In this document: positions 1-64,000 of the stretch, piece after piece | Layout: the number at the start of each line of letters is the position of its first letter | How positions within the stretch are numbered: the first letter of the stretch is position 1 | DNA from: Escherichia coli | GTDB lineage: Bacteria > Pseudomonadota > Gammaproteobacteria > Enterobacterales > Enterobacteriaceae | Strand: one strand, 5' to 3' | Length of the DNA: 64,000 bases | Assembly (NCBI RefSeq): GCF_044324875.1 | Contig: NZ_CP172185.1 | Notes under the pieces: model-generated | What the model saw: only the letters and a program-made list of their open reading frames with translations | The model's database searches: none | Told to the model about the DNA's origin: nothing | Translations under genes and position numbers: made by a program

Positions 1-11813: not shown

Positions 11814-12056
11814 TTACTCAGTCACTTCCCCTTCCTGGCGGATCTGATTTGCCCAACGCTGGGCGGATTCAGGCACAGTAAACGCCGGTGAGCGCAGAAA
11901 TGACTCTCCCATCAGTACAAACGCAACATATTTGCCACGTAGCATCCAGACATCACGAAACGAATCCATCTTTATCGCATGTTCTGGCGGCGCGGGTTCC
12001 GTGCGTGGGACATAGCTAATAATCTGGCGGTTTTGCTGGCGGAGCGGTTTCTTCAT
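11814..12056 (-). CDS. cedA: Cell division modulator CedA
   Basis: MKKPLRQQNRQIISYVPRTEPAPPEHAIKMDSFRDVWMLRGKYVAF... (80 aa from internal Met of the 87-aa ORF); adjacent to katE. Confidence 0.85.
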   Translation of the reverse strand: MKKPLRQQNRQIISYVPRTEPAPPEHAIKMDSFRDVWMLRGKYVAFVLMGESFLRSPAFTVPESAQRWANQIRQEGEVTE

Positions 12057-12259
12057 TACTGGCTTCACTAAACGCATATTAAAAATCAGAAAAACTGTAG
12101 TTTAGCCGATCTAGCCCCCATACGTCCCGCTTTGCGTGTATTTCATAACACCGTTTCCAGAATAGTCTCCGAAGCGGGATCTGGCTGATGGTCTATAGTT
12201 AGAGGGTTTTTTGACCAAAACAGCGGCCCTTTCAGTAATAAATTAAGGAGACGAGTTCA

Positions 12260-14521
12260 ATGTCGCAACATAACGAAAAGAACCCACATCAGCACCAGTC
12301 ACCACTACACGATTCCAGCGAAGCGAAACCGGGGATGGACTCACTGGCACCTGAGGACGGATCTCATCGTCCAGCGACTGAACCAACACCGCCAGGTGCA
12401 CAACCTACCGCCCCAGGGAGCCTGAAAGCCCCTGATACGCGTAACGAAAAACTTAATTCTCTGGAAGACGTACGCAAAGGCAGTGAAAATTATGCGCTGA
12501 CCACTAATCAGGGCGTACGCATCGCCGACGATCAAAACTCACTGCGTGCCGGTAACCGTGGTCCAACGCTGCTGGAAGATTTTATTCTGCGCGAGAAAAT
12601 CACTCACTTTGACCATGAGCGCATCCCGGAACGTATTGTTCATGCACGCGGATCAGCAGCTCACGGTTATTTCCAGCCATATAAAAGCTTAAGCGATATC
12701 ACCAAAGCGGATTTCCTCTCAGATCCGAACAAAATCACCCCAGTATTTGTTAGGTTCTCTACCGTTCAGGGTGGTGCTGGCTCTGCCGATACCGTGCGTG
12801 ATATCCGTGGCTTTGCCACCAAGTTCTATACCGAAGAGGGTATTTTTGACCTCGTTGGCAATAACACGCCAATCTTCTTTATCCAGGATGCGCATAAATT
12901 CCCCGATTTTGTTCATGCGGTAAAACCAGAACCGCACTGGGCAATTCCACAAGGGCAAAGCGCCCACGATACTTTCTGGGATTATGTTTCTCTGCAACCT
13001 GAAACTCTGCACAACGTGATGTGGGCGATGTCGGATCGCGGGATCCCACGCAGTTACCGCACCATGGAAGGCTTCGGTATTCACACCTTCCGCCTGATTA
13101 ATGCCGAAGGGAAGGCAACGTTCGTACGTTTCCACTGGAAACCACTGGCAGGTAAAGCCTCACTCGTTTGGGATGAAGCACAAAAACTAACCGGACGTGA
13201 CCCGGACTTCCACCGCCGCGAGTTGTGGGAAGCCATCGAAGCAGGCGATTTTCCGGAATACGAACTGGGCTTCCAGTTGATTCCTGAGGAAGATGAATTT
13301 AAGTTCGACTTCGACCTTCTTGATCCAACTAAACTTATCCCGGAAGAACTGGTGCCCGTTCAGCGTGTCGGCAAAATGGTGCTCAATCGCAATCCGGATA
13401 ACTTCTTTGCCGAAAACGAACAAGCAGCATTCCATCCAGGTCATATTGTTCCTGGTCTGGACTTCACCAACGATCCCCTGTTGCAGGGACGTTTGTTCTC
13501 CTATACCGATACACAAATCAGTCGTCTTGGTGGGCCGAATTTCCATGAGATTCCGATTAACCGCCCGACCTGCCCTTACCATAATTTCCAGCGTGACGGC
13601 ATGCATCGTATGGGGATCGACACTAACCCGGCGAATTATGAACCGAACTCGATCAACGATAACTGGCCGCGCGAAACACCGCCGGGGCCGAAACGCGGCG
13701 GTTTTGAATCATACCAGGAGCGCGTGGAAGGCAATAAAGTTCGCGAGCGCAGCCCATCGTTTGGCGAATATTATTCCCATCCGCGTCTGTTCTGGCTAAG
13801 TCAGACGCCATTCGAGCAGCGCCATATTGTCGATGGTTTCAGTTTTGAGTTAAGCAAAGTAGTTCGTCCGTATATTCGTGAGCGCGTTGTTGACCAGCTG
13901 GCGCATATTGATCTCACTCTGGCCCAGGCGGTGGCGAAAAATCTCGGTATCGAGCTGACGGACGACCAGCTGAATATCACCCCGCCTCCGGACGTCAACG
14001 GTCTGAAAAAGGATCCATCCTTAAGTTTGTACGCCATTCCTGACGGTGATGTGAAAGGTCGCGTGGTAGCGATTTTACTTAATGATGAAGTGAGATCGGC
14101 AGACCTTCTGGCCATTCTCAAGGCGCTGAAGGCCAAAGGCGTTCATGCCAAACTGCTCTACTCCCGAATGGGTGAAGTGACTGCGGATGACGGTACGGTG
14201 TTGCCTATAGCCGCTACCTTTGCCGGTGCACCTTCGCTGACGGTCGATGCGGTTATTGTCCCTTGCGGCAATATCGCGGATATCGCTGACAACGGCGATG
14301 CCAACTACTACCTGATGGAAGCCTACAAACACCTTAAACCGATTGCGCTGGCGGGAGACGCGCGCAAGTTTAAAGCAACAATCAAGGTCGCTGACCAGGG
14401 TGAAGAAGGGATTGTGGAAGCTGACAGCGCCGATGGTAGTTTTATGGATGAACTGTTAACGCTGATGGCAGCACACCGCATGTGGTCACGCATTCCTAAG
14501 ATTGACAAAATTCCGGCGTAA
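12260..14521 (+). CDS. katE: Catalase HPII (large-subunit monofunctional catalase)
   Basis: 753-aa ORF; N-terminus [38 protein letters not shown] and catalase core motifs (RERIPERVVHA-type, FDRERIPER) match KatE. Confidence 0.97.
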
Positions 14522-14529
14522 ATATGGAT

Positions 14530-14557
14530 AAGGTCACGCCCCCTGGGGAGTGACCTT
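14530..14557. terminator. Hairpin between convergent katE and chbG
   Basis: Near-perfect inverted repeat AAGGTCACGCCCC / GGGGAGTGACCTT right after the katE stop. Confidence 0.5.
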
Positions 14558-14567
14558 ACCACCTTAC

Positions 14568-16639
<2,072 letters not shown>

Positions 16640-16651
16640 AATCAGCCTCGG

Positions 16652-18004
16652 TTAATGTGCTTTTTTAAGCTCTGCGATGCAGTCGGCAAAATTTGGCAAC
16701 CATTTCTCGTGCGCCAGAATCATCTCGCGTGCCAGCAGCTCAGCATCGCGATCGGAATGCACCAACGGACTAAGGTTTAGGGCCAGTAACACATCGTTAA
16801 ACTCTCCGCTAAGTGCGGCGTTGCTGGCAGCAATCTCGAAGCCTTTAATGGTGTGAATCAGCCCCATCACTTTATCATCGAAATGCGTAATGCGCGGATG
16901 TGGCGTCGCGCCATCGCGCCCCAGCGTACAGGTCATTTCTACCGCCCAGTCTGCCGGAATATTATCAATATGCCCATGATGCGGGATATTAACGTAATGT
17001 TCAGCTTGCTTGTCGTTGTAGATAGCGTTGATCACTTCGCACGCTGCATCAGAGTAATAAGCCCCACCGCGCTGTTCCAGTTCTTTCGGCTTAACTTTCA
17101 ACTCCGGGTTTTTATACAGCTCAAAAAGTTGTTTCTCGACTTTCTGTACTACCTGCGCTCGTGCGCCGCCTTTGTAGTATTCGCCCATTTCAATAGCCAG
17201 CATCTCTTTTTGCTTGAAGTAATAAAGCAAATAAGAACACGGCAACAGATTCAGAGAACGAATTAAGCCTTCGCTAAATGGCAGATCGAAAATATTTTTA
17301 ACGCCAGATGCTTTTAACTGCCCGGATGCCACACCATCAAGCAATTCGGCAAAGCGTGATTTGCCATTTACCAGCACATCTTTAATGAACACCATATGGT
17401 TGAGGCCGAACAGATCGATAGATAAATCATCGCTGCCTTTCAGCATCAGAACATCGCGAATAAACATCTTCATGCCGATCGGAATATTACACACGCCGAT
17501 AAAGCGTTTAAATCCGGTATGACGATAAACGGCTTCAGTGACCATTCCCGCCGGGTTAGTGAAGTTAATCACCCATGCATTCGGACAAAGTTCTTCGACA
17601 TCTTTTACGATGTCAAAAATCACCGGAATGGTACGCAGACCTTTAAACAGACCGCCCGCGCCGTTGGTTTCCTGACCAAGATAACCATGACTTAATGGAA
17701 TACGTTCATCCAGTTCGCGCGCCGGTAATTGGCCTACGCGCAGTTGGGTAGTAACGAAATCAGCATCTTTCAATGCTTCGCGGCGATCCAGCGTTTTATA
17801 AAGCTTCATCGGGACGCCAGCGTTATCAATCATCCGTTGGCAGAGATCAAAAATAATATCCAGTTTAGCTTTACCACCTTCGACATCCACCAGCCATAAT
17901 TCGCTGACCGGCAATTCGTGATAACGCTTAATAAATCCTTCCAGTAACTCCGGGGTATAGCTGCTCCCGCCACCAATAGTGACGACTTTTAATTTCTGGC
18001 TCAT
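16652..18004 (-). CDS. chbF: 6-phospho-beta-glucosidase / chitobiose-6-P hydrolase (GH4)
   Basis: MSQKLKVVTIGGGSSYTPELLEGF… GH4 NAD-binding N-terminus; true start at internal Met of the 468-aa ORF. Confidence 0.9.
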   Translation of the reverse strand: MSQKLKVVTIGGGSSYTPELLEGFIKRYHELPVSELWLVDVEGGKAKLDIIFDLCQRMIDNAGVPMKLYKTLDRREALKDADFVTTQLRVGQLPARELDERIPLSHGYLGQETNGAGGLFKGLRTIPVIFDIVKDVEELCPNAWVINFTNPAGMVTEAVYRHTGFKRFIGVCNIPIGMKMFIRDVLMLKGSDDLSIDLFGLNHMVFIKDVLVNGKSRFAELLDGVASGQLKASGVKNIFDLPFSEGLIRSLNLLPCSYLLYYFKQKEMLAIEMGEYYKGGARAQVVQKVEKQLFELYKNPELKVKPKELEQRGGAYYSDAACEVINAIYNDKQAEHYVNIPHHGHIDNIPADWAVEMTCTLGRDGATPHPRITHFDDKVMGLIHTIKGFEIAASNAALSGEFNDVLLALNLSPLVHSDRDAELLAREMILAHEKWLPNFADCIAELKKAH

Positions 18005-18106
18005 AATTTCTCCCTTCAGTACAGAATACTGATATCTGGCATATCTGCCCCCGGACATAAATAATCCAGCAACAGGACAGATATGTGAATTGTCAGGTAT
18101 AACGAC

Positions 18107-18949
18107 TTACTGATTAAATTCAGTCAATTTCTTACGATAGCTCTTAGGCGTAAAGGACGTTAATTTCTTAAACGTTTTAATAAACAAGCTCGGGCTACTA
18201 TAACCGGCCTCAAACGCAATATCCGTCACGGAATAGTTGGTCATTTCCAGTTGTTTTTTGGCAAAATTAATACGGATCTCATTAATAATCTGCATTGGTG
18301 TTTTGCCATAATATCGTTGAGTCGCTCGCGTCAAATATTCCTGTGATTTGGCTGACAACGTCACCATATTCTCCAGCGCCGATTCACTAAACTGCTCTTT
18401 ATCATGCATCTTTTCTACCGTACTTTTCAGCCACTGCGGTACATCATCAATCACCTGTTCTTCGCGGTAATGACGTAAACGGTTAATGACATAAAAAGTA
18501 ACCATCTCAACAAACTCTTCCAGCCCTGTTTCGCGGAAATTCAATGAAGAAATCACTGTTTCCACATAGGTGAGAAAAGCGTTATTGGTCCGGTATACCT
18601 GCGAAGCGACAAAGCAATAAGGCAACAACGGCAGGTAATGCTGCTCAAAAAAGCGTTTACTGATCCCAACATTCAATATGCGCGTGGCACCAAACTCATA
18701 AAAACTTTGATGGTGCGAACCTAACGGAATAAAAACAAAATCGCCCCGTTCCAGTAACACGCGCTTACCGTTAATCTCCTGGAAATAACGCCCGGTTAAT
18801 ACCAGAGTAAATTCATAATAGTCGTGCTGATGCAGTCCGCTGATACTCTCAGTTTTGTTGTAGATAAACACATGGAAGTTTTTGCCATTAAACAACTGCT
18901 GTTCTCGGGCAGTGGCAATTTCCGGCGCGTTAATCACTGGCTGCATCAT
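18107..18949 (-). CDS. chbR: AraC-family regulator of the chb operon
   Basis: 280-aa ORF with C-terminal AraC HTH; operon position. Confidence 0.9.
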
Positions 18950-18956
18950 CGACTCC

Positions 18957-19307
18957 TTATGCCTTCAGTTTTTCATGAAGCTCAATTAATTCGGTAATCA
19001 GTTCACGCGCAAGCATGGACGTCATTAAATGATCCTGAGCGTGGACCAGCACCAGACTCACTTTCATCTTACCTTCGCCCGCATCGCCTTCAATCAGTTT
19101 CGTCTGTACCAGATGCGCTTCATTCAATGCCATCCGTGACTGATCCATCATGGCTTTTGCTGCGGCAAAATCGCCCTGCTTCGCCTGTTTCAGTGCGGCA
19201 TACGCCAGGCTGCGCGCTTGTCCGGAGTTGATGATAAGTCCCATCACCACTTCTTCCAGCTCTTCAGCTTCTGTTTGCGTATCGGGAATGTTATCGAGAT
19301 CCATCAT
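18957..19307 (-). CDS. chbA: PTS chitobiose-specific IIA component
   Basis: 116-aa ORF, lactose/cellobiose-family IIA; operon position. Confidence 0.9.
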
Positions 19308-19357
19308 ACATCGTTCCTCTCTTTTCTTACCGGCACGATTACCCGTACCGGCATCGA

Positions 19358-20716
19358 TTAAAATTTCAGGGCGTTAGCGATATCTTCTTCGCTCTCTTCT
19401 TTATCAATCGCGTTTTGTGCTTTGTTAGCGACCACAATAAAGGGCAGATAAATTAACGTTGCGATACCAAGGTTGAAGAGTGCGACCAGCAATGCGGCGA
19501 CGCTACCGTTGGTGTTAAAGAAGGCTCCCAGACCGGTTGGCATGGTCCACGGTGCAATATTGGTCACCGGAGGAATAATGCCCATGTAGTAAGCTGCGAG
19601 GGTGATTGCCGCCAGAATCGGTTGTACCAGTACAAACGGAATAAACATCACCGGGTTCATGATAATTGGCAGACCAAACAGAATCGGTTCGTTAATCTGG
19701 AAGATGCCGGACGGCAGCGCCAGTTTTGCCACCTGACGATAATCAGCACGGCGAGAAGCGATAAAGATAGCCAGGATCAGACCCAAAGTCGCACCACTGC
19801 CCCCAAGGAAAATAAAGGAGTCCAGCATCGGCTTGGCCCAGATATGGAAGGTCTTACCGGCTGCCAGCGCCGCTTCGACGGAACCATATTGCTGATAGGT
19901 CGCGATATTTTCCAGCGCCCAAGGCGTCATAATGCCGTTGTCCAGTGCGGTCAGCGCCAGCGCACCATGAATACCGAAGAACCAGAGCAGTGGAACAAAG
20001 ATCACATAGGCCCAGCCCACCACGCTACCCAACGATGCCAGTGGGGTTGAGATGGTATCCATAATGATCTGATGGAAGTTGGTGCCCCAGGTATTCAACG
20101 CCCAGGCAATAATCCCCATCACGGAAAGAATAATAAAGCCGGGAATTAAAGCCGAGAAGGAACGCGATACTGAAGCAGGTACGCTATCGGGCAATTTAAT
20201 GACCCAATTGCGGCGGACAATAAAGGTAAACATTTCTGCCACCACCAGGCCAATAATAATCCCGGAGATGATATTCGCCCCACCTAACCAGTTTGCGCCA
20301 ACCGCATAGGCCTCACCGACACTGTATGGGGTGACGGTCATAAATGCTGCAACGGATAACAACCCAGCCGCCAGCGCATCGACTTTACGCTCTTCTGCCA
20401 GCGCCATGCCAATAAAGAACGGTGCCATTAAAGACATTATCCCTAATGTTCCGTTATATACGTTGCCGCCAATACCTTTCAGACCATTAAGTGTTTCAAT
20501 GGTTGAGGCATCCAGGCGAATACCTAAGGAATAAAAAAACGACCCCTCCCCAAAGCTTAGAAAAACGTTGTTAATTAATACAAACATGGCCCCCGCAAGG
20601 GTTAACGGCATTAAGCGAATAAAGCCATTTTTGATTGCATTAACGTGTGGCTGCTTTCCTATTTTAACTGCAAAAGGGAGGAGTACCTTTTCAAGCGATG
20701 CAATAACATTACTCAT
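19358..20716 (-). CDS. chbC: PTS chitobiose-specific IIC permease
   Basis: 452-aa polytopic membrane ORF; operon position. Confidence 0.9.
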
Positions 20717-20800
20717 AGAAAAATACCCTTAAAAACCGCAATTTAAATATTACGGTATTGATTTATGAAATAACTCTTTGACGGAAAAATTTAAAATAAA

Positions 20801-21121
20801 TTAATTTGCTGCGGCTTTTTTAATCGCTGCAACCGCAGCCTTAAGCACGCCTAAACCATCGACTTTGCCATAAAGCAGCGAGTCAATTACTTCAACCGGT
20901 TTGTTGGGTAACAAACGCTGGATTTCGGGCAACATATAAGCAATCTGCGGCCCTAATAACACGACATCGGCATTCTGACCTTTTTCACCAGCCAGTGTTT
21001 CCGGAAATGCTTCAATAATGACCGGAACTTCATATTTTTCTGCCTGTGCGCGCATTTTTGATACCAGTAAAGAGGTAGACATGCCCGCAGAACAAAACAG
21101 ATAAATGTGTTTCTTTTCCAT
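20801..21121 (-). CDS. chbB: PTS chitobiose-specific IIB component
   Basis: 106-aa ORF with active-site Cys near N-terminus ([19 protein letters not shown]). Confidence 0.9.
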
Positions 21122-21419
21122 AAAACTGCCCTCATCGACGATTATCTGTCAGCCAGACACTCCGCAAGCCTTAACCTGCTTCCATGCTCTGGGTAACTTG
21201 CGAAACCAACATGACTTTTTTTGTGGCTGAAAGGAGTATACGGTATAGACCTGAGCAATAGTATTTCTTTGACCTTATAAATTGTCTCTCCTTGACCTGC
21301 GGTTATGACCCTCTTCACATTTCGGGCAAATAATTCGCGAAGATAATTAAGAACTCAGGCCAAAAAAAACCGGCACAATGGCCGGTTTCCGTTGTAACTC
21401 AAGCTTTCAGGCGAAGTGA

Positions 21420-21758
21420 TTACTTCGCAGCCAGTGGATCAGTGTCGTATTCAGCACAGGTCTGATAACCGGAGTTGATGACATGTCCGGTATCATCTAA
21501 CGCGACAAAGTAGGTTTCTGCTTTACCATCACGTTGACCCAGGATGTAGGTCTGGCAAGTACCACGAGCATGGATCATGCTCACTTCAGACGAAGGTTTA
21601 CCTGCAATTTGTGCAACCTGCGCCCGGCTCATGCCTTTTTTGACGTCTTTCACCACAGGCTGTACAAACTGGTCTTTGGTACGATCATAAGCCGTACAAC
21701 CCGCCAGCATGGTTAATACCGCCGCTGCACTCAGAATTCCTGCCATATTCTTGTTCAT
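21420..21758 (-). CDS. osmE: Osmotically inducible lipoprotein E
   Basis: 112-aa ORF with lipoprotein signal peptide and lipobox (LTMLAGC). Confidence 0.9.
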
Positions 21759-21959
21759 ATTCCGTCCTCTTGTTTATCAGCGTGTTAGATAAGCCTGGAA
21801 TACATTGGGCGCTTTTTCAAGCCCGTGAACGAAACGGCTCCGCTTTCAGAGGATTCCTGTATGACGTTTTAACCACCATTCAGCCCGCTGTCGCTTGTCG
21901 TTTCAGTAGCAACGGGTTAGCTTTAAGGAAGTTTTGTCTTTTCTGTCTGGAGGGGTTCA

Positions 21960-22787
21960 ATGACATTGCAACAACAAATAATAAAGGCGCTGGGCGCAAA
22001 ACCGCAGATAAATGCTGAAGAGGAAATTCGTCGTAGTGTCGATTTTCTGAAAAGCTACCTGCAAACTTATCCGTTCATTAAATCACTGGTGCTCGGGATC
22101 AGCGGCGGTCAGGACTCCACGCTTGCCGGAAAGCTGTGCCAGATGGCGATTAATGAGCTGCGCCAGGAAACCGGCAACGAATCGCTGCAATTTATTGCCG
22201 TACGCCTGCCCTATGGTGTTCAGGCCGACGAACAAGATTGCCAGGATGCCATTGCCTTTATTCAACCGGATCGCGTATTAACCGTTAATATCAAGGGCGC
22301 GGTATTGGCAAGCGAGCAGGCATTGCGGGAAGCAGGCATTGAACTGAGCGATTTTGTCCGTGGCAATGAAAAAGCGCGTGAGCGGATGAAAGCACAATAT
22401 AGCATTGCGGGTATGACCAGCGGTGTCGTGGTGGGCACCGATCATGCAGCAGAAGCCATTACCGGATTCTTCACTAAATATGGTGACGGCGGTACGGACA
22501 TTAATCCGCTGTATCGTCTCAACAAACGTCAGGGTAAACAGTTACTGGCGGCATTAGGTTGCCCGGAACACCTTTATAAGAAAGCGCCAACGGCCGATCT
22601 GGAAGATGATCGCCCTTCTCTGCCAGATGAAGTGGCACTCGGCGTGACCTATGACAATATCGACGACTATCTGGAAGGGAAAAACGTACCTGAACAGGTC
22701 GCCAGAACAATAGAGAACTGGTATCTGAAAACCGAACATAAACGCCGTCCGCCAATTACCGTTTTCGATGATTTCTGGAAAAAGTAA
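21960..22787 (+). CDS. nadE: NH3-dependent NAD+ synthetase
   Basis: 275-aa ORF with PP-loop motif SGGQDS. Confidence 0.95.
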
Positions 22788-22824
22788 TAATTTGCACCTA
22801 TTGGATTGTGCGAAAAAGAGTAAT

Positions 22825-22855
22825 TTGTTCACGCCGGATGCGGCGTGAACGCCTT
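22825..22855. repeat. REP-like palindrome / terminator downstream of nadE
   Basis: GTTCACGCCGGATGCGGCGTGAAC, typical of enterobacterial REP elements. Confidence 0.55.
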
Positions 22856-22983
22856 ATTCGCCCCACAAAACTATGCAAATTCAATATATTGCATGAGTCG
22901 AATAGGCCTGACAGGCGTAGCACGTCAGACGGTGTAACCTTTGTCATCAACCCGCCTCTTTTTTAATCGCTCCCCGCCTGTTA

Positions 22984-23003
22984 CACTGGATAGATAACCA
23001 GCA
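22984..23003 (+). promoter_or_regulatory. Candidate LexA box upstream of cho
   Basis: ACTGGATAGATAACCAGCA (CTGG-N8-CCAG, a variant of CTGT-N8-ACAG) about 15 bp upstream of the cho start; cho is a known SOS gene. Confidence 0.45.
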
Positions 23004-23016
23004 TTCGGAGTCAACA

Positions 23017-24517
<1,501 letters not shown>

Positions 24518-24554
24518 TTAGTGGCGATCAGGCTTTTTTTGCATCTGTTTGAGA

Positions 24555-24630
24555 ACAAAAAAGAAAACCGCCGATCCTGTCCACCGCATTACTGCAAGGT
24601 AGTGGACAAGACCGGCGGTCTTAAGTTTTT
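24555..24630. terminator. Long hairpin with flanking T/A tracts between ves and spy (spy terminator)
   Basis: Arms CCGCCGATCCTGTCCAC and GTGGACAAGACCGGCGG separated by a 16-nt loop, with U-tracts on both strands. Confidence 0.5.
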
Positions 24631-24641
24631 TGGCTGAAAGA

Positions 24642-25127
24642 TTATTCAGCAGTTGCAGGCATTTTACCTTTTGCCGCTGGACGTTCTGTCAGACGCTTCT
24701 CAAAATTAGCATTAAATTGCTTTTTCTGTTCCGGCGTCAGGATGTTGTAAATCTTGTTCTGGGTTTCCATGTGCGCCAGCATGTTAGCTTTGCGCTGTTC
24801 TTCCATTTTTGCGATCTGCGCTTCAGCTTTTGCTTTATCGAAGGTATCGCTGGCAATGATGTCATGCATTGCGCGGCGTTCTTCCAGCGGCGGACGTTTC
24901 ATCTGGTCACGCTGGCCTTTCATGATTTCGCGGATCTGCTGTTTCTGCGCGTCGGTCAGGTTCAGGTCTTTGAACATCATGTCCTGATGCGGACCGAACT
25001 TGCCTTTGTGGTGCATCATCGGCTTCGCGTCAGCCGGTGCTGCGGTAGTGGTGTCTGCGGCATGGGCCAGGTTAGCCGCGCCAAGAGCCAGGGTAGAGGC
25101 AACAAACAGTGCAGTTAATTTACGCAT
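24642..25127 (-). CDS. spy: Periplasmic ATP-independent chaperone Spy
   Basis: 161-aa ORF with signal peptide and charged coiled-coil-like body. Confidence 0.9.
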   Translation of the reverse strand: MRKLTALFVASTLALGAANLAHAADTTTAAPADAKPMMHHKGKFGPHQDMMFKDLNLTDAQKQQIREIMKGQRDQMKRPPLEERRAMHDIIASDTFDKAKAEAQIAKMEEQRKANMLAHMETQNKIYNILTPEQKKQFNANFEKRLTERPAAKGKMPATAE

Positions 25128-25456
25128 ATTCTATATCCTTCCTTTCAGTTATTTATTACGGCTTTCTTAAGAAGCGTGCCGTGTTGACGAGATTAACTTT
25201 ACTGACTTTAGCGTCAATTAATCAGAGCAACGGTAAAACAATGAAAGTGTAAAAAACACTTTTGCGCCAATTATGGAGAAAAAAAGAAAATTTGATGGAG
25301 AGTGATGAGAAAATATTACAACACGATGATTTTGCAGAGATTATGAAGAACTATACCGGATGACTGGTGATAAATAAAGCAAATAACCAGGATTAATCTG
25401 TATTAATTTATAAGAAAGTAACTTAATACCCGCAGAATGATTTCTGCGGGTAAGTA

Positions 25457-31520
<6,064 letters not shown>

Positions 31521-31556
31521 TTAATAATAAGTAATGTTTGCGCTGTAAATGTAGAT

Positions 31557-31572
31557 TGCAGGGTTCGTGCCA
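31557..31572 (-). promoter_or_regulatory. Sigma-54 -24/-12 promoter element of astCADBE
   Basis: Minus-strand TGGCACGAACCCTGCA matches TGGCAC-N5-TTGCA with correct GG/GC spacing, about 75 bp upstream of astC. Confidence 0.6.
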
Positions 31573-31929
31573 GCCAGTGATAAAAGTGCATAAACCGCGG
31601 TGGCTAACTGGAAATCAAGGAGTTATAACCAAACCATATGCATTTAAAGTGCATATAAAGTGAATACGTTTGCGATATGGGTGAATAAAAAGAATAAAAA
31701 ACGCAATGTTATGCAGAAGTAAAATATAATTCTGGAATTGTGATCATTGACGAAATTTACTGGAAATTACTGCGCCATTCTGACGCAGCGCGCACCAAAA
31801 GCGGGCATTTTTTGCGCCATCGTTGACATCATTAACAACCATCGATCAAATCACTTAACAACAGGCGGTAAGCAAAGCGAAATTCTGCTACCATCCACGC
31901 ACTCTTTATCTGAATAAATGGCAGCGACT

Positions 31930-32736
31930 ATGAAATTTGTCTCTTTTAATATCAACGGCCTGCGCGCCAGACCTCACCAGCTTGAAGCCATCGTCGAAAA
32001 GCACCAGCCGGATGTGATTGGCCTGCAGGAGACAAAAGTTCATGACGATATGTTTCCACTCGAAGAGGTGGCGAAGCTCGGCTACAACGTGTTTTATCAC
32101 GGGCAGAAAGGCCATTATGGCGTGGCGCTGCTGACCAAAGAGACGCCGATTGCCGTGCGTCGCGGTTTTCCCGGTGACGACGAAGAGGCGCAGCGGCGGA
32201 TTATTATGGCGGAAATCCCCTCACCGCTGGGTAATGTCACCGTGATCAACGGTTACTTCCCGCAGGGTGAAAGCCGCGACCATCCGATAAAATTCCCGGC
32301 AAAGGCGCAGTTTTATCAGAATCTGCAAAACTACCTGGAAACCGAACTCAAGCGTGAAAATCCGGTGCTGATTATGGGCGATATGAATATCAGTCCTGGC
32401 GACCTGGATATTGGCATTGGCGAAGAGAACCGTAAGCGCTGGCTGCGTACCGGAAAATGCTCTTTCCTTCCGGAAGAACGCGAATGGATGGAGAGACTGA
32501 TGAGCTGGGGGTTGGTCGATACCTTCCGCCATGCGAATCCGCAAACAGCCGATCGTTTCTCATGGTTTGATTACCGCTCAAAAGGTTTTGACGATAACCG
32601 CGGTCTGCGTATCGACCTGCTTCTCGCCAGCCAACCGCTGGCAGAATGTTGCGTAGAAACCGGCATCGACTATGAAATCCGCAGCATGGAAAAACCGTCC
32701 GATCACGCCCCCGTCTGGGCGACCTTCCGCCGCTAA
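31930..32736 (+). CDS. xthA: Exodeoxyribonuclease III
   Basis: [36 protein letters not shown]… (268 aa). Confidence 0.95.
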
Positions 32737-32902
32737 TTTAGCTGTTCTCCTGGCTCAAACTGGGTCAGGAGAATTAACCTTGAGAAAAATCAACAAACTG
32801 TCAGTAATGATTTGTTGCCTGCCGCCCTTTGTTATACCGTCACTGCGTTTTTAGTTGTCTGACCACTTCTCTATTATCAAGTTTGATATAGGAAACTCCA
32901 CA

Positions 32903-33613
32903 ATGAACGCTGAGCGTAAATTTCTTTTTGCCTGTCTTATTTTTGCGCTGGTCATTTACGCTTTCCACGCTTTCGGTTTATTCGAGCTGCTCACCGATTT
33001 ACCTCATTTACTGACACTCATTCGCCAGAGCGGATTGTTCGGTTATAGCCTCTATATTCTGTTATTCATCATTGCCACCCTCTTTCTGTTACCAGGAAGC
33101 ATACTGGTGATCGCTGGAGGAATAGTTTTTGGCCCGCTCTTAGGGACACTACTATCATTAATTGCCGCCACGCTGGCCTCCTCGTGCTCATTCCTGCTGG
33201 CGCGCTGGCTGGGACGTGATTTACTGCTGAAATACGTTGGCCATAGCCATACCTTCCAGGCCATTGAGAAAGGCATTGCGCGTAACGGTATTGATTTTCT
33301 TATTCTGACCCGCTTAATCCCGTTGTTTCCTTACAATATTCAAAATTACGCTTACGGATTAACCACAATCGCCTTCTGGCCTTATACCCTTATTTCAGCA
33401 CTCACGACTCTGCCCGGTATTGTTATTTATACCGTGATGGCAAGCGATCTCGCCAATGAAGGCATTACGCTGCGCTTTATTTTACAACTCTGTCTGGCGG
33501 GCCTGGCGCTGTTTATTCTCGTCCAGCTCGCCAAACTCTATGCTCGACACAAACATGTGGATCTGTCTGCTTCGCGCCGCAGCCCACTTACTCACCCAAA
33601 AAATGAAGGATAG
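32903..33613 (+). CDS. ydjX: TVP38/TMEM64 (DedA-like) family inner membrane protein YdjX
   Basis: Hydrophobic ORF; likely start MNAERKFLF…; synteny. Confidence 0.8.
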   Translation: MNAERKFLFACLIFALVIYAFHAFGLFELLTDLPHLLTLIRQSGLFGYSLYILLFIIATLFLLPGSILVIAGGIVFGPLLGTLLSLIAATLASSCSFLLARWLGRDLLLKYVGHSHTFQAIEKGIARNGIDFLILTRLIPLFPYNIQNYAYGLTTIAFWPYTLISALTTLPGIVIYTVMASDLANEGITLRFILQLCLAGLALFILVQLAKLYARHKHVDLSASRRSPLTHPKNEG

Positions 33614-33617
33614 AACG

Positions 33618-35608
33618 ATGTTGCAACATTATTCAGCGTCATGGAAAAAAGGACTGACTGCACTCTGCTTACTGGCTGTTGCCGGGCTTAGCGGCTGCGA
33701 TCAAAAAGAGAATGCGGCGGCAAAAGTGGAATACGACGAACTTTCGAACAGCCAACCGCTGCGTGTCGATGCTAATAACCATACGGTAACCATGCTGGTG
33801 CAAATTAATGGTCGTTTCCTCACCGACGACACTCGTCACGGTATTGTGAACCGCCCCGGGTTTCCTGGAGAGTGTTTTATCTGTGAACTCAGGCTGCCAG
33901 ATCATCGTTTCCGATGGAAGCATAATAAGCTTTTTCTGCTTCTGCCGGTGGGATATGGCCCAGCCTTTCCAGCAATCGTCGATTGTTATACCAGTCCACC
34001 CACGTGAGTGTGGCCAGCTCCACTTCTGTCCGGTTTTTCCAGCTCTTACGGTGTATTACCTCCGCTTTGTAAAGGCCATTGATGCTCTCCGCCATCGCGT
34101 TGTCATACGAGTCACCAGTACTTCCTGTTGATGCCAGTAATCCGGCTTCCTTAAGCCGCTGTGTGTAGGCCAGCGATACATACTGAGAACCTTTATCACT
34201 GTGATGGACTGTGCCGGACGGTCGACGGGCCCATAACGCCTGCTCCAGAGCATCCAGCACGAATGTCGTTTCCATAGACGATGAGACCCGCCACCCCACG
34301 ATGTATCCGGCAAACACATCAATGATGAACGCCACATAGACGACCCCCTGCCATGTGCTGACGTAAGTAAAATCAGCCACCCACAACTGGTCAGGACGTT
34401 CTGCCACAAACTGACGGTTTACGCGGTCGCCTGCGGCAACGGCTTTCCGGCTGACGGTAGTGCGGACCTTTTTACCCCGGAGAACACCGGCAAGTCCCAT
34501 AACCGCCATGAGGCGCGCCACTGTACATCTGGCTACCCTGATTCCTTCCCGTAACAACTGACGCCAGACTTTACGCACACCGTATACCTGATGATTCCCA
34601 TCGTATACGCGCAGTATCTCTTTCTTCAGCCAGTCATCGCGCTGCGCACGGGCACTGCGTTTATCCGGATGATGTCGCTGTTGCTGACAGTGGTAATACG
34701 TTGACGGGGCAATATGTAGTTCACTGCATACCGGTCCGACCCCGTACAGCTTACGCAGCTTATCCAGCAGTGGCATCACTTTTTCCAGAGGCGGTCGAAC
34801 TCCGCCTTCGCAAAATAAGCGGAAGCCTGGCGAAGGATATCGTTACTGCGGCGCAGTTCACGATTTTCACGTTCCAGCTCTTTCAGACGCTGACGTTCAG
34901 CGGTGGTGAGCCCGCCATCACCGCCTCCGGTATCCCGCTCATGCTGGCGTACCCAGACACGCAGAGTCTCCGGTGTACAGCCAATCTTTGGGGCAATGGA
35001 ACAAATTGCCGCCCACTGTGAGTCATATTCGCCCTGACTTTCCAGAACCATACGAATCGCCCTCTGACGGACTTCGGGGGAAAAACGAGTATTTTTAGTC
35101 ATTCTGTTTACCTCTTTCTCAGGGAGTTTAGTCTCCAGGATTCCCGGGGCGGTTCATTGTGTTTAAAGATGGCTCCAACGGACATAAATCGCTGTTTATG
35201 GGTTATGCGACCCCGAAAGCATTTTATGAAGCCCTGAAAGAGGCAGGTGGTACACCGGGCGAAAACATGACGATGGATAATAAAGAAACGACTCATGTCA
35301 CAGGCAGCAAACTGGATATTTCGGTCAACTGGCAAGGGGCGGCAAAAGCGTATTCCTTCGATGAAGTGATTGTTGACAGTAATGGCAAGAAACTGGACAT
35401 GCGCTTTGGCGGTAATTTAACGGCAGCAGAAGAGAAGAAAACGGGCTGCCTGGTGTGTCTGGATAGCTGCCCGGTCGGCATCGTCAGCAATGCAACATAC
35501 ACTTATGGTGCGGTTGAAAAACGAGGTGAAGTTAAATTCAAAGGCAATGCCTCGGTTCTCCCGGCGGATAACACGCTGGCAACGGTTACCTTTAAAATCA
35601 CCGAATAA
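33618..35608 (+). pseudogene. ydjY: ydjY interrupted by IS629
   Basis: 5' part 33618..33846 (MLQHYSASWKKGLTALCLLAVAGLSGC…TRHGI) and 3' part 35157..35608 (VFKDGSNGHK…TFKITE) are in frame once the 1310-bp IS and one copy of the TTG duplication are removed. Confidence 0.8.
33847..35156 (-). mobile_element. IS629-like insertion sequence (IS3 family), copy 2, 1310 bp, inverted relative to copy 1
   Basis: Same termini; orfA 34776..35102 identical to copy 1; orfB 33889..34779 differs by a few residues (e.g. HPDKR vs HPYKR); 3-bp TSD TTG on both flanks. Confidence 0.85.
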
Positions 35609-35622
35609 AGCCAGGATAAAGA

Positions 35623-36330
35623 ATGATGAAGATGCAATCGAGAAAAATCTGGTACTACCGTATAACCCTCATCATCCTGTTGTTCGCTATGCTGCTGGCA
35701 TGGGCGCTGCTTCCCGGCGTCCATGAGTTTATTAATCGCAGCGTTGCGGCGTTTGCCGCCGTGGACCAACAGGGTATAGAACGCTTTATTCAGTCTTACG
35801 GCGCACTGGCGGCAGTTGTCTCGTTCTTGTTGATGATTTTGCAGGCCATTGCTGCACCGCTACCTGCGTTTCTGATCACCTTTGCAAATGCGTCGCTGTT
35901 TGGCGCGTTCTGGGGCGGCTTGCTGTCGTGGACCAGTTCGATGGCCGGCGCGGCGCTGTGCTTTTTTATCGCCAGAGTGATGGGCCGCGAAGTGGTGGAA
36001 AAGTTAACGGGTAAAACGGTACTCAATAGTATGGACGGCTTTTTTACCCGCTATGGTAAACACACCATTCTGGTATGCCGATTATTGCCTTTTGTGCCTT
36101 TTGATCCCGTAAGCTATGCTGCCGGTTTGACTTCAATACGTTTTCGCTCGTTTTTTATCGCCACCGGGCTTGGTCAGTTACCAGCGACTATTGTTTATTC
36201 CTGGGCGGGCAGCATGTTAACAGGCGGTACTTTCTGGTTTGTCACCGGACTGTTTATTCTGTTTGCCCTGACCGTGGTGATTTTTATGGCGAAGAAAATA
36301 TGGCTTGAGCGCCAGAAGAGGAATGCCTGA
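35623..36330 (+). CDS. ydjZ: TVP38/TMEM64 (DedA-like) family inner membrane protein YdjZ
   Basis: 235-aa membrane ORF; synteny. Confidence 0.8.
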   Translation: MMKMQSRKIWYYRITLIILLFAMLLAWALLPGVHEFINRSVAAFAAVDQQGIERFIQSYGALAAVVSFLLMILQAIAAPLPAFLITFANASLFGAFWGGLLSWTSSMAGAALCFFIARVMGREVVEKLTGKTVLNSMDGFFTRYGKHTILVCRLLPFVPFDPVSYAAGLTSIRFRSFFIATGLGQLPATIVYSWAGSMLTGGTFWFVTGLFILFALTVVIFMAKKIWLERQKRNA

Positions 36331-36878
36331 TGGGTTTACCGCCGCTTAGCAAAATTCCTTTCATTTTACGTCCGCAGGCGTGGCTGCATCGTCGCCATTA
36401 CGGCGAGGTGCTAAGCCCGATTCGCTGGTGGGGGCGGATCCCGTTTATCTTTTATCTGGTGTCGATGTTTGTCGGCTGGCTGGAGCGCAAACGCTCACCG
36501 CTGGATCCAGTAGTGCGATCGCTTGTCAGCGCGCGCATTGCGCAAATGTGTCTGTGTGAGTTTTGCGTGGATATCACCAGTATGAAAGTCGCCGAGCGCA
36601 CTGGCAGCACCGATAAACTGCTGGCAGTGGCTGACTGGCGGCAAAGCCCGCTCTTTAGCGATGAAGAACGGCTGGCGCTGGAGTACGCCGAAGCCGCAAG
36701 CGTAACGCCGCCAACGGTCGATGATGCCCTGCGTACCCGACTGGCTGCGCATTTTGACGCCCAGGCGCTCACCGAACTGACGGCATTGATCGGACTGCAA
36801 AACCTGTCAGCCCGTTTTAATTCTGCCATGGACATTCCCGCTCAGGGGCTGTGCCGTATTCCTGAAAAACGTTCTTAA
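36330..36878 (+). CDS. ynjA: Carboxymuconolactone decarboxylase-family protein YnjA
   Basis: 182-aa ORF; synteny. Confidence 0.8.
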   Translation: MGLPPLSKIPFILRPQAWLHRRHYGEVLSPIRWWGRIPFIFYLVSMFVGWLERKRSPLDPVVRSLVSARIAQMCLCEFCVDITSMKVAERTGSTDKLLAVADWRQSPLFSDEERLALEYAEAASVTPPTVDDALRTRLAAHFDAQALTELTALIGLQNLSARFNSAMDIPAQGLCRIPEKRS

Positions 36879-37065
36879 GGAGGGTACTACCTTCACTTCT
36901 ACCTCTGCCTCCCAAACTCCGTAAAACTCATGCACAATCACCATATTACAGTCAACCCGAACATTATGAGCTCCACTGAATTCTACTGTTCACCCCCTAA
37001 ATCAAGCATAAAATGGGGGCATATTTGGGGGCCCATTGTGTTCAGTCAGTTTCAGGAGCCCCCAT

Positions 37066-38253
37066 ATGGCACTTACAGCCAGACAAGTCGAAACAGCCAA
37101 ACCTAAAGACAAAGATTATAAACTCTCTGATGAACGTGGTTTATATCTGCTGGTAAAAACCACGGGAGCACGCTACTGGCGCTTTAAGTACAGGATAGCA
37201 GGAAAGGAGAAAAAACTGTCCTTCGGTGTCTATCCTGACGTCTCCCTTGCAGAAGCCAGAACCAAACGCGACGATGCAAGGAAAATTATCTCCGAGGGCG
37301 GTGATCCCGGTGAAAAGAAACGAAGGGAAAAACTCTCACAGAAAATCTCTGTCACCAACACCTTCCATGCTCTCGCAATCGAATGGCATCATCATAAATC
37401 TTTATCATGGTCTGACAGTTACGCCAGAAGCGTACTGGAAGCTCTGGATAAAGACGTTTTCCCGTATCTGAGCAACCGGAGCGTTACTGATATCCTTCCA
37501 CTGGAAATGCTGGAAATACTACGTCGAATTGAAAAACGAGGCTCTCTGGAAAAACTACGCAAGGTCCGGCAATACTGCAATCAGATTTTCCGTTATGCCA
37601 TAGCCACAGGACGAGCCACTGTCAATCCAGCCTCAGAACTGAGCAGCACGCTGGCGGCACCAAAAACCGCACATTTTCCCCATCTGAGAGCGGATGAACT
37701 TCCTGTTTTTCTCCGGAAGCTCGCTGACTATCACGGCAGTCCTGTCACTCGTATGGCTACAAACCTGCTGATTCTGACCGGGCTCAGAACGATTGAATTG
37801 CGACTGGCCGAATGGTCAGAAATTGATTCTAGCAACGCACTCTGGCATATCCCTAGAGAGAGAATGAAAATGCGCCGGCCTCATATTGTTCCTCTGTCAC
37901 GCCAGGTCATTTCTGTTCTGCAGGAATTACATGGTTTTACCGGACAGTATCGCCTTATGCTACCCGGACGTTGCGATGTAAACAAACCTATGAGTGAAGG
38001 CTGCATCAATATGGTGCTCAAACGTATCGGTTACGATGGCAGGGCAACCGGTCATGGTTTTCGTCACACCATGAGTACCATTCTGCACGAACAGGGCTTT
38101 AATTCTGCCTGGATTGAAATGCAGTTAGCTCATGTGGATAAAAACTCCATCAGGGGTACCTATAATCATGCACATTATCTCGATGGTCGCCGTAAAATGA
38201 TGCAGTGGTACGCTGATTACATTGATTCTCTTATGGGAAAAACGCACAAATGA
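37066..38253 (+). CDS. int: P4-type tyrosine integrase (phage/island integrase)
   Basis: MALTARQVETAKPKDKDYKLSDERGLYLLVKTTGARYWRFKYR… typical P4-like N-terminus; catalytic region HGFRHT…RGTYNHAHY; RBS CAGGAG upstream. Confidence 0.85.
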   Translation: MALTARQVETAKPKDKDYKLSDERGLYLLVKTTGARYWRFKYRIAGKEKKLSFGVYPDVSLAEARTKRDDARKIISEGGDPGEKKRREKLSQKISVTNTFHALAIEWHHHKSLSWSDSYARSVLEALDKDVFPYLSNRSVTDILPLEMLEILRRIEKRGSLEKLRKVRQYCNQIFRYAIATGRATVNPASELSSTLAAPKTAHFPHLRADELPVFLRKLADYHGSPVTRMATNLLILTGLRTIELRLAEWSEIDSSNALWHIPRERMKMRRPHIVPLSRQVISVLQELHGFTGQYRLMLPGRCDVNKPMSEGCINMVLKRIGYDGRATGHGFRHTMSTILHEQGFNSAWIEMQLAHVDKNSIRGTYNHAHYLDGRRKMMQWYADYIDSLMGKTHK

Positions 38254-38300
38254 AATAAACCATCCCCCACCAACTGCAGCGGTTGGTGGGGGCTTAACTG

Positions 38301-38639
38301 TTATTTTTTGATTTTTGCCTTCAGGCGTGTCCACAGGAAAATGCAAACTGCGGTATATACCCGTGTGATAAACAACAGTTTAAGGCTGAAATACTCTCCT
38401 GCCTCGCTGGCATTCGTTTCAAACATAGCGAAAAGAACACTCTGCGAGAACTCATGACTATAAATAAAATAATAACAGAGTGCTGTCAGTGACGTAGTCC
38501 AGAGAATAATACCGACAACCGCTGCAATAATTTTTATCCGTTCTGGAAAAAGAAACACGGGTATCCGCCACAGGGAGCTGAATAACAGTGAATCTCGTAT
38601 TCCATTTATTCCACCGTATCCGGTGCTGAAGATAATCAC
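38301..38639 (-). CDS. Hypothetical membrane protein (possibly a fragment), downstream of the glycosyltransferase
   Basis: 112-aa hydrophobic ORF; function not recognisable. Confidence 0.3.
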   Translation of the reverse strand: MIIFSTGYGGINGIRDSLLFSSLWRIPVFLFPERIKIIAAVVGIILWTTSLTALCYYFIYSHEFSQSVLFAMFETNASEAGEYFSLKLLFITRVYTAVCIFLWTRLKAKIKK

Positions 38640-38803
38640 CTGCAGCAGGGTGGAAAAGATAAAGTATCGCCCCCGTGCGCTCCGGCTGAAAGCAGGTCTG
38701 CTGTTTCCGGCATTTAAATGTATTGACCATCTCCCGGTAAAATGTAATAAATCCCCCGTTACCGGAAAACCGATGAACAGAATTCGGACAGAAAATGAGT
38801 TCC

Positions 38804-39746
38804 TCAGTTACCTGTTGCGTTTCCCCCGGTCTGATGAGCCAGAGACACAATGGTCTGTACCGTTCTGTTGATATTAAACCGGTATTCGATATCTTCTCTG
38901 GCGCTGGCAACCATCATCCTGAAGCGTTCCGGGCGGGACAAAAAATCCCGAAGCGCACTGGTCCATGCAGTCATATCTCCCACAGGTAAAAGTGTTCCTG
39001 TCACATTTTTCTGAATGGCATCCGGGATCCCGCCAGTCTCACTGGCAATAACGGGAACACCGGAGGCTGACGCTTCAGCCAGGACCATGCCAAATGCCTC
39101 ATTTTTCAGAAGGCATGATAGCACACTGGCAACCCGGTATATCGGTAACGCCGGGAAAACAGCACCAGCCATGAAAACATCACCACTCATTCCCAGTGAT
39201 TCAATCTGCAGGCGAAGGCGTTCTTCGTATTCCTCACGACCAGCGCCCACCACGAGCCATCGAAATACTTTCCCTTCCATCTTCAGTTGGTGCAACACCC
39301 GGAGCATAAATTCATGCCCTTTCTCGGGACGCAACATACCCACCTGGACAATCAGCGGGATATTGCCCGCTGATTCTGTCCATCCCTGAATATGCGGAGG
39401 TAACTGTTGCCTGACTTCTCTGTGTAATACAGAAACGATGCCAGCATATCAGACGGCTCAGGCCTGCAATGTTACTGTCATGACCACTGTGGCAGATTAC
39501 CAGATCAGGTCTGAATTACCGGATTACCTGCCGCAGTCTGATGATGGAAGGAAGGTGAAGACTGTTCCTGAAAGGAATAAAAGTAACATCATGTCCGATT
39601 GTTCTGGCTTCATGAGCTATTTTACTTTTTTCCCTGCAGGCGAGTAAAACAGAATGCCCCTGTTTCTGGAGCGCTGTCATCTGTGCCAGAGCCTGTAACT
39701 CCTGGCCACCAATATCTGGTGAAGACTCAGTGAATAAAATCTTCAT
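38804..39746 (-). pseudogene. Glycosyltransferase family 4 (GT-B), frameshifted
   Basis: N-terminal GT4-like fragment 39516..39746 (MKILFTESSPDIGGQELQALAQ…) and C-terminal GT1/GT4 domain 38804..39343 (…EAFGMVLAEASASGVPVIASETGGIPD…) in different frames. Confidence 0.6.
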
Positions 39747-40401
39747 TATTAATTCTCTGGTAATCTTGGCCCCTTATGAAGAGCCAGTAATGAAGAGAAA
39801 AATGGCGTGATATAATAAAAAGGCACCGTTTCAGCCAACCGCAATATTCCCGTTCTTTTGTACTAATACGTCCTATAAGTAATGAACCTTTTACAGGGCA
39901 GTTCATTCTTCTTTCCGTTGTATATAAATAAGATAAACCAAGTTCTCTGGTGAGATTAATATAATCTCTGCTATAATATCCTGCAGGCCAGCATAGATGG
40001 GGACTACAGTATCCCAGTTTTTCCTTCAGACATTGTTTGCCTGTCATAATAGCTTCTTCCATGAGTCGGCACTGCTCAGTACGTGGTACAGACAGTCTGT
40101 CCCAGCGTTTATGTGAATGGGTATGTAAATGGAATTCAACAAGACCGGAATCACGCATTTCCCGGACTTCAGACCAGCGAAGCATCACTTCATCGGAACG
40201 GTTATCTGCAATCAACTGCTCACAGTCGCGATGCGAATATTCCCGTTTCTGTCTGTAACGCACCTTCCCGTCACCAATCAACCCTGTAATGAGAAAAATA
40301 TGCGTATGAAGATTGTATTCCTTCAGTACCGGCCATGCCCGGAACCAGTTATCAAGATATCCGTCATCGAATGTAATCATGAAGCTCTTTCTTGGAAGCA
40401 T
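39727..40401 (-). CDS. Polysaccharide deacetylase (NodB-homology, CE4)
   Basis: 224-aa ORF with ITFDDGY motif and conserved His-rich region (HLHTHSH). Confidence 0.6.
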   Translation of the reverse strand: MLPRKSFMITFDDGYLDNWFRAWPVLKEYNLHTHIFLITGLIGDGKVRYRQKREYSHRDCEQLIADNRSDEVMLRWSEVREMRDSGLVEFHLHTHSHKRWDRLSVPRTEQCRLMEEAIMTGKQCLKEKLGYCSPHLCWPAGYYSRDYINLTRELGLSYLYTTERRMNCPVKGSLLIGRISTKEREYCGWLKRCLFIISRHFSLHYWLFIRGQDYQRINNEDFIH

Positions 40402-42267
40402 TCCCCCCTGATAAAAATATTAAAGTTCAGCGGATGTTACTGTCCGCCAGTTATTTTTTGCGAGCCACTCTATCTGTTCACAAAATATTTCAGGTGAAAG
40501 TGTCACAAGCCCCGGACAGCGACTGACATGATGGTACATCAGTACGGGAAGATGTCTTGCATTCAACATAAAGCATTATCACCAGTTAGTTATACAGTAA
40601 ATATACCCCGAGTAAAAACAGGGCGGTTTAGGATATGTCTGGCTCCGGGTATTCTACTATGTAATCAGGGAATAATGGACAATGAGAATACAACAGACAC
40701 TTTTAATATTTCCGACTGTTTATCAAAATAATTTTATCCTTTGTGAATATATTGTTTTTATCAGATGATTTACTTATTTTCCAGGAAAATAAAATCCTTC
40801 GATTTCAGGACACTCAGAGGAATATACCTGCTTCCGTCAAAAATCATAAAAACCGTGTCCCGATTAGTTTTAGCAGCAGGATCAAATGCAGTAATATAAT
40901 GATCTTATACCAGTAAGCCACTGGGAAATGCCCTCAAAATGTCGTGCACTGATTTTTCGGTTGAGAGCCTCATAATACCTAATATTACTGGCCGTAATAA
41001 TCCGGAGGCACAGCATAGCTTTCTTGTACAGAGGCATCATGATGAACAGGATTAATACCGTCACAGATGCACAAGTTTTACCCGTGATAAAGAATCCCGT
41101 TTTGTCCGCACTTGCCTGCGCCAGCGTTGAAAACGTGCCGGTTATTGTAGTTAAGTTATTGCCGCTAACTTTTTCACAACCCACCTATCCGGATATTTCC
41201 TTATTCTTCATATATTACATCTCATAAATTTAAATGTGAGTTTCTCATGGGTAAAATAAATTATACGAATCGCATCAATAGGAAAGACAGACGGTGCTGC
41301 CGATATAAAACGGGAAGTGACGGGATAAGCAGTTATGTGAATATTGTTTCAAAAAATGATATTTTGTGTTGTTAAAGTATAACTTTGCAATAAGCTATCC
41401 ATGATGGGATTCTGTAAATGAACAAAACACTCTCTTCAATTCTGCTCATCTTCGGTATCTGTGCATCATCACTGGCTGCTGATAAAAAAGAACCGTCAGT
41501 TTTCCACGATGTGAAGGGCAGGAAGCATCGGCTGTTTCAGCCAGCGTCAAACGGAACTATCTCCAGAAACAGGTGCTTCACAGGAAAGATGACTAGGTGC
41601 TCCTCAGTCAGCAGCGTCCTGTTGTCTGGGTGAATCTTCGTGAGCTGGTAAGTAAAGGTGATAATTTAGTCACAGCGCATCTCACCGCCAGGGGGAATAA
41701 AGCCGATATTCAGTATCGGGTGCGCATTGACTGTAAGAACGAAAACGCTATCTGGCAGCGCCAGGGATGAACGCTTGAAGATAACCACAGAGTATGAACA
41801 AACGGACTCTACATGTTCATTATGACTAAAAAAACGCTGCACGTTCTCTGTTTTATTTTACGTTGCTGTCATAACGTGTTTACCTCAATTTTCGGGAACG
41901 TGTTCTTAGCGCTTAGACTACCCCTGAATCTTCTGCTGTTGAAGGGCCGTAACAGGGTAAGTGATAACAGATGTCTGGACATATAGGAGCAAATTCACCG
42001 ATTTACTTAATCATGATGTTATTTTGTAAAATAAGCTGAGGGGAGTTTCACATAATGTTAGTTTTTGTGTAAACGCAAGAAGGAAAATCAATAAAATTAA
42101 TATATAGTTATATGTTGTAGGTGTGAGTATGACTGTTTGGCCGTGGAGTGCATTCCTAAATTAGGATTGGATCATTTAAGGTTTAACACATTATTAAATA
42201 CGGCAAATTACAGTAAAATACTTTGCCGTATTTAGAAATAAAATTAAATTTTTCTATAGAATATTAT

Positions 42268-42657
42268 TTATCTGAATTTTCGGTGGCCTTCCAGTTTTAT
42301 ATTATTCATTTTATCCAGAGCATCACGTAGTGACTCTATATTCCCCGACTCAACCTTCTCTTTTGCAAGATTGATTTCATTTTGTAGTTTCTTCAACTCA
42401 TTCTTATAACTTTCCACTGCGACTTTATCGTTGCTGTTTATTTTTTCAGGAAGAGTATTCATGGAAGCATTTACAGCTTTGTCCATCATATCAAGAGCAT
42501 TTAATAGAGATTTTTTATCACCAGAGGATTGTAGAGTGCTCATATTTCTTGCAAGGCTCTGCATATTTTTATCCAGTCCGGAAGCCAAAGATATATGACT
42601 GGTAGATAAACACATTACAAGTATAGAACTCACAATAAAGAATTTTTGTTTCTTCAT
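42268..42657 (-). CDS. Cytochrome b562-family protein (secreted four-helix bundle)
   Basis: Signal peptide; heme-ligand Met in DKNMQSL (cf. b562 EDNMETL) and C-terminal His in LEGHRKFR (cf. NAYHQKYR); AT-rich context. Confidence 0.55.
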   Translation of the reverse strand: MKKQKFFIVSSILVMCLSTSHISLASGLDKNMQSLARNMSTLQSSGDKKSLLNALDMMDKAVNASMNTLPEKINSNDKVAVESYKNELKKLQNEINLAKEKVESGNIESLRDALDKMNNIKLEGHRKFR

Positions 42658-42954
42658 TAATTTACTCCTATTCGAAAGTGATTATCGTCATGGCAATTTA
42701 ACTTTATTATTCTATCTTTTATGGATGTACATCTCCTATATGGGTATACACAAGAAAATGTGATGCATTTCTAAAAACTATTCTACTTTATTCGGTATTG
42801 CTGAATGATTCACCATTAAGAAAATAGATATAACAGTTCTTTATTTCTTTTATTTAACATGGTTGTATTAAATATTCAACAGGTTTTCTAATACCAGTTG
42901 GGCTTTGTTGAAAAAATCTGATTTAGGGTAAGAGCCCCGTAGCTAGTTGTGCTT

Positions 42955-43500
42955 TCAGGCAATACGCACGCTCTCAGGCATACCTACTTTCGTGATTTTA
43001 TTCAGCGCTAGCGCCATGACCATACCCTCTGCAACCTGACCATCGTAGTCACGCAGCGTCAGTGAACCTCCGAACAACTGTTTTACCCGGTACATCGCTG
43101 TTTCCGCTATCGAACGACGGTTATAATCTGTTGTCCATTTACACCGGGCATTACTTCCGGTCAGCCGCTGATTAGCCACTGCACGGTTACGGTCTTCGTA
43201 TTCACCGGGCTAGTAACCCGCACCTTTTCGGGAAGGGGTAAGCGCGCTGATTTTCTTACGCCTCAGTTCATCGTGACAGAGTCGGGGGTCGTAAGCCCCG
43301 TCTACCGCTGCAGCCATGATTTTTCTGTGAGTCTGTTGGAGAAGCCCCGGGAAGGCTTCTGAGTCCGTGACGTTGTTCAGCGACAGGTCTGCACAGACAA
43401 TTTCATGTGTGTTGCCATCAACAGACAGATGCGACGCCCCTCTTTGCCGTGCTTTTTGGCTTTCCTTTCGCCTTCCCCAAAGACTTTTAGCCCGTTGGAA
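42955..43500 (-). pseudogene. IS4/IS5-superfamily transposase remnant
   Basis: C-terminal fragment YNRRSIAETAMYRVKQLFGGSLTLRDYDGQVAE carries the Y-x2-R-x3-E-x6-K signature; upstream frames broken. Confidence 0.5.
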
Positions 43501-43716
43501 TCAATCACGAGGTGTATGATTTCACCCCGGGTGGGGATTTATGTATAAGAAACAGCGTATTCGTGAGGGGTGAGCCATGAATAAAATCCCTTTTGAAGTA
43601 TTAATCCACTCTGAAAATGCATTAATCTGCGCAAAGGAAATGGACGCGTTATTAATTAAGTTAATTGATATTCCGGAAAGTGGCGATAAAACATATTCGA
43701 TGACGGACAGGCGACA

Positions 43717-43989
43717 ATGTGGTTATCTGTGCTGGCGTTTGGCAGACAGGCCGAAGCACTGGCCAGACACCAGAAAGGCGAACTGGTAAGCGTGGCAGGT
43801 AACATGCAGGTCAGCCAGTGGACAGGGCAGAACGGGAAAACGCGGCAGGGACGGCAGGTTATCGCAGACAGCGTAATCAGTACTCAAACGGTGCGGCCAG
43901 GAGGAAGCAGACGCGAAACCACAGGTACACAGGGTAATCAGCCACCAACGGGAGGCGACGCCACTTACGGAGATGATATACCCTTATGA
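43717..43989 (+). pseudogene. ssb: Single-stranded DNA-binding protein, N-terminally truncated
   Basis: …LAFGRQAEALARHQKGELVSVAGNMQVSQWTGQNGKTRQGRQVIADSV… resembles the SSB OB-fold C-terminal half, with Gly/Gln-rich tail and acidic DDIPL terminus; N-terminal about 55 residues absent. Confidence 0.6.
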
Positions 43990-44006
43990 ATTAAGCGGGG
44001 CGCAAC

Positions 44007-44327
44007 ATGAACAACAGCACACTGAAGAGCCGGACAATAAGCGACGCGACAGCGGAAGAACTCGAGAGCAGGGGACTGTGGCGACGTGCTGCCAGAAGGT
44101 GGCAGGATGTGATGATTACTCTTGAGAAAGACAGTCACAGACAGCTTGCAGTAATGAGAGCAAGGGAATGTATCAGGAAGGCAAAACGCCCGATACCTGA
44201 AAGCCGTATTGATATTCATACAGTCAGAAAGGCCGCAGACAGGACAATACAAAAAATGGGGCTACCGTCGCTTACTGATGAAATATGGCGCGATTACCCT
44301 GATAGCGTTAACGATGACGGTTATTAA
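44007..44327 (+). CDS. PerC-family transcriptional regulator (Pch-like)
   Basis: 106-aa ORF with PerC signature AEELESRGLWRRAARRW. Confidence 0.6.
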   Translation: MNNSTLKSRTISDATAEELESRGLWRRAARRWQDVMITLEKDSHRQLAVMRARECIRKAKRPIPESRIDIHTVRKAADRTIQKMGLPSLTDEIWRDYPDSVNDDGY

Positions 44328-44610
44328 CTGGCGGGGGAAACACGATACCAGCGGGCGTGACTCGGGAGAATATATACCGCTGGTGGAACATTACCAGCCC
44401 TGATGGCTGGTGGCGTGCGTTACGACCTGAAAGACCATCCATGCGGGAAGGTGACACAGGAGCACCTGGCGAACGCGGGGAAGCGACTGGATGAGATTAA
44501 GAAAAAACAGCAGGAGCGCAGAAAAAGTAACCGTCTCATTAAAACGTCTTTCGCCTCCCTTTCCTGTTTCCTATGCTAATGTCCATTTTCGCAGTAAAAG
44601 GACATTTACG

Positions 44611-44859
44611 ATGAATGCACGAAAGGCGGTACTGGCAGATAATCCGGAATTGATCCTGCGTTTGCTACAACTGAAATTTGACGAGACACTGTCGTACCCG
44701 CGCATTTCTGCACAGACCGGTGTCAGCAAAACCGCTATTTTTTCTCTGGTGAGGCGATTTCATCAGGTATTCACTGACGGGCATCTTTCTGGTGAATATT
44801 CCTGCGTGCAACTGACCGGGCTCTTTTCCCGGGGCGATAATATTCAGCCCCGACAGTGA
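44611..44859 (+). CDS. Hypothetical small protein, possible HTH regulator
   Basis: ORF from MNARKAVLADNPELILRLLQLKFDETLSYPRISAQTGVSKTAIFSLVRRF… with HTH-like segment. Confidence 0.3.
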   Translation: MNARKAVLADNPELILRLLQLKFDETLSYPRISAQTGVSKTAIFSLVRRFHQVFTDGHLSGEYSCVQLTGLFSRGDNIQPRQ

Positions 44860-44879
44860 CTCAGCCTGTAAAAACAGAG

Positions 44880-45110
44880 AAAACCCGTCGGAACCGATTT
44901 TCACCAGAGTAAAAATGGAGACTTGTTCAGCAAACTCTTTTACCCGGAGCCTGTGTGGCCCAGATTGCACGAGAGTCTGGCATCAATGATAATGTTATTT
45001 TCAAATGGCTCAGACTCTGGCAAAACGAAGGGCGTGTTTCGCGGCGTCTTCCGGTAACAACCACTTCTGACGCAGGCGTTGAATTATTACCTATGGAGAT
45101 AACGCCGGAT
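44880..45110 (+). pseudogene. IS3-family transposase OrfA remnant
   Basis: KTRRNRFSPE followed out of frame by AQIARESGINDNVIFKWLRLWQNEG (HTH of IS3-family OrfA). Confidence 0.5.
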
Positions 45111-45663
45111 GAGCAGAAAGATCCGATGATTCCCCTACCGCCAGCTTTTCGCCTGCGCCGGTATACGTTTCTTTATCTTTGCCCTGCATCACCCACAGGC
45201 TGGCTCCGCCGATAATGGCGTTTTGTGGTGCATCTTTCGCGTCAGCGTCGTAAGGCATCATGCCTACGCCGTAGTTGAATTTGGCGTACTCGCGAATGTT
45301 GGCAAGAGAACCGGAAGAGGCGGTGGTCATCGCGCAATCACCTCTATAGAACTTCTCGGTGGATTCATCCTTACGCCCGACGTAGATGAAGTCGCCCTTC
45401 TTGTTCATCTCCTCGAGCATGACGATGTGTTTCACCTGCTCCGGCTTGTTGAACTCCAGCACCGCGTCCGTGGCGTCAAAACCGTTGTTTTTGCTGGCAA
45501 ACGGCAGACCGTTCCTGGCGCTAAAGTTTTCCAGTTGTATCCACCTCTTTGCCCATTTCCCCTTCCATAGAGTTCCAAAACGGAATGGTCGTCACTGCCT
45601 GTGCATTGCCCATTAACGCCAGTCCGAGCACCAGTGATGAAGCTGTATAATGTAACGGTTTCA
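45091..45663 (-). pseudogene. ugpB: sn-glycerol-3-phosphate-binding protein UgpB remnant (internal deletion, 3' truncation)
   Basis: [30 protein letters not shown] (N-terminus) then jump to [36 protein letters not shown]…[17 protein letters not shown], then divergence near 45100. Confidence 0.65.
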
Positions 45664-46419
45664 TCGTTTATCTCTCTTGCTTGTTGTACCTGATGTGCAA
45701 ATTCACTCGTTTTATGCTCGCGGGATTACATATCATGCCCGAATTGCAGAAAAATAACTTTTTATTACATGTGTAAGACAGTAAAACCTCAGAAAGATGA
45801 CAGTGTGGTGCCGGCGCGGGTGAGGAAAAATGGAAGATGGGGAATGTATAAGCGGGAAAATAGGAGGGCCTGTGGATTGTAGATAATGTGCTCATCGTTT
45901 TCATGCCGGATGAGACATAAACACTTTTATCTGAGCATTTCTATGTATTCGGACAGTTGTTCTTGGCATCCAATGGTGCAGGTTCTGTAGTGTGTGGTGG
46001 TAGCAATAGCCTCAGCTTCATTACAATATTTATTATCTCAAACATTCAAATGTCCTTGGCCCACTTTGATAGTCACTTTGTCGTGGTTATTATGTCTTTC
46101 CTTTTCCTAAAGCCCCATTATCTGTGCTGCAGCTTTCCCTCCATCAACGAACCAACAACCAGCAATGCCTGTCCCCCATAACAGCCCGGAAAATGGCACA
46201 TTCTCAGATGATTTATCCCGCGAGCTATCCCGCCTACAGCTAATCGACCTGTTTAATACATCTTGACAGTCTGCTGGCAAGGTTACCCTTCCCAATATTG
46301 TCCGTTTTTAACATATCTAATACGAGCCCCCATCAAATATGCTTCGTGTTCACTGTAAGTGACTAAAAGTGCTGTCTGCCCTGCCTCATGCAAAATATCA
46401 CGAACTTCACGGCTCAGTC

Positions 46420-46921
46420 CTACCCTTGTTTTTTATCCAAGCTGGAAAATGGTTCATCTAGCAACAGGATATCTGGATTTGGAACCAGTGACCTTGCAAG
46501 GGCAATACGTTGCTGCTGACCTCCTGAAAGTTCATGAGGATAGCTGTCTGAATAGTGGAATAAATCCACCATTTTCAACAGTTCTGTAACTCTGGTTCGC
46601 TGTACATCTCTCGGCAGTCTTCTCAGACCAAAGCCACGTTTTGTGAAACTGTAAGGTGGGGAAAGAGCGCATATTCCTGAAAGACTATACCGACATGACA
46701 TTTCTCCGGCGGAAAATGCATATCTGCGCTGGCCACACAATGCTGTGATACAAAAATTTCCCCTTGTTCAGGCGCTCAAAACCAGCTACAGCACGTAGTA
46801 CTGTTGTTTTTCCACAACCTGATGTACCAAGCAGACATGCCAGTTCACCTTTACAGACTGACATACCCCCCGCCCCGCAATACAGGATATGGGCTATTGG
46901 GATAAACAACATGGACATCAT
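46420..46921 (-). pseudogene. ABC transporter ATPase (Fe3+/thiamine-type), frameshifted
   Basis: Walker A GTSGCGKTT (46685..46921) and ABC signature [15 protein letters not shown] plus Walker [12 protein letters not shown] (46420..46740) in different frames. Confidence 0.6.
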
Positions 46922-46951
46922 TAATACATAAAGCTGTTTCTTCAGACATAA

Positions 46952-47552
46952 TCAATCCTCTGATTTCAGTCTTTCAGCTGGAACAAACAAAATAACCGGA
47001 AATGTCCCTGCAAGAACAATCATTAAAGCAGAGATGGCCCCTTCTTCAAAAGTTCCACGGGCTGCTTCAGCATAAAGAAGTGTTACTGGCAGTTCTTTCA
47101 TCGCATCAGTGAAAACCAGCAGGGCACTGCTCACCAGAGCAACACAGGAAAGTGAACCCGAACAAAAGTTCCTGTACCATTTTCTCCCAGCAGACGTGAG
47201 GCTTGTTCCAGTGACGCTGGTATACGTCCCAGCCGGACATCAAGTGCGCCGATGGCTATTGCCTGAAATCGCATCGTACAGCAAATCACCAACAGGACAC
47301 CGACAGACATTAAAGGTAACCCCCTGTAATCCAGTAGTTCCGCCAGCCAGCGGTCATTTAGGGAGTCAGAAAACCAATCGCCAGAATCGTGCCCGGAAAG
47401 GCATAACCCAGCGACGCCCCTCTCATCACACCGCGCCTGAACAGTGGCATAGCGTTGAGGAATTCCGGGCATTCCAGACTACGAGCAGACTGACAAAAAT
47501 TACGACAAAGCGTTGAAGGAAGCCAGCGCGCGGACTGACAGGACTTTACCAT
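46952..47552 (-). pseudogene. ABC transporter permease (binding-protein-dependent, AfuB/FbpB-like), fragmented
   Basis: Three consecutive short ORFs with permease features, including an EAA-loop-like RIPASLEQASRLLGENGTGTFVRVHFPVL. Confidence 0.5.
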
Positions 47553-47822
47553 AAAAACACAGGCTAACCGCGCCTGCGTTTTTAATGACGGATGAAACAG
47601 AATCAGGTGCCGATTATGCCGCCGTCGGCTTTTACGATAACGACAGTTGAGGAGCGCGGACGACCAGCCTTATCGCCGTCAGGCCAGCTTGATACTGCCG
47701 TCGGATGCTGCGGATCGCTAAGCTGCGTATTCCGCTCTATTCGATCACGGATTGGCATCGAAGTCCGATCAGCGATTCGCATCCATTCGATCAACCGGGA
47801 ACTTAACTTTTTCTACCGCTTT

Positions 47823-48578
47823 TTAACGCGTTTTTTCGCTGCTTTCCACTACCGGGGGATTTTTCCTCAGTGACTCTCCCTGAAGGACCACTCGGTGTGA
47901 GTTATGTACCAGTCTGTCCAGGATGGCATCTGCTGTTGTTGGGTTCTCCATCAGACCATGCCATTTATCTACCGGGAACTGGCTTACCACTATCGTGCTG
48001 CTTTGTCCGTAACGATCCTCTATGAGCTCCAGAAGGTCATTACACTGGGCGTTACTTAACTGTTCCAGCCCCAGATCGTCCAGGATTAGAACCTGTATTT
48101 TTTGCAACTGTTTCAGATATTTCAGCCAGCTGCCATCAACACGTCCCTGAGCCAGTTGTTCCAGTAATCGCCCGGTTCTACAGTACCGGACGCTGTGTTT
48201 CTGTCGACATGCCTGTTCGCCCAGCGCATTGGCTATCCAGCTCTTGCCACATCCTGTCGGACCGGTTATCAGCAGGTTTTTCCTGTGGGTTATGTAGTGG
48301 CCGTTCAGCAGTTCTCTCATCTGTTCAGCCCGCAGACCTCTTGAGGCCGGATAGCGCAGCCCTTCCGGTGTTGCCTGGTATTTCAGGCCGGCATTTTTTC
48401 TCAACCGTGCCACACGGCTGTTTTCCCTGCTCAGAAGCTCGTCATCAACCAGCAGCGTCAGCCTTTCCTCGAACGACAGTTCGTCGTAGGTCTGAGGCGT
48501 TTCCCGCTGCCGTATCAGGCTCCCGGCCATCGCCGGGAGTTTCAGTTGGGTCAGTTTGTTTAACAGGTTATCACTCAT
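47823..48578 (-). CDS. istB: IS21-family helper ATPase IstB
   Basis: MSDNLLNKLTQLKLPAMAGSL… with Walker A GPTGCGKS and Walker B VLILDDLG. Confidence 0.8.
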   Translation of the reverse strand: MSDNLLNKLTQLKLPAMAGSLIRQRETPQTYDELSFEERLTLLVDDELLSRENSRVARLRKNAGLKYQATPEGLRYPASRGLRAEQMRELLNGHYITHRKNLLITGPTGCGKSWIANALGEQACRQKHSVRYCRTGRLLEQLAQGRVDGSWLKYLKQLQKIQVLILDDLGLEQLSNAQCNDLLELIEDRYGQSSTIVVSQFPVDKWHGLMENPTTADAILDRLVHNSHRVVLQGESLRKNPPVVESSEKTR

Positions 48579-48594
48579 ACTGTTGTTCCTTCTG

Positions 48595-50160
48595 TCAGTG
48601 GTAGTAGCCCGGACCACGCAGGTTTTCATGCTCTGAAGCATATGCCGGATGTTGTTCGCCCTGGCGGGATAATGGAAGCTCCAGGTTCTCCCGATGGTGA
48701 CGCAGCAGATTGTCGATAAAGCGTCTGTCAGGGGCGTTATAGTGCAGGGCAACGTAACAGGCCTTTTCCAGCCGTTCCGGGCCGTATTTTTTCTGAAGTG
48801 CCAGCAGCCCCAGAACTGCACGATAAGCCAGTTCCGGATGGGGTTTTGCCTTCAGCATGGATTCAACCACCCGGCCTGTGGACGGGCCCGTACGTTTTCC
48901 CTGCTCGATCAGGCGTTCCGGTGTCCATGTCCCGTGCTGCCGGTGGCGCTCTGGCATGTGAAGCGGATTGGTTGTGTGTTTATATTCATGTGTGCTGCGC
49001 GGATGTTGCGCCACACACTGCCCCTTGTGCCAGAGCTGTACCACCGACTGCCCCGCCTTCAGTGACAGACGCTGACCGACCAGTTCGTGTGGAACGGAGT
49101 ACCAGTGACGGGCATATTCAACGTGGTAGTCAGGGCCAACCTTCACAGCTTTGTATTCCGTGTATTCATAAGGTGCCAGAGGCAGCGGAGAGAGTGCTGG
49201 CGCATCCAGTATGCGGAAGCGTTCTGCACGGGTTTGATTGCCGTACCCCTTCATTGGCCGGTTATTCATGTCTGTCAGTAACTCCCTAAGGCGCGCATTC
49301 AGCGCCCTGAGCGTGTGGAAGGTTTCATTACGGATGCGGGCAAGAAGCCATCGTTCAACGATGAGGACGCCGTTTTCTGCTTTTGGTTTATCTTTAGGTT
49401 TGCGTGGTCGGGCCGGGATGATAACCGTGCCATAGTGCTCAGCCAGTGCCTGATAACTGTCGTTGATGACAGGCTCATATCGATCGGCCTTTTTCACTGC
49501 GCTTCTGAGGTTATCGGGGATGAGCAGCTTCGGTACGCCGCCCAGGAAGGTCAGGCAACGGCTGTGGGCATTTAACCATGACATCATGTCCTGACCTTCG
49601 CACGCTTCAACGTAGGTATAGTTGGACGCCCCCATTACGGCCACGAAGATTGCCACGCGGCGTATCTCACCGGTGTCCGGATTAATAACAGGAACCGTAG
49701 GACCACAGAAGTCGATAAAAAGCTTTTCGCCGGCACGATGCTCCTGGCGCATGGAGAGACGTCGCGTTTTTTTCCACTCCCGGTAGCAACGGCAGAAGTG
49801 CGAGTATCCCATCGCTTTGTTACCCGCCTGTGCCTTGTATTCCATCCACAACAGTTGCCGCGTCACACCTGGTTTTCTCATTTCCGTATCGAAGTACAAC
49901 ATGTCAGGCATTACAAGCTCTGATGCAAAGGTGTCTTTGGGCGGAAAAATGAGTTTCTCCAGCGTGTCATGGGATATATCAGCAGGTAATGGCCATGACA
50001 GAGAAGAGGCTTTGAAGCGGGCAAGAACCTCAAAAACGGTTGAGGCGCTGATGTGTAACGTCAGTCCGATACAACGGTTAGTCAGCTTCTTGTCGAACTT
50101 GAGCTGAAGGATCTTAAAACAGGTTTCCATAGTGCTCCTGGATTTTCTCTTTCTGGACAT
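48595..50160 (-). CDS. istA: IS21-family transposase IstA
   Basis: About 510-520 aa with HTH N-terminus and DDE integrase core; start codon uncertain (ORF extends to 50241). Confidence 0.75.
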   Translation of the reverse strand: MSRKRKSRSTMETCFKILQLKFDKKLTNRCIGLTLHISASTVFEVLARFKASSLSWPLPADISHDTLEKLIFPPKDTFASELVMPDMLYFDTEMRKPGVTRQLLWMEYKAQAGNKAMGYSHFCRCYREWKKTRRLSMRQEHRAGEKLFIDFCGPTVPVINPDTGEIRRVAIFVAVMGASNYTYVEACEGQDMMSWLNAHSRCLTFLGGVPKLLIPDNLRSAVKKADRYEPVINDSYQALAEHYGTVIIPARPRKPKDKPKAENGVLIVERWLLARIRNETFHTLRALNARLRELLTDMNNRPMKGYGNQTRAERFRILDAPALSPLPLAPYEYTEYKAVKVGPDYHVEYARHWYSVPHELVGQRLSLKAGQSVVQLWHKGQCVAQHPRSTHEYKHTTNPLHMPERHRQHGTWTPERLIEQGKRTGPSTGRVVESMLKAKPHPELAYRAVLGLLALQKKYGPERLEKACYVALHYNAPDRRFIDNLLRHHRENLELPLSRQGEQHPAYASEHENLRGPGYYH

Positions 50161-50241
50161 TGACGTCTCCACTGGTTTAAACACGGCAATGGAGACTGTG
50201 GTGAAAAGAGTTAATTCCCGGAGTGACTGGCAGGATGCCAA

Positions 50242-52227
50242 TCAATGATCGGAAGCATGCCAAATCGTGATCGATTGTGATGCCAAACTGTGATCGGAGA
50301 TGGATGCCAAATCATGATCGATTCGAATGCCAAACTGCGATCGATTCAGATGCCATTTTGCACTAAGCCCTTCGCTTGGCTCGCCAGGGTGCTGGATGTT
50401 AATAAACAGCGTCCGGTTATCCGGAGTGAACGCGATGCCGGTGATTTCGCAGCCGCGCGGGCCGGTCAGGAAGCGGCGGAACTCATTGGTACCGGGAATC
50501 GTCGCCACCATCTGGTTGTTGCCCATGCCTTTGTAATCTTTAATATTTATGGTTGATGACGACACGTCGGTCTGGATCCATAGCACGCCGCGGTGATCGA
50601 AGCTCAGGCCATCGGCGCTGCCGAATTCCGCACCCTTCATGCTGCCTTTGGTTTCCGGTTTGTCTGTATCGGTGCGACCGCCCATCACAAGAATATCCCA
50701 GGCAAACTGCAGCGCGGTCGGGTCACCGTTATGCTCCAGCCAGTGAATGATGTGGCCGTAAACGTTTTTGGCGCGCGGGTTGGCCGCATCCACTGGCGCT
50801 TTTCCTTCCTTACCGCGATCGCTGTTGTTGGTGAGCGTGCAGTAAACGCTGCCGGCGTGATATGGATCGACCGCAATCCACTCCGGGCGGTCCATTTTAG
50901 TGGCCCCCACGGCGTCTGCCGCCAGACGGGTTTTAATCAACAGGTCGCCCTGGTTTTCAAACCCTTTACTGGCGTCGAGCCCATTTTGTCCGAACACCAG
51001 CGGTAGCCACTCGCCTTTGCCGTCGTCGTTAAATTTCGCCACGTACAGAGTGCCTTTTTCCAGCAGGTGCATGTTGGCTTTGCGATCCTGCGGGTTGAAT
51101 TTTCCTTCCGAGACAAATTTATATATGTATTCGAATTTCTGGTCATCGCCCATATAGACCACAACGCGGTTATCCGGGGCAATTGTCACCGCTGCGCCTT
51201 CGTGTTTGATGCGACCAAGCGCGGTGTGCTTGCGCGGCACTGAATGCGGATCGTATGGATCGATTTCCACCACCCAGCCGAAGCGGTTCGGCTCGTTCGG
51301 CGTGGCGTCGACGCTGAACCTTTTATCCACTTCGTTCCAGCGGTAAGAGTCGTCGCTCCCGCTGATACCGTAACGTTTTTCCAGCGGGTTCATCTCTGCT
51401 TTTTTTACGAAAATATCGGACCAGTTCTCTTCACACGTCAGATAGGTGCCCCACGGCGTAAATCCGTTGGCACAGTTCTGCATGGTGCCGAGAATGATTT
51501 CGCCTTTCGGATCGTCAACTGTTTGCATCAGTGGGTTATGCAGCGCCGGACCGGTGATTTTCATCGGCGTGTTAACGGTGATGCGGCGTGCGAACGATGA
51601 CGGGCGCACCACTTCCCAGCCCAGGGGCACTTTTTTTACTTCAATGACCGACACGCCCATCGCGTTCTGGCCTTTAAGAGCTTTATCGGCGCTCCAGTTG
51701 GCATCGCCATCTTTAAACAGTAGACCGTTATCGATGTATTCATGGTTTATGGCAAGCAGGCCGTGATCGGAGCTGTTCCCGCCCTGCGGCAGGCTAAACC
51801 ACGCCATGCCGTCGTGGTGCATCCCGGCCTGCGCCGCCTGTTCTTCCGTGGTGTTGCTACCGTCGGTTTTAAAAACCGGCAGATTTCCGGCAATCCCGGT
51901 GGCGTCGCCCCATTTGTAGAAGGGCTTCGCGATGTATCCTTCCGGCACGATAACGGTATCTTCCGTGGAAACCGGCAGGCTGGTGAAACCGAGCGTCGTC
52001 GCTTTGCCGAGGTTACCGCTTGCTTTGGAGACCACTTTCGCCAGCGCGTTTTCCTGTTTCAGCAGAAATGGGAACGCTGCCGCGGCACCGGCGACCGTGC
52101 CTGCCTGTAACAGACGGCGGCGTGACAAATAGACTTCCGCCACCTGCGAAAACGCGCGGTTATCGCTCGGGTTACTGATTTCTTCACTATGCTCACGTTT
52201 GAATAAAGTTTTTAACGGTCTGCCCAT
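50242..52227 (-). CDS. Tat-signal secreted PhoX-family (DUF839) phosphatase-like protein; C-terminus replaced by IS21-derived codons
   Basis: 661-aa ORF; twin-arginine motif SRRRLLQAGTVAGAAAA; beta-propeller-like repeats; last about 40 codons read through the IS21 terminal repeats. Confidence 0.45.
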   Translation of the reverse strand: MGRPLKTLFKREHSEEISNPSDNRAFSQVAEVYLSRRRLLQAGTVAGAAAAFPFLLKQENALAKVVSKASGNLGKATTLGFTSLPVSTEDTVIVPEGYIAKPFYKWGDATGIAGNLPVFKTDGSNTTEEQAAQAGMHHDGMAWFSLPQGGNSSDHGLLAINHEYIDNGLLFKDGDANWSADKALKGQNAMGVSVIEVKKVPLGWEVVRPSSFARRITVNTPMKITGPALHNPLMQTVDDPKGEIILGTMQNCANGFTPWGTYLTCEENWSDIFVKKAEMNPLEKRYGISGSDDSYRWNEVDKRFSVDATPNEPNRFGWVVEIDPYDPHSVPRKHTALGRIKHEGAAVTIAPDNRVVVYMGDDQKFEYIYKFVSEGKFNPQDRKANMHLLEKGTLYVAKFNDDGKGEWLPLVFGQNGLDASKGFENQGDLLIKTRLAADAVGATKMDRPEWIAVDPYHAGSVYCTLTNNSDRGKEGKAPVDAANPRAKNVYGHIIHWLEHNGDPTALQFAWDILVMGGRTDTDKPETKGSMKGAEFGSADGLSFDHRGVLWIQTDVSSSTINIKDYKGMGNNQMVATIPGTNEFRRFLTGPRGCEITGIAFTPDNRTLFINIQHPGEPSEGLSAKWHLNRSQFGIRIDHDLASISDHSLASQSITIWHASDH

Positions 52228-52649
52228 TGCGGTTTCCTTTCAAAAAATCGATTTCAAGGGGAATCATTTTTATGCACGTGAGTCTACGGAAAGATTGTTA
52301 CGGAAATATAACAATTGTCATAAAAAACCGGCGATAAAATCATCTATGGTCGGGACGCGGTTTCAGGTATGATGTGAGGCTAGAATTCTGAACGCTCTCT
52401 TTTGTTGAGCATATATGGACGTCCCAGATGAGGCAAGTACTGGTTCGATGCGGTTTGCGACCATATATCCGGCGTCGTTAGTAGGTTCAATGACCTGCGC
52501 CATGATGTTATCCGGGCCCTGTTTCCTAATCACTACACCGGTATTTGATTACCCAGGTCAACTTCAGACTGTTACAGGGGCGGTAGCCGTTATCTCATCA
52601 GTGAATGTAAACTCAGTTAAAAATATTTTCTATAACTTACTGTTTTTCT

Positions 52650-52859
52650 TTAATTCATCACAACGGCCTTCTGCATATTAAAATCAATACTATCGCTCAA
52701 AACACGCCAGATGATTCTTGTCAGCTTATTCGCCAGCGCACCAGTGGTTTTCAGGAACCCTCGACGGGCTTCCATCCTTTGCAGACAAATACTCAGACTG
52801 TCAGTGAGCTTTTTCACACAGCGCATTACAGACTGAAATGGCACACTGAATTTGGTCAC
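52650..52859 (-). pseudogene. IS110-family-like transposase C-terminal remnant
   Basis: …GALANKLTRIIWRVLSD…; similar to the remnant at 62031..62258. Confidence 0.35.
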
Positions 52860-52905
52860 CTGAACAGAGGTGATATGCTCACCTCAGAACAAGACTGGTG
52901 CCCTA

Positions 52906-53606
<701 letters not shown>

Positions 53607-53612
53607 CTAGCT

Positions 53613-53649
<37 letters not shown>

Positions 53650-53988
53650 TAATTACACTGTGGGTTGACGCCGGAAGAATCAGAGAACAGATACCGTTCT
53701 TACTGTAAAACGTGGCTAATATTAATTGAGCACTGCAGTGTTCAGAGCACAAAGAAGAAAAAAGATGTGTGCGAATGCCTGTAATGTGTTAAAAGAATGT
53801 TCCGCGTTTCCGGTACGCTTTTCGTAACTAACAATGCAGGGTGACGTAACGCTGGTTGTGCCGGAAACGCGTCCCTCCCCCTATCTTTCCTGTTTGGATT
53901 TGCCCCTATATTTCTGGATTATCCGACAAAACCGGCGTGAAGTATTACTCTCGTCGCCCAGCACCATAAGGATAACGCCCATAAAATC

Positions 53989-54354
53989 ATGAAACTTTTC
54001 TTCCAGATTGGATACAATCAGGCCGTATCCCGTATTACAGGCTTATCACGTGTGACAGTCAGTCTCTGGGTGTGTTCAGGAACATTCCCTGAAATGTCAA
54101 CCCGGCCTCCAGAGCGAGGACTTCTGGCCCCATGGAGGGAGTGGTTAAAAGAGCAACGAGAAAGTGGTAACTTCGGCGCGTGGCTGCAAGGATGGCAGCT
54201 GATGCTGCGGCTATATGTGAGGCAATCAGCAGTCGCTGGAATAATGGGGGTTGTCGAAAGTCATGTAAATCGACTAAAAATGCTGAAAGGCCAGATGTAT
54301 GGTCGAGCCGGATTTGAACTACTCAGGCAGAGGGTCATGAGTCCACTGGCATGA
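53989..54354 (+). CDS. AlpA-family (phage/island) transcriptional regulator-like protein
   Basis: Segment VSRITGLSRVTVSLWVCSGTFPE resembles the AlpA HTH; ORF is longer than typical AlpA and its start is uncertain. Confidence 0.4.
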   Translation: MKLFFQIGYNQAVSRITGLSRVTVSLWVCSGTFPEMSTRPPERGLLAPWREWLKEQRESGNFGAWLQGWQLMLRLYVRQSAVAGIMGVVESHVNRLKMLKGQMYGRAGFELLRQRVMSPLA

Positions 54355-54562
54355 AAATCTCCATCCAGGTTGCGTAAGAGCCACTTTTCATCCGTCGTCG
54401 ATATCTGGGATAGCCATAGTGAAATAAAAAGCTGTCTGAATTAAATTATTTTGCACATATATTTTAATCCTGCACTGAATTAAGAATGGGTAATCAGTGA
54501 CCGCTTGGACGGTCACTTTTAAGAGAAGGCATTAACAGAGAATGGTAAACAGGCTCAATATA

Positions 54563-55014
54563 TTATGTTGTTGGCACTACAGATGAATGATGGGATGATA
54601 TTTTCCAATCCTTTCCATCCCACTCATAAGCGAAACTATAGCGTGCTGAAACTTGTTTTTTATCTTCAAAAGTAAACGTGTAATTCCCTGTATCAAGAGC
54701 CATATTGCATCCAATGCGAATAGTTCTGAAGTTTATTTCTCCAACAGGTTTTTTTTTCAAAAAATGCTCAAAATAGTCAACTCTTTCTGCATCTGTAATC
54801 CTAATTTTTTTTGATACTGTGGGCAGTAAGATCGCATCACTTAAATAGTTATCAGCAACCTTCTTGGCATCACCTGTTTTTAATGATTCATTCCAGCGAT
54901 CGAATAACCTTTCAATGTCTTTACTATCTACCCGAATACACTTAACATTATCTACGTCACTTGCCCACGACGCTCCAGAAAACAGACACAGAATTAAAAT
55001 ATTTATTTTTTCAT
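54563..55014 (-). pseudogene. Secreted SnoaL-like/NTF2-fold (DUF4440-type) protein gene with ATG out of frame at an A6 tract
   Basis: Open frame SYEKINILILCLFSGASWASDVDNVK…ARYSFAYEWDGKDWKISSHHSSVVPTT has no in-frame ATG; the ATG at 55012-55014 is in another frame directly 5' of AAAAAA; A8 and A9 runs lie within the gene. Confidence 0.5.
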
Positions 55015-55245
55015 AACTCCTCCTGATCAGCCTGAAACTTTTTTAAAGTTTAATCATATTAATACAGTGCAACTATTTGATAGTAAAAACGATGTTCTCT
55101 ATTTTGTTAATAGATACTTCCTATTGTGTATATATTATGAGATTATTAAGAATAATACTCTCTGGGTCGTAGAGACAGGGTATAAGTCACAGGCTGGTGT
55201 GGTTCGGATGTTCTTGCCCCCTCAATATCAGACTGCTATTGTATC

Positions 55246-55611
55246 TTAAGTTAACGTTATCCGCTGACGTCGATATTCCCGTGGTGAGAGATAACCTAAC
55301 GCACTATGCGGATGGTTTTCATTGTAATGCTCGAACGCCTCTGCAAGGTTATGCAATGCCGTTATTACATTCGGTTTCGGTATGAACGCAATGTAGTCTT
55401 CCTTCATCGTTTTCACTAACCTTTCTGCCATTCTATTGCTCTGAGGGCTACTGACTGCCGTCGTGCAGGGCTCCAGATTCAACTCTCTGGCGAATTGCCG
55501 TGTTTCATGAGCCGTATAAGCCGAACCGTTATCCGTCCGCCACTGGATTGCTCGTTCCGGTCCTTTATCGCCAAAGCGTTTTTCTATCGCTCCTAACATC
55601 ACATCCTGCAC
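55246..55611 (-). pseudogene. IS3-family transposase OrfB C-terminal remnant
   Basis: Integrase-core C-terminus …[20 protein letters not shown]. Confidence 0.6.

Positions 55612-64000: not shown

Follow-up and report, generated by a model that had tools for sequence, protein, structure and literature searches.

In the 64,000-nt stretch of Escherichia coli DNA analysed here (the window), ydjY is, with near certainty, interrupted by a complete IS629-type insertion sequence of the IS3 family, flanked by a 3-bp target-site duplication (Table 1). As read from its coding frames, ydjY is a null allele, and lowered expression of the genes downstream, ydjZ and ynjA, would be expected. We consider this account as a whole, namely insertion of an IS629-type element, loss of ydjY and an expected polarity through Rho, to be distinctly probable.

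Table 1. Positions of the features discussed in the text, numbered from the first nucleotide of the window
Feature	Position	Strand	Remarks
FNR-box-like sequence TTGAGAAAAATCAA	32780-32793	plus	upstream of ydjX, in the operon promoter region; 13/14 matches to TTGAT-N4-ATCAA
ydjX (DedA/TVP38 family)	32903-33613	plus	upstream gene of the operon
ydjY 5' fragment	33618-33846	plus	signal peptide, lipobox LSGC; codons 1-76
Target-site duplication, left copy (TTG)	33844-33846		abuts IS end
IS629-type insertion sequence (IS3 family), complete	33847-35156	transposase genes on minus	1310 bp
IRR (orfB-distal)	33847-33871	minus	1 nt different from IRR of the BP-4795 IS629
orfB	33889-34779	minus	296 aa; -1 frame relative to orfA; DDE (rve) domain, PF00665, E=3.5e-27
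-1 frameshift region (AAAAAG slip site and ALIL pseudoknot)	34705-34821	minus	Rfam RF01497
orfA	34776-35102	minus	108 aa; HTH_Tnp_1 DNA-binding domain, Pfam PF01527, E=1.8e-12
IRL (orfA-proximal)	35132-35156	minus	TGAACCGCCCCGGGAATCCTGGAGA in minus-strand reading; same as IRL of the BP-4795 IS629
Target-site duplication, right copy (TTG)	35157-35159		abuts IS end
ydjY 3' fragment	35160-35608	plus	codons 77-225 if the G shared with the duplication is included; 149 codons, no signal peptide
ydjZ (DedA/TVP38 family)	35623-36330	plus	first gene downstream of the insertion
ynjA (carboxymuconolactone decarboxylase family)	36330-36878	plus	start overlaps ydjZ stop (TGATG)
P4-type tyrosine integrase	37066-38250		first gene of the genomic island

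Insertion site and reconstruction of ydjY

The trinucleotide TTG directly flanks both ends of the element; a 4-bp duplication was excluded, since the extended sequences, ATTG and TTGT, differ. When the two ydjY fragments were joined with one TTG copy removed, an open reading frame of 678 nt (225 codons plus stop) was obtained, which reads ...TRHGI VFKDGSNGHK... across the joint. The original prediction had described an IS629 insertion that splits ydjY, a TTG target duplication, a ydjY frame that continues once one copy is removed, and an element lying within the ydjX-ydjY-ydjZ-ynjA string and oriented against it; on each of these points it was confirmed, the transposase reading frames being on the minus strand and the operon genes on the plus strand. 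The rebuilt protein was identical at 224 of 225 residues to the annotated "lipoprotein YdjY" (WP_000939218.1) of strain DG341-1, whose DNA at the insertion point, GGTATTGTGTTTAAAG, contains TTG once, and it matched the model NF040466 (ydjY_domain) over residues 49-223 with 145.9 bits (cutoff 50). The alignment to intact ydjY that had been proposed as a check revealed that the flanks are contiguous ydjY in one piece: the reconstructed empty site (1197 nt) gave a single ungapped match with 100% coverage in 5352 of the 5426 complete E. coli genomes, with identities of up to 99.9%, and the matched region covers features annotated as ydjX, ydjY and ydjZ. This structure would be accounted for by transposition of an intact IS629-type element into codon 76/77 of ydjY, which is second in the gene order of the operon, with formation of the usual 3-bp duplication.

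Upon insertion, the frame of the 5' fragment runs into the IS and ends at a stop codon at 34005-34007, so that a chimera of 129 aa is predicted, composed of the signal-peptide and lipobox part followed by 52 IS-encoded residues. The domain described by NF040466 is divided by the insertion.

In the rebuilt YdjY, a C-x2-C-x3-C-P motif (CLVCLDSCP) was noticed within residues ~146-212 (window ~35365-35565), a possible sign that the protein has a metal or Fe-S site. A Pfam search with YdjY gave no match, and a sequence search of the PDB returned only non-significant ferredoxin-like matches (FwdG and NuoI, E ~0.3) around this motif. It was also noticed that a ydjY in an unrelated E. coli read set (Logan assembly of ERR3328011, contig 80, 8418-9095) carries a nonsense mutation at codon 62 (Q62*, CAA to TAA); this mutation being independent, ydjY has been lost more than once.

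Anatomy of the element

The element begins and ends with TGAACC...GGTTCA, which together with its length fits the 5'-TG...CA-3' ends and the size of about 1.2-1.55 kb of the IS3 family, and its inverted repeats (TGAACCGCCCCGGGTTTCCTGGAGA / TCTCCAGGATTCCCGGGGCGGTTCA) match at 23 of 25 nt. The 14-mer found at the ends, TGAACCGCCCCGGG, occurs at four sites in the window against 0.04 expected, and these four sites are both ends of two IS copies, the one in ydjY and another described below. On the coding side, OrfB matched the IS3 family transposase model (NCBIfam NF033516, transpos_IS3) with 308.7 bits (cutoff 160). The 3' end of orfA reads AAA-AAG-TGA, orfB is open in the -1 frame, and the ALIL structure was matched over its full length (116.2 bits, E=2e-30; gathering score 50); a -1 slip modelled at AAA-AAG yields an OrfAB of 404 aa, the frameshifting being predicted from these sequence features. 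Length and ends, orfA and orfB with slip site and RNA structure, the match to the transposase model and a short direct duplication (3-5 bp in the family) all place the element in the IS3 family, and to judge from its sequence it looks fully functional.

By ISfinder convention, copies with more than about 90% identity in DNA and/or more than about 95% in transposase are regarded as isoforms. Compared with the IS629 of phage BP-4795 (AJ556162.1), the element aligned without gaps over 1310 bp with 96.1% nucleotide identity (51 nt different), and its proteins were identical at 107 of 108 residues for OrfA (99%) and 285 of 296 for OrfB (96.3%); Stx-phage copies annotated as "IS3 family IS629" gave 95.7-95.8% at the nucleotide level, all of these values referring to copies named by their depositors rather than to the S. 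sonnei (Shigella) type sequence of ISfinder. Identity to depositor-named IS629 is therefore at the isoform level. IS629 is known from E. coli O157:H7, Stx phages and Shigella. It has been divided into three subtypes 4-5% apart, with IS1203 and IS3411 treated as isoforms; it generates target duplications of 3-4 bp and uses targets without sequence specificity (PMC3271280). The present element resembles IS629 in its 1310-bp length, the layout of orfA and orfB, the frameshift region and the 3-bp duplication, and its ends are close to those of the BP-4795 copy (Table 1), whereas the 51 nucleotide differences set it apart from the phage or O157 type by a gap comparable to the published distance between subtypes (PMC3271280). 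Because of the 96.1% identity, the element is, on sequence comparison, an IS629 isoform or subtype about 4% from the O157:H7 phage type, for which the name is justified at the isoform level; the designation IS629 in the original prediction thus holds with this qualification. Many full-length copies at least 99.8% identical to the element were found on chromosomes and plasmids of avian and human E. coli, where the annotation is merely "IS3 family transposase".

Rarity of the insertion allele

A 2510-nt query running across the site with the IS in place was covered to 80% or more in none of the 5426 complete E. coli genomes, and the insertion is thus absent from all of them. The 30-mer spanning the left junction had no match in JGI metagenome contigs or in GTDB species-representative genomes, the exact 129-aa YdjY'-IS chimera was not on record in public assemblies, and a look-up with the exact YdjX protein returned only common intact loci, none with the left junction. 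The right junction is real and is present in at least one independent data set, as a contig of 2027 bp in the Logan assembly of ERR1512459, which begins within the end of the IS, is 100% identical to positions 35129-37155 of the window. For the left junction, the evidence is the sequence of the window together with the reasoning from the duplication. No paper covered by the literature search names both IS629 and ydjY, and the specific IS629-ydjY allele appears to be unreported; the kind of event is already known, that is, a known IS with a standard footprint and a textbook knockout. Inactivation of single genes by IS629 has been documented, including knockouts of gne and lacZ in STEC (PMC3271280, PMC9397093).

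Second IS copy, genomic island and backbone

Another IS629-type copy lies at 15255-16564; its transposase is encoded on the plus strand, so that its orientation is opposite to that of the copy in ydjY. The two copies are identical at 1306 of 1310 nt, with three amino-acid changes in OrfB, and the second is flanked by a 3-bp duplication of its own (GGC/GGC). Removal of this copy restored a 252-aa reading frame of chbG (chitooligosaccharide deacetylase) on the minus strand, and chbG has therefore also been knocked out. Since this second copy is so nearly identical and has its own matched duplication, the element has been recently active. An inversion between the two oppositely oriented copies was rejected, as the duplications flanking each of them still match.

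Sequence homology to E. coli lacking the island stops 4 nt after the ynjA stop codon. There, at 36883, where ynjB should start, a genomic island begins that replaces the ynjB ribosome-binding site and start and extends to at least 46330, probably to the end of the window. Its first gene encodes the integrase listed in Table 1, and it holds many pseudogenes and IS fragments; neither a tRNA gene nor ynjBCD was found in the whole window. The same island junction was present in 27 complete E. coli genomes, such as those of the chicken isolate DG341-1 and of NRZ14408, and ydjY was intact in those inspected. Because the inspected genomes that share the island have an intact ydjY, the IS insertion is a later event, recent and lineage-specific. 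For the 17-kb backbone at 16565-33846 (chb, ast, xthA and ydjX), the best match among the 5426 complete E. coli genomes was only 99.4%, to ST2747 strains, so that complete genomes cover the source lineage poorly.

Operon context and expected polarity

The operon genes are tightly packed, with gaps of 4 nt between ydjX and ydjY, 14 nt between ydjY and ydjZ and -1 nt between ydjZ and ynjA, and the same layout was seen in all 10 other loci inspected; ydjZ is preceded by its own AGGA Shine-Dalgarno sequence. Long untranslated RNA in which C exceeds G is a typical substrate for termination by Rho. In the stretch of the insertion that would be left untranslated, C outnumbers G by 349 to 277, and in 80-nt windows the C/G ratio reaches 2.3 near 34500-34650. 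A search for intrinsic terminators on the plus strand inside the IS revealed no strong one, the only candidate being a 5-bp stem at 33856-33868, and this weakens the case for polarity.

It has been reported that ydjXYZ-ynjABCD form one operon activated by FNR from a site at -60.5 (PMC3688515), and its expression under standard conditions has been described as weak (PMC8921622). Searching the whole window for FNR boxes gave 44 matches against 39 expected, which is not above chance; the FNR-like box in Table 1 therefore takes its meaning solely from its position upstream of ydjX together with the literature. Transcripts that start at the FNR-dependent promoter upstream of ydjX would enter an IS that is antisense to the operon and, after the stop codon at 34005-34007, would have to traverse 1151 nt (about 1.15 kb) of antisense IS sequence that is not translated, with about 1.6 kb to be covered before the ydjZ start. 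This C-rich stretch would be expected to trigger Rho-dependent termination, which is probably the mechanism of polarity, and so to lower expression of ydjZ-ynjA. Given the single, FNR-activated and weakly expressed operon and the tight packing of its genes, we infer that polarity on ydjZ-ynjA is likely, though well short of assured. Its effect may be small, as there is little expression of the operon under standard conditions in the first place (PMC8921622). The situation is similar to classical polar insertions of IS1, IS2 and IS3 in gal and lac, in which an IS in an upstream operon gene makes translation end early and leaves much untranslated RNA before the next gene, except that for the ydjY insertion the polarity is deduced.

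Alternative explanations

It is conceivable, if rather unlikely, that ydjZ and ynjA have a promoter of their own in the 3' part of ydjY, in which case the insertion would hit ydjY alone with little effect downstream. A relaxed scan did return weak sigma-70-like sites in the 3' fragment that could give ydjZ-ynjA some independent expression, the best candidate (ATAACA-19-TAAAAT, 35568-35598) lying about 25 nt upstream of the ydjZ ATG with 9 of 12 matches and a poor 19-nt spacer, and the Shine-Dalgarno sequence of ydjZ also speaks for such a promoter. However, the single FNR-dependent transcription unit published for ydjXYZ-ynjABCD (PMC3688515) counts against it, as do the 14-nt gap between ydjY and ydjZ, typical for co-transcribed genes, and the standard scan, by which no promoter site was found in the 3' fragment and only 2 in the region against 4.3 in shuffled sequence. 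The original prediction had also suggested that downstream expression may depend on outward IS transcription, and for this part of it no support was obtained. Some IS3-family elements carry an outward-facing -35 box, with which hybrid promoters are possible, so that an IS could keep ydjZ-ynjA on or even activate them; in IS911, IS2 and IS3, IRL is known to hold the inward transposase promoter and IRR the outward -35 of the circle-junction promoter, and IS629 would be expected to follow this pattern. Here, it is IRL that faces ydjZ, whereas IRR faces ydjX and is antisense to the operon, and neither the standard scan nor the relaxed one, which accepted 8 of 12 matches, returned a sigma-70-like site directed towards ydjZ on the plus strand at 34600-35160, the final 560 bp of the element. 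Activation or maintenance of ydjZ-ynjA from within the IS is thus very improbable.

Two further explanations concern the insertion itself. Misassembly is a well-known hazard where IS copies are repeated, and the left junction was absent from the other data sets searched (public assemblies, JGI metagenome contigs and GTDB representatives), which would fit a repeat copy misplaced during assembly. A misjoin would hardly produce a perfect duplication of 3 bp with which the ydjY frame is recovered exactly, however, and the right junction with 2 kb of flank is identical in the independent assembly of ERR1512459. The two IS copies of the window differ at four positions, and a matching duplication flanks each of them; we regard the chance of an artefact as negligible. 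It may also be asked whether inactivation of the operon was selected, not accidental, in the source lineage, as a step towards the convergent loss of an envelope function induced by FNR. This idea derives from the additional cut after ynjA by the integrase-bearing island and from the independent Q62* allele in an unrelated read set, and transcription outward from IRR, if any, which by the orientation of the IS would run antisense into ydjX, was counted in its favour; nevertheless, we consider it very improbable. Insertion of an IS629-type element with loss of ydjY and an expected polar effect on ydjZ-ynjA is the explanation that we prefer.

Implications

The finding is an ordinary one, a well-understood type of knockout in a weakly expressed and poorly characterised operon, with little import beyond annotation. 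An annotation of this genome should label ydjY a pseudogene disrupted by an IS629-type element and indicate that ydjZ and ynjA may be under-expressed. With no occurrence in 5426 complete E. coli genomes, the junction is rare, and IS-based typing could use it to mark the lineage. As YdjY, the DedA family proteins YdjX and YdjZ, and YnjA are poorly characterised, a natural strain that is null for ydjY and possibly polar on the genes downstream may at most be a convenient strain for comparison.

Follow-up and report, generated by a model that had tools for sequence, protein, structure and literature searches.

Three co-oriented coding remnants lie on the minus strand directly downstream of a P4-type integrase gene (37066-38253, plus strand) in a 64,000-nucleotide stretch of Escherichia coli DNA, here called the window. 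They are very probably a non-functional, decaying chromosomal copy of an ecf-type LPS-modification operon. As it stands in the window the operon is non-functional: the lesions comprise two nonsense codons, several frameshifts (at least five indels in the lesion comparison), and a 164-bp deletion; the third gene has lost its start codon and is cut short, and the fourth is gone. A sequence-only reading had placed three co-oriented genes beside the integrase, and had proposed an operon for modifying a surface glycan that could not be assigned to a known cluster. Coding remnants are indeed there, and the ancestral unit is supported by ecf/shf homology, but a working operon is not what the window holds; and an assignment can be made, to the ecf operon of the EHEC plasmid pO157, a relative of the Shigella/EAEC shf locus. 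The locus is an ordinary pseudogene remnant within a mosaic genomic island, of a kind already known and with its pseudogenes already flagged in public annotation.

The minus-strand open reading frames occupy positions 38301-38639 (112 aa), 38804-39343 (179 aa) together with 39516-39746 (76 aa), and 39727-40401 (224 aa). The pO157 operon, which adjoins espP, encodes a deacetylase (273 aa), a GT4 glycosyltransferase (368 aa), CptA (573 aa), and LpxM. When these four proteins were compared with the window by tblastn, matches were found for the deacetylase (E 5e-148), the GT4 enzyme (2e-105 and 6e-58), and CptA (5e-57), and none in the window for LpxM. The first three ecf genes thus stand in the correct order on one strand, with the distal three quarters of cptA missing. 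Nucleotide identity to pO157 (blastn) is 85% over 40621-39426 and 80% over 39418-38322, about 2.3 kb in total. RefSeq (PGAP) annotation of a genome identical in sequence labels the deacetylase and GT4 features each "frameshifted; internal stop" and cptA "incomplete; missing C-terminus"; strain NRZ14408 carries identical pseudogene flags on all three features.

The likeness to the pO157 operon extends to gene order and orientation, deacetylase to GT4 (ecf2/wabB) to CptA-type (ecf3), and to the manner in which the deacetylase stop abuts the GT4 start. The differences are that the window copy is chromosomal, in an island after ynjA, whereas that of pO157 is plasmid-borne; that in the window ecf3 is reduced to about a quarter and lpxM/msbB2 (ecf4) is missing, with every remaining gene disrupted; and that the match to pO157 extends no more than about 50 bp upstream of the operon's start codon. 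The ecf products have been named polysaccharide deacetylase (ecf1), LPS 1,7-N-acetylglucosamine transferase (ecf2), membrane protein (ecf3), and MsbB2 (ecf4) (PMC2323221; also PMC2811833, PMC9420067).

The shf locus of Shigella pINV and of EAEC 042, shf(SfpgdA)-capU(wabB/rfbU/Sfgtr4)-virK-msbB2, is a more divergent relative whose copies are intact. Its first two genes are homologous, the Shigella pINV deacetylase and CapU (GT4) showing 69% and 62% protein identity, respectively, to the intact sister copy described below, and its general role is likewise that of a PhoP-regulated envelope/LPS modification module (PMC7355660, PMC2808357). The window is nevertheless of the ecf type rather than the shf type, because a cptA fragment stands third, where Shigella (deacetylase, capU, virK, lpxM) has virK. 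In EAEC 042 the shf locus is found on the chromosome as well as on the plasmid (PMC2808357). For Shigella SfPgdA, peptidoglycan deacetylase activity and binding to SfGtr4 have been reported, under PhoP regulation of the locus (PMC7355660); in the R3 LPS core, heptose III receives GlcN(Ac) from WabB/RfbU (PMC2808357; bioRxiv 10.1101/536201).

Judging from this literature on homologues, the products of an intact operon would act on the envelope. On an LPS core of the R3 type, the GT4 enzyme (WabB) would attach GlcNAc to heptose III; the PgaB/IcaB-like CE4 enzyme would deacetylate a GlcNAc-containing envelope glycan, conceivably the core GlcNAc itself; family membership predicts that the CptA-type enzyme decorates the core with phosphoethanolamine; and LpxM/MsbB2 would myristoylate lipid A.

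The deacetylase pseudogene (ecf1/shf/SfPgdA type) spans 39749-40569 on the minus strand, as delimited by tblastn, the lesion map, Pfam PF01522, and the RefSeq flags. It had been taken for intact, and it is not. Base-by-base comparison reveals that codon 50, GAG (Glu) in relatives, has become TAA at 40420-40422, and at codon 250 a -1 frameshift leaves T5 (39817-39821) in place of the T6 run of relatives. In agreement, residues 1-251 of the pO157 deacetylase match 40569-39817 at 85% identity in one frame that runs across the stop, and residues 251-273 match in another (tblastn). A first sign that the 224-aa frame is an internal fragment was a 49-aa minus-strand frame at 40420-40569 (MLNARHLPVLMYHHV...), which shares its frame and is parted from it by the single TAA. 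The initiator of the 224-aa frame is an internal Met, produced by a Thr-to-Met change relative to intact copies; the first 56 residues are absent, and the last 23 are a frameshifted tail. Reading in this shifted frame misses the true TAA and continues into the GT4 gene, so that the deacetylase seems to overlap the GT4 start by 20 bp; this had been read as a sign of an operon. Where the genes are intact, the deacetylase TAA either stops 2 nt short of the GT4 ATG or overlaps it by 1 nt (TAATAATG or TAATGATG).

What remains of the enzyme is nonetheless recognizable: the 224-aa frame matches Polysacc_deac_1 (PF01522, E 3.6e-22), as the earlier CE4 call had it. The catalytic motifs are divided, with TFDDG and HTHSH in the 224-aa frame and YHH in the 49-aa frame upstream of the TAA at 40420-40422, which is why the longer frame lacks the N-terminal YH motif. 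The PgaB/IcaB branch has a circularly permuted CE4 domain (PMC5855634), and the conserved active-site residues of PgaB include Asp114, Asp115, and, near the N-terminus, His55 (PMC7112194). The N-terminal VLMYHHV of the window aligns with VLCYHRV of IcaB (4wcj), and by motif would correspond to ISWHNV of PgaB, where His55 lies. Among solved structures the best relatives are these poly-beta-1,6-GlcNAc de-N-acetylases (IcaB 4wcj, E 1e-20; PgaB/BpsB, E 1e-10 to 1e-13), which have the N-terminal YH, TFDDG, and HxxxH motifs in common with the window protein. However, no pgaACD or icaADC partners are present, and NCBIfam scores are 61-101 bits against an equivalog cut-off of 322. On these grounds the window deacetylase is a distant paralogue and not PgaB.

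The GT4 pseudogene (ecf2/wabB/rfbU/capU type) lies at 38804-39749 on the minus strand, delimited by tblastn of pO157 Ecf2, the lesion map against the intact sister copy, and the RefSeq flags. That this gene is split between two frames was noticed correctly, but a single frameshift does not account for its state. Codon 78 has changed from GAA to TAA (39516-39518); a 164-bp out-of-frame deletion at 39436/39435 has removed codons ~105-160; and three further 1-bp indels are present, a -1/+1 pair at 39121/39107 and a -1 at 38827 near the 3' end. Accordingly, Ecf2 residues 1-111 match 39749-39417, and residues 163-367 match 39427-38813 in a different frame (tblastn). As to whether the frameshift sits in a homopolymer, two of the small indels fall in short A or G runs, but the large deletion does not: this is flanked by imperfect 11-nt direct repeats, TTTCAGTATTA and TTTCTGTATTA, with no homopolymer, which suggests illegitimate recombination between short repeats. 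An intact GT4 relative matches PF00534 and PF13439 plus related GT4 families (Pfam), and in the window the frame at 38804-39343 still matches GT4-family models, in keeping with the original family call. The two Rossmann-like GT4 domains are no longer in one frame: the N-terminal domain is cut by the TAA and the deletion, and the C-terminal domain lies in the other frame. The gtrABC O-antigen glucosylation cassette (GtrA flippase, GtrB GT2, serotype-specific Gtr) was also considered and is ruled out, as had been supposed for gtrAB; all three frames match CE4, GT4, and CptA.

The third feature, previously described as a small membrane protein, is a fragment of a CptA/ecf3-type phosphoethanolamine transferase pseudogene at 38319-38723 on the minus strand (BLASTP, NCBIfam, RefSeq), comprising codons 1 to ~143 of 570. 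Its start codon has changed from ATG to ATA (38721-38723), and three short in-frame deletions are present. By BLASTP the stub is 78% identical to residues 1-143 of intact CptA, and of pO157 CptA only residues 1-144 find a match, at 38723-38316 (tblastn). The 112-aa frame matches NCBIfam NF012179 (CptA, E 8e-43) over profile positions 22-131 of 556 only; an intact relative scores 1,062 bits against the full-length CptA subfamily model PRK10649. This frame (38301-38639) consists of the part of cptA that follows an internal GTG, plus a six-residue tail (KAKIKK) and a stop. The tail, beyond 38322, is read from integrase-flank DNA; in every locus compared, ecf-type homology stops at 38322, the truncation point of cptA. 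The "small membrane protein" is therefore the N-terminal transmembrane stub of a CptA-type transferase and no gene of its own. With homology ending at codon ~143 of 570, the periplasmic sulfatase-like catalytic domain of the CptA/EptC type is missing.

The closest relative found is a chromosomal ecf-type module in E. coli LH50-c (locus L003). It is 92-97% identical in nucleotide sequence over window positions 38322-41814, including the promoter region and a divergent YebF-family gene, and its deacetylase shows 90.5% protein identity to those of pO157-type E. coli plasmids. It differs from the window in that the deacetylase, GT4, and lpxM genes are intact, with cptA a pseudogene, and in its genomic neighborhood, which has no adjacent integrase.

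Comparison with this intact lineage, with substitutions polarized by the outgroups pO157 and L004, reveals how the window copy has been evolving. Pooled nonsynonymous and synonymous changes number 29 : 10 in the window lineage versus 6 : 12 in the L003 lineage (Fisher p = 0.007). For the deacetylase the counts are 17 : 3 versus 1 : 2, and for GT4 12 : 7 versus 5 : 10; these single-gene contrasts are not significant (Fisher p = 0.11 and 0.17), so that significance resides in the pooled counts only. A proportion of 29 nonsynonymous changes in 39 is compatible with neutrality (p = 0.85) and rejects the omega of ~0.11 of intact copies (p = 3e-10). This pattern fits neutral drift of the window copy.

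A megablast search of 38250-40650 against 5,426 complete E. coli genomes returned matches in 573 genomes at 578 places, 543 of them plasmid-borne. At 80-90% identity stand 544 records, among them pO157 and the large plasmids from EHEC strains such as O145 and O111; the LH50-c chromosome is the sole record at 94.5%. Twenty-nine records reach at least 99% identity, and those listed are chromosomes; the identical (100.0%) records among those listed come from different strains, of chicken, swine, and human sources. A search of PLSDB for a plasmid donor found none more than 86% identical to the remnant, the best being E. coli ecf-type plasmids at 84-86%.

These data bear on other explanations for the broken frames. 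The plus strand has overlapping open reading frames of 122-124 aa, so the minus-strand frames might in principle be shadows of a gene on the opposite strand, a possibility that the sequence-only reading had itself raised. On the minus strand, three successive genes of a known operon find their homologues in the right order, with E values down to 5e-148 (tblastn), which leaves that idea with next to no probability. Much the same can be said of the idea that the operon is really intact and that sequencing or assembly produced the stops and frameshifts. Some long-read assemblies do contain frequent homopolymer errors, but base substitutions and a 164-bp deletion are untypical of read errors, and the sequence recurs at 99% identity or more in 29 complete genomes, of which the 100.0% matches listed span different strains and hosts; such an origin is extremely improbable. 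A third proposal would keep the operon in working order, with the glycosyltransferase switched on and off by homopolymer slippage. The deacetylase frameshift in a T run (T5 versus T6) and the two small GT4 indels in A or G runs are what phase variation might leave. These runs are short, however, at 5-6 nt, and slippage cannot repair two nonsense codons, the 164-bp deletion, the lost cptA start, or a cptA cut to ~143 of 570 codons. Nor is length variation seen: most of those listed among the 29 near-identical complete genomes match at 100.0%. Phase variation is thus hardly credible.

A somewhat less remote idea, yet still a most unlikely one, is that the deacetylase alone survives as a shortened active enzyme that starts at the internal Met of the 224-aa frame. 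This would be helped by a G-rich, Shine-Dalgarno-like stretch ahead of the ATG and by retention of the PF01522 match (E 3.6e-22) with the TFDDG and HTHSH metal/base motifs. Against it, the 56 residues lost from the N-terminus include the conserved motif (V/I)LxYHxV, whose His is the counterpart of His55 of PgaB (PMC7112194); the last 23 residues have been replaced; changes in the gene along the window lineage are 17 nonsynonymous to 3 synonymous; and RefSeq calls a pseudogene. Some residual translation of a truncated CE4 polypeptide from this frame may occur. There is likewise only a slim chance that the remnant is not wholly inert, either through such a fragment retaining some deacetylase or glycan-binding activity, or through a surviving ecf promoter that transcribes through the dead genes towards the convergent integrase 3' end and affects island stability.

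The decayed ecf-type operon, then, is the preferred reading, and the order of events that produced it can be sketched. A mosaic island that inserted immediately behind ynjA would have brought the module in; at a junction with the integrase flank the module would have lost its distal end, the whole of lpxM and the greater part of cptA; and nonsense codons, frameshifts, and the deletion would then have built up under neutral drift, leaving a remnant presumably of no use to the present-day cell envelope. To recognize a decayed ecf/shf LPS-modification operon in a glycan locus that had looked unassignable matters little in itself. It does correct the gene calls, in that there is neither an intact deacetylase nor a stand-alone small membrane protein; in annotation, all three features are best entered as pseudogenes and left out of the strain's envelope-modifying capacity. 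A small point of natural history is that ecf-type modules, mostly plasmid-borne, are occasionally captured on chromosomal islands, the copy here apparently decaying neutrally.

The remnant lies within a mosaic island. Core-genome homology (ydjX, ydjY, ydjZ, ynjA) extends to 36882, 4 nt beyond the ynjA stop, and the integrase and everything to its right co-occur in only about 30 of the 5,426 complete E. coli genomes. The integrase, at the left edge of the island, is intact (RefSeq (PGAP) annotation of the identical genome; NCBIfam PRK09692, E 3e-89). The island does not lie at a tRNA gene, since a tRNA scan of the window finds none. It is an IS-ridden mosaic of remnants that includes a cytochrome b562-like gene; IS21, IS66, IS5, and IS630 elements; a short ssb gene, a PerC-family regulator gene, a ProQ/FinO fragment, and broken ABC-transporter genes; and phoX, broken integrating-conjugative-element genes, and iha. 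Between the integrase and the cptA stub a terminator-like scan and folding identify a G+C-rich hairpin at 38264-38292, T-rich on both sides, with 11 pairs of which 8 are G-C (-26.4 kcal/mol, z = -3.3). Its placement resembles that of a two-way terminator. Because ecf-type homology stops at 38322, it is counted as integrase-side rather than ecf-like DNA.

Upstream of the deacetylase lies an A+T-rich intergenic region (40570-41417, ~36-43% G+C), defined by its composition profile and its conservation in LH50-c, to which window positions 39425-41814 are 95% identical (blastn). This is presumably the old promoter region. The ecf operon of pO157 is characterized by a thermoregulated promoter ahead of ecf1 in which the DNA (BNT2) is intrinsically curved. 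A promoter scan of 38100-41500 finds seven sigma-70-like sites against 7.8 expected by chance. PhoP-box-like matches (KGTTTA-N5-KGTTTA, two mismatches) number 30 window-wide against 17.9 expected, the individual sites being poor; those at 40591-40618, just upstream of the deacetylase, are weak. No individual promoter-like or PhoP-box-like match in the upstream region rises above chance. Beyond this region lies the divergent YebF-family gene that accompanies the module (41418-41770, plus strand), identified by alignment with the LH50-c module, tract lengths, and RefSeq. A poly-A tract throws it out of frame: the tract is A6 in the window and A8 in LH50-c, and only A7 would keep the frame. RefSeq names only the gene's distal 57 aa "YebF family protein". 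An Rfam scan of the window finds nothing in or near the locus, its matches lying elsewhere: two IS3-type ALIL frameshift elements and one sRNA.

The divergent neighbor of the ecf remnant (a decayed minus-strand LPS-modification operon) is a YebF-family gene on the plus strand (41418-41770). Its signal-peptide frame is joined to the mature-protein frame by a poly-A tract at about 41483-41488, and the tract varies in length: A6 in the window and in two further island genomes that were read (loci L001 and L005), and A8 in LH50-c, the strain with the closest, more intact chromosomal ecf-type copy. An in-frame gene requires A7; neither A6 nor A8 fits. In strain AR_0085 the annotation of a 94.7%-identical copy calls it a pseudogene, on account of an internal stop. 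Simple decay could explain the frame break; so could expression that is prone to slippage.

A cytochrome b562-like gene (42268-42657, minus strand; 129 aa), apparently intact, sits in a very A+T-rich region (30-33% G+C) bounded by the YebF-family gene and by IS remnants. The protein matches NCBIfam PRK15058 with an E-value of 1e-19, short of the curated cut-off.

The rest of the island, from 43000 to 63700, is a patchwork. It includes a short ssb gene, a gene for a PerC-family regulator, and a ProQ/FinO fragment, along with a UgpB-like fragment (45094-45462), phoX (50245-52227), a broken gene of an integrating conjugative element (56829-57356), an intact iha gene for a siderophore receptor/adhesin (58685-60769), and an IS630 (62523-63554). 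An IS21-family element (istA/istB) occupies 47724-50362. The island-bearing strain NRZ14408, the closest complete genome compared, lacks this element at the matching position. Elsewhere in the same island NRZ14408 has one copy of ISEc12 and two of IS1414; IS activity in this island therefore continues. NRZ14408 also lacks both copies of an IS3-family element present in the window (15255-16562 and 33849-35155), the second of which interrupts ydjY. Rfam matches identify an ALIL frameshift pseudoknot in each (15590-15706, plus strand; 34705-34821, minus strand).

The island, with its intact P4-type integrase, begins 4 nt past the ynjA stop codon (window 36879-37066); this left end is the one covered, the right end lying outside the window. 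The whole window contains no tRNA genes, and a site after ynjA, without a tRNA gene, is an unusual target for a P4-type integrase.

In the core-genome portion, between nadE and cho, Rfam matches the sRNA ES036 (CssrF) at 22867-22909 on the plus strand, with a score (38.9 bits) barely over the gathering threshold (37.6 bits).

Follow-up and report, generated by a model that had tools for sequence, protein, structure and literature searches.

What is encoded at positions 41418 to 41770, plus strand, of the 64,000-nt stretch of Escherichia coli DNA analysed here (the window), and in what state? An earlier note on the same DNA had proposed a frameshifted, small secreted or lipoprotein-like gene of unknown function, with an ORF of 71 codons continued in a second frame. 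The comparisons below uphold the frameshift, place it elsewhere and assign the gene to a family. They point to a non-functional relic, the pseudogene of a yebF paralog (PF13995) that is accessory and carried on a genomic island, a reading to which we give a probability of about 0.93. The locus is already known, as it is annotated in RefSeq, where it is arguably mis-annotated as a live 57-aa CDS.

The ORF list and its translations gave a 71-codon ATG ORF at 41418–41633 with the N-terminus MNKTLSSILLIFGICASSLAA, and a 57-codon GTG ORF at 41597–41770, in another frame, with the C-terminal end ...RIDCKNENAIWQRQG. Translation of the three forward frames showed that this second frame, which encodes ...VNLRELVSKGDNLVTAHLTARGNKADIQYRVRIDCKNENAIWQRQG and terminates at 41770, is open already from 41486 (KRTVSFPRCEGQEASAV...); it reads KRTVSFPRCEGQEASAVSASVKRNYLQKQVLHRKDD, then a TAG, then VLLSQQRPVVWVNL.... 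Both pieces in the earlier note therefore exist. The two frames overlap by more than 100 nt, so the gene is not built as 71 codons with a shift after them: the switch lies at 41484–41489, at codon 24 rather than codon 71, which is 48 codons further upstream, and codons 24–71 of the first ORF are out of frame. The product of the 71-codon ORF matched no Pfam or NCBIfam family. The second lesion, a TAG at 41594–41596, is absent from the earlier note. The parts of the locus are as follows.

41418–41770, plus strand: the whole probable yebF-paralog pseudogene, 353 nt vs. 354 nt in intact relatives, delimited by alignment with intact copies and by matches to PF13995 and PDB 2LQV.
41418–41480, plus strand: predicted signal peptide, codons 1–21, MNKTLSSILLIFGICASSLAA, with the ATG intact; in P0001 and P0002, both intact relatives, the N-terminus is the same or almost the same.
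41484–41489, plus strand: A6 tract with a 1-bp loss, shifting the frame at codon 24; GATAAAAAAGAACC in the window vs. GATAAAAACAGAACC in in-frame alleles, from pairwise and multiple alignments.
41486–41593, plus strand: YebF-homologous codons ~24–59, in the –1 frame relative to the ATG, KRTVSFPRCEGQEASAVSASVKRNYLQKQVLHRKDD, with the first conserved cysteine at 41510–41512; from translation and from alignment with 2LQV and the intact relatives.
41490–41633, plus strand: out-of-frame tail of the 71-codon ORF, not genuine coding sequence, the YebF homology being carried by the overlapping frame.
41594–41596, plus strand: premature TAG at codon 60, which is CAG (Gln) in every intact relative (alignment columns 179–181).
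41597–41770, plus strand: 57-codon GTG ORF for the YebF domain's C-terminal half, including the second conserved cysteine (41732–41734); annotated as WP_001354053.1, PF13995 positions 39–86 of 89.

Restoring the lost base and reading the TAG as Gln gives a 117-aa protein. This repaired protein matched the Pfam family PF13995 (YebF) with 80.1 bits over profile positions 1–86 of 89 (cutoff 27, E = 1.2e-22), which supplies the family that the earlier note had left as unknown function; without the repair, the match is limited to the tail (positions 39–86 of 89, 44.6 bits). Against the solved structure of E. coli YebF (PDB 2LQV), 40 of the 94 aligned residues (~43%) are identical, with E = 8e-21, and the repaired locus shares 43.6% identity with canonical yebF by tblastn. 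With these E values, and with intact 117-aa proteins aligning end to end over both frames, the match is far beyond chance. Two conserved Cys codons, at 41510–41512 and 41732–41734, align with the cysteines of FPKCE and VDCK in 2LQV; both lie downstream of the frameshift, and in the window allele the TAG falls between them. Among NCBIfam models, the repaired allele scored 102 bits with PRK13680 and 94 bits with NF041240 (YebF_not_Cmi), the latter below its cutoff of 110. The uninterrupted ORF of ~117–118 codons expected of a functional YebF family member is missing at 41418–41770, where it is broken by the 1-bp loss and the TAG, and the locus is therefore classed as a pseudogene of the family.

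A protein search recovered three intact 117-aa relatives from E. coli (P0001, P0002, and P0003), with 84%, 81%, and 77% amino acid identity at query coverages of 100%, 100%, and 99%; their DNA is 81–88% identical to the window copy. The earlier note had suggested a comparison with intact orthologs as the check, and the absence of homologs spanning both frames as the sign that it was wrong; these relatives do align over both frames. Four more matches (P0004–P0007) are further broken versions, P0007 being the 71-codon ORF of the window itself, truncated to 66 aa.

The lesions were mapped in a DNA alignment of nine copies of the yebF paralog. In the intact copies, codon 60 is CAG and the tract stays in frame, as GAA AAA AAC AGA or, in E7-1N7, as GAT AAA AAT AGA. 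The in-frame tract GAT AAA AAC AGA is also kept in the pseudogenes of GF43 and PKF11. At this tract the window reads GATAAAAA-AGAACC, one base fewer than GF43 (GATAAAAACAGAACC), which puts the frameshift directly after the signal peptide. Either the C of AAAAACAG was lost directly, or an A was lost after a C-to-A change had made an A7 run; both paths need the same number of events, and the LH50-c allele, which has A8 (+1) at the same tract and an intact CAG, hints at the A7 path. The TAG at codon 60 is common to the window, GF43, and PKF11 alleles. The GF43 copy is 90–95% identical, and its annotation is that of a YebF-family pseudogene, 354 nt long and interrupted by an internal stop; this copy and the PKF11 copy also share an ATG-to-ATA change, and PKF11 has a 4-bp deletion in addition. 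Of the two lesions, the TAG appears to be the older, because it also occurs in a 95%-identical allele whose genomic context differs.

On inspection, the leader MNKTLSSILLIFGICASSLAA combines a basic n-region with a hydrophobic core and ends in small residues; the intact relatives have leaders that align with it. Alignment with YebF suggests a Sec-type leader (signal peptidase I) with predicted cleavage after ...SLAA, consistent with the "secreted" half of the earlier description. The "lipoprotein-like" half does not hold: a regular-expression search of the leader for the lipobox [LVI][ASTVI][GAS]C gave no match, the sole leader Cys being preceded by F-G-I, and a lipoprotein reading was rejected on this ground.

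Substitutions between the broken alleles fit a gene released from selection. Of the 16 differences between the window and GF43 alleles, 14 are non-synonymous and 2 synonymous (dN/dS ~2.1), so selection appears relaxed; on these 16 substitutions only, the pattern is indistinguishable from neutral (binomial p = 0.55) and differs from two intact comparisons (Fisher p = 0.0015 and 0.0022). Pairs of intact copies have dN/dS of 0.06–0.39. The repaired allele has also drifted in profile score, to 94 bits for NF041240, vs. 115–117 for intact paralogs.

The RefSeq/PGAP annotation at this locus, seen in the colinear record NZ_CP033635.1, consists of the CDS 41597–41770 only, "YebF family protein" WP_001354053.1. 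That PGAP labels the 57-codon tail an ordinary CDS and not a pseudogene counts against our reading, and it implies that the tail is a functional small protein, a truncated cytoplasmic peptide from the YebF C-terminus. The CDS is called in many genomes. Its GTG directly follows the TAG, and an AGGA precedes that GTG by 10 nt; the tail may therefore be translated to some extent. We nevertheless regard a functional peptide as very unlikely. The call is a mechanical product of a Pfam match on the longest remaining ORF, and the tail covers only positions 39–86 of the 89 in PF13995 and has neither a signal peptide nor the first cysteine of the pair typical of the domain (PMC5821083). Between the two TAG alleles, the tail carries 6 non-synonymous changes and 1 synonymous change, which argues against a selected small protein. 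No working YebF-like protein would be expected from it.

Two further readings concern the A tract and would leave the gene alive. The tract could be a phase-variable contingency site, or –1 slippage by the ribosome or during transcription could occur there, and the gene would then be switched or recoded and not dead; different alleles do carry –1 (window, A6) and +1 changes (A8 in LH50-c; also P0004), and, from the sequence itself, slippage by –1 on AAAAAAG would lead back into the YebF frame. The restored frame would still meet the TAG at codon 60, 35 codons on, and the zero-frame codons, AAA AAA G, are out of phase for a canonical A-AAA-AAG heptamer; on these two grounds a programmed –1 frameshift was rejected. 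A6 length is also constant in all 28 genomes with a 100% identical gene, the substitutions look neutral, and intact relatives need no slippage, which leaves a switched or recoded gene even less probable than a functional tail. Least credible of all is an artefact of sequencing or assembly, with the gene intact in the cell. A homopolymer is a typical place for such errors, yet 28 complete E. coli genomes, each assembled independently, have the gene at 100% identity along its 353 nt, and one more has it at 99.7%, which all but excludes a sequencing error. The TAG is a substitution rather than a homopolymer artefact and is common to a divergent allele, and the neighboring genes are decayed too. 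A pseudogene with two lesions remains the reading that we favor.

The setting of this pseudogene is a chromosomal island. The window passes from E. coli core genes (thrS ... xthA, ydjXYZ, ynjA) into the island, which begins with a tyrosine integrase at ~37066. The relic lies in this integrase-bounded segment after ynjA, and most island genes are likewise degraded. The "AT-rich interval" of the earlier note describes the flanks, at 30–38% GC, and not 41418–41770 itself, at ~46–48%. Three remnants of neighboring genes and elements were delimited.

38319–40569, minus strand: three consecutive envelope-modification pseudogenes (a phosphoethanolamine-transferase (pEtN) fragment, a GT4 glycosyltransferase, and a polysaccharide deacetylase), immediately upstream of the yebF relic.
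41062–41145, minus strand: remnant of a small outer-membrane beta-barrel gene, residues 13–40 (28 codons); tblastn 75% identity over 28 aa, E = 2e-8.
41958–41994, no strand assigned: IS2-end remnant of 37 nt, with 95% identity to the terminus of the L016 copy of IS2.

In LH50-c (L014), whose locus is 92–95% identical to window positions 38322–41814, intact versions of the GT4 and deacetylase genes are present, and the CptA-like transferase is broken as in the window. DNA homology to the barrel gene region extends over 41063–41279. The intact barrel protein is 249 aa long and matches PF13505 and OmpW, and its divergently transcribed gene adjoins the yebF paralog in the commonest context of intact copies (P0002-like), a pairing that recurs in the P0002-like loci examined. 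In the E7-1N7 intact copy, an IS2 element lies upstream in place of the barrel gene. In a sit-linked context (L011–L013), the intact paralog is followed by a gene for a DolP-like BON lipoprotein, a small hypothetical gene, DoxX, and sitABCD. Relative to L011, the window has a deletion of ~1.2 kb (41820 to 41829 in the window correspond to 6404 to 7589 in L011), with the loss of two genes, that for the DolP-like BON-domain lipoprotein and a hypothetical one of 98 aa.

At the downstream edge, homology to the GF43 and PKF11 yebF-paralog loci ends at ~41997, at the IS2 remnant. This remnant is probably the scar of a rearrangement that joined the yebF-relic segment to the cytochrome b562 gene. The latter (42268–42657, minus strand) is an intact paralog of 129 aa with a signal peptide (PF07361, E = 6.7e-16); it lies in DNA of 30–33% GC, in a part of the island where few other genes are open. 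An Rfam scan of 40400–42400 (E ≤ 1) returned only a sub-threshold snoZ112 hit (21 bits vs. a gathering score of 40, E = 0.38), taken as chance. Promoter-like sites were uninformative (5 found vs. 4.1 expected), and no terminator-like site was found on the plus strand after the relic.

An IS21-family element with 548-aa IstA-like and 332-aa IstB-like ORFs (47723–50363) adjoins a PhoX-family gene in the window and is absent from NZ_CP033635.1; that record has an ISEc12 at ~43021, of which the window has no copy. The island is actively reshuffled by IS elements. Elsewhere in the window, at 15255–16562, an IS3-family element (108-aa and 296-aa transposase ORFs), also absent from NZ_CP033635.1, interrupts chbG, the gene for chitin disaccharide deacetylase, ~75 nt from its 5′ end and probably inactivates it in this strain.

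We next consider how widely the paralog is distributed. By megablast, the 41200–42000 stretch occurs in 50 of 5,426 complete E. coli genomes, always on the chromosome, with the matched feature annotated as "YebF family protein". The yebF-paralog family as a whole occurs in 51 of the 5,426 (~1%), all chromosomal, with up to four copies per genome. The window allele is found at ≥99% identity in 29 of these 51 genomes, and an intact copy named "yebF: protein YebF" by RefSeq in 17. A tblastn search of plasmids did not find the paralog; it found only canonical yebF, at 43.6% identity, in large records, several of them of whole-chromosome size. The 23-mer AAAGCNGATATTCAGTAYCGNGT, which is conserved in all alleles, was not found in a set of one genome per species from 100,044 species, a search that as an exact pattern is a narrow probe. 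Host strains of the yebF-paralog family are heavily skewed to chickens and other birds, a bias that may reflect the sampling of lineages rather than adaptation.

Intact paralogs carry the core gene's name in RefSeq. The copy in L011 (NZ_CP033635.1, 3232378–3232731) and those in 16 other complete genomes are annotated "yebF: protein YebF", and WP_001030412.1 is an example of an intact paralog named "protein YebF". Five intact island paralogs scored 115.2–117.3 bits with NF041240, just clearing its cutoff of 110, which is why they receive the name. From their sequence (~43% identity to core YebF) and their different locus, the symbol yebF is misleading for these paralogs.

The repaired locus and K-12 YebF (2LQV; PF13995; NF041240) belong to the same family and have the same plan, 117 vs. 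118 aa with a leader of ~21 residues and a two-cysteine domain. Motifs common to the two include FP(R/K)CE, ASVKR(D/N)Y, DDQ, PV.WV, and RG..ADI.Y.V..DCK. They differ in that the window copy is only ~43% identical, lies in a mobile island after ynjA rather than at the core yebF locus, belongs to a paralog present in just 51 of 5426 complete genomes, and is inactivated by a frameshift and a nonsense codon. Experiments have shown that K-12 YebF is exported to the periplasm and released to the medium via outer-membrane porins (PMC6302416). In the cited literature, YebF appears as a secretion carrier with an export route that is only partly defined. By analogy, the ancestor of the relic was presumably exported like K-12 YebF.

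Two cysteines, forming a disulfide pair, typify the YebF-type domain, and they are also present in Cmi, a 117-aa protein with a YebF-type periplasmic module (PMC5821083). Cmi is anchored in the inner membrane via an uncleaved helix, and its gene lies beside the colicin M gene (PMC5821083). Unlike Cmi, the window locus has YebF models as its best NCBIfam matches (PRK13680 and "YebF_not_Cmi"), and neither the identical locus of NZ_CP033635.1 nor the intact-paralog loci have an annotated bacteriocin or colicin M gene. Given these matches, the lack of a colicin M gene nearby, and the membrane anchoring and toxin linkage of Cmi, the sequence places the locus in the YebF branch of PF13995 and not in the Cmi branch.

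The closest counterparts of the window copy are the intact island paralogs (P0001–P0003), which resemble it at 77–84% amino acid and 81–88% DNA identity, share its upstream sequence with the divergent barrel gene, and likewise lie in integrase-bounded islands. They remain open, under purifying selection, and with their neighbors kept, whereas the window copy has lost its frame, Gln60, and its neighbors.

These comparisons are consistent with the following history. The ancestral gene would have encoded a 117-aa precursor, with a Sec signal peptide of ~21 residues and a YebF-fold domain of ~96 residues bearing two conserved cysteines; by analogy with YebF, export to the periplasm would have followed, probably with release across the outer membrane. 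After the TAG arose, the copies would have drifted neutrally and gained further, independent lesions. In the window copy, the base loss at 41484–41489 puts the ribosome out of frame right after the signal peptide, and translation from the ATG yields the signal peptide followed by 48 nonsense residues. The in-frame remainder is the 57-codon tail only, which lacks the signal peptide and keeps one of the two cysteines.

For the window itself, the finding amounts to ordinary gene decay in a degraded, integrase-bounded E. coli island and has small biological weight. Its practical value is an annotation correction, the normal "YebF family protein" CDS of RefSeq being a piece of a two-lesion pseudogene. 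The family may hold more. A speculative and on balance improbable proposal is that the intact relatives form an accessory YebF module in mostly poultry-associated E. coli, consisting of a secreted YebF with its own divergent barrel (OMP_b-brl/OmpW-like) and, in some contexts, a DolP-like BON lipoprotein beside sitABCD; the barrel could be a dedicated export partner, or the module an envelope-stress unit, and the A tract a mutational on/off hotspot. If so, the window copy would be one of several independently silenced versions. As a weak negative, the top-ranked papers retrieved on island-borne or avian-strain copies made no mention of YebF. A second, diverged yebF, often intact and barrel-linked, is present in about 1% of complete E. 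coli genomes, many of chicken origin, and such an accessory paralog with a linked outer-membrane partner could be a handle on the native role of YebF.

Follow-up and report, generated by a model that had tools for sequence, protein, structure and literature searches.

The open reading frame at 42268..42657 on the minus strand of the 64,000-nucleotide stretch of Escherichia coli DNA analysed here (hereafter the window) is, with high confidence, a horizontally acquired gene encoding a haem protein of the cytochrome b562 family. Our best overall explanation, to which we assign a probability of roughly 60%, is that this acquired gene specifies an exported haem b electron carrier whose ancestors were linked to a peroxidase gene, and that it now persists as a solitary cassette. 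The coding sequence, taken from the ORF list, is intact (129 codons plus a stop, ATG start); a first-pass annotation had placed it exactly and had quoted two motifs, both of which are present: LDKNMQSL, carrying Met32, and EGHRKFR, carrying His125. RefSeq already names the product cytochrome b562 (WP_001354052.1). The family identification is therefore not new, and the gene alone is of modest interest, an already-annotated accessory b562 homologue that changes little. The clade to which it belongs is uncharacterised, and the link of its relatives to katG-type genes supplies a hypothesis for b562 function.

The protein matches the Pfam profile PF07361 (Cytochrom_B562) with E=6.7e-16 and 59.2 bits (gathering cut-off 30 bits) over profile positions 2-102 of 102, whereas it reaches only 70.9 bits with the NCBIfam CybC equivalog (NF011632 / PRK15058), for which the cut-off is 130. 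It is therefore a member of the b562 family and not an orthologue of core CybC, with which it shares 23% identity. Sequence matches in the PDB were weak (best E=5e-4) and were all to soluble cytochrome b562. An alignment of 27 family sequences including E. coli CybC (A1) contains only seven invariant columns, among them M32, L55, M58, P70, L91, and H125. Retention of both haem-ligand positions, claimed in the first-pass annotation, is borne out by this alignment, in which M32 falls on CybC Met7 and H125 on CybC His102. The codons of these two predicted axial ligands lie at 42562..42564 (Met32, mature Met7) and 42283..42285 (His125, mature His100), both on the minus strand, and their conservation suggests that the protein binds haem b non-covalently between them.

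The product of codons 1-25 (42583..42657, minus strand), MKKQKFFIVSSILVMCLSTSHISLA, is predicted to be a Sec signal peptide; its n-region is basic, a hydrophobic core follows, and the segment ends in the small-x-small motif S-L-A. By eye and by alignment with the signal peptide of CybC, cleavage would occur at SLA|SG; the earlier claim of a signal peptide thus stands at the level of inspection and alignment. The predicted mature protein comprises residues 26-129 (104 aa) and begins with SGLDKNM, so that its Met is the seventh mature residue, the position found in b562. A lipoprotein reading was dropped on inspection, as LVMC|L, with Met at -1 relative to the Cys, is not a lipobox.

An AlphaFold2 model computed on the A1 alignment has four helices (residues 27-44, 48-65, 78-103, and 107-128) and a mean pLDDT of 83, with values of about 90-97 in the mature part and below 50 at residues 1-24, in line with a signal peptide. 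The predicted structure is an antiparallel four-helix bundle of the ~105-residue class. Among the best 50 Foldseek matches in the PDB, all are cytochrome b562 or its engineered or fusion (BRIL) derivatives, so that the structure prediction agrees with the earlier b562 assignment. Foldseek alignments to 256B, 4ER9 (Salmonella), and 2BC5 gave rmsd values of 1.3-1.5 A over 104 columns with target TM scores of 0.90-0.91 (1.4 A and 0.91 for 256B).

Compared with CybC (256B, PF07361), the island protein is of the same length class and shares the predicted signal peptide, the predicted four-helix bundle, the Met and His positions, and the mature Met7. It differs in a helix2-helix3 loop that is two residues shorter, in the replacement of CybC Phe65 by Leu and Tyr101 by Gly, and in its methionine content, which is twice that of CybC (6 Met in 104 mature residues versus 3 in 106). 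The methionines raise the possibility of a b562 fold with no haem function, e.g. a Met-rich periplasmic oxidant sink or a Cu(I)/Ag(I) binder. M66 and M117, where CybC has Gln and Leu, are invariant in a ten-sequence alignment of the solo clade and its katG-linked relatives (A3), and some relatives lie near oxidative-stress genes (katP and, at one locus, L005, a sodC less than 2 kb away). We nevertheless regard a non-haem role as highly improbable: every intact member keeps both haem ligands as well as the core positions that are invariant in the family, the Met enrichment is modest and inside the range of other b562 proteins (2-7), and the protein contains no Met-x-Met or His-rich metal motif. 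The isoelectric point was also considered as a clue to a partner different from that of CybC (9.2 for the window protein versus 5.4) and was discarded as uninformative, since the family as a whole covers values of 4.8 to 10 and the solo clade 5.9 to 9.2.

The first-pass annotation had called the gene a paralog. This holds insofar as it is an extra homologue in the genome, but at 23% identity to CybC it is an acquired xenolog and not a duplicate of cybC. Core cybC, at its pmbA-cybC-nrdG locus, was found in 5425 of 5426 complete E. coli genomes, so the island gene is an additional acquired homologue; the 1.1 kb around it occurs in 29 of the 5426, always on the chromosome, and the ORF is an intact CDS in every E. 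coli genome among the matches listed. The proposal of horizontal acquisition gains further support from the 34% GC content, from the integrase-led island in which this accessory gene sits, and from alleles that are found on plasmids or between insertion sequences. As had been noted, the GC content is low: 34.1% for the ORF (GC3 32%) versus 48.6% for the whole window, and the 100-bp bins between ~42000 and ~42900 are at 25-36%.

The gene lies about 4 kb inside a chromosomal island adjacent to ynjA. RefSeq annotation of near-identical genomes, mapped on the window, places ynjA at 36330-36878, directly before a tyrosine recombinase/integrase (37066..38253, plus strand) that forms the left edge of the island; no tRNA gene was found at the island. 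Upstream of the b562-like gene, the AT-rich segment is bounded by an IS5-family transposase fragment (42955..43532, minus strand, from the mapped annotation of L029; ORF fragment 42955..43179).

A search with a word-indexed protein database returned 54 proteins, every one annotated as b562. They form several allele groups: the window type, P0012 (89% identity), P0014 (79%, Klebsiella), a common group at ~71%, and a second 71% group (P0046). An exhaustive search of 1.84 billion representatives gave only 34 matches: a cluster at 71%, another at 49% (P0055), fragments, and ordinary b562 proteins at 23-34%. With tblastn, a homologue was detected on 586 plasmid records, 571 of them from Escherichia; 87 are at 60-80% identity (ColV/APEC plasmids, e.g. 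p1ColV5155) and 499 below 60% (pO157-like). A copy was detectable by DNA similarity in 152 complete E. coli genomes, at 175 places of which 128 are plasmid-borne, with at most three per genome. P0012 looks recombinant, with a signal peptide and context of the ColV type and a mature part of the window type. A species-wide locus search with the A3 alignment retrieved only five loci, namely three short contigs binned as Lachnospiraceae that carry a pO157-like katP and b562, and two contig fragments of ~500 bp; no donor species was therefore identified.

Several strains carry the island copy together with a ~72% ColV-type plasmid allele, which with cybC makes three b562-family genes. The chromosome/plasmid pairs are NZ_CP080260.1 / NZ_CP080263.1 (strain 135), NZ_CP120557.1 / NZ_CP120558.1 (B771), and NZ_CM148325.1 / NZ_JBVWEU010000002.1 (24A16CRGN010). 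On a Salmonella plasmid (L005), a b562-like allele lies 1.7 kb from sodC.

Comparison of the window by blastn with a ColV plasmid (L002), a second chromosomal locus (L003), and two further loci (L027 and L028) revealed 77-87% identity that is confined to 42197/42200..42704/42748. Outside this interval the contexts differ, and in L002 and L003 they are bounded by insertion sequences. The unit of transfer is therefore a single-gene cassette of ~550 bp (42197..42748, minus strand; 31.3% GC), consisting of ~90 bp upstream, the ORF, and ~70 bp downstream. Its 3' edge is a terminator-like hairpin, AAAUACGGCAAA...UUUGCCGUAUUU (42197..42233, minus strand), located 36-75 nt past the stop codon. The RNA fold of -20.7 kcal/mol (z = -5.3) was matched in stability by none of 200 shuffles; the stem is kept in four alleles, including the ColV, chromosomal, and Klebsiella ones, and homology stops right after it. 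The U-tract is weak and a terminator scan made no call. The ColV/APEC b562 (WP_000595317.1, p1ColV5155) belongs to the same solo clade (71-73% amino acid and about 77-80% nucleotide identity) and has the same ~550-bp cassette including the hairpin; its context is different, since it lies between a LysR/cytosine permease/carbamate kinase cluster and an IS3.

The order PhoX ... b562-like gene on one strand is common to the window (50242-52373 and 42266-42673) and to the P0046 locus (L024/L026, 1675-5392). The PhoX genes are 93% identical at the DNA level and the b562 genes only 77%, and the interval between the two genes is 1.1 kb at the P0046 locus versus ~5 kb of fragments plus one insertion sequence in the window. 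This comparison suggests that the history of the region is mosaic or that the b562 allele has been replaced.

The genomic contexts of the closest relatives outside the solo clade connect the gene with peroxidases. On pO157-type plasmids, a b562 homologue is located 46 bp downstream of katP, the gene for a periplasmic catalase-peroxidase; from its published product name and the pO157 numbering, we take this homologue to be L7018. L7018 is a member of the sister clade, with ~50% identity, equal length, the same ligands, and a similarly AT-rich gene, and it is probably co-transcribed with katP. In contrast to this plasmid-borne gene, the window gene is solitary and has its own upstream region. 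More distantly, a PF00141 peroxidase of ~730 aa is encoded directly upstream of P0055 (49% identity), P0063 (31%), and P0065 (~28%), and all four peroxidases, i.e. KatP and these three, have signal-peptide-like N-termini. A GC-rich hairpin is present in three of the four peroxidase-b562 spacers, including that of L7018, with differing sequences (e.g. GAGGGAGGGCACCTCCCTC), a hint of a conserved structure between the two cistrons.

The two-gene module, in which 28-53 bp separate the gene of a KatG-type peroxidase with a signal-peptide-like N-terminus from a b562-like gene downstream, was observed at L004 4747-7390, L011 2749-5390, L012 2755-5375, and L016 2756-5387. KatP, 97-98.6% identical to that of pO157, is also encoded directly upstream of the homologue in L006, L007, and L008. 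These are contigs of 3.4-3.9 kb labelled as Lachnospiraceae MAGs, and they almost certainly represent enterobacterial plasmid DNA mis-binned into Firmicutes MAGs.

A neighbour-joining tree built from the mature regions gave 100% bootstrap support to the solo clade and also to its grouping with the katP-type clade, i.e. a phylogenetic affinity of the b562-like protein with katG-linked b562 sequences; the node that adds P0063 and P0065 reached 48%. Since the sister lineage and the next relatives lie directly after katG-type genes, an ancestral peroxidase partnership is the most likely one, and we hold this specific ancestry tentatively, at somewhat below an even chance. Other b562 genes are found in unrelated contexts (the F-plasmid leading region, beside dsbC, beside LysR regulators, and pmbA-nrdG for core cybC), so katG linkage is a trait of this part of the family only. 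The module itself is not present in the window, where the upstream neighbour of the b562-like gene is the IS5 fragment, and tblastn with KatP detected no KatP-like sequence or katP remnant anywhere in the window at E<1e-3. With no katG or katP in the window, a peroxidase partner for the island copy is conjecture.

We know of no established physiological role for core cytochrome b562, and KatY of Yersinia is periplasmic. The only published operon evidence for coupling of a b562 to a peroxidase comes from Y. pestis, in which the katY-cybC-cybB operon was verified by RT-PCR (PMC2231364). There, as in the nearest relatives of the window gene, the b562 gene is coupled to that of a catalase-peroxidase; the Yersinia operon differs in being chromosomal and in comprising three genes, one of which encodes a membrane cytochrome b561. 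In E. coli, the L7018 protein has been detected, at a level 6.3-fold higher in the piglet gut than in vitro (PMC3686733). In the literature library that we searched, no paper ties b562 to ColV plasmids or functionally to KatP, and none analyses the katG association functionally.

On these grounds we propose that the gene product would be exported through the Sec pathway to give a soluble periplasmic four-helix-bundle protein of ~11.7 kDa, which would hold one non-covalent haem b by Met32 and His125 and would act as a soluble one-electron carrier. Its ancestral partner may have been a periplasmic KatG-type peroxidase, in a redox (or haem) partnership for peroxide defence; by the model of the Yersinia operon, electrons would pass from the quinol pool to membrane b561, then to b562, and finally to the peroxidase. 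The lineage of the window gene has lost the katG linkage, and the stand-alone cassette moves among insertion sequences in ColV/APEC plasmids and in the ynjA-adjacent island. The role of the island copy may overlap with that of CybC.

The same fold and ligand evidence, together with the fact that in four lineages the gene immediately follows one for a periplasmic KatG, could also be explained by a periplasmic haem buffer or delivery protein, which would bind haem b reversibly and either pass it to exported apo-KatP/KatY or sequester free haem during infection. An economy of iron and haem would fit the behaviour of Y. pestis CybC, which is listed as Fur-regulated and is up 4.7-fold in iron starvation, with KatY down (PMC2835676), as well as the wealth of iron-uptake genes in the island and on ColV plasmids (iha, sit, iuc/iutA). 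The best upstream Fur-box match of the window gene (14/19) overlaps a -10-like hexamer, but it is weak (P ~0.02 with mononucleotide shuffles); at the same position the ColV allele has only 12-13/19 and the Salmonella allele nothing. The gene has no linked haem transporter, and the inclusion of the membrane cytochrome b561 CybB in the Yersinia operon suggests an electron path. Six-coordinate Met/His ligation, moreover, is typical of electron-transfer cytochromes. We consider the haem buffer quite unlikely and favour the electron carrier.

The putative expression signals of the gene are partly conserved. A Shine-Dalgarno sequence, AGGAG (42665..42669, minus strand), read directly from the sequence, lies 8 nt 5' of the ATG; in an alignment of the cassettes (A2), both the ColV and the chromosomal alleles retain AGGA. 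The -10-like hexamer GATAAT (42681..42686, minus strand) lies inside the conserved 90-bp upstream stretch of the same alignment, is TATAAT in the ColV allele, and is not accompanied by a -35 element. A sigma-70 consensus scan identified no site upstream of the ATG on the strand of the gene, with total matches below the expectation from shuffles, and an Rfam scan of 41300-43300 found no leader RNA, the sole match being a sub-threshold snoRNA attributable to chance. The gene may be expressed in this host.

The lack of a consensus promoter would also suit a hitch-hiking relic, a gene that is intact only because it is short and arrived recently, that makes no contribution in this host, and that is probably silent in its AT-rich DNA. 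Its neighbours in the decaying island are pseudogenes and fragments of insertion sequences, the katG gene that once accompanied it is gone, and the copies in E. coli genomes, being 99.7-100% identical, carry little information on selection within the lineage. Degraded alleles also occur in the clade, namely a truncated P0054, P0048 and P0053 with frameshifts in the signal-peptide region, and P0005, from which the His has been lost. Over a longer time scale the picture is different. Comparison of the window allele with the ColV and second chromosomal alleles gave dN/dS values of 0.22-0.27 at a dS of ~0.6, i.e. long-term purifying selection after the loss of katG, so the solo gene has been maintained by selection. 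The Shine-Dalgarno sequence, the upstream 90 bp, and the hairpin are likewise kept across alleles, at least three contexts have acquired the cassette independently, ColV plasmids commonly carry it, and several strains keep both the island and the plasmid copies. A relic is therefore improbable in our estimation, and a functional solo cassette remains our preferred reading.

Few proteins are used as widely as cytochrome b562 as a model and in engineering (BRIL fusions, designed metalloproteins). The repeated association of the relatives of the mobile clade with periplasmic KatG-type peroxidases on virulence plasmids offers a concrete hypothesis for the role of b562, and it suggests why pathogenic E. 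coli sometimes hold two or three b562 genes. A bolder extension, which we consider unlikely, is that the mobile clade (L7018, the ColV copies, and the island copy) is the missing partner of periplasmic catalase-peroxidases, through electrons or haem delivery, and that the stand-alone copies spread by insertion sequences in avian and extra-intestinal pathogenic E. coli are a small, unrecognised oxidative-stress fitness factor; if true, this would also be the first defined physiological role for cytochrome b562.

In the island, nearly all neighbouring genes are pseudogenes according to the mapped RefSeq annotation, and the wreckage includes ABC-transporter fragments and ICE remnants; iha is also present. 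Just inside the island, a decayed envelope-modification run (38319-40569, minus strand) contains a truncated cptA-like phosphoethanolamine transferase gene and frameshifted genes for a family-4 glycosyltransferase and a polysaccharide deacetylase. A gene for a YebF-like secreted protein (41418-41770, plus strand), which converges on the b562-like gene, has been divided by a frameshift into an ORF for the signal peptide and N-terminus (41418..41633) and a second ORF (41597..41770) that RefSeq names 'YebF family protein'. On the other side, a short ssb, a PerC-family regulator gene, and a ProQ/FinO-family gene stand in a row (43693-44600, plus strand); this arrangement resembles the leading region of a plasmid or ICE, in keeping with the derivation of this part of the island from a plasmid.

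Insertion sequences have continued to remodel the region. An IS21-family element (47723-50363; IstA-like protein of 548 aa and IstB-like protein of 332 aa) is absent from the related genomes L001 and L029; with a 24-kb query, the best matches extend over only 89% of its length. The insertion point lies within the PhoX gene (ORF 50242..52227), ~120 nt short of its end, and in this window only, the element replaces the PhoX C-terminus. Two inverted IS3-family-like copies of ~1.3 kb (33847-35156 and 15255-16564) are 88.6% identical to the copy in L001/L002, and the former interrupts ydjY relative to a reference genome, with flanks that overlap by ~5-6 bp. In the reference genome L022 (NZ_CP033635.1, 2583000-2630000), the island runs on for more than 45 kb past the right end of the window as a graveyard of insertion sequences that includes accessory sodC, ibrB-like genes, sitABCD, and iucABCD-iutA, i.e. 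much of the typical cargo of ColV plasmids.

Follow-up and report, generated by a model that had tools for sequence, protein, structure and literature searches.

The window analysed here is a 64,000-nucleotide stretch of Escherichia coli DNA in which a fragment of the solute-binding protein gene ugpB lies on the minus strand, inside a genomic island. The question raised by this locus is whether the fragment is a copy of the host's own ugpB that moved and degenerated, or the remains of a different gene. A first-pass annotation made from the sequence had described it as a translocated, decayed copy of ugpB with its 5' region. The decay and the non-native context were borne out, but the source proved to be a separate island lineage and not the gene of the host. 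What is left is an unremarkable pseudogene within a mosaic genomic island, and it is very probably the non-functional relic of an accessory, island-borne ugpB that was captured and then decayed stepwise.

Alignment with K-12 ugpB and its upstream region, and with island copies in other genomes, placed the remnant at 45664→45148 and showed that it comprises codons 1-41, an internal deletion of 461 bp, and codons 195 to about 326. The first segment (cds 1-121; 45544..45664, minus strand), already recognised in the first-pass annotation as the signal peptide and the first 40 or so residues, starts with the ATG at 45664 and encodes a 23-residue signal peptide and 18 mature residues. It is identical at 121/121 positions to the copy in strain EC17CM2, at 117/121 to the intact copy in EC6563 and at 113/121 to K-12. 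The second segment (cds 583 to about 977; 45148..45543, minus strand), identified by alignment and by Pfam and NCBIfam matches, is out of frame with the ATG and shares 372 of 388 bases with K-12. Across the 509 coding bases the remnant is 93-96% identical to K-12 in both retained segments, far more than chance would give, and the homology that ties it to ugpB extends through a 258-bp 5' region. The reading had been expected to resume at about residue 218 and to continue to about residue 335. It actually resumes at codon 195 (W-I-Q-L-E199-N-F-S-A-R204, i.e., ENFSAR from residue 199, with W204R), and ugpB homology ends at codon 324-326 or thereabouts, followed by read-through into foreign DNA.

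The deletion (cds 122-582; junction at 45543..45544, minus strand, by alignment) is out of frame and has the same junction in EC17CM2. Because 461 bp is not a multiple of three, the ATG-started open reading frame stops after 47 codons, at 45521 (45521..45664, minus strand, in the ORF list). It encodes UgpB residues 1-41, D and TTGKL before the stop codon, and in RefSeq, as annotated on the identical sequence of strain SCU-115, it is the hypothetical protein WP_001470085.1. The remainder of the gene, when read in the frame of ugpB, is no more than a piece lacking a start codon, and the sequence at 45148..45543 is labelled in RefSeq as a pseudogene, 'extracellular solute-binding protein'. A 123-aa ORF with a GTG start (45091-45462) consists of this ugpB piece and the read-through into foreign DNA. 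It matched Pfam SBP_bac_8 with an E value of 1.6e-08 and the NCBIfam UgpB equivalog NF008211 with 212.6 bits (E 7.6e-63; profile positions 225-335). Although it is the largest in-frame piece, it stays below the curated whole-protein cut-off of 411 bits, whereas the intact island relative scores 932.4 bits.

The deleted codons 42-194 include precursor residues E89 and W192, which correspond to mature Glu66 and Trp169 (mature numbering, PDB 4AQ4), both ligand-binding residues of E. coli UgpB (bioRxiv 10.1101/529602). A continuous ORF with the signal peptide, both lobes and these two residues is no longer present in the remnant, and in place of the permease genes ugpA and ugpE and the ATPase gene ugpC an IS66 tnpA fragment lies 3' of it. 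With a frameshifting deletion and a 3' truncation, and with intact copies of the same lineage in EC6563 and strain 135, the remnant is a pseudogene and is non-functional as a binding protein; the only translatable ATG product is the 47-residue peptide, a signal peptide with a short tail. The first-pass annotation had suggested a search for microhomology at the deletion endpoints, and it was found there: the endpoints share TGGAT in K-12-type sequence and read TGAAT/TGGAT in extant intact island alleles.

The surroundings of the fragment are those of an island. As anticipated, neither liv genes nor ugpA flank it; ABC-transporter remnants and phoX lie upstream and an insertion sequence remnant lies downstream. 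The latter had been taken for an IS3-family remnant, but it is an internal piece of an IS66-family tnpA (44942..45148, plus strand), covering by nucleotide comparison about nt 84-290 of 426 and truncated at both ends. It is 90% identical over 183 bp to an intact IS66-like tnpA (L085), with weaker homology to about 45148, and its PGAP name is 'IS66-like element accessory protein TnpA, frameshifted'. Neither tnpB nor tnpC accompanies it, as would be expected together with terminal inverted repeats for a complete IS66 element, so that it is a remnant and not an element. The 86-aa ORF of this remnant gave only a weak HTH_23 match and no IS3-family assignment. Since the junction between ugpB and IS66 falls inside tnpA and not at an IS terminus, it is a scar of deletion or illegitimate recombination rather than a simple insertion.

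Directly upstream of the ugpB 5' region are frameshifted remnants of an ABC importer (46283..47506, minus strand), namely an Fe3+-type permease without its N-terminus and a PotA/PhnT-like ATPase, identified from the PGAP annotation of SCU-115, Pfam ABC_tran and NCBIfam. Further upstream is phoX, encoding the alkaline phosphatase PhoX (PF05787, 553 bits; 50363..52227, minus strand), which is cut after about codon 622 by an IS21-family insertion at 47724-50362, as judged against the uninterrupted PhoX of EC17CM2 and from the break in synteny. In SCU-115 the order is iha, ICE remnants, PhoX, Fe3+-type ABC permease pseudogene, ABC ATPase pseudogene and ugpB relic, followed by the IS66 tnpA relic, ProQ/FinO-like, PerC, SSB, further genes, a P4-type integrase and ynjA. 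The island of the window thus adjoins ynjA, and no tRNA gene was found in the window.

In SCU-115, where the fragment is present at 100% identity, the native livF-ugpB-ugpA-ugpE-ugpC-ugpQ-yhhA-ggt locus is intact and lies at 3.42 Mb, 2.9 Mb away from the fragment. An intact ugpBAECQ elsewhere in the genome, which the first-pass annotation had proposed to look for, therefore exists in a carrier of the identical fragment, and the fragment does not sit in the native ugp context. In 5,422 of 5,426 complete E. coli genomes a match was found to 80% or more of the length of the ugpB cassette (promoter, coding sequence and 3' flank). Only 185 of the 5,426 matched the island cassette at 95% or more, all of them with a second ugpB copy, and complete genomes contain roughly 270 extra ugpB places in all; the remaining best matches, which are native loci, were 90-95% identical, and the sampled natives 91-93%. 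The coding sequence of the intact island gene is 94.9% identical to K-12 and 93.7% to the native allele of SCU-115. Among the matches listed it is 94.2% identical to L005, a GTDB representative labelled E. coli, and 93.9% to E. albertii, and it is 85% identical to Pseudocitrobacter, the next genus among those matches. Among the matches listed by a cross-species protein scan with the intact island protein, the Escherichia representatives were one labelled E. coli and one E. albertii, and E. fergusonii, E. marmotae and E. ruysiae did not appear. Compared with K-12, dS is 0.21, dN/dS is 0.07 and 13 amino acids differ; such a low dN/dS indicates that purifying selection acted on the island gene during most of the time in which it diverged.

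Where the island lineage is intact (about 185 genomes), an IS110 remnant and then a gene for a phytase-like esterase invariably come after ugpB. The exact protein WP_000803221.1, present in strain 135 and many others, occurred in 5,224 blocks of the assembly collection, and the phytase-like gene lay about 1.5 kb downstream in 10 of the 10 places listed among these. Some of the listed intact ugpB places adjoin speC-yqgA and a P4-type integrase, surroundings which we take from the K-12 map to be the pheV neighbourhood. Many genomes of the window type (for example strain 135, TUM1886, Ch1 and GF4) also have an intact island copy elsewhere. On both sides the homology of the cassette to the native locus breaks off within REP sequence, upstream in a REP remnant about 258 bp from the gene and downstream in the REP that lies 47 bp past the stop codon, at the start of the IS110-family remnant. 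No trace of ugpA was found after the stop codon of intact island ugpB. No plasmid-borne island allele was found either, the plasmid matches being only mislabelled chromosomes and native ugpB of Klebsiella. These comparisons indicate that the fragment descends from a distinct island-borne ugpB lineage and not from the present native gene of its host. In strains with the relic, uptake of G3P and glycerophosphodiesters depends on the intact native ugpBAECQ and, in many of them, presumably also on a further, intact island ugpB. No description of an island ugpB was found in the literature searched on E. coli genomic and pathogenicity islands. The tkt1 island is a different locus (metE-ysgA), and a paper on O104:H4 refers to native ugpB.

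Three stages of the island gene could be distinguished in the context of PhoX and the ABC remnants. In EC6563 and three other genomes, ugpB is intact (1317 bp, 438 aa) and is followed by an IS110-family pseudogene and then by the phytase-like esterase gene (PF13449). In EC17CM2 and one other genome, the same 461-bp deletion is present, while the 3' end of the gene and the continuation into IS110 and the phytase-like gene are still intact. In the window type, ugpB is both deleted and truncated within the same PhoX, ABC-remnant and ugpB context. Over the 15.8 kb that end at 45148, the window shares 99.2-99.8% identity with EC17CM2; from that point on the two diverge. The identical 901 bp are present in 48 complete E. 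coli records, and 46 complete records contain the ugpB part at an identity of at least 99%; the window type is 100% identical in 46-49 complete genomes. The simplest order suggested by these sequences is from intact to deleted and then to truncated.

The 5' region (about 258 bp; 45665..45922, minus strand), with promoter, leader and RBS, aligns with the upstream region of native ugpB, and its left boundary falls inside the REP remnant (GTTTATGTCTCATCCGGCATGA). It is 79.5% identical to K-12, 76-78% identical to the SCU-115 native allele, L005 and E. albertii, and 100% identical in the island copies L001, L003 and L004. The CTGTCAT-like motifs pointed out in the first-pass annotation turned out to be four phased Pho-box-like heptamers, CTGTCAT / CTGAGGT / CTGTCTT / CATGTAAT, with an 11-bp period (45764..45814, minus strand). 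On a crude consensus score out of 14 against CTGTCATnnnnCTGTCAT they reach 11, 11, 10 and 11, compared with 11, 11, 10 and 9 for the aligned K-12 array; the whole window contains, on both strands, 12 sites with at least 11/14, three of them within 45814-45764. The K-12 ugp promoter repeats aligned with the array are known from the ugp literature as functional PhoB sites. The region thus has the arrangement by which a PhoB-dependent promoter is recognised in sequence, i.e., at least two CTGTCAT-like 7-bp repeats at an 11-bp period upstream of a -10 element and in place of a -35 element. The intact island copies have exactly this array, and also the same RBS, ATG and AT-rich CATAAA resembling a -10 element.

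The island promoter taken whole has about 26-32 private substitutions in 195 bp, against 2-5 in each of four native lineages from E. coli to E. albertii, and on these counts it has drifted at about the synonymous (neutral) rate. The Pho-box-bearing promoter is structurally preserved and may still fire under phosphate starvation, with nothing useful known downstream of it. A scan for sigma-70 promoters and terminators returned counts equal to those of shuffled sequence, and Rfam gave no known RNA family between 42000 and 53000. Upstream of phoX and of the phytase-like gene there were weak Pho-box matches alone (9-10/14), which were not counted as evidence.

The second retained segment is itself a mosaic. 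At 20 informative sites the pattern of island-type (E) and native-type (K) states was EEEE-KKKKKKKKKK-EEEEEE, with four sites 5' and six sites 3' of a tract of 10 consecutive native-type bases (cds 657-827; 45299..45469, minus strand) embedded in island-type sequence. By our own arithmetic, the chance of 10 K states falling in a single run is 11/C(20,10), or about 6e-5. The interval 45295-45485 is 96.9% identical (185/191) to common native, K-12-like alleles, and cds 645-830 is 91.4% identical to the island type. Since both EC6563 and EC17CM2 are island-type in this tract, and EC17CM2 shares the deletion of the window, the native-type tract is derived in the window lineage, through gene conversion. 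The host's own native allele was considered as the source of the tract and rejected, as the SCU-115 native allele is 94% identical to it and the common K-12-like alleles 96.9%; the conversion therefore probably took place in an earlier host.

Substitutions were also found to be clustered at the junctions. Over more than 1,100 aligned bp, the deleted island copies differ from the intact ones at six sites, none of them farther than 35 bp from the deletion junction (cds 87, 91, 109, 114, 588 and 610). Six further substitutions are unique to the window copy, every one of them inside the converted tract or at its margin (cds 645-783), and two more are 5-6 bp from the IS66 junction. The substitutions of these clusters match no native allele. 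The most economical reading of the clusters would be error-prone repair synthesis at each of the events; alternatively, they could be remains of an old divergence that escaped when intact copies later homogenised the rest of the sequence.

Taken together, the history of the locus may be reconstructed as follows. A ugpB cassette with its promoter, coding sequence and 47 bp of 3' flank, bounded by REP sequences on both sides, would have been captured from a divergent Escherichia lineage; that the capture was REP-bounded is suggested by the cassette boundaries, and by these only. IS621, a member of the IS110 family, targets REP sequences, and the capture could have been aided by such REP-targeting IS110-family elements. 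The captured cassette would then have settled in mosaic islands beside genes for phosphate-ester hydrolases, with phoX upstream in this type of island and the phytase-like esterase downstream. The stepwise decay that came next is shown by the comparison between genomes. A deletion of 461 bp between the short direct repeats TGGAT took away codons 42-194 and shifted the frame. Through gene conversion, a native-type E. coli ugpB replaced a patch of about 170-200 bp, either before or after the truncation. Illegitimate recombination or deletion joined codon 326 or so to the middle of an IS66-family tnpA, an event in which ugpB lost its 3' end and in which the IS110 remnant and the phytase-like gene disappeared.

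This reading of an island relic that was captured and dismantled in steps has to be weighed against others. A recent duplication and translocation of the present host's native ugpB, with subsequent decay in place, would account for the facts that the fragment is clearly ugpB, 95% identical to K-12, and that one internal tract is native-like. It is, however, very improbable, because the fragment, apart from the converted tract, is 100% island-type in its promoter and 3' part and only 90.7-90.9% identical to the SCU-115 native allele over the same segments, the promoter is only about 80% identical to every native promoter examined, and intact and half-decayed island-type copies occur in identical context in other strains. 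Hardly any credence can be given to the idea that the fragment belongs to a different, distantly related solute-binding protein gene or is an assembly chimera. The PGAP label is indeed generic ('extracellular solute-binding protein'), but at the nucleotide level the fragment is about 95% identical to ugpB, its top NCBIfam match is the UgpB equivalog without any competitor, with the intact relative at 932 bits against the 411-bit cut-off, and the same sequence and junctions recur in 46-49 independently assembled complete genomes. A first-pass caveat that the protein might be only a distant relative of UgpB is thus answered as well.

It could also be argued that the remnant was co-opted, as a decoy for PhoB binding, as a starvation promoter for the 47-aa ORF, or as a source of antisense transcription into the IS66 tnpA, ProQ/FinO-like and PerC genes, which lie downstream of it in convergent orientation. 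The preservation of the Pho-box-like array, CATAAA, RBS and ATG, the RefSeq annotation of the 47-aa ORF, and the lack of any terminator-like site on the minus strand from 45664 to 44400 would be in line with such a role. Nonetheless, we consider it improbable as read from the sequence. All window-type copies are 100% identical, so their preservation may only reflect recency and carries no signal of selection; moreover, the end of the ORF is an accidental product of the frameshift, and drift across the entire island promoter has been close to the neutral rate. The island relic with stepwise decay is consequently preferred here. A more far-reaching version of it, which is possible but doubtful at present, is that the fragment is the relic of a functional mobile module for scavenging organophosphates, carried on ExPEC/APEC islands, and that the junction clusters are a record of error-prone break repair. 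In such a module an orphan UgpB paralogue, expressed from a drifted promoter of its own with Pho boxes and unaccompanied by cognate permease genes, would dock onto UgpAEC of the native operon and act in concert with the neighbouring PhoX and phytase-like esterase.

In comparison with known systems, the fragment has the same start codon, signal peptide and coding sequence as native E. coli ugpB (b3453), the first gene of the PhoB-dependent ugpBAECQ operon, and a homologous 5' region with the phased Pho-box array at an equal distance from the ATG. It differs from native ugpB in lying in an island, in the absence of codons 42-194 and of those beyond about 326, in having no ugpAECQ downstream, and in its promoter, which is about 20% diverged and has a 4-bp insertion beside the RBS. 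The intact island paralogue (WP_072643672.1 in EC6563; WP_000803221.1) is much closer, since its promoter is 100% identical, its coding sequence shows few or no differences once the junction clusters and the converted tract are set aside, and the upstream context is shared with EC6563. The paralogue has a complete 438-aa ORF (932 bits) and, on its 3' side, the IS110 remnant and the phytase-like esterase gene, all of which are missing from the window copy. The island GI-pheV (PLoS Genet 2024, PMC11537424) is likewise made up of mosaic modules with IS remnants between them, losses by deletion and recombined patches. However, ugpB, phoX and the phytase-like gene are not mentioned in that paper (PMC11537424), and the island of the window adjoins ynjA, with no tRNA gene found in the window.

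Based on these results, the fragment itself is of little weight for the biology of its carriers, as it is a dead piece that is automatically annotated as a pseudogene, and the native ugp operon of its carriers still works. Its value is that of a marker, since it drew attention to an accessory lineage of ugpB that had not been described. About 3% of complete E. coli genomes have an intact copy of that lineage, and many of these genomes come from poultry or from human, often clinical, sources. The phytase-like esterase gene 3' of every intact copy examined, together with phoX upstream in the present island, points to a candidate module, horizontally carried, for phosphate scavenging. Moreover, the three-stage series, the conversion patch and the mutation clusters at the junctions provide a small case study of how a cargo gene of a genomic island is dismantled.

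Point substitutions in the ugpB relic were confined to tight clusters at the deletion junction (45538-45578), inside the gene-conversion tract (45343-45481) and at the IS66 junction (45154-45155), and outside these clusters the relic was identical to its relatives. In the promoter of the island ugpB, about 26-32 private substitutions were counted in an aligned 195-bp stretch (45665-45860), against 2-5 each in K-12, SCU-115, the species representative labelled E. coli (L005) and E. albertii. The same promoter carries a 4-bp insertion (CAAG) adjoining the RBS, and an 11-bp segment was kept in the island copy, E. albertii and L005 but is missing in K-12 and SCU-115.

A gene for a PhoX-family alkaline phosphatase (phoX, 50363-52227; 11339-13318 in the island copy L003) is located within the genomic island (PF05787, 553 bits); to our knowledge, phoX lies outside the E. 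coli core genome. Only a weak Pho-box-like match was present upstream of phoX, and the Fe3+/PhnT-like ABC importer that follows the gene survives only as frameshifted remnants. The 3' end of phoX is interrupted after codon ~622 by a 2.6-kb IS21-family element (47724-50362; istA 48595-50241, istB 47823-48821) with a 6-bp duplication, through which the final ~37 residues of PhoX have been replaced. In a comparison with SCU-115, EC17CM2 and EC6563, this insertion was found in none of the three strains.

Intact accessory copies of ugpB are part of a module in which the gene is followed by an IS110 pseudogene and then by a phytase-like esterase (PF13449), as in the comparison loci L085 (13880-18034), L003 (15257-19411) and L088-L097. 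About 185 complete E. coli genomes and thousands of assemblies carry this module in conserved form. The module is hosted by several island contexts, some of which adjoin speC-yqgA and a P4-type integrase, and in most of the places shown it is followed downstream by MurR/RpiR, PTS EIICB, NanE and MliC.

The island edge in the present contig is marked by a P4-type tyrosine integrase (37036-38253; Arm-DNA-bind_3, Phage_int_M and Phage_integrase domains), which adjoins ynjA. ARAGORN found no tRNA gene in the whole 64-kb window, and therefore a tRNA gene does not seem to serve as the attachment site of the island at this position. Just past the IS66 relic lies a small gene cluster (43717-44859) of the kind typically seen in the leading region of plasmids or ICEs. 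It comprises a PerC-family regulator (44007-44327; PF06069, 97 bits) with an SSB-like ORF and a short ProQ/FinO-family ORF beside it, all convergent with the ugpB relic. Elsewhere in the window, SCU-115 lacks a segment of about 1.3 kb (33849-35155) that separates the xthA side from ydjX and contains a 296-aa ORF on the minus strand (33889-34779). This ORF shares identical 18-mers, in inverted orientation, with a plus-strand ORF of equal length (15632-16522, within the region ~15600-16550), and the two regions are probably two copies of one IS.

Within E. coli, the native ugpB shows unusually high polymorphism. Nucleotide identity between the K-12 allele and the native SCU-115 allele, from a comparison of L087 28349-29665 with L002 6010-7326, was 95.9%, and dS between K-12 and L005 (~0.21) was close to that between K-12 and E. 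albertii (0.25). These values suggest that recombination or old allelic lineages have shaped the native ugpB locus.

What the first reader, a model, noticed from the sequence alone, without database searches (positions are those of the whole stretch)
46420..47552. Decayed Fe3+-type ABC transporter (permease + ATPase) upstream of the ugpB remnant
Walker A, signature and Walker B motifs are present but split across frames; the permease is in three pieces. Reminiscent of afuBC-type remnants in cryptic prophage regions; an example of gene decay in the island.
Basis: partly seen in the sequence, partly recalled or inferred. Interest (0 to 1): 0.3.

Follow-up and report, generated by a model that had tools for sequence, protein, structure and literature searches.

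The report
Dead remnant of an iron-uptake transporter
This is an ordinary, already-annotated wreck of a ferric-iron ABC importer: the binding-protein gene and two thirds of the permease are gone and the ATPase has four frameshifts, and dozens of E. coli genomes carry it unchanged inside a decaying genomic island.

Summary
On the minus strand, window 46949->46283 is a full-length but dead ABC ATPase gene. It has four frameshifts, one extra codon, and Tyr in place of the H-loop His. Window 47506->46952 holds only the last ~204 of 562 codons of a fused-type permease. That remnant carries five small frameshifting deletions, a 39-nt in-frame deletion and an in-frame TAA.

Intact relatives are three-gene operons: binding protein 345 aa, permease 562 aa, ATPase 225-233 aa. 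They occur in Buttiauxella, Citrobacter and Salmonella, and as an intact E. coli paralogue in another island. The best identity is 74% for the ATPase and 82% for the permease. The binding proteins of those operons match Bordetella pertussis FbpA (PDB 1Y9U, E 1e-150), so "Fe3+-type" holds by orthology. It is not an AfuBC, ThiPQ or PhnTU member.

Three independent complete E. coli genomes that I aligned carry every indel found in the window, and 54 genomes match at 99.6% or more. Sequencing error is therefore excluded. NCBI's PGAP pipeline already annotates both genes as frameshifted pseudogenes.

The 5' break of the permease remnant abuts the 3' flank of a Cronobacter-like phoX, so the adjacency is a rearrangement scar and not an operon. 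The finding's bounds should be 46283-47506. Interest is low and nothing here is novel.

The parts
46283..46949 (-). fbpC-like ABC ATPase pseudogene. It is full length against intact 225-233 aa orthologues. It has four frameshifts: +1 in a G run at ~46866, -1 at ~46768, -1 at ~46633, and -1 in an A run at ~46431. It also has one extra codon at codon 4, H-loop His replaced by Tyr (~46355), and a stop at 46283-46285.
   Evidence: PGAP annotates the same span as 'ABC transporter ATP-binding protein, frameshifted'.
46952..47506 (-). fbpB-like permease remnant. It holds only codons ~359-562 of a 562-codon fused (two-half) permease. Lesions: 1-nt deletion at ~47509/47500, three 7-nt deletions (~47461, ~47356, ~47141), an in-frame TAA at ~47360, a 39-nt in-frame deletion (~47086) and a 5-nt deletion (~46980). 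The EAA-like loop LEQASRLLGENG survives at 47211->47176.
   Evidence: PGAP: 'iron ABC transporter permease, frameshifted; missing N-terminus'.
47507..47602 (-). Context: the 3' flank of phoX, Cronobacter-like, with a terminator-like hairpin followed by a T run. The break-point with the permease remnant lies at ~47507. No binding-protein gene and no 5' two thirds of the permease lie between the two.
   Evidence: blastn to Cronobacter locus L016 runs from phoX through its stop codon to window 47507; no match to the binding protein anywhere in the window.
47603..47723 (-). Context: the last 120 bp of phoX, separated from the rest of the gene (50363-52227) by the IS insertion.
47724..50362 (-). 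Context: an ISSso4-like IS21-family element (istA and istB) inserted in phoX and flanked by the 5-bp direct repeat CTAAG (47719-47723 and 50363-50367).
45923..46282 (.). Unassigned 360-bp spacer between the ATPase stop codon and the ugpB-promoter-like sequence. It has no similarity to the flanks of intact operons or to anything else fetched.
45148..45922 (-). Context: the ugpB remnant with ~258 bp of its upstream region. It is ~87-91% identical to the core E. coli ugpB and has an internal deletion of ~456 bp.

Best explanation
The region is the non-functional 3' third of a three-gene ferric-iron ABC importer operon with the order binding protein, fused permease, short ATPase.

Shown:
- An illegitimate-recombination or deletion event removed the binding-protein gene and about 358 codons of the permease. 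It joined the rest to the 3' flank of an unrelated, Cronobacter-like phoX gene.
- The surviving ~1.2 kb carries at least nine frameshifting indels, one 39-nt deletion, an in-frame stop and a catalytic His->Tyr change.
- The lesions are fixed: three independent complete E. coli genomes that I aligned carry every indel found in the window.

Inferred:
- Nothing functional is made. There is no binding protein, no complete membrane domain and no translatable ATPase.
- The ancestral substrate was Fe3+. This is inferred from the binding proteins of intact orthologous operons.
- The gene was functional for most of its history and came from a lineage of the family for which no intact copy closer than 74% has been sampled. 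This is inferred from the dominance of third-codon-position differences.
For: Frameshift-aware protein-to-DNA alignment and a nucleotide multiple alignment against five intact operons locate each lesion.

Intact operons have the architecture binding protein 345-349 aa, permease 562 aa, ATPase 225-231 aa, and sit in unrelated chromosomal contexts. Their binding protein matches B. pertussis FbpA 1Y9U (E 1.6e-150), Mannheimia FbpA 1Q35 (E 3e-84) and other structures deposited as ferric- or iron-binding proteins. No binding-protein homologue is found in the window.

The remnant occurs in 94 of 5426 complete E. coli genomes, always at 99% identity or more apart from one record in the 95-99% band, and none holds an intact version. 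L001, L010 and L011 carry every indel found in the window, and L011 has one 52-nt duplication besides. PGAP marks both genes as frameshifted or incomplete.

The phoX homology to Cronobacter (92.5% nt, 96% aa) continues 99 bp past the stop codon to window 47507. Cronobacter and Franconibacter phoX have no fbp genes beside them.

Differences from intact orthologues are mostly at third codon positions, for example 107:46:236.
Against: Fe3+ specificity is not shown for this copy, because its own binding-protein gene is gone. It is also not shown experimentally here for the enterobacterial orthologues.

No expression data were available, so a residual RNA-level role or a small-peptide role is not excluded.

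dS is saturated in every comparison with the window copy, so the timing of inactivation is only qualitative.

The order of events, truncation first or frameshifts first, cannot be resolved.
Confidence: 0.93

Rival explanations
1. The frameshifts are sequencing or assembly errors and the genes are really intact.
For: Two of the four ATPase frameshifts lie in homopolymer runs, a G run at ~46866 and an A run at ~46431. Such runs are typical sites of sequencing error.
Against: Three independent complete genomes from different laboratories and hosts (L001, L010, L011) carry every indel found in the window, and 54 genomes match the 1371-bp query at 99.6-99.9%. The permease also lacks 358 codons and has 7-nt and 39-nt deletions, which no base-calling error produces.
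Confidence: 0.01
2. phoX, the transporter remnant and the ugpB remnant are what is left of one functional organophosphate-scavenging module. On this reading the transporter would be an AfuABC-like sugar-phosphate importer or a phosphonate importer, not an iron importer.
For: All three neighbours have phosphate-related or PhoX-cofactor-related themes. The best NCBIfam scores for the ATPase and for the intact permease are to the putative 2-aminoethylphosphonate models PhnT2 and PhnU2. From my own knowledge, AfuABC was shown to carry sugar phosphates.
Against: The three pieces have different origins: phoX is 92.5% nt identical to Cronobacter, ugpB is ~90% identical to the E. coli core gene, and the fbp remnant is at most 74% aa identical to anything. 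The phoX-fbpB joint falls inside the permease coding sequence and in the phoX 3' flank. Intact orthologous operons are never next to phoX in the five contexts inspected, and Cronobacter and Franconibacter phoX are not next to fbp. The PhnT2 and PhnU2 scores are far below cut-off (197 against 458; 97 against 593). The orthologues' binding proteins match ferric-binding proteins at E 1e-150, against E 1e-14 for PhnS.
Confidence: 0.04
3. The remnant is a decayed duplicate of the intact fbp-like operon that many E. coli carry in another island.
For: An intact paralogous operon exists in E. coli, and one ATPase sequence, P0028, is on record on about 1000 contigs (the tool's counting cap). In strain GF4 the paralogue coexists with the remnant.
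Against: Identity to that paralogue is only 68-70% aa for the ATPase and 66-74% for the permease. That is lower than to Buttiauxella (73-74% and 72-82%). dN to the paralogue is 0.25, with differences mostly at third positions. This is divergence under selection in a separate lineage, not decay of a recent copy.
Confidence: 0.02
4. The split genes are still used, for example through programmed frameshifting or as separate sub-domain polypeptides.
For: None beyond the persistence of the sequence at 99.6% identity or more across the genomes that hold the full remnant. Recent spread of the island explains that equally well.
Against: Four frameshifts in alternating directions, loss of the catalytic H-loop His, no binding protein, and about a third of one permease. 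In 40 genomes the ATPase and part of the permease remnant are missing altogether while phoX is annotated as an intact gene in the two such genomes examined.
Confidence: 0.01

Closest known systems
Intact three-gene operons of Buttiauxella agrestis (a source names the ATPase 'FbpC 2'), Citrobacter freundii and Salmonella enterica subsp. diarizonae, plus the intact E. coli island paralogue
   Same: Same family and gene order. The ATPase is 74% (Buttiauxella) and 69.5% (E. coli paralogue) identical over aligned codons, and the permease C-terminus 82% and 74%. The short ATPase lacks a C-terminal regulatory domain.
   Different: Those operons are intact and include the binding protein and the full 562-aa permease. 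The window copy is a separate lineage (dN ~0.19-0.25), truncated and frameshifted.
Bordetella pertussis FbpA (PDB 1Y9U, 2OWS, 2OWT) and the FbpABC ferric-iron importers of Neisseria, Haemophilus and Mannheimia
   Same: The binding proteins of the intact orthologous operons match 1Y9U at E 1e-144 to 1e-150 and Mannheimia FbpA 1Q35 at E 1e-82 to 1e-84. FbpABC is the periplasm-to-cytosol Fe3+ ABC system (PMC3832793).
   Different: The window has no binding-protein gene at all. Similarity of the stitched ATPase to Neisseria FbpC 3FVQ is only generic (E 1e-40, below several non-iron ATPases). FbpC is 359 aa in the 3FVQ entry, against ~230 aa for the intact orthologues here.
E. coli K-12 CP4-6 prophage afuB'-afuC
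   Same: Same kind of wreck. The binding-protein gene is lost, the permease is cut to its 3' end (349 bp, by IS1), and the ATPase lies downstream, all inside a horizontally acquired, IS-ridden region.
   Different: It is not the same family branch: 39.6% identity to AfuC, no detectable similarity to the afuB remnant, and the AfuC equivalog model is not met. K-12 afuC is intact at 348 aa, whereas the ATPase here has four frameshifts.

Membership tests
ABC-transporter nucleotide-binding domain (Pfam PF00005) | Walker A, Q-loop, signature LSGGQ, Walker B and D-loop are recognisable | tested here: met
   Motifs located. PF00005 E 1.4e-29 on the stitched translation.
ABC-transporter nucleotide-binding domain (Pfam PF00005) | One continuous reading frame with the catalytic H-loop histidine | tested here: not met
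   Four frameshifts. The H-loop reads VTYSEHEA where all five intact relatives have a His codon.
FbpABC-type ferric-iron ABC importer (branch whose binding protein resembles B. pertussis FbpA 1Y9U) | ATPase and permease are orthologous to operons with binding protein, fused 2x BPD_transp_1 permease and ATPase | tested here: met
   tblastn E 9e-48 and 1e-58. Best hits are 72-74% identical and sit in such operons.
FbpABC-type ferric-iron ABC importer (branch whose binding protein resembles B. pertussis FbpA 1Y9U) | A cognate periplasmic ferric-binding protein is encoded in the locus | tested here: not met
   No binding-protein homologue in the 64-kb window at E<0.1. It is present only in orthologous operons, where it matches 1Y9U at E 1e-150.
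FbpABC-type ferric-iron ABC importer (branch whose binding protein resembles B. pertussis FbpA 1Y9U) | Complete fused permease (~560 aa, two transmembrane halves) | tested here: not met
   Only codons ~359-562 remain, with further deletions.
FbpABC-type ferric-iron ABC importer (branch whose binding protein resembles B. pertussis FbpA 1Y9U) | Transports Fe3+ | not testable with these tools
   Substrate is inferred only from sequence similarity of the orthologues' binding proteins to structures deposited as ferric- or iron-binding proteins.
AfuBC (E. coli K-12 CP4-6; AfuABC) | Meets the NCBIfam equivalog NF008513 (ferric ABC transporter ATP-binding protein, the best-scoring ferric ATPase model) and has AfuC's ~350-aa architecture with a C-terminal domain | tested here: not met
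   151 bits against a cut-off of 496. 39.6% identity to K-12 AfuC. Intact orthologues are 225-233 aa. The permease remnant has no similarity to the afuB remnant.
ThiPQ thiamine importer | Meets the ThiQ and ThiP equivalog models | tested here: not met
   ThiQ: NF008039 117 bits against 298, TIGR01277 128 against 245. The intact orthologous permease scores 35 bits against 679 for ThiP.
PhnS2/T2/U2 and PhnSTUV 2-aminoethylphosphonate importers | Meets the equivalog models TIGR03265, TIGR03262 and TIGR03261 | tested here: not met
   These are the best-scoring NCBIfam models but fall far below cut-off: 197 against 458 (stitched ATPase), 97 against 593 (intact permease) and 51 against 393 (intact binding protein).
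Fixed bacterial pseudogene | Disabling lesions relative to intact homologues, shared by independent genomes | tested here: met
   PGAP pseudogene flags.

The most novel reading that the evidence does not exclude
The remnant is a molecular fossil of a third lineage of the enterobacterial FbpABC-like family. No intact representative closer than 74% (ATPase) exists among 5.8 billion protein clusters. Its fusion to the flank of an iron-cofactor phosphatase gene (phoX) might reflect a former functional pairing on the ancestral mobile element and not a random scar.
Probability: 0.04. Interest if true: 0.25.

Novelty: already known. Interest (0 to 1): 0.07.

Why it matters
It matters little. It is a textbook case of gene decay in a degenerate integrative element, and NCBI's annotation pipeline already flags it in dozens of genomes.

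Its practical uses are modest:
- The shared indels and the phoX-fbpB junction are a clean lineage marker for this ynjA-adjacent island and its two structural variants.
- Automatic labels such as 'iron ABC transporter permease' at this locus should not be counted as an iron-uptake capability in virulence-gene inventories.

Tried and rejected
- Pfam and NCBIfam on the stitched permease remnant gave no hit. It is identifiable only against intact orthologues.
- I looked for the missing binding-protein gene anywhere in the window with two intact orthologues and found none.
- I tested whether phoX and the transporter were ancestrally linked. In five intact-operon contexts and two phoX contexts they are never adjacent, so I rejected the idea.
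- I tried to date the inactivation by dN/dS. dS is saturated or undefined in comparisons with the window copy, so only the codon-position pattern is usable.
- The 360-bp spacer 45923-46282 has no similarity to the flanks of intact operons, to the other loci I compared it with, or to the rest of the window. It stays unassigned.
- Direct comparison with K-12 afuB'/afuC showed analogy only.
- I did not spend the genome contigs or metagenome scans, the structure prediction or the 1.84-billion-protein search. The answer did not depend on them.
- I did not identify the source organism of the window. No complete RefSeq E. coli genome has the ISSso4 insertion in phoX, which would fit a Shigella or an unfinished E. 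coli genome, but this is untested.

Full report
**1. What is in the sequence**

All relevant features are on the minus strand. Three-frame translation of 47760->45050 and the ORF list show fragments of an ABC ATPase and of a membrane permease. Pfam ABC_tran matches two separate ORF fragments: 46420-46740 at E 1.4e-12, which holds the signature and Walker B, and 46685-46921 at E 7.3e-08, which holds Walker A.

The motif coordinates are as follows:
- Walker A GTSGCGKT, 46828->46805, frame 2.
- Q-loop FQEYALF, 46682->46662, frame 1.
- Signature LSGGQQQR, 46530->46507, frame 0.
- Walker B ILLLDEP, 46470->46450, and the D-loop, both frame 0.
- H-loop region, 46369->46340, frame 2.

**2. Intact relatives and a frameshift-tolerant alignment**

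A search with the stitched ATPase translation found thousands of relatives. The best are 225-233 aa proteins at 72-74% identity, from Buttiauxella and unnamed metagenomic contigs. Citrobacter freundii follows at 71%, Salmonella diarizonae at 69%, and an intact E. coli protein on record on about 1000 contigs (the tool's counting cap) at 68%.

In every context inspected the gene is the last of a three-gene operon: binding protein (345-349 aa), permease (562 aa with two BPD_transp_1 halves), ATPase (225-231 aa). The surroundings of these operons are unrelated to one another.

tblastn with these proteins against the window gives E 9e-48 for the ATPase (residues 3-219 of 231) and E 1e-58 for the permease (residues ~359-554 of 562). 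The binding protein gives no hit.

A protein-to-DNA dynamic-programming alignment that allows frameshifts and a MAFFT nucleotide alignment with five intact operons locate the lesions.

ATPase, window 46949->46283:
- One extra codon at codon 4.
- +1 nt in a G run at ~46866.
- -1 nt at ~46768.
- -1 nt at ~46633.
- -1 nt in an A run at ~46431.
- H-loop His replaced by Tyr.

Permease remnant, window 47506->46952:
- 5' truncation at about codon 359.
- A 1-nt deletion near 47500-47509.
- Three 7-nt deletions at ~47461, ~47356 and ~47141.
- An in-frame TAA at ~47360.
- A 39-nt in-frame deletion at ~47086.
- A 5-nt deletion at ~46980.

About 1.22 kb of a ~3.4-kb operon survives.

**3. Not a sequencing artefact, and already annotated**

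The 1371-bp stretch 46250-47620 occurs in 94 of 5426 complete E. coli genomes, always on the chromosome, and all but one record are at 99% identity or more. Fifty-four genomes hold all of it. Forty hold only 47066/47072-47620.

Pairwise comparison with three independent genomes shows only 2-5 differences from the window. Every indel found in the window is present in them. One of the three also has a 52-nt tandem duplication.

PGAP annotates 'ABC transporter ATP-binding protein, frameshifted' and 'iron ABC transporter permease, frameshifted; missing N-terminus' at exactly these positions. No intact allele of this lineage exists in that collection.

**4. Which family**

The binding proteins of the intact operons match B. 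pertussis FbpA (1Y9U, 2OWS, 2OWT) at E 1.6e-150 and 5.5e-144. The alignment is nearly full length and includes the tandem-Tyr segment. Mannheimia FbpA 1Q35 follows at about 1e-84, then other structures deposited as ferric- or iron-binding proteins. FbpABC is the classical periplasm-to-cytosol Fe3+ system (PMC3832793). 'Fe3+-type' is thus supported by orthology, but not for this copy directly.

No NCBIfam equivalog model is met:
- PhnT2: 197 bits against a cut-off of 458.
- The ferric ABC ATPase equivalog NF008513: 151 against 496.
- ThiQ: 117 against 298.
- For the intact permease, PhnU2: 97 against 593, and ThiP: 35 against 679.

K-12 AfuC is only 39.6% identical to the stitched ATPase, and the K-12 afuB remnant shows no similarity to the permease remnant. 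The afuBC parallel is one of geometry and not of family.

ExPEC literature lists an 'Fbp system' (fbpABCD) among island-borne iron systems (PMC7545054). I did not establish whether the intact E. coli paralogue seen here is that system.

**5. Origin and surroundings**

The window's island starts with an integrase (37036-38253) next to ynjA. No tRNA gene lies in the window. The island contains iha, ICE-protein pseudogenes and many IS fragments.

The phoX gene upstream is 96% aa and 92.5% nt identical to a sequence named as Cronobacter universalis by one source. The nucleotide homology continues 99 bp past the stop codon to window 47507, exactly where permease homology begins. Neither Cronobacter nor Franconibacter phoX has fbp genes beside it. 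The phoX-fbpB adjacency is therefore a rearrangement scar and not an operon.

Downstream of the ATPase lie 360 unassigned bp. After those comes a ugpB fragment with its upstream region, ~87-91% identical to core ugpB and carrying an internal deletion. The segment is a patchwork of pieces of different ancestry.

Differences between the remnant and intact orthologues are concentrated at third codon positions, for example 107:46:236. Its dN to the Buttiauxella, Citrobacter and Salmonella group (~0.19) equals that of the intact E. coli paralogue to the same group, while its dN to that paralogue is 0.25. By inference, it is a separate lineage that was under purifying selection for most of its history. 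dS is saturated, so inactivation cannot be dated.

**6. Mechanism**

As it stands the locus cannot work. There is no binding protein, only about a third of one permease, and an untranslatable ATPase that also lacks its catalytic His. That 40 genomes have lost the ATPase and part of the permease remnant, while phoX is annotated as an intact gene in the two such genomes I examined, fits with dispensability.

In the window itself phoX is also broken, by an ISSso4-like IS21-family element (47724-50362) flanked by the 5-bp repeat CTAAG. No complete RefSeq E. coli genome shares this insertion.

**7. Verdict**

The feature is ordinary and already annotated, it is not novel, and its interest is low.

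Noticed in passing
window 47724-50362 (with 47719-47723 and 50363-50367): An ISSso4-like IS21-family element splits phoX and is flanked by the 5-bp direct repeat CTAAG. None of the 5426 complete RefSeq E. coli genomes has this insertion, and phoX is annotated as an intact gene in every carrier genome I examined. This hints that the window comes from a Shigella or an unfinished E. coli genome.
   Followed up: partly
window 47507-47723 and 50363-52327: phoX, plus 99 bp of 3' flank and ~100 bp of 5' flank, is 92.5% nt and 96% aa identical to a Cronobacter chromosomal locus (L016). There it sits between an MFS sugar transporter gene and a metNIQ-like transporter. It looks like a piece of foreign chromosome captured by the island.
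   Followed up: partly
window 45148-45922: A second, diverged copy of ugpB (~87-91% identical to the core gene). It includes ~258 bp of the upstream region and the signal peptide, has a ~456-bp internal deletion, and abuts an IS66 tnpA pseudogene.
   Followed up: partly
window 45923-46282: A 360-bp stretch between the ATPase stop codon and the ugpB-upstream homology. It has no detectable similarity to the other loci it was compared with or to the rest of the window.
   Followed up: partly
L012 and L013 (E. coli EC21Z-147 and Ecol_AZ159); window break at ~47066/47072: Forty E. coli genomes carry a second island variant. In it the sequence left of ~47066/47072 is replaced by an outer-membrane-protein gene and an intact phosphoethanolamine transferase gene. 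The window-type island keeps only a fragment of such a transferase next to its integrase.
   Followed up: partly
L011 (E. coli AR13438), after window position 47403: A 52-nt tandem duplication inside the permease remnant in one strain. This is ongoing neutral change.
   Followed up: no
L015 (E. coli GF4, NZ_CP172217.1 1178535-1181949) and H45: Strain GF4 carries both the decayed copy and an intact paralogous three-gene operon. The intact operon lies in a different island, next to Ag43, CbtA/YeeU and ISEc8.
   Followed up: partly
window 15590-15706 (+) and 34705-34821 (-): Two ALIL pseudoknot hits (the IS3-family frameshift signal) with identical scores of 116.2 bits, in inverted orientation about 19 kb apart. 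They bracket the ast operon, xthA and ydjX-ynjA. Two copies of one IS could serve as an inversion substrate.
   Followed up: no
window 22867-22909 (+): An Rfam hit to the ES036 (CssrF) sRNA just above the gathering score (38.9 against 37.6 bits).
   Followed up: no
window 47216 and 47419: Two substitutions private to the window relative to the three full-length E. coli copies compared: G where they have T, and C where they have A.
   Followed up: no
L007 (Citrobacter freundii): The intact orthologous operon lies beside cobT-cobS-cobU. ExPEC literature places an 'Fbp system' in PAI-cobU islands (PMC7545054). Whether these are the same operon was not checked.
   Followed up: no

Follow-up and report, generated by a model that had tools for sequence, protein, structure and literature searches.

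An IS21-family element of the ISSso4 group in the 3' end of a phoX gene within an Escherichia coli genomic island

An IS21-family element (ISSso4 group) has transposed into codon 622 of a phoX gene, duplicating 6 bp of target DNA, in the 64,000-nucleotide stretch of E. coli DNA analysed here (the window; contig NZ_CP172185.1). The account as a whole, i.e. a recent and strain-specific transposition into phoX from which we infer inactivation of PhoX, is highly probable.

Results

The inserted element was complete, 2639 bp in length and located at 47724..50362 on the minus strand, with limits set by 100% identity over exactly positions 1-2639 to plasmid copies. Perfect copies of the hexamer CTAAGC flanked the IS on both sides. 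Copy 1 (47718..47723) was read directly from the sequence, and copy 2 (50363..50368) was placed by reconstruction, empty-site comparison and blastn. The hexamer was single-copy at the empty site (locus L001), and blastn segments against locus L003 overlapped by exactly the 6 bp of this duplication. The insertion point fell within codon 622 of phoX, a gene of 659 codons whose product has a Tat signal (i.e. in the last 6% of the gene), and serine 622 was kept across the junction, its codon changing from AGC to AGT. In silico removal of the IS and one copy of the duplication restored an in-frame 659-aa phoX ORF. The first-pass annotation had proposed an IS21-family element inserted in the 3' end of phoX, which is borne out by the duplication, the empty site and the restored ORF; its limits of 47700-50365 were too wide, the exact ones lying slightly inside them. 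It had overlooked the 6-bp duplication, the displaced phoX 3' end (47603-47717) and the empty site with an intact 659-aa phoX in other E. coli chromosomes, as well as the prior cataloguing of both the IS and the gene.

Uninterrupted versions of the gene were present in other genomes. The island also occurs in E. coli F1022, SCU-115 and DG341-1, where it contains a 1980-bp 'PhoX family protein' gene (WP_000533456.1; 99.8% DNA identity), the site being empty there and occupied by the IS here. The IS-removed window was 99.82% identical to F1022 over 19 kb, and the restored 659-aa protein differed from WP_000533456.1 of F1022 at a single position (524; P here, L there). This protein covered 100% of 659-aa homologs and was 96% identical to a Cronobacter-named cluster. 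It also matched Pseudomonas fluorescens PhoX (PDB 3ZWU/4A9V; PF05787) end-to-end, with residues 70-658 aligning to 3ZWU as far as its last residues (E 1e-167), and likewise has a Tat signal. The same phoX was found at >=99% identity in 98 genomes. Its setting is an integrase-bounded, iha-bearing genomic island adjoining ynjA on the E. coli chromosome. The island genes neighbouring phoX are already decayed, and phoX is among the few still intact in other strains. A search of the literature on PhoX together with the iha island found nothing relevant.

Two other origins of the junction were weighed against transposition. A repeat-induced misjoin of the assembly would fit the multi-copy nature of the IS in Escherichia (up to 23 places per genome) and the occurrence of the junction in no other genome of the collection (5426 complete E. 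coli). Such an artefact is very improbable, since both junctions are present with exactly one full-length IS between them and the perfect 6-bp duplication is single-copy at the empty site, a signature of transposition and not of a misjoin. Descent in the opposite direction, with the 661-aa form as the ancestor and the 659-aa genes elsewhere derived by IS loss, has formal possibility alone in its favour and a likelihood that is close to nil. The 659-aa C-terminus is conserved across PhoX of Cronobacter, Franconibacter, Enterobacter, Klebsiella, Neisseriaceae and Pseudomonas, and the alien tail comes from the terminal repeats of the IS, which have the same sequence in unrelated plasmid settings; the homolog C-termini, the 3ZWU alignment and the F1022 comparison refute a 661-aa ancestor.

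The transposed element contains two co-oriented genes, istA then istB, 16 bp apart. The first (48595..50130, minus strand, ATG at 50130) encodes an IS21-family DDE transposase of 511 aa and the second (47823..48578, minus strand) an AAA+ helper ATPase of 251 aa, with coordinates taken from the identical RefSeq copies WP_045147483.1 and WP_001282653.1, respectively. IstA scored 284.4 bits against NF033546 (cutoff 160) and IstB 256.6 bits against NF038214 (cutoff 200); with both above their NCBIfam cutoffs, the earlier assignment of the element to the IS21 family holds.

In the istA orientation, the IS ends read 5'-TGCAAAATGGCA...GCGGAATACGCA-3', with TG...CA termini. Inverted repeats at these ends (I1/I2) spanned 48-54 nt with 70-75% complementarity. 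The left (istA-proximal) terminal inverted repeat (50235..50362, minus strand) was delimited by TRF, inverted-repeat and motif searches, with TRF reporting tandem repeats at 50233-50355 of periods 23 and 47. Five direct copies of the motif CGATC-N(5-6)-TTGGCAT occupied 50235-50343, with start spacings of 23, 24, 23 and 22 bp, followed by a partial terminal copy to 50362. In the right (istB-distal) terminal inverted repeat (47724..47790, minus strand; inverted-repeat and motif searches), two copies were present at 47742-47758 and 47766-47782, spaced by 24 bp. The motif was confined to ~130 bp of both IS ends and occurred there in inverted orientation, so the repeats are no chance feature. Multiple direct repeats ~23 bp apart are known for IS21 terminal inverted repeats (PMC10122671). 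The view that the repeats form an IS21-family terminus was thus upheld by the TG...CA ends, the ~23-bp repeats and identity to annotated ISSso4-family elements; a description as tandem 22-24-bp repeats was correct, with the limits of 50231-50365 replaced by those given above. Having istA, istB and multi-repeat TG...CA ends, this copy is functional-looking, as judged from its sequence.

The IS was 100% identical (2639/2639 bp) to many E. coli and E. fergusonii plasmid copies in different contexts, and these identical plasmid copies carry the PGAP label 'IS21-like element ISSso4 family'. The ISSso4 assignment is made via these labelled copies and not via an ISfinder reference, and so covers ISSso4 itself or a named isoform. 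ISSso4-group elements of Escherichia and Shigella have the same istA (WP_045147483.1), istB (WP_001282653.1), ends and 5-7-bp duplications, and differ only in insertion site. Independent copies share their end bases and show 5-7-bp target duplications, which were seen in six copies besides the present one. The IS end was held by 1754 of 5426 complete E. coli genomes. A target-sequence preference was considered because one plasmid copy (L005) has a duplication, GCTAAGC, that resembles CTAAGC, and because several junction-probe matches ran 7-12 nt past the IS end; six flanks of the latter kind lacked similarity to the phoX target, and a preference found no support. Compared to the IS21/IS5376 prototype (PMC10122671, PMC11208146), the element has the same istA-istB layout, terminal CA and repeat architecture, the direct repeats ~23 bp apart in the prototype being IstA HTH binding sites. 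For the prototype, repeats L1/L2 and R1/R2 are described, whereas the present left end has five full repeats and a partial one and the right end two; IS5376 is reported to duplicate 5 bp of its target in vitro, as against 6 bp in the present case (PMC10122671).

The interrupted gene is read as a chimeric ORF of 661 codons (50242..52227, minus strand; TGA stop at 50242-50244), consisting of PhoX residues 1-622 and 39 IS-encoded residues. Its phoX portion, codons 1-621 and two bases of codon 622, lies at 50363..52227 (minus strand), as determined by reconstruction, Pfam and BLASTP. Residues 80-615 matched the Pfam PhoX domain (PF05787, formerly DUF839) over model positions 2-515 of 515 (E 1e-165); Pfam was used because NCBIfam has no PhoX model. 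A twin-arginine signal region (residues 35-51, SRRRLLQAGTVAGAAAA; 52075..52125, minus strand) coincided with a weak Pfam TAT_signal match (residues 34-53, E 0.016) and comprises an SRRRLLQ motif followed by a hydrophobic A/G-rich stretch. R36 and R37 were invariant in 19 homologs, and homologs are named 'Tat pathway signal protein' in source records. The first-pass description of a 661-aa ORF with a twin-arginine motif and PhoX/DUF839 character therefore stands, on a full-length PF05787 match and a weak TAT_signal match. The alien tail (AKWHLNRSQ...WHASDH) is read from the left-end repeats of the IS, as had been suggested, although it counts 39 codons instead of about 40. BLASTP of the 661-aa ORF against the 659-aa Cronobacter-cluster PhoX (P0001) ended at residue 626 with identity lost after S622, so that the alignment of the chimera to intact homologs falls short of its full length, in agreement with the earlier prediction. 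As compared to P. fluorescens PhoX, the present allele is without the last 37 residues and has the 39 IS-encoded residues instead; the conserved C-terminus W-P...R-P-R-S-S-T-V-V-I...D-G-G-I-I-G is missing from the 661-aa allele after S622.

The native phoX 3' end was located across the IS from the phoX body. By translation and reconstruction, 47603..47717 (minus strand; 115 bp) holds the 37 codons 623-659 (DPQHPTAVSSWPDGDKAGRPRSSTVVIVKADGGIIGT), preceded by the last base of codon 622 and followed by the stop codon (47603-47605). Directly 3' of this stop was a hairpin with A- and U-tracts (inverted repeat I20; 47552..47584, minus strand; RNA fold -19.2 kcal/mol, z = -2.2), and a terminator-like match was obtained at 47560-47576 on the + strand. 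From its sequence, the hairpin is likely the native phoX terminator, a putative bidirectional intrinsic terminator, with the IS now lying between it and the phoX body.

The lost segment was compared among homologs and modelled. In 19 homologs with identities down to 65%, 16 of its 37 positions did not vary (P624, A629, S631, W633, P634, R641, P642, R643, T646, V647, V648, I649, G654, G655, I657 and G658), and 3ZWU has the PRSS...I...DGGI.G motif as well. An AlphaFold model built with alignment A1 had a pTM of 0.81 and a TM of 0.90 to 3ZWU (Foldseek). The model placed a beta-strand, the last one predicted for PhoX, at residues 645-651 of the lost segment (pLDDT ~84-89), while residues 616-621, just before the junction, were modelled with low confidence and are probably flexible. 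As the segment is highly conserved and holds this last predicted strand, loss of function is likely.

Retention of activity by the chimera was weighed against this reading. PhoX proteins are alkaline phosphatases, i.e. Fe/Ca-dependent phosphomonoesterases, with a fold that we take, from Foldseek neighbours, to be a six-bladed beta-propeller. A protein of 622 native and 39 alien residues might still fold, be exported and provide useful phosphatase activity, making the event a tail swap and not a knockout: the Pfam PhoX domain ends at residue 615 and is formally complete, the Tat signal is kept, the residues at the junction are those with low confidence and probable flexibility, and C252, which aligns to Cys179 of the 3ZWU chain, is in the retained part. 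This cysteine is presumably the Fe-ligating one, with the other metal ligands also presumed to be retained. Against such a tail swap are the invariance of 16 of the 37 lost residues and the loss of a confidently-predicted terminal strand that is conserved down to the 46%-identical P. fluorescens PhoX. Moreover, beta-propellers usually depend on all strands in all of their blades, and misfolded proteins are rejected by Tat quality control, both of which disfavour an active chimera. An active chimera is accordingly considered unlikely. Inactivation is preferred: the insertion has swapped the last 37 PhoX residues for 39 from the left terminal repeats of the IS, leaving the native 3' end and its terminator stranded some 2.6 kb downstream, and the chimeric protein would be expected to misfold, and to fail Tat export or be degraded. 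Conservation and the structural model thus suggest that chimeric PhoX probably has little or no phosphatase activity and that phoX is probably a fresh pseudogene.

The distribution of the insertion was examined using junction sequences. A 300-bp junction probe had no match at >=80% coverage in any of the 5426 complete E. coli genomes; the extensions of several matches by 7-12 nt beyond the IS end were judged to be BLAST noise. No match to the 40-nt junction GATTCAGATGCCATTTTGCACTAAGCCCTTCGCTTGGCTC was obtained among GTDB species-representative genomes, and an exact-product look-up returned no gene product on record identical to the chimeric ORF. From sequence identity and from its absence in the 5426 genomes, the insertion is recent and strain-specific, and the IS/phoX junction is a possible strain or lineage marker.

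Discussion

phoX and istA are co-oriented, with the chimeric ORF and istA in one frame and separated by a single TGA, and no terminator-like site was found in the interval from the stop of the chimera (50242) to the istA ATG (50130). With this arrangement, transcription from the phoX promoter could reach istAB. The phoX promoter is presumably induced by phosphate starvation; a search with the Pho box consensus CTGTCATAWAWCTGTCAY (<=3 mismatches) gave 0 matches in the window. That phoX-promoter transcription enters istAB and renders transposition nutrient-responsive, with rare UGA read-through yielding a PhoX'-IstA fusion, is a speculative and distinctly unlikely proposal; if the read-through were true, transposition of the present IS copy would respond to nutrients.

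The IS and the phoX gene are each already catalogued, and the event is an ordinary gene disruption by a well-known mobile element that matters little beyond annotation. For annotation, the locus should be recorded as a pseudogene, phoX disrupted by an IS21 element of the ISSso4 group, linked to the fragment at 47603-47717, and not as a 661-aa protein. For the organism, the insertion is one more case of ongoing IS-driven decay in the iha-bearing island.

Disruption of phoX by an IS21-family element

Three long ORFs were listed, all on the minus strand (i.e. 50242-52227, 661 aa; 48595-50241; and 47823-48821). The first-pass annotation had described the 661-aa product as PhoX-like with a Tat motif, and this was borne out by a full-length match to Pfam PhoX (PF05787, formerly DUF839) spanning residues 80-615 (E 1e-165) and a weak Pfam TAT_signal match covering SRRRLLQAGTVAGAAAA. 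The adjacent element was confirmed as belonging to the IS21 family: the transposase, IstA, scored 284 bits against NF033546 (cutoff 160) and the helper ATPase, IstB, 257 bits against NF038214 (cutoff 200). Limits for istA (48595-50130; 511 aa) and istB (47823-48578; 251 aa), both on the minus strand, were taken over from an identical copy annotated in RefSeq. Direct reading placed the IS at 47724-50362 (minus strand; 2639 bp), with termini, in istA orientation, of 5'-TGCAAAATGGCA...GCGGAATACGCA-3' and a target duplication, CTAAGC, on either side (i.e. 47718-47723 and 50363-50368).

The phoX frame crosses into the IS in codon 622, retaining S622 (AGC to AGT), and continues for 39 codons through the left terminal repeats (AKWHLNRSQFGIRIDHDLASISDHSLASQSITIWHASDH) to a stop at 50242-50244. 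In a BLASTP alignment with an intact 659-aa homolog, identity was lost exactly at the junction, in agreement with the earlier claim that the last ~40 codons are translated from IS repeats. The displaced 3' end of phoX lies beyond the IS (47603-47717) in the matching frame, encoding DPQHPTAVSSWPDGDKAGRPRSSTVVIVKADGGIIGT followed by a stop. Deletion of the IS and one duplication copy generated a 1980-nt ORF of 659 codons. The restored protein showed 100% coverage of 659-aa PhoX proteins, with 96% identity to a Cronobacter-named cluster, differed at one residue (position 524; P here, L there) from WP_000533456.1 (intact "PhoX family protein", E. coli F1022), and aligned as far as the last residues of P. 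fluorescens PhoX (3ZWU; E 1e-167). An empty site (...GGATCGCTAAGCCCTTCG...) was found in the same island of strains F1022, SCU-115 and DG341-1. With the IS excised, the window was 99.82% identical to F1022 over 19 kb, and the two flanks overlapped by exactly the 6 duplicated bases in blastn against DG341-1. The target duplication, displaced fragment and empty site uphold an IS21 insertion in the phoX 3' end, and these comparisons indicate that phoX was interrupted by the IS and not created by it. Both the observation and the interpretation of the first-pass annotation were correct; the refinements are the exact boundaries, target duplication, displaced 3' fragment, empty site and identity of the IS.

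Terminal repeats and age of the insertion

Five copies of the motif CGATC-N(5-6)-TTGGCAT, 22-24 bp apart, were located at the istA-proximal IS end (50235-50343) and two inverted copies at the other end (47742-47782), with none elsewhere in a scan of the whole element; TRF independently called the array at 50233-50355. The layout is that reported for the terminal inverted repeats of IS21, in which direct repeats (i.e. L1/L2 and R1/R2), ~23 bp apart, are bound by the IstA HTH domains and the terminus is CA (PMC10122671). Plasmid copies with 100% identity from first base to last (2639 bp) occur in many unrelated contexts in E. coli and E. fergusonii, their IstB being labelled "IS21-like element ISSso4 family helper ATPase"; six had the same terminal bases, each with its own 5-7-bp duplication. 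The confinement of the motif to the IS ends, its IS21-type layout and the identical ISSso4-family copies establish the tandem repeats as an IS21-family terminus, as proposed. An independent copy on an IncHI2 plasmid (NZ_MG662415.1) is flanked by GCTAAGC, nearly equal to the CTAAGC here, before which the empty site has a G. This likeness is probably coincidental, as six further IS flanks lacked any similarity to the phoX target sequence.

Among 5426 complete E. coli genomes, 98 contained this phoX at ≥99% identity and 1754 the IS end; a 300-bp probe with the IS/phoX junction at its midpoint was matched over ≥80% of its length in none. The chimeric product had no record in a large gene-position collection, and the 40-nt junction was absent from GTDB species-representative genomes. 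The perfect duplication, an IS sequence indistinguishable from other copies (100% identity) and the absence of the junction from the collections searched indicate a recent, strain-specific transposition.

Predicted consequences for PhoX

The chimera retains the Pfam-defined domain, to residue 615, and C252, which aligns to residue 179 in the 3ZWU chain and is presumably an Fe ligand, and might on these grounds keep its function despite the tail swap. Against this, no variation was seen across 19 homologs (down to 65% identity) at 16 of the 37 residues that the insertion removes (i.e. P624, A629, S631, W633, P634, R641, P642, R643, T646, V647, V648, I649, G654, G655, I657 and G658), and the PRSS...I...DGGI.G motif is also present in P. 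fluorescens PhoX (46% structural-alignment identity). An AlphaFold model from the 19-homolog alignment (pTM 0.81; TM 0.90 to 3ZWU), whose other Foldseek neighbours were six-bladed propellers (e.g. neuraminidases, PON1), placed a confident beta-strand at 645-651, within the missing tail. With this conserved terminal propeller strand gone and 39 unrelated residues added, folding is expected to be compromised. Misfolded Tat substrates are not exported by virtue of Tat quality control. On balance, loss of PhoX function is likely.

Transcription around the junction

phoX and istA share both orientation and reading frame, separated only by the TGA at 50242-50244, and a mechanical ORF list begins 'istA' at a TTG right behind this stop; the shared frame is probably coincidental (a 1 in 3 chance). 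A minus-strand scan from 50362 to 50130 detected no terminator-like sites. Given this arrangement, transcription starting at the phoX promoter could extend into istAB. A hairpin at 47552-47584 (-19.2 kcal/mol; 13-bp stem), terminator-like on both strands with A- and T-tracts on its sides, lies 19 nt past the native phoX stop and is the probable native terminator, now separated from the phoX body by the IS. No match to the Pho-box consensus was found in a scan of the window. Immediately downstream, all strains examined carry the iron ABC-transporter genes (about 46420-47552) only as frameshifted pseudogenes, so polar effects of the IS would find no functional target.

Genomic setting

The window is chromosomal. 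Its backbone comprises pfkB, katE, the chb and ast operons, xthA and ydjX-ynjA; beyond this comes an island with a tyrosine integrase at its start, which also holds iha, phoX, IS remnants and decayed ICE genes. When the island (36000-64000) was compared with F1022, SCU-115 and DG341-1, frameshifts or truncations affected most neighbouring genes in every strain (i.e. the iron ABC transporter, ICE genes, a glycosyltransferase and a polysaccharide deacetylase). In the other strains, both phoX and iha have remained intact. At the protein level, the island PhoX is 96% identical to a Cronobacter-named PhoX but only 76-78% identical to those of Klebsiella and Enterobacter, which suggests horizontal transfer from a donor resembling Cronobacter. 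A phoX-internal 112-bp piece (about 51254-51365) matched, at ~92%, unannotated DNA on some 185 plasmids of Escherichia, Shigella and Salmonella (hits H80-H90). It has the appearance of a phoX remnant that has spread widely, and the majority of the 375 E. coli records matching phoX at 90-95% identity can probably be attributed to it.

Extra, different IS (i.e. IS21-like ISEc12-family and IS256-like IS1414) occupy the same island in E. coli NRZ14408, TUM1886 and Ch1 (hits H121-H124), and the island is a recurrent IS target. Two inverted 1310-bp IS3-family copies, 99.7% identical, are present at 15255-16564 (plus strand) and 33847-35156 (minus strand), with orfB at 15632-16522 scoring 309 bits against NF033516. 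Relative to DG341-1 these are insertions in chbG and ydjY, with flank alignments overlapping by about 5-6 bp, and the strain therefore carries at least three recent IS insertions within 64 kb. Lying in opposite orientations, the two IS3-family copies could allow the chb-ast-xthA segment to invert. Beside one insertion, the katE 3' end and chbG stretch (14367-15254) showed only 94.6% identity to DG341-1, with 6 gaps, as compared to 98.65% for adjacent backbone and 99.6-99.8% for the island, marking a locally divergent or recombined segment.

The phoX event is a routine IS-mediated disruption, both the IS and the enzyme family having been catalogued already. The finding is useful for annotating phoX correctly as a pseudogene, and the junction may be usable as a lineage marker.

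Follow-up and report, generated by a model that had tools for sequence, protein, structure and literature searches.

The 64-kb stretch of an Escherichia coli chromosome analysed here (the window) contains, at 54563-55014 on the minus strand, a frameshifted coding sequence, a candidate pseudogene allele. It corresponds to the intact gene of a 150-aa, probably periplasmic NTF2/SnoaL-like protein minus one A. The gene is located in an island that is inserted beside ynjA and is accompanied by a tyrosine integrase. The island contains iha, phoX, pseudogenised ICE transfer genes (TIGR03756/03757, TraU/DUF1525) and many transposase fragments, and the SnoaL-like gene is surrounded almost entirely by pseudogenes and IS remnants. 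Directly upstream of the gene lies an IS integrase-core remnant (55246-55611, minus strand), annotated in relatives as a frameshifted, incomplete ‘integrase core domain-containing protein’; directly downstream lies a transposase remnant (53989-54354, plus strand), also annotated there as frameshifted and incomplete. Since IS debris is found on both sides, the SnoaL-like gene is best described as an isolated cargo ORF. The first 25 kb of the window match E. coli at 97.9%, which might have suggested Shigella or a divergent host. This idea was rejected, as the core genes of a 5-kb segment agree at 99.9% identity with several ordinary E. coli strains.

Other parts of the window also bear traces of rearrangement. 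Five substitutions and a 1-bp indel are clustered at 55373-55417, within the integrase-core remnant, and are shared only with the island copies L029 and L034; the cluster resembles a short gene-conversion tract. It keeps a 121-aa ORF (55246-55611) open in the window; in relatives this part is annotated as frameshifted. The gene ydjY is split by an IS3-family element (33849-35155; orfA of 108 aa, orfB of 296 aa), which is missing from the collinear chromosomes of SCU-115 and DG342-2. An IS21-family element (istA/istB, 47724-50362) has inserted at the 3′ end of phoX, whose product now finishes with IS-derived sequence in place of its last ~37 residues and has 661 aa, as against 659 aa in relatives; like the one in ydjY, this insertion is specific to the strain of the window. 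A metagenome contig, L035, aligns with its positions 3188-6902 to window positions 54113-57828 and is about 3% diverged. It retains intact TraC, DUF1525 and TraU, which points to an ICE origin of the island, and its SnoaL-like gene is identical in DNA sequence save for a change from A9 to A8.

The start region of the SnoaL-like gene is well formed. A Shine-Dalgarno sequence, AGGAGG (55019-55024, minus strand), can be read from the sequence and is the same in all aligned copies; it ends 4 nt 5′ of an ATG (55012-55014, minus strand), with AGTT as the spacer. This ATG now heads an ORF of only three codons (M-K-K-stop). It is followed by an A6 homopolymer (55006-55011, minus strand), whose counterpart in the intact allele is A7 and which marks the site of the 1-bp deletion, and then by a premature TAA (55003-55005, minus strand) that the deletion created in the ATG frame. 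The remaining 147 codons of the SnoaL-like protein lie in the -1 frame relative to the ATG and end at the normal TAA stop of the gene (54563-54565, minus strand), which can likewise be read from the sequence. Between a TAA at 55045-55043 and the stop at 54565-54563, the -1 frame stays open over 160 codons; it reads ...YEKINILILCLFSGASWASDVDN...YEWDGKDWKISSHHSSVVPTT or, in an alternative excerpt, ...YEKINILILCLFSGASWASDVDN...KISSHHSSVVPTT. The codons of the Sec-type signal peptide, residues 4-18 (INILILCLFSGASWA; 54962-55006, minus strand), are out of frame with the ATG. Compared with the intact gene of strain ECCNB12-2, the window allele lacks one A, and this is the sole difference over 541 aligned bases. 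An intact reference allele, a premature stop with no canonical rescue start and an ancestral in-frame state, which are among the features by which a frameshift pseudogene is recognised, are all found for this locus.

The original prediction had described a SnoaL-like frame with its ATG one base out at an A6 tract, and the arrangement ATG-AAAAAA-TAA on the minus strand is indeed present. Its proposal that one extra A would restore the frame proved exact: the insertion gives a protein identical to WP_029400372.1 (150 aa), which is annotated as intact in many E. coli genomes, and the frame is therefore no chance ORF. The two internal runs that it had listed are both there, A8 at 54805-54812 and A9 at 54749-54757. 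The statement that the frame has no in-frame ATG needs correction, since an ATG occurs at codon 104 (54703-54701); what stands is that the first ~85-95 codons are devoid of a canonical start, the first ATG, GTG or TTG of the long frame being a TTG at codon 86 (54760). A scan of the minus strand for promoters and terminators near the gene called none. An 8-bp perfect inverted repeat, AGTGACCG-N6-CGGTCACT, is located at 54496-54517 on the minus strand, about 45 nt 3′ of the stop codon; no T-run follows the repeat and it was not called an intrinsic terminator.

WP_029400372.1, which is found in many E. coli chromosomes, is annotated as an ‘SgcJ/EcaC family oxidoreductase’; the term ‘oxidoreductase’ is a mere family label. 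The translation restored with A7 matches TIGR02246 with 42.8 bits (cut-off 33.95) over profile positions 2-127 of 128. Pfam matches of the restored protein include CaMKII_AD (E = 6e-13), SnoaL_3 (2e-7) and DUF4440, and residues 30-149 match PDB 3H51, a Xanthomonas structural-genomics protein, with E = 1e-30. By its HMM score, the restored protein is a member of the TIGR02246 family, which has an NTF2-like CaMKII-association-domain fold, although the window copy is frameshifted. For the alpha+beta cone of NTF2-like proteins, a putative trait of this one, the observation is the sequence match to the solved structure 3H51. Homologs with 60-70% identity are encoded in Enterobacter, Providencia, Yersinia, Serratia, Buttiauxella, Pantoea and others, and some occur in Pseudomonas and Acinetobacter. 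They are about 148-155 aa in length, and each combines a signal peptide with two invariant cysteines; after an initial M-K/R/N-K, a hydrophobic segment leads up to an A-x-A-like site. In the E. coli protein, signal-peptide cleavage is predicted after SWA, and this architecture is conserved in the orthologs. The N-terminal signal peptide and the two invariant cysteines distinguish the enterobacterial subfamily from the SgcJ/EcaC family at large. Judging from the signal peptide, the A-x-A-like site and the cysteines of the homologs, the intact protein is probably an exported, disulfide-bonded, NTF2-like protein, most likely of the periplasm. The earlier assignment to secreted SnoaL/NTF2-like proteins is accordingly upheld by TIGR02246, Pfam, PDB 3H51 and the signal peptides of the orthologs. 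The gene neighbourhoods of the Buttiauxella and Pantoea orthologs contain no conserved partner that would hint at a function.

The gene is present in 51 complete E. coli chromosomes; in about 46 of them, the first tract is longer than that of the window by exactly one base (A7), and A7 is also present in all three metagenome contigs. At the aligned position, orthologs from 16 other taxa start with M-K/R/N-K; together with the signal-peptide architecture, these starts identify the ATG at 55014 as the ancestral start and A7 as the ancestral tract. In-frame M-K/R/N-K starts are found across Enterobacterales, and these starts and the A7 majority mark A6 as a derived allele that, judging from the reading frames, would be one of loss of function. 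A non-ATG start shared by the orthologs in the same frame, which had been held to speak against an out-of-frame ATG, was seen in none of them: all are in frame from a methionine. The nearest island haplotype, L029/L034, differs from the window by about five SNPs per 10 kb and has the A7 tract. The ‘recent inactivation’ offered earlier as one of two readings is consistent with both the A7 majority and this A7 in the closest haplotype.

The A6 allele is rare and recurrent. It was found in the window, in strain LH50-c and in a draft contig (L011), on three haplotype backgrounds; in LH50-c, a second frameshift in the gene accompanies it. Inheritance of a single A6 by the window and LH50-c, which are alike in two SNP states, was considered and rejected, as the nearest haplotype to the window (L029/L034) has A7. 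In the first tract, A8 occurs as well, in L010 on one haplotype and in L009 and L012 on another (at least two backgrounds). The heterogeneity of A6, A7 and A8 across haplotypes indicates that the first tract is prone to slippage. OFF alleles at this tract make up about 1-2% of copies (one of about 45 distinct complete genomes and none of three metagenome contigs). At most 11 contigs encode products of ±1 changes in the first tract, as compared with at least 999 for the intact protein; these counts represent unevenly ascertained contigs and not independent events. In other strains, the gene was lost through IS insertions and truncation. The comparison of tract lengths among orthologs that the original prediction had proposed thus did reveal A6, A7 and A8 on different haplotypes, but a switch function of the tract is not supported by the evidence as a whole. 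Species-representative genomes were also scanned for the tract pattern and gave no matches. Four short draft contigs of different haplotypes start inside the first A-tract, L013, L014 and L015 at window position 55008 and L016 at 55010; IS insertion, assembler trimming or within-sample length heterogeneity could each account for these starts.

Slippage is not confined to the first tract. The A8 run (54805-54812, minus strand; codons S-K-K-I) and the A9 run (54749-54757, minus strand; codons L-K-K-K-P) are both unchanged in the window. The latter is the sole A/T run of nine or more in the 64 kb and, in the population, the most often frameshifted site of the gene. When predicted frameshift products were looked up by exact match, the A9 run gave 93 contigs (90 for -1, 3 for +1), the A8 run 23 (9 for -1, 14 for +1), the first tract the small number given above for -1 and +1 combined, a T6 run two (both -1), an A6 run at nt 355 one (+1) and an A5 run one (+1). 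Products were found for nearly every run of the gene, and the contig counts climb with run length. According to published data, the E. coli indel rate is an exponential function of run length (PMC8510543). The A9-to-A8 product (P0003), which accounts for the 90 contigs, is distributed over at least three or four haplotypes, and the A10 product is the one found on three contigs. In the clade marked by 54228G, L030 (A8) and L017 (A9) both carry 54502T and differ at the A9 tract (54757); repeated changes of the tract, or its reversion, would thus keep pace with the appearance of single SNPs, and either reversion or very frequent recurrence is possible in this clade. The window and L029 differ by two indels in 10 kb, both inside the 453-bp SnoaL-like gene. 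A CC-to-C deletion disrupts the gene elsewhere. Other runs of the island vary too, including non-coding and pseudogene runs and an A8 run near the 5′ end of iha. This last run (60659-60666, minus strand) covers codons ~35-37 (GYEKKLT), about 100 nt into the gene for the adhesin/siderophore receptor; in L027, it is A7 and the gene yields products of 37 aa and 649 aa.

The abundance of long runs can be explained by the coding sequence itself. The gene has a GC content of 35% and a lysine codon usage of 12:4 for AAA:AAG. The three runs of seven or more exceed the expectation from base composition (P = 0.0015), but a codon-permutation test gave P = 0.19, and the probability of A7 after the ATG is 0.55. 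The A7, A8 and A9 runs are therefore attributable to KK/KKK motifs combined with a bias towards AAA codons. Orthologs do not keep these runs as tracts: those of Buttiauxella begin with ATG AAA AAG and have no long runs, and those of Pantoea have neither A8 nor A9.

A close anatomical parallel is known from Listeria monocytogenes, where inlA is in frame with A7 and encodes an 8-aa peptide with A6; A6 was found in 18 of 79 lineage II isolates, and reversion from A6 to A7 occurs at ~1e-7 (PMC2831843). The A7/A6 alleles of inlA were read by Orsi, Bowen & Wiedmann (2010) as reversible regulation (PMC2831843). As in inlA, the A7 of the SnoaL-like gene consists of lysine AAA codons very near the start of a coding sequence whose product is exported, A6 truncates the product almost at once and the deletion arose more than once. 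The differences are that A6 is common in inlA and amounts to about 1-2% here, that A8 is found here too and every other run of the gene is hit as well, and that the host is E. coli. The classical contingency loci of Neisseria, Haemophilus, Campylobacter, Bordetella and Mycoplasma resemble the locus in their slipped-strand mispairing and in the frameshift ON/OFF of a surface or exported protein, but their tracts are longer or conserved, and ON and OFF variants coexist at high frequency even within cultures. Such loci employ poly-G/C or long poly-A/T tracts and switch at rates of 1e-2 to 1e-5; phase variation by simple sequences is generally regarded as little used in E. coli. Homopolymer-driven pseudogenisation of AT-rich acquired E. 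coli genes (PMC8510543, PMC8928963) is alike in all material respects: a 1-bp indel in an A/T run, a frequency rising with run length and a degraded, IS-rich island. It is to this class that the A6 allele of the SnoaL-like gene most probably belongs.

Several other explanations of the allele have to be weighed. The genome might in truth have A7, the A6 of the window being a homopolymer miscall or an assembly error. Several sequencing platforms err most often in the length of homopolymers, and none of 5,426 complete genomes yielded an exact copy of the A6-only gene. However, when the whole window was compared with SCU-115 and DG342-2 and its A/T runs of six or more were measured against 19 island copies, all other such runs in the shared 13.6 kb (50.4-64 kb) had the consensus length. 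Against its relatives, the window shows just two indels in 26 kb, the second of which is common to L029/L034. The consensus length of the other runs and the occurrence of A6 in the independent assemblies of LH50-c and L011 make a sequencing error improbable; A6 is probably not an artefact. Even less likely is that the A6 allele yields some full-length protein. Such leakage could proceed by a -1 slip of tRNA-Lys on A-AAA-AAA before the UAA, by transcriptional insertion of an A or by re-initiation at ATA/ATT. The sequence ATG AAA AAA TAA would let the P-site lysine tRNA re-pair one base back, the next codon then being ATA (Ile4), and a strong Shine-Dalgarno sequence precedes the slip codon by about 10 nt; from the reading frames, such a slip would restore the exact wild-type N-terminus, MKKINIL.... 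A slippery sequence is thus present at the junction, as in programmed -1 frameshifting, but the out-of-frame arrangement is conserved in no homolog, all orthologs and about 90% or more of the E. coli copies being in frame. As a site of transcriptional slippage an A6 run is short, ATA initiates translation very poorly and the LH50-c copy has decayed further downstream of its A6. Databases do hold 147-aa ‘MNILIL...’ proteins called from ATA on A6 and A8 alleles, among them P0004 (loci L009-L016), whose public entries start at the ATA codon of Ile4. PGAP sometimes takes in-frame ATA or ATT codons as a start, and entries of the P0004 type are annotation work-arounds for the A6/A8 frameshifts, not evidence of a non-canonical start. 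An exact look-up in the protein collection of a 65-aa TTG-start product, a proxy for the 5′ frameshift alleles, found it absent.

The original prediction had offered slipped-strand phase variation as an alternative to recent inactivation. In the form weighed here, the A7, A8 and A9 tracts would be maintained for the reversible ON/OFF switching of an exported protein. Length does vary among close strains, with A6, A7 and A8 on different island haplotypes; A9 and A8 alleles are interleaved in one SNP-defined clade, which allows reversion; the tract directly follows the start codon of a secreted-protein gene in a virulence-associated island, with an anatomy like that of the inlA A7/A6 tract; and the four draft contigs that break inside the tract could mean length heterogeneity within samples. 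Yet the OFF state is rare by every count given above, and neither common coexistence of ON and OFF across genomes and contigs, nor a conserved tract or one beyond codon expectation, nor variation concentrated at the supposed switch was seen. Variants instead scale with run length in all runs of the gene and also in non-coding and pseudogene runs of the island; codon usage accounts for the tracts, which orthologs do not conserve; LH50-c is doubly frameshifted; and IS insertion and truncation destroy the gene as well. In mismatch-repair-proficient E. coli, moreover, an A7 tract is expected to slip at a rate orders of magnitude below that of classical phase-variable tracts. A maintained contingency locus is on this evidence improbable. 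The same low probability attaches to its wider consequence, a gene on the iha island that turns ON and OFF at host-relevant speed, perhaps with the A8 run of iha behaving likewise, or is partly rescued by -1 slippage; phase variation and trace expression are, even when taken together, an unlikely account. Adaptive gene loss, in which inactivation was positively selected in some E. coli lineages and homopolymers offered the quickest route, is hardly more probable than the contingency locus alone. The many independent disruptions of this 453-bp gene would suit it (A6 on three backgrounds, A8 on at least two, A9 to A8 on at least three, and also the CC-to-C deletion, IS insertions and truncation), as would the fact that such near-identical haplotypes as those of the window and L029 carry two different frameshifts. 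Against this, about 90% or more of the copies keep the intact allele, the indel spectrum tracks run length as expected of neutral mutation and the surrounding island is in general decay.

The best explanation, which we hold to be considerably more likely than all of these, is a loss-of-function pseudogene allele that arose by a one-base slippage deletion, as part of ordinary decay and not as an evolved switch. The change from A7 to A6 would have occurred by replication slippage in the run encoding Lys2, Lys3 and the first base of Ile4. Ribosomes starting at the well-placed ATG would then stop after three codons, and the 147 codons downstream would be left without a usable start, so that expression is presumably lost. 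The intact gene would be cargo of the ICE-derived, IS-riddled iha/phoX island beside ynjA; its KK/KKK motifs, all in AAA codons, would make A7, A8 and A9 passive mutational hot spots sitting under weak or no selection. The A6 of the window may accordingly be one among many independent slippage events on an AT-rich gene. That other strains have slips in every A-run, roughly in proportion to run length, argues for ordinary mutational decay and against a dedicated switch. A counterpoint is the intact allele, still ~90% or more of copies: its prevalence may stem from purifying selection or from the young age of the island. The former would fit a functional gene, a situation that a contingency locus presupposes.

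The biological novelty of the locus is small, as the gene and its family were annotated before and RefSeq flags equivalent alleles as ‘frameshifted’. For annotation, the window copy is better recorded as a pseudogene than as a 65-aa or an ATA-initiated protein, and the 147-aa ‘MNILIL...’ database entries are artefacts of ATA start calls on A6/A8 alleles. For the biology of E. coli, the gene is a natural illustration of how indel frequency tracks homopolymer length (A9 > A8 > A7 > A6/T6 > A5) in AT-rich acquired DNA, and it is useful as a baseline against which claims of phase variation made from tract polymorphism alone can be set.
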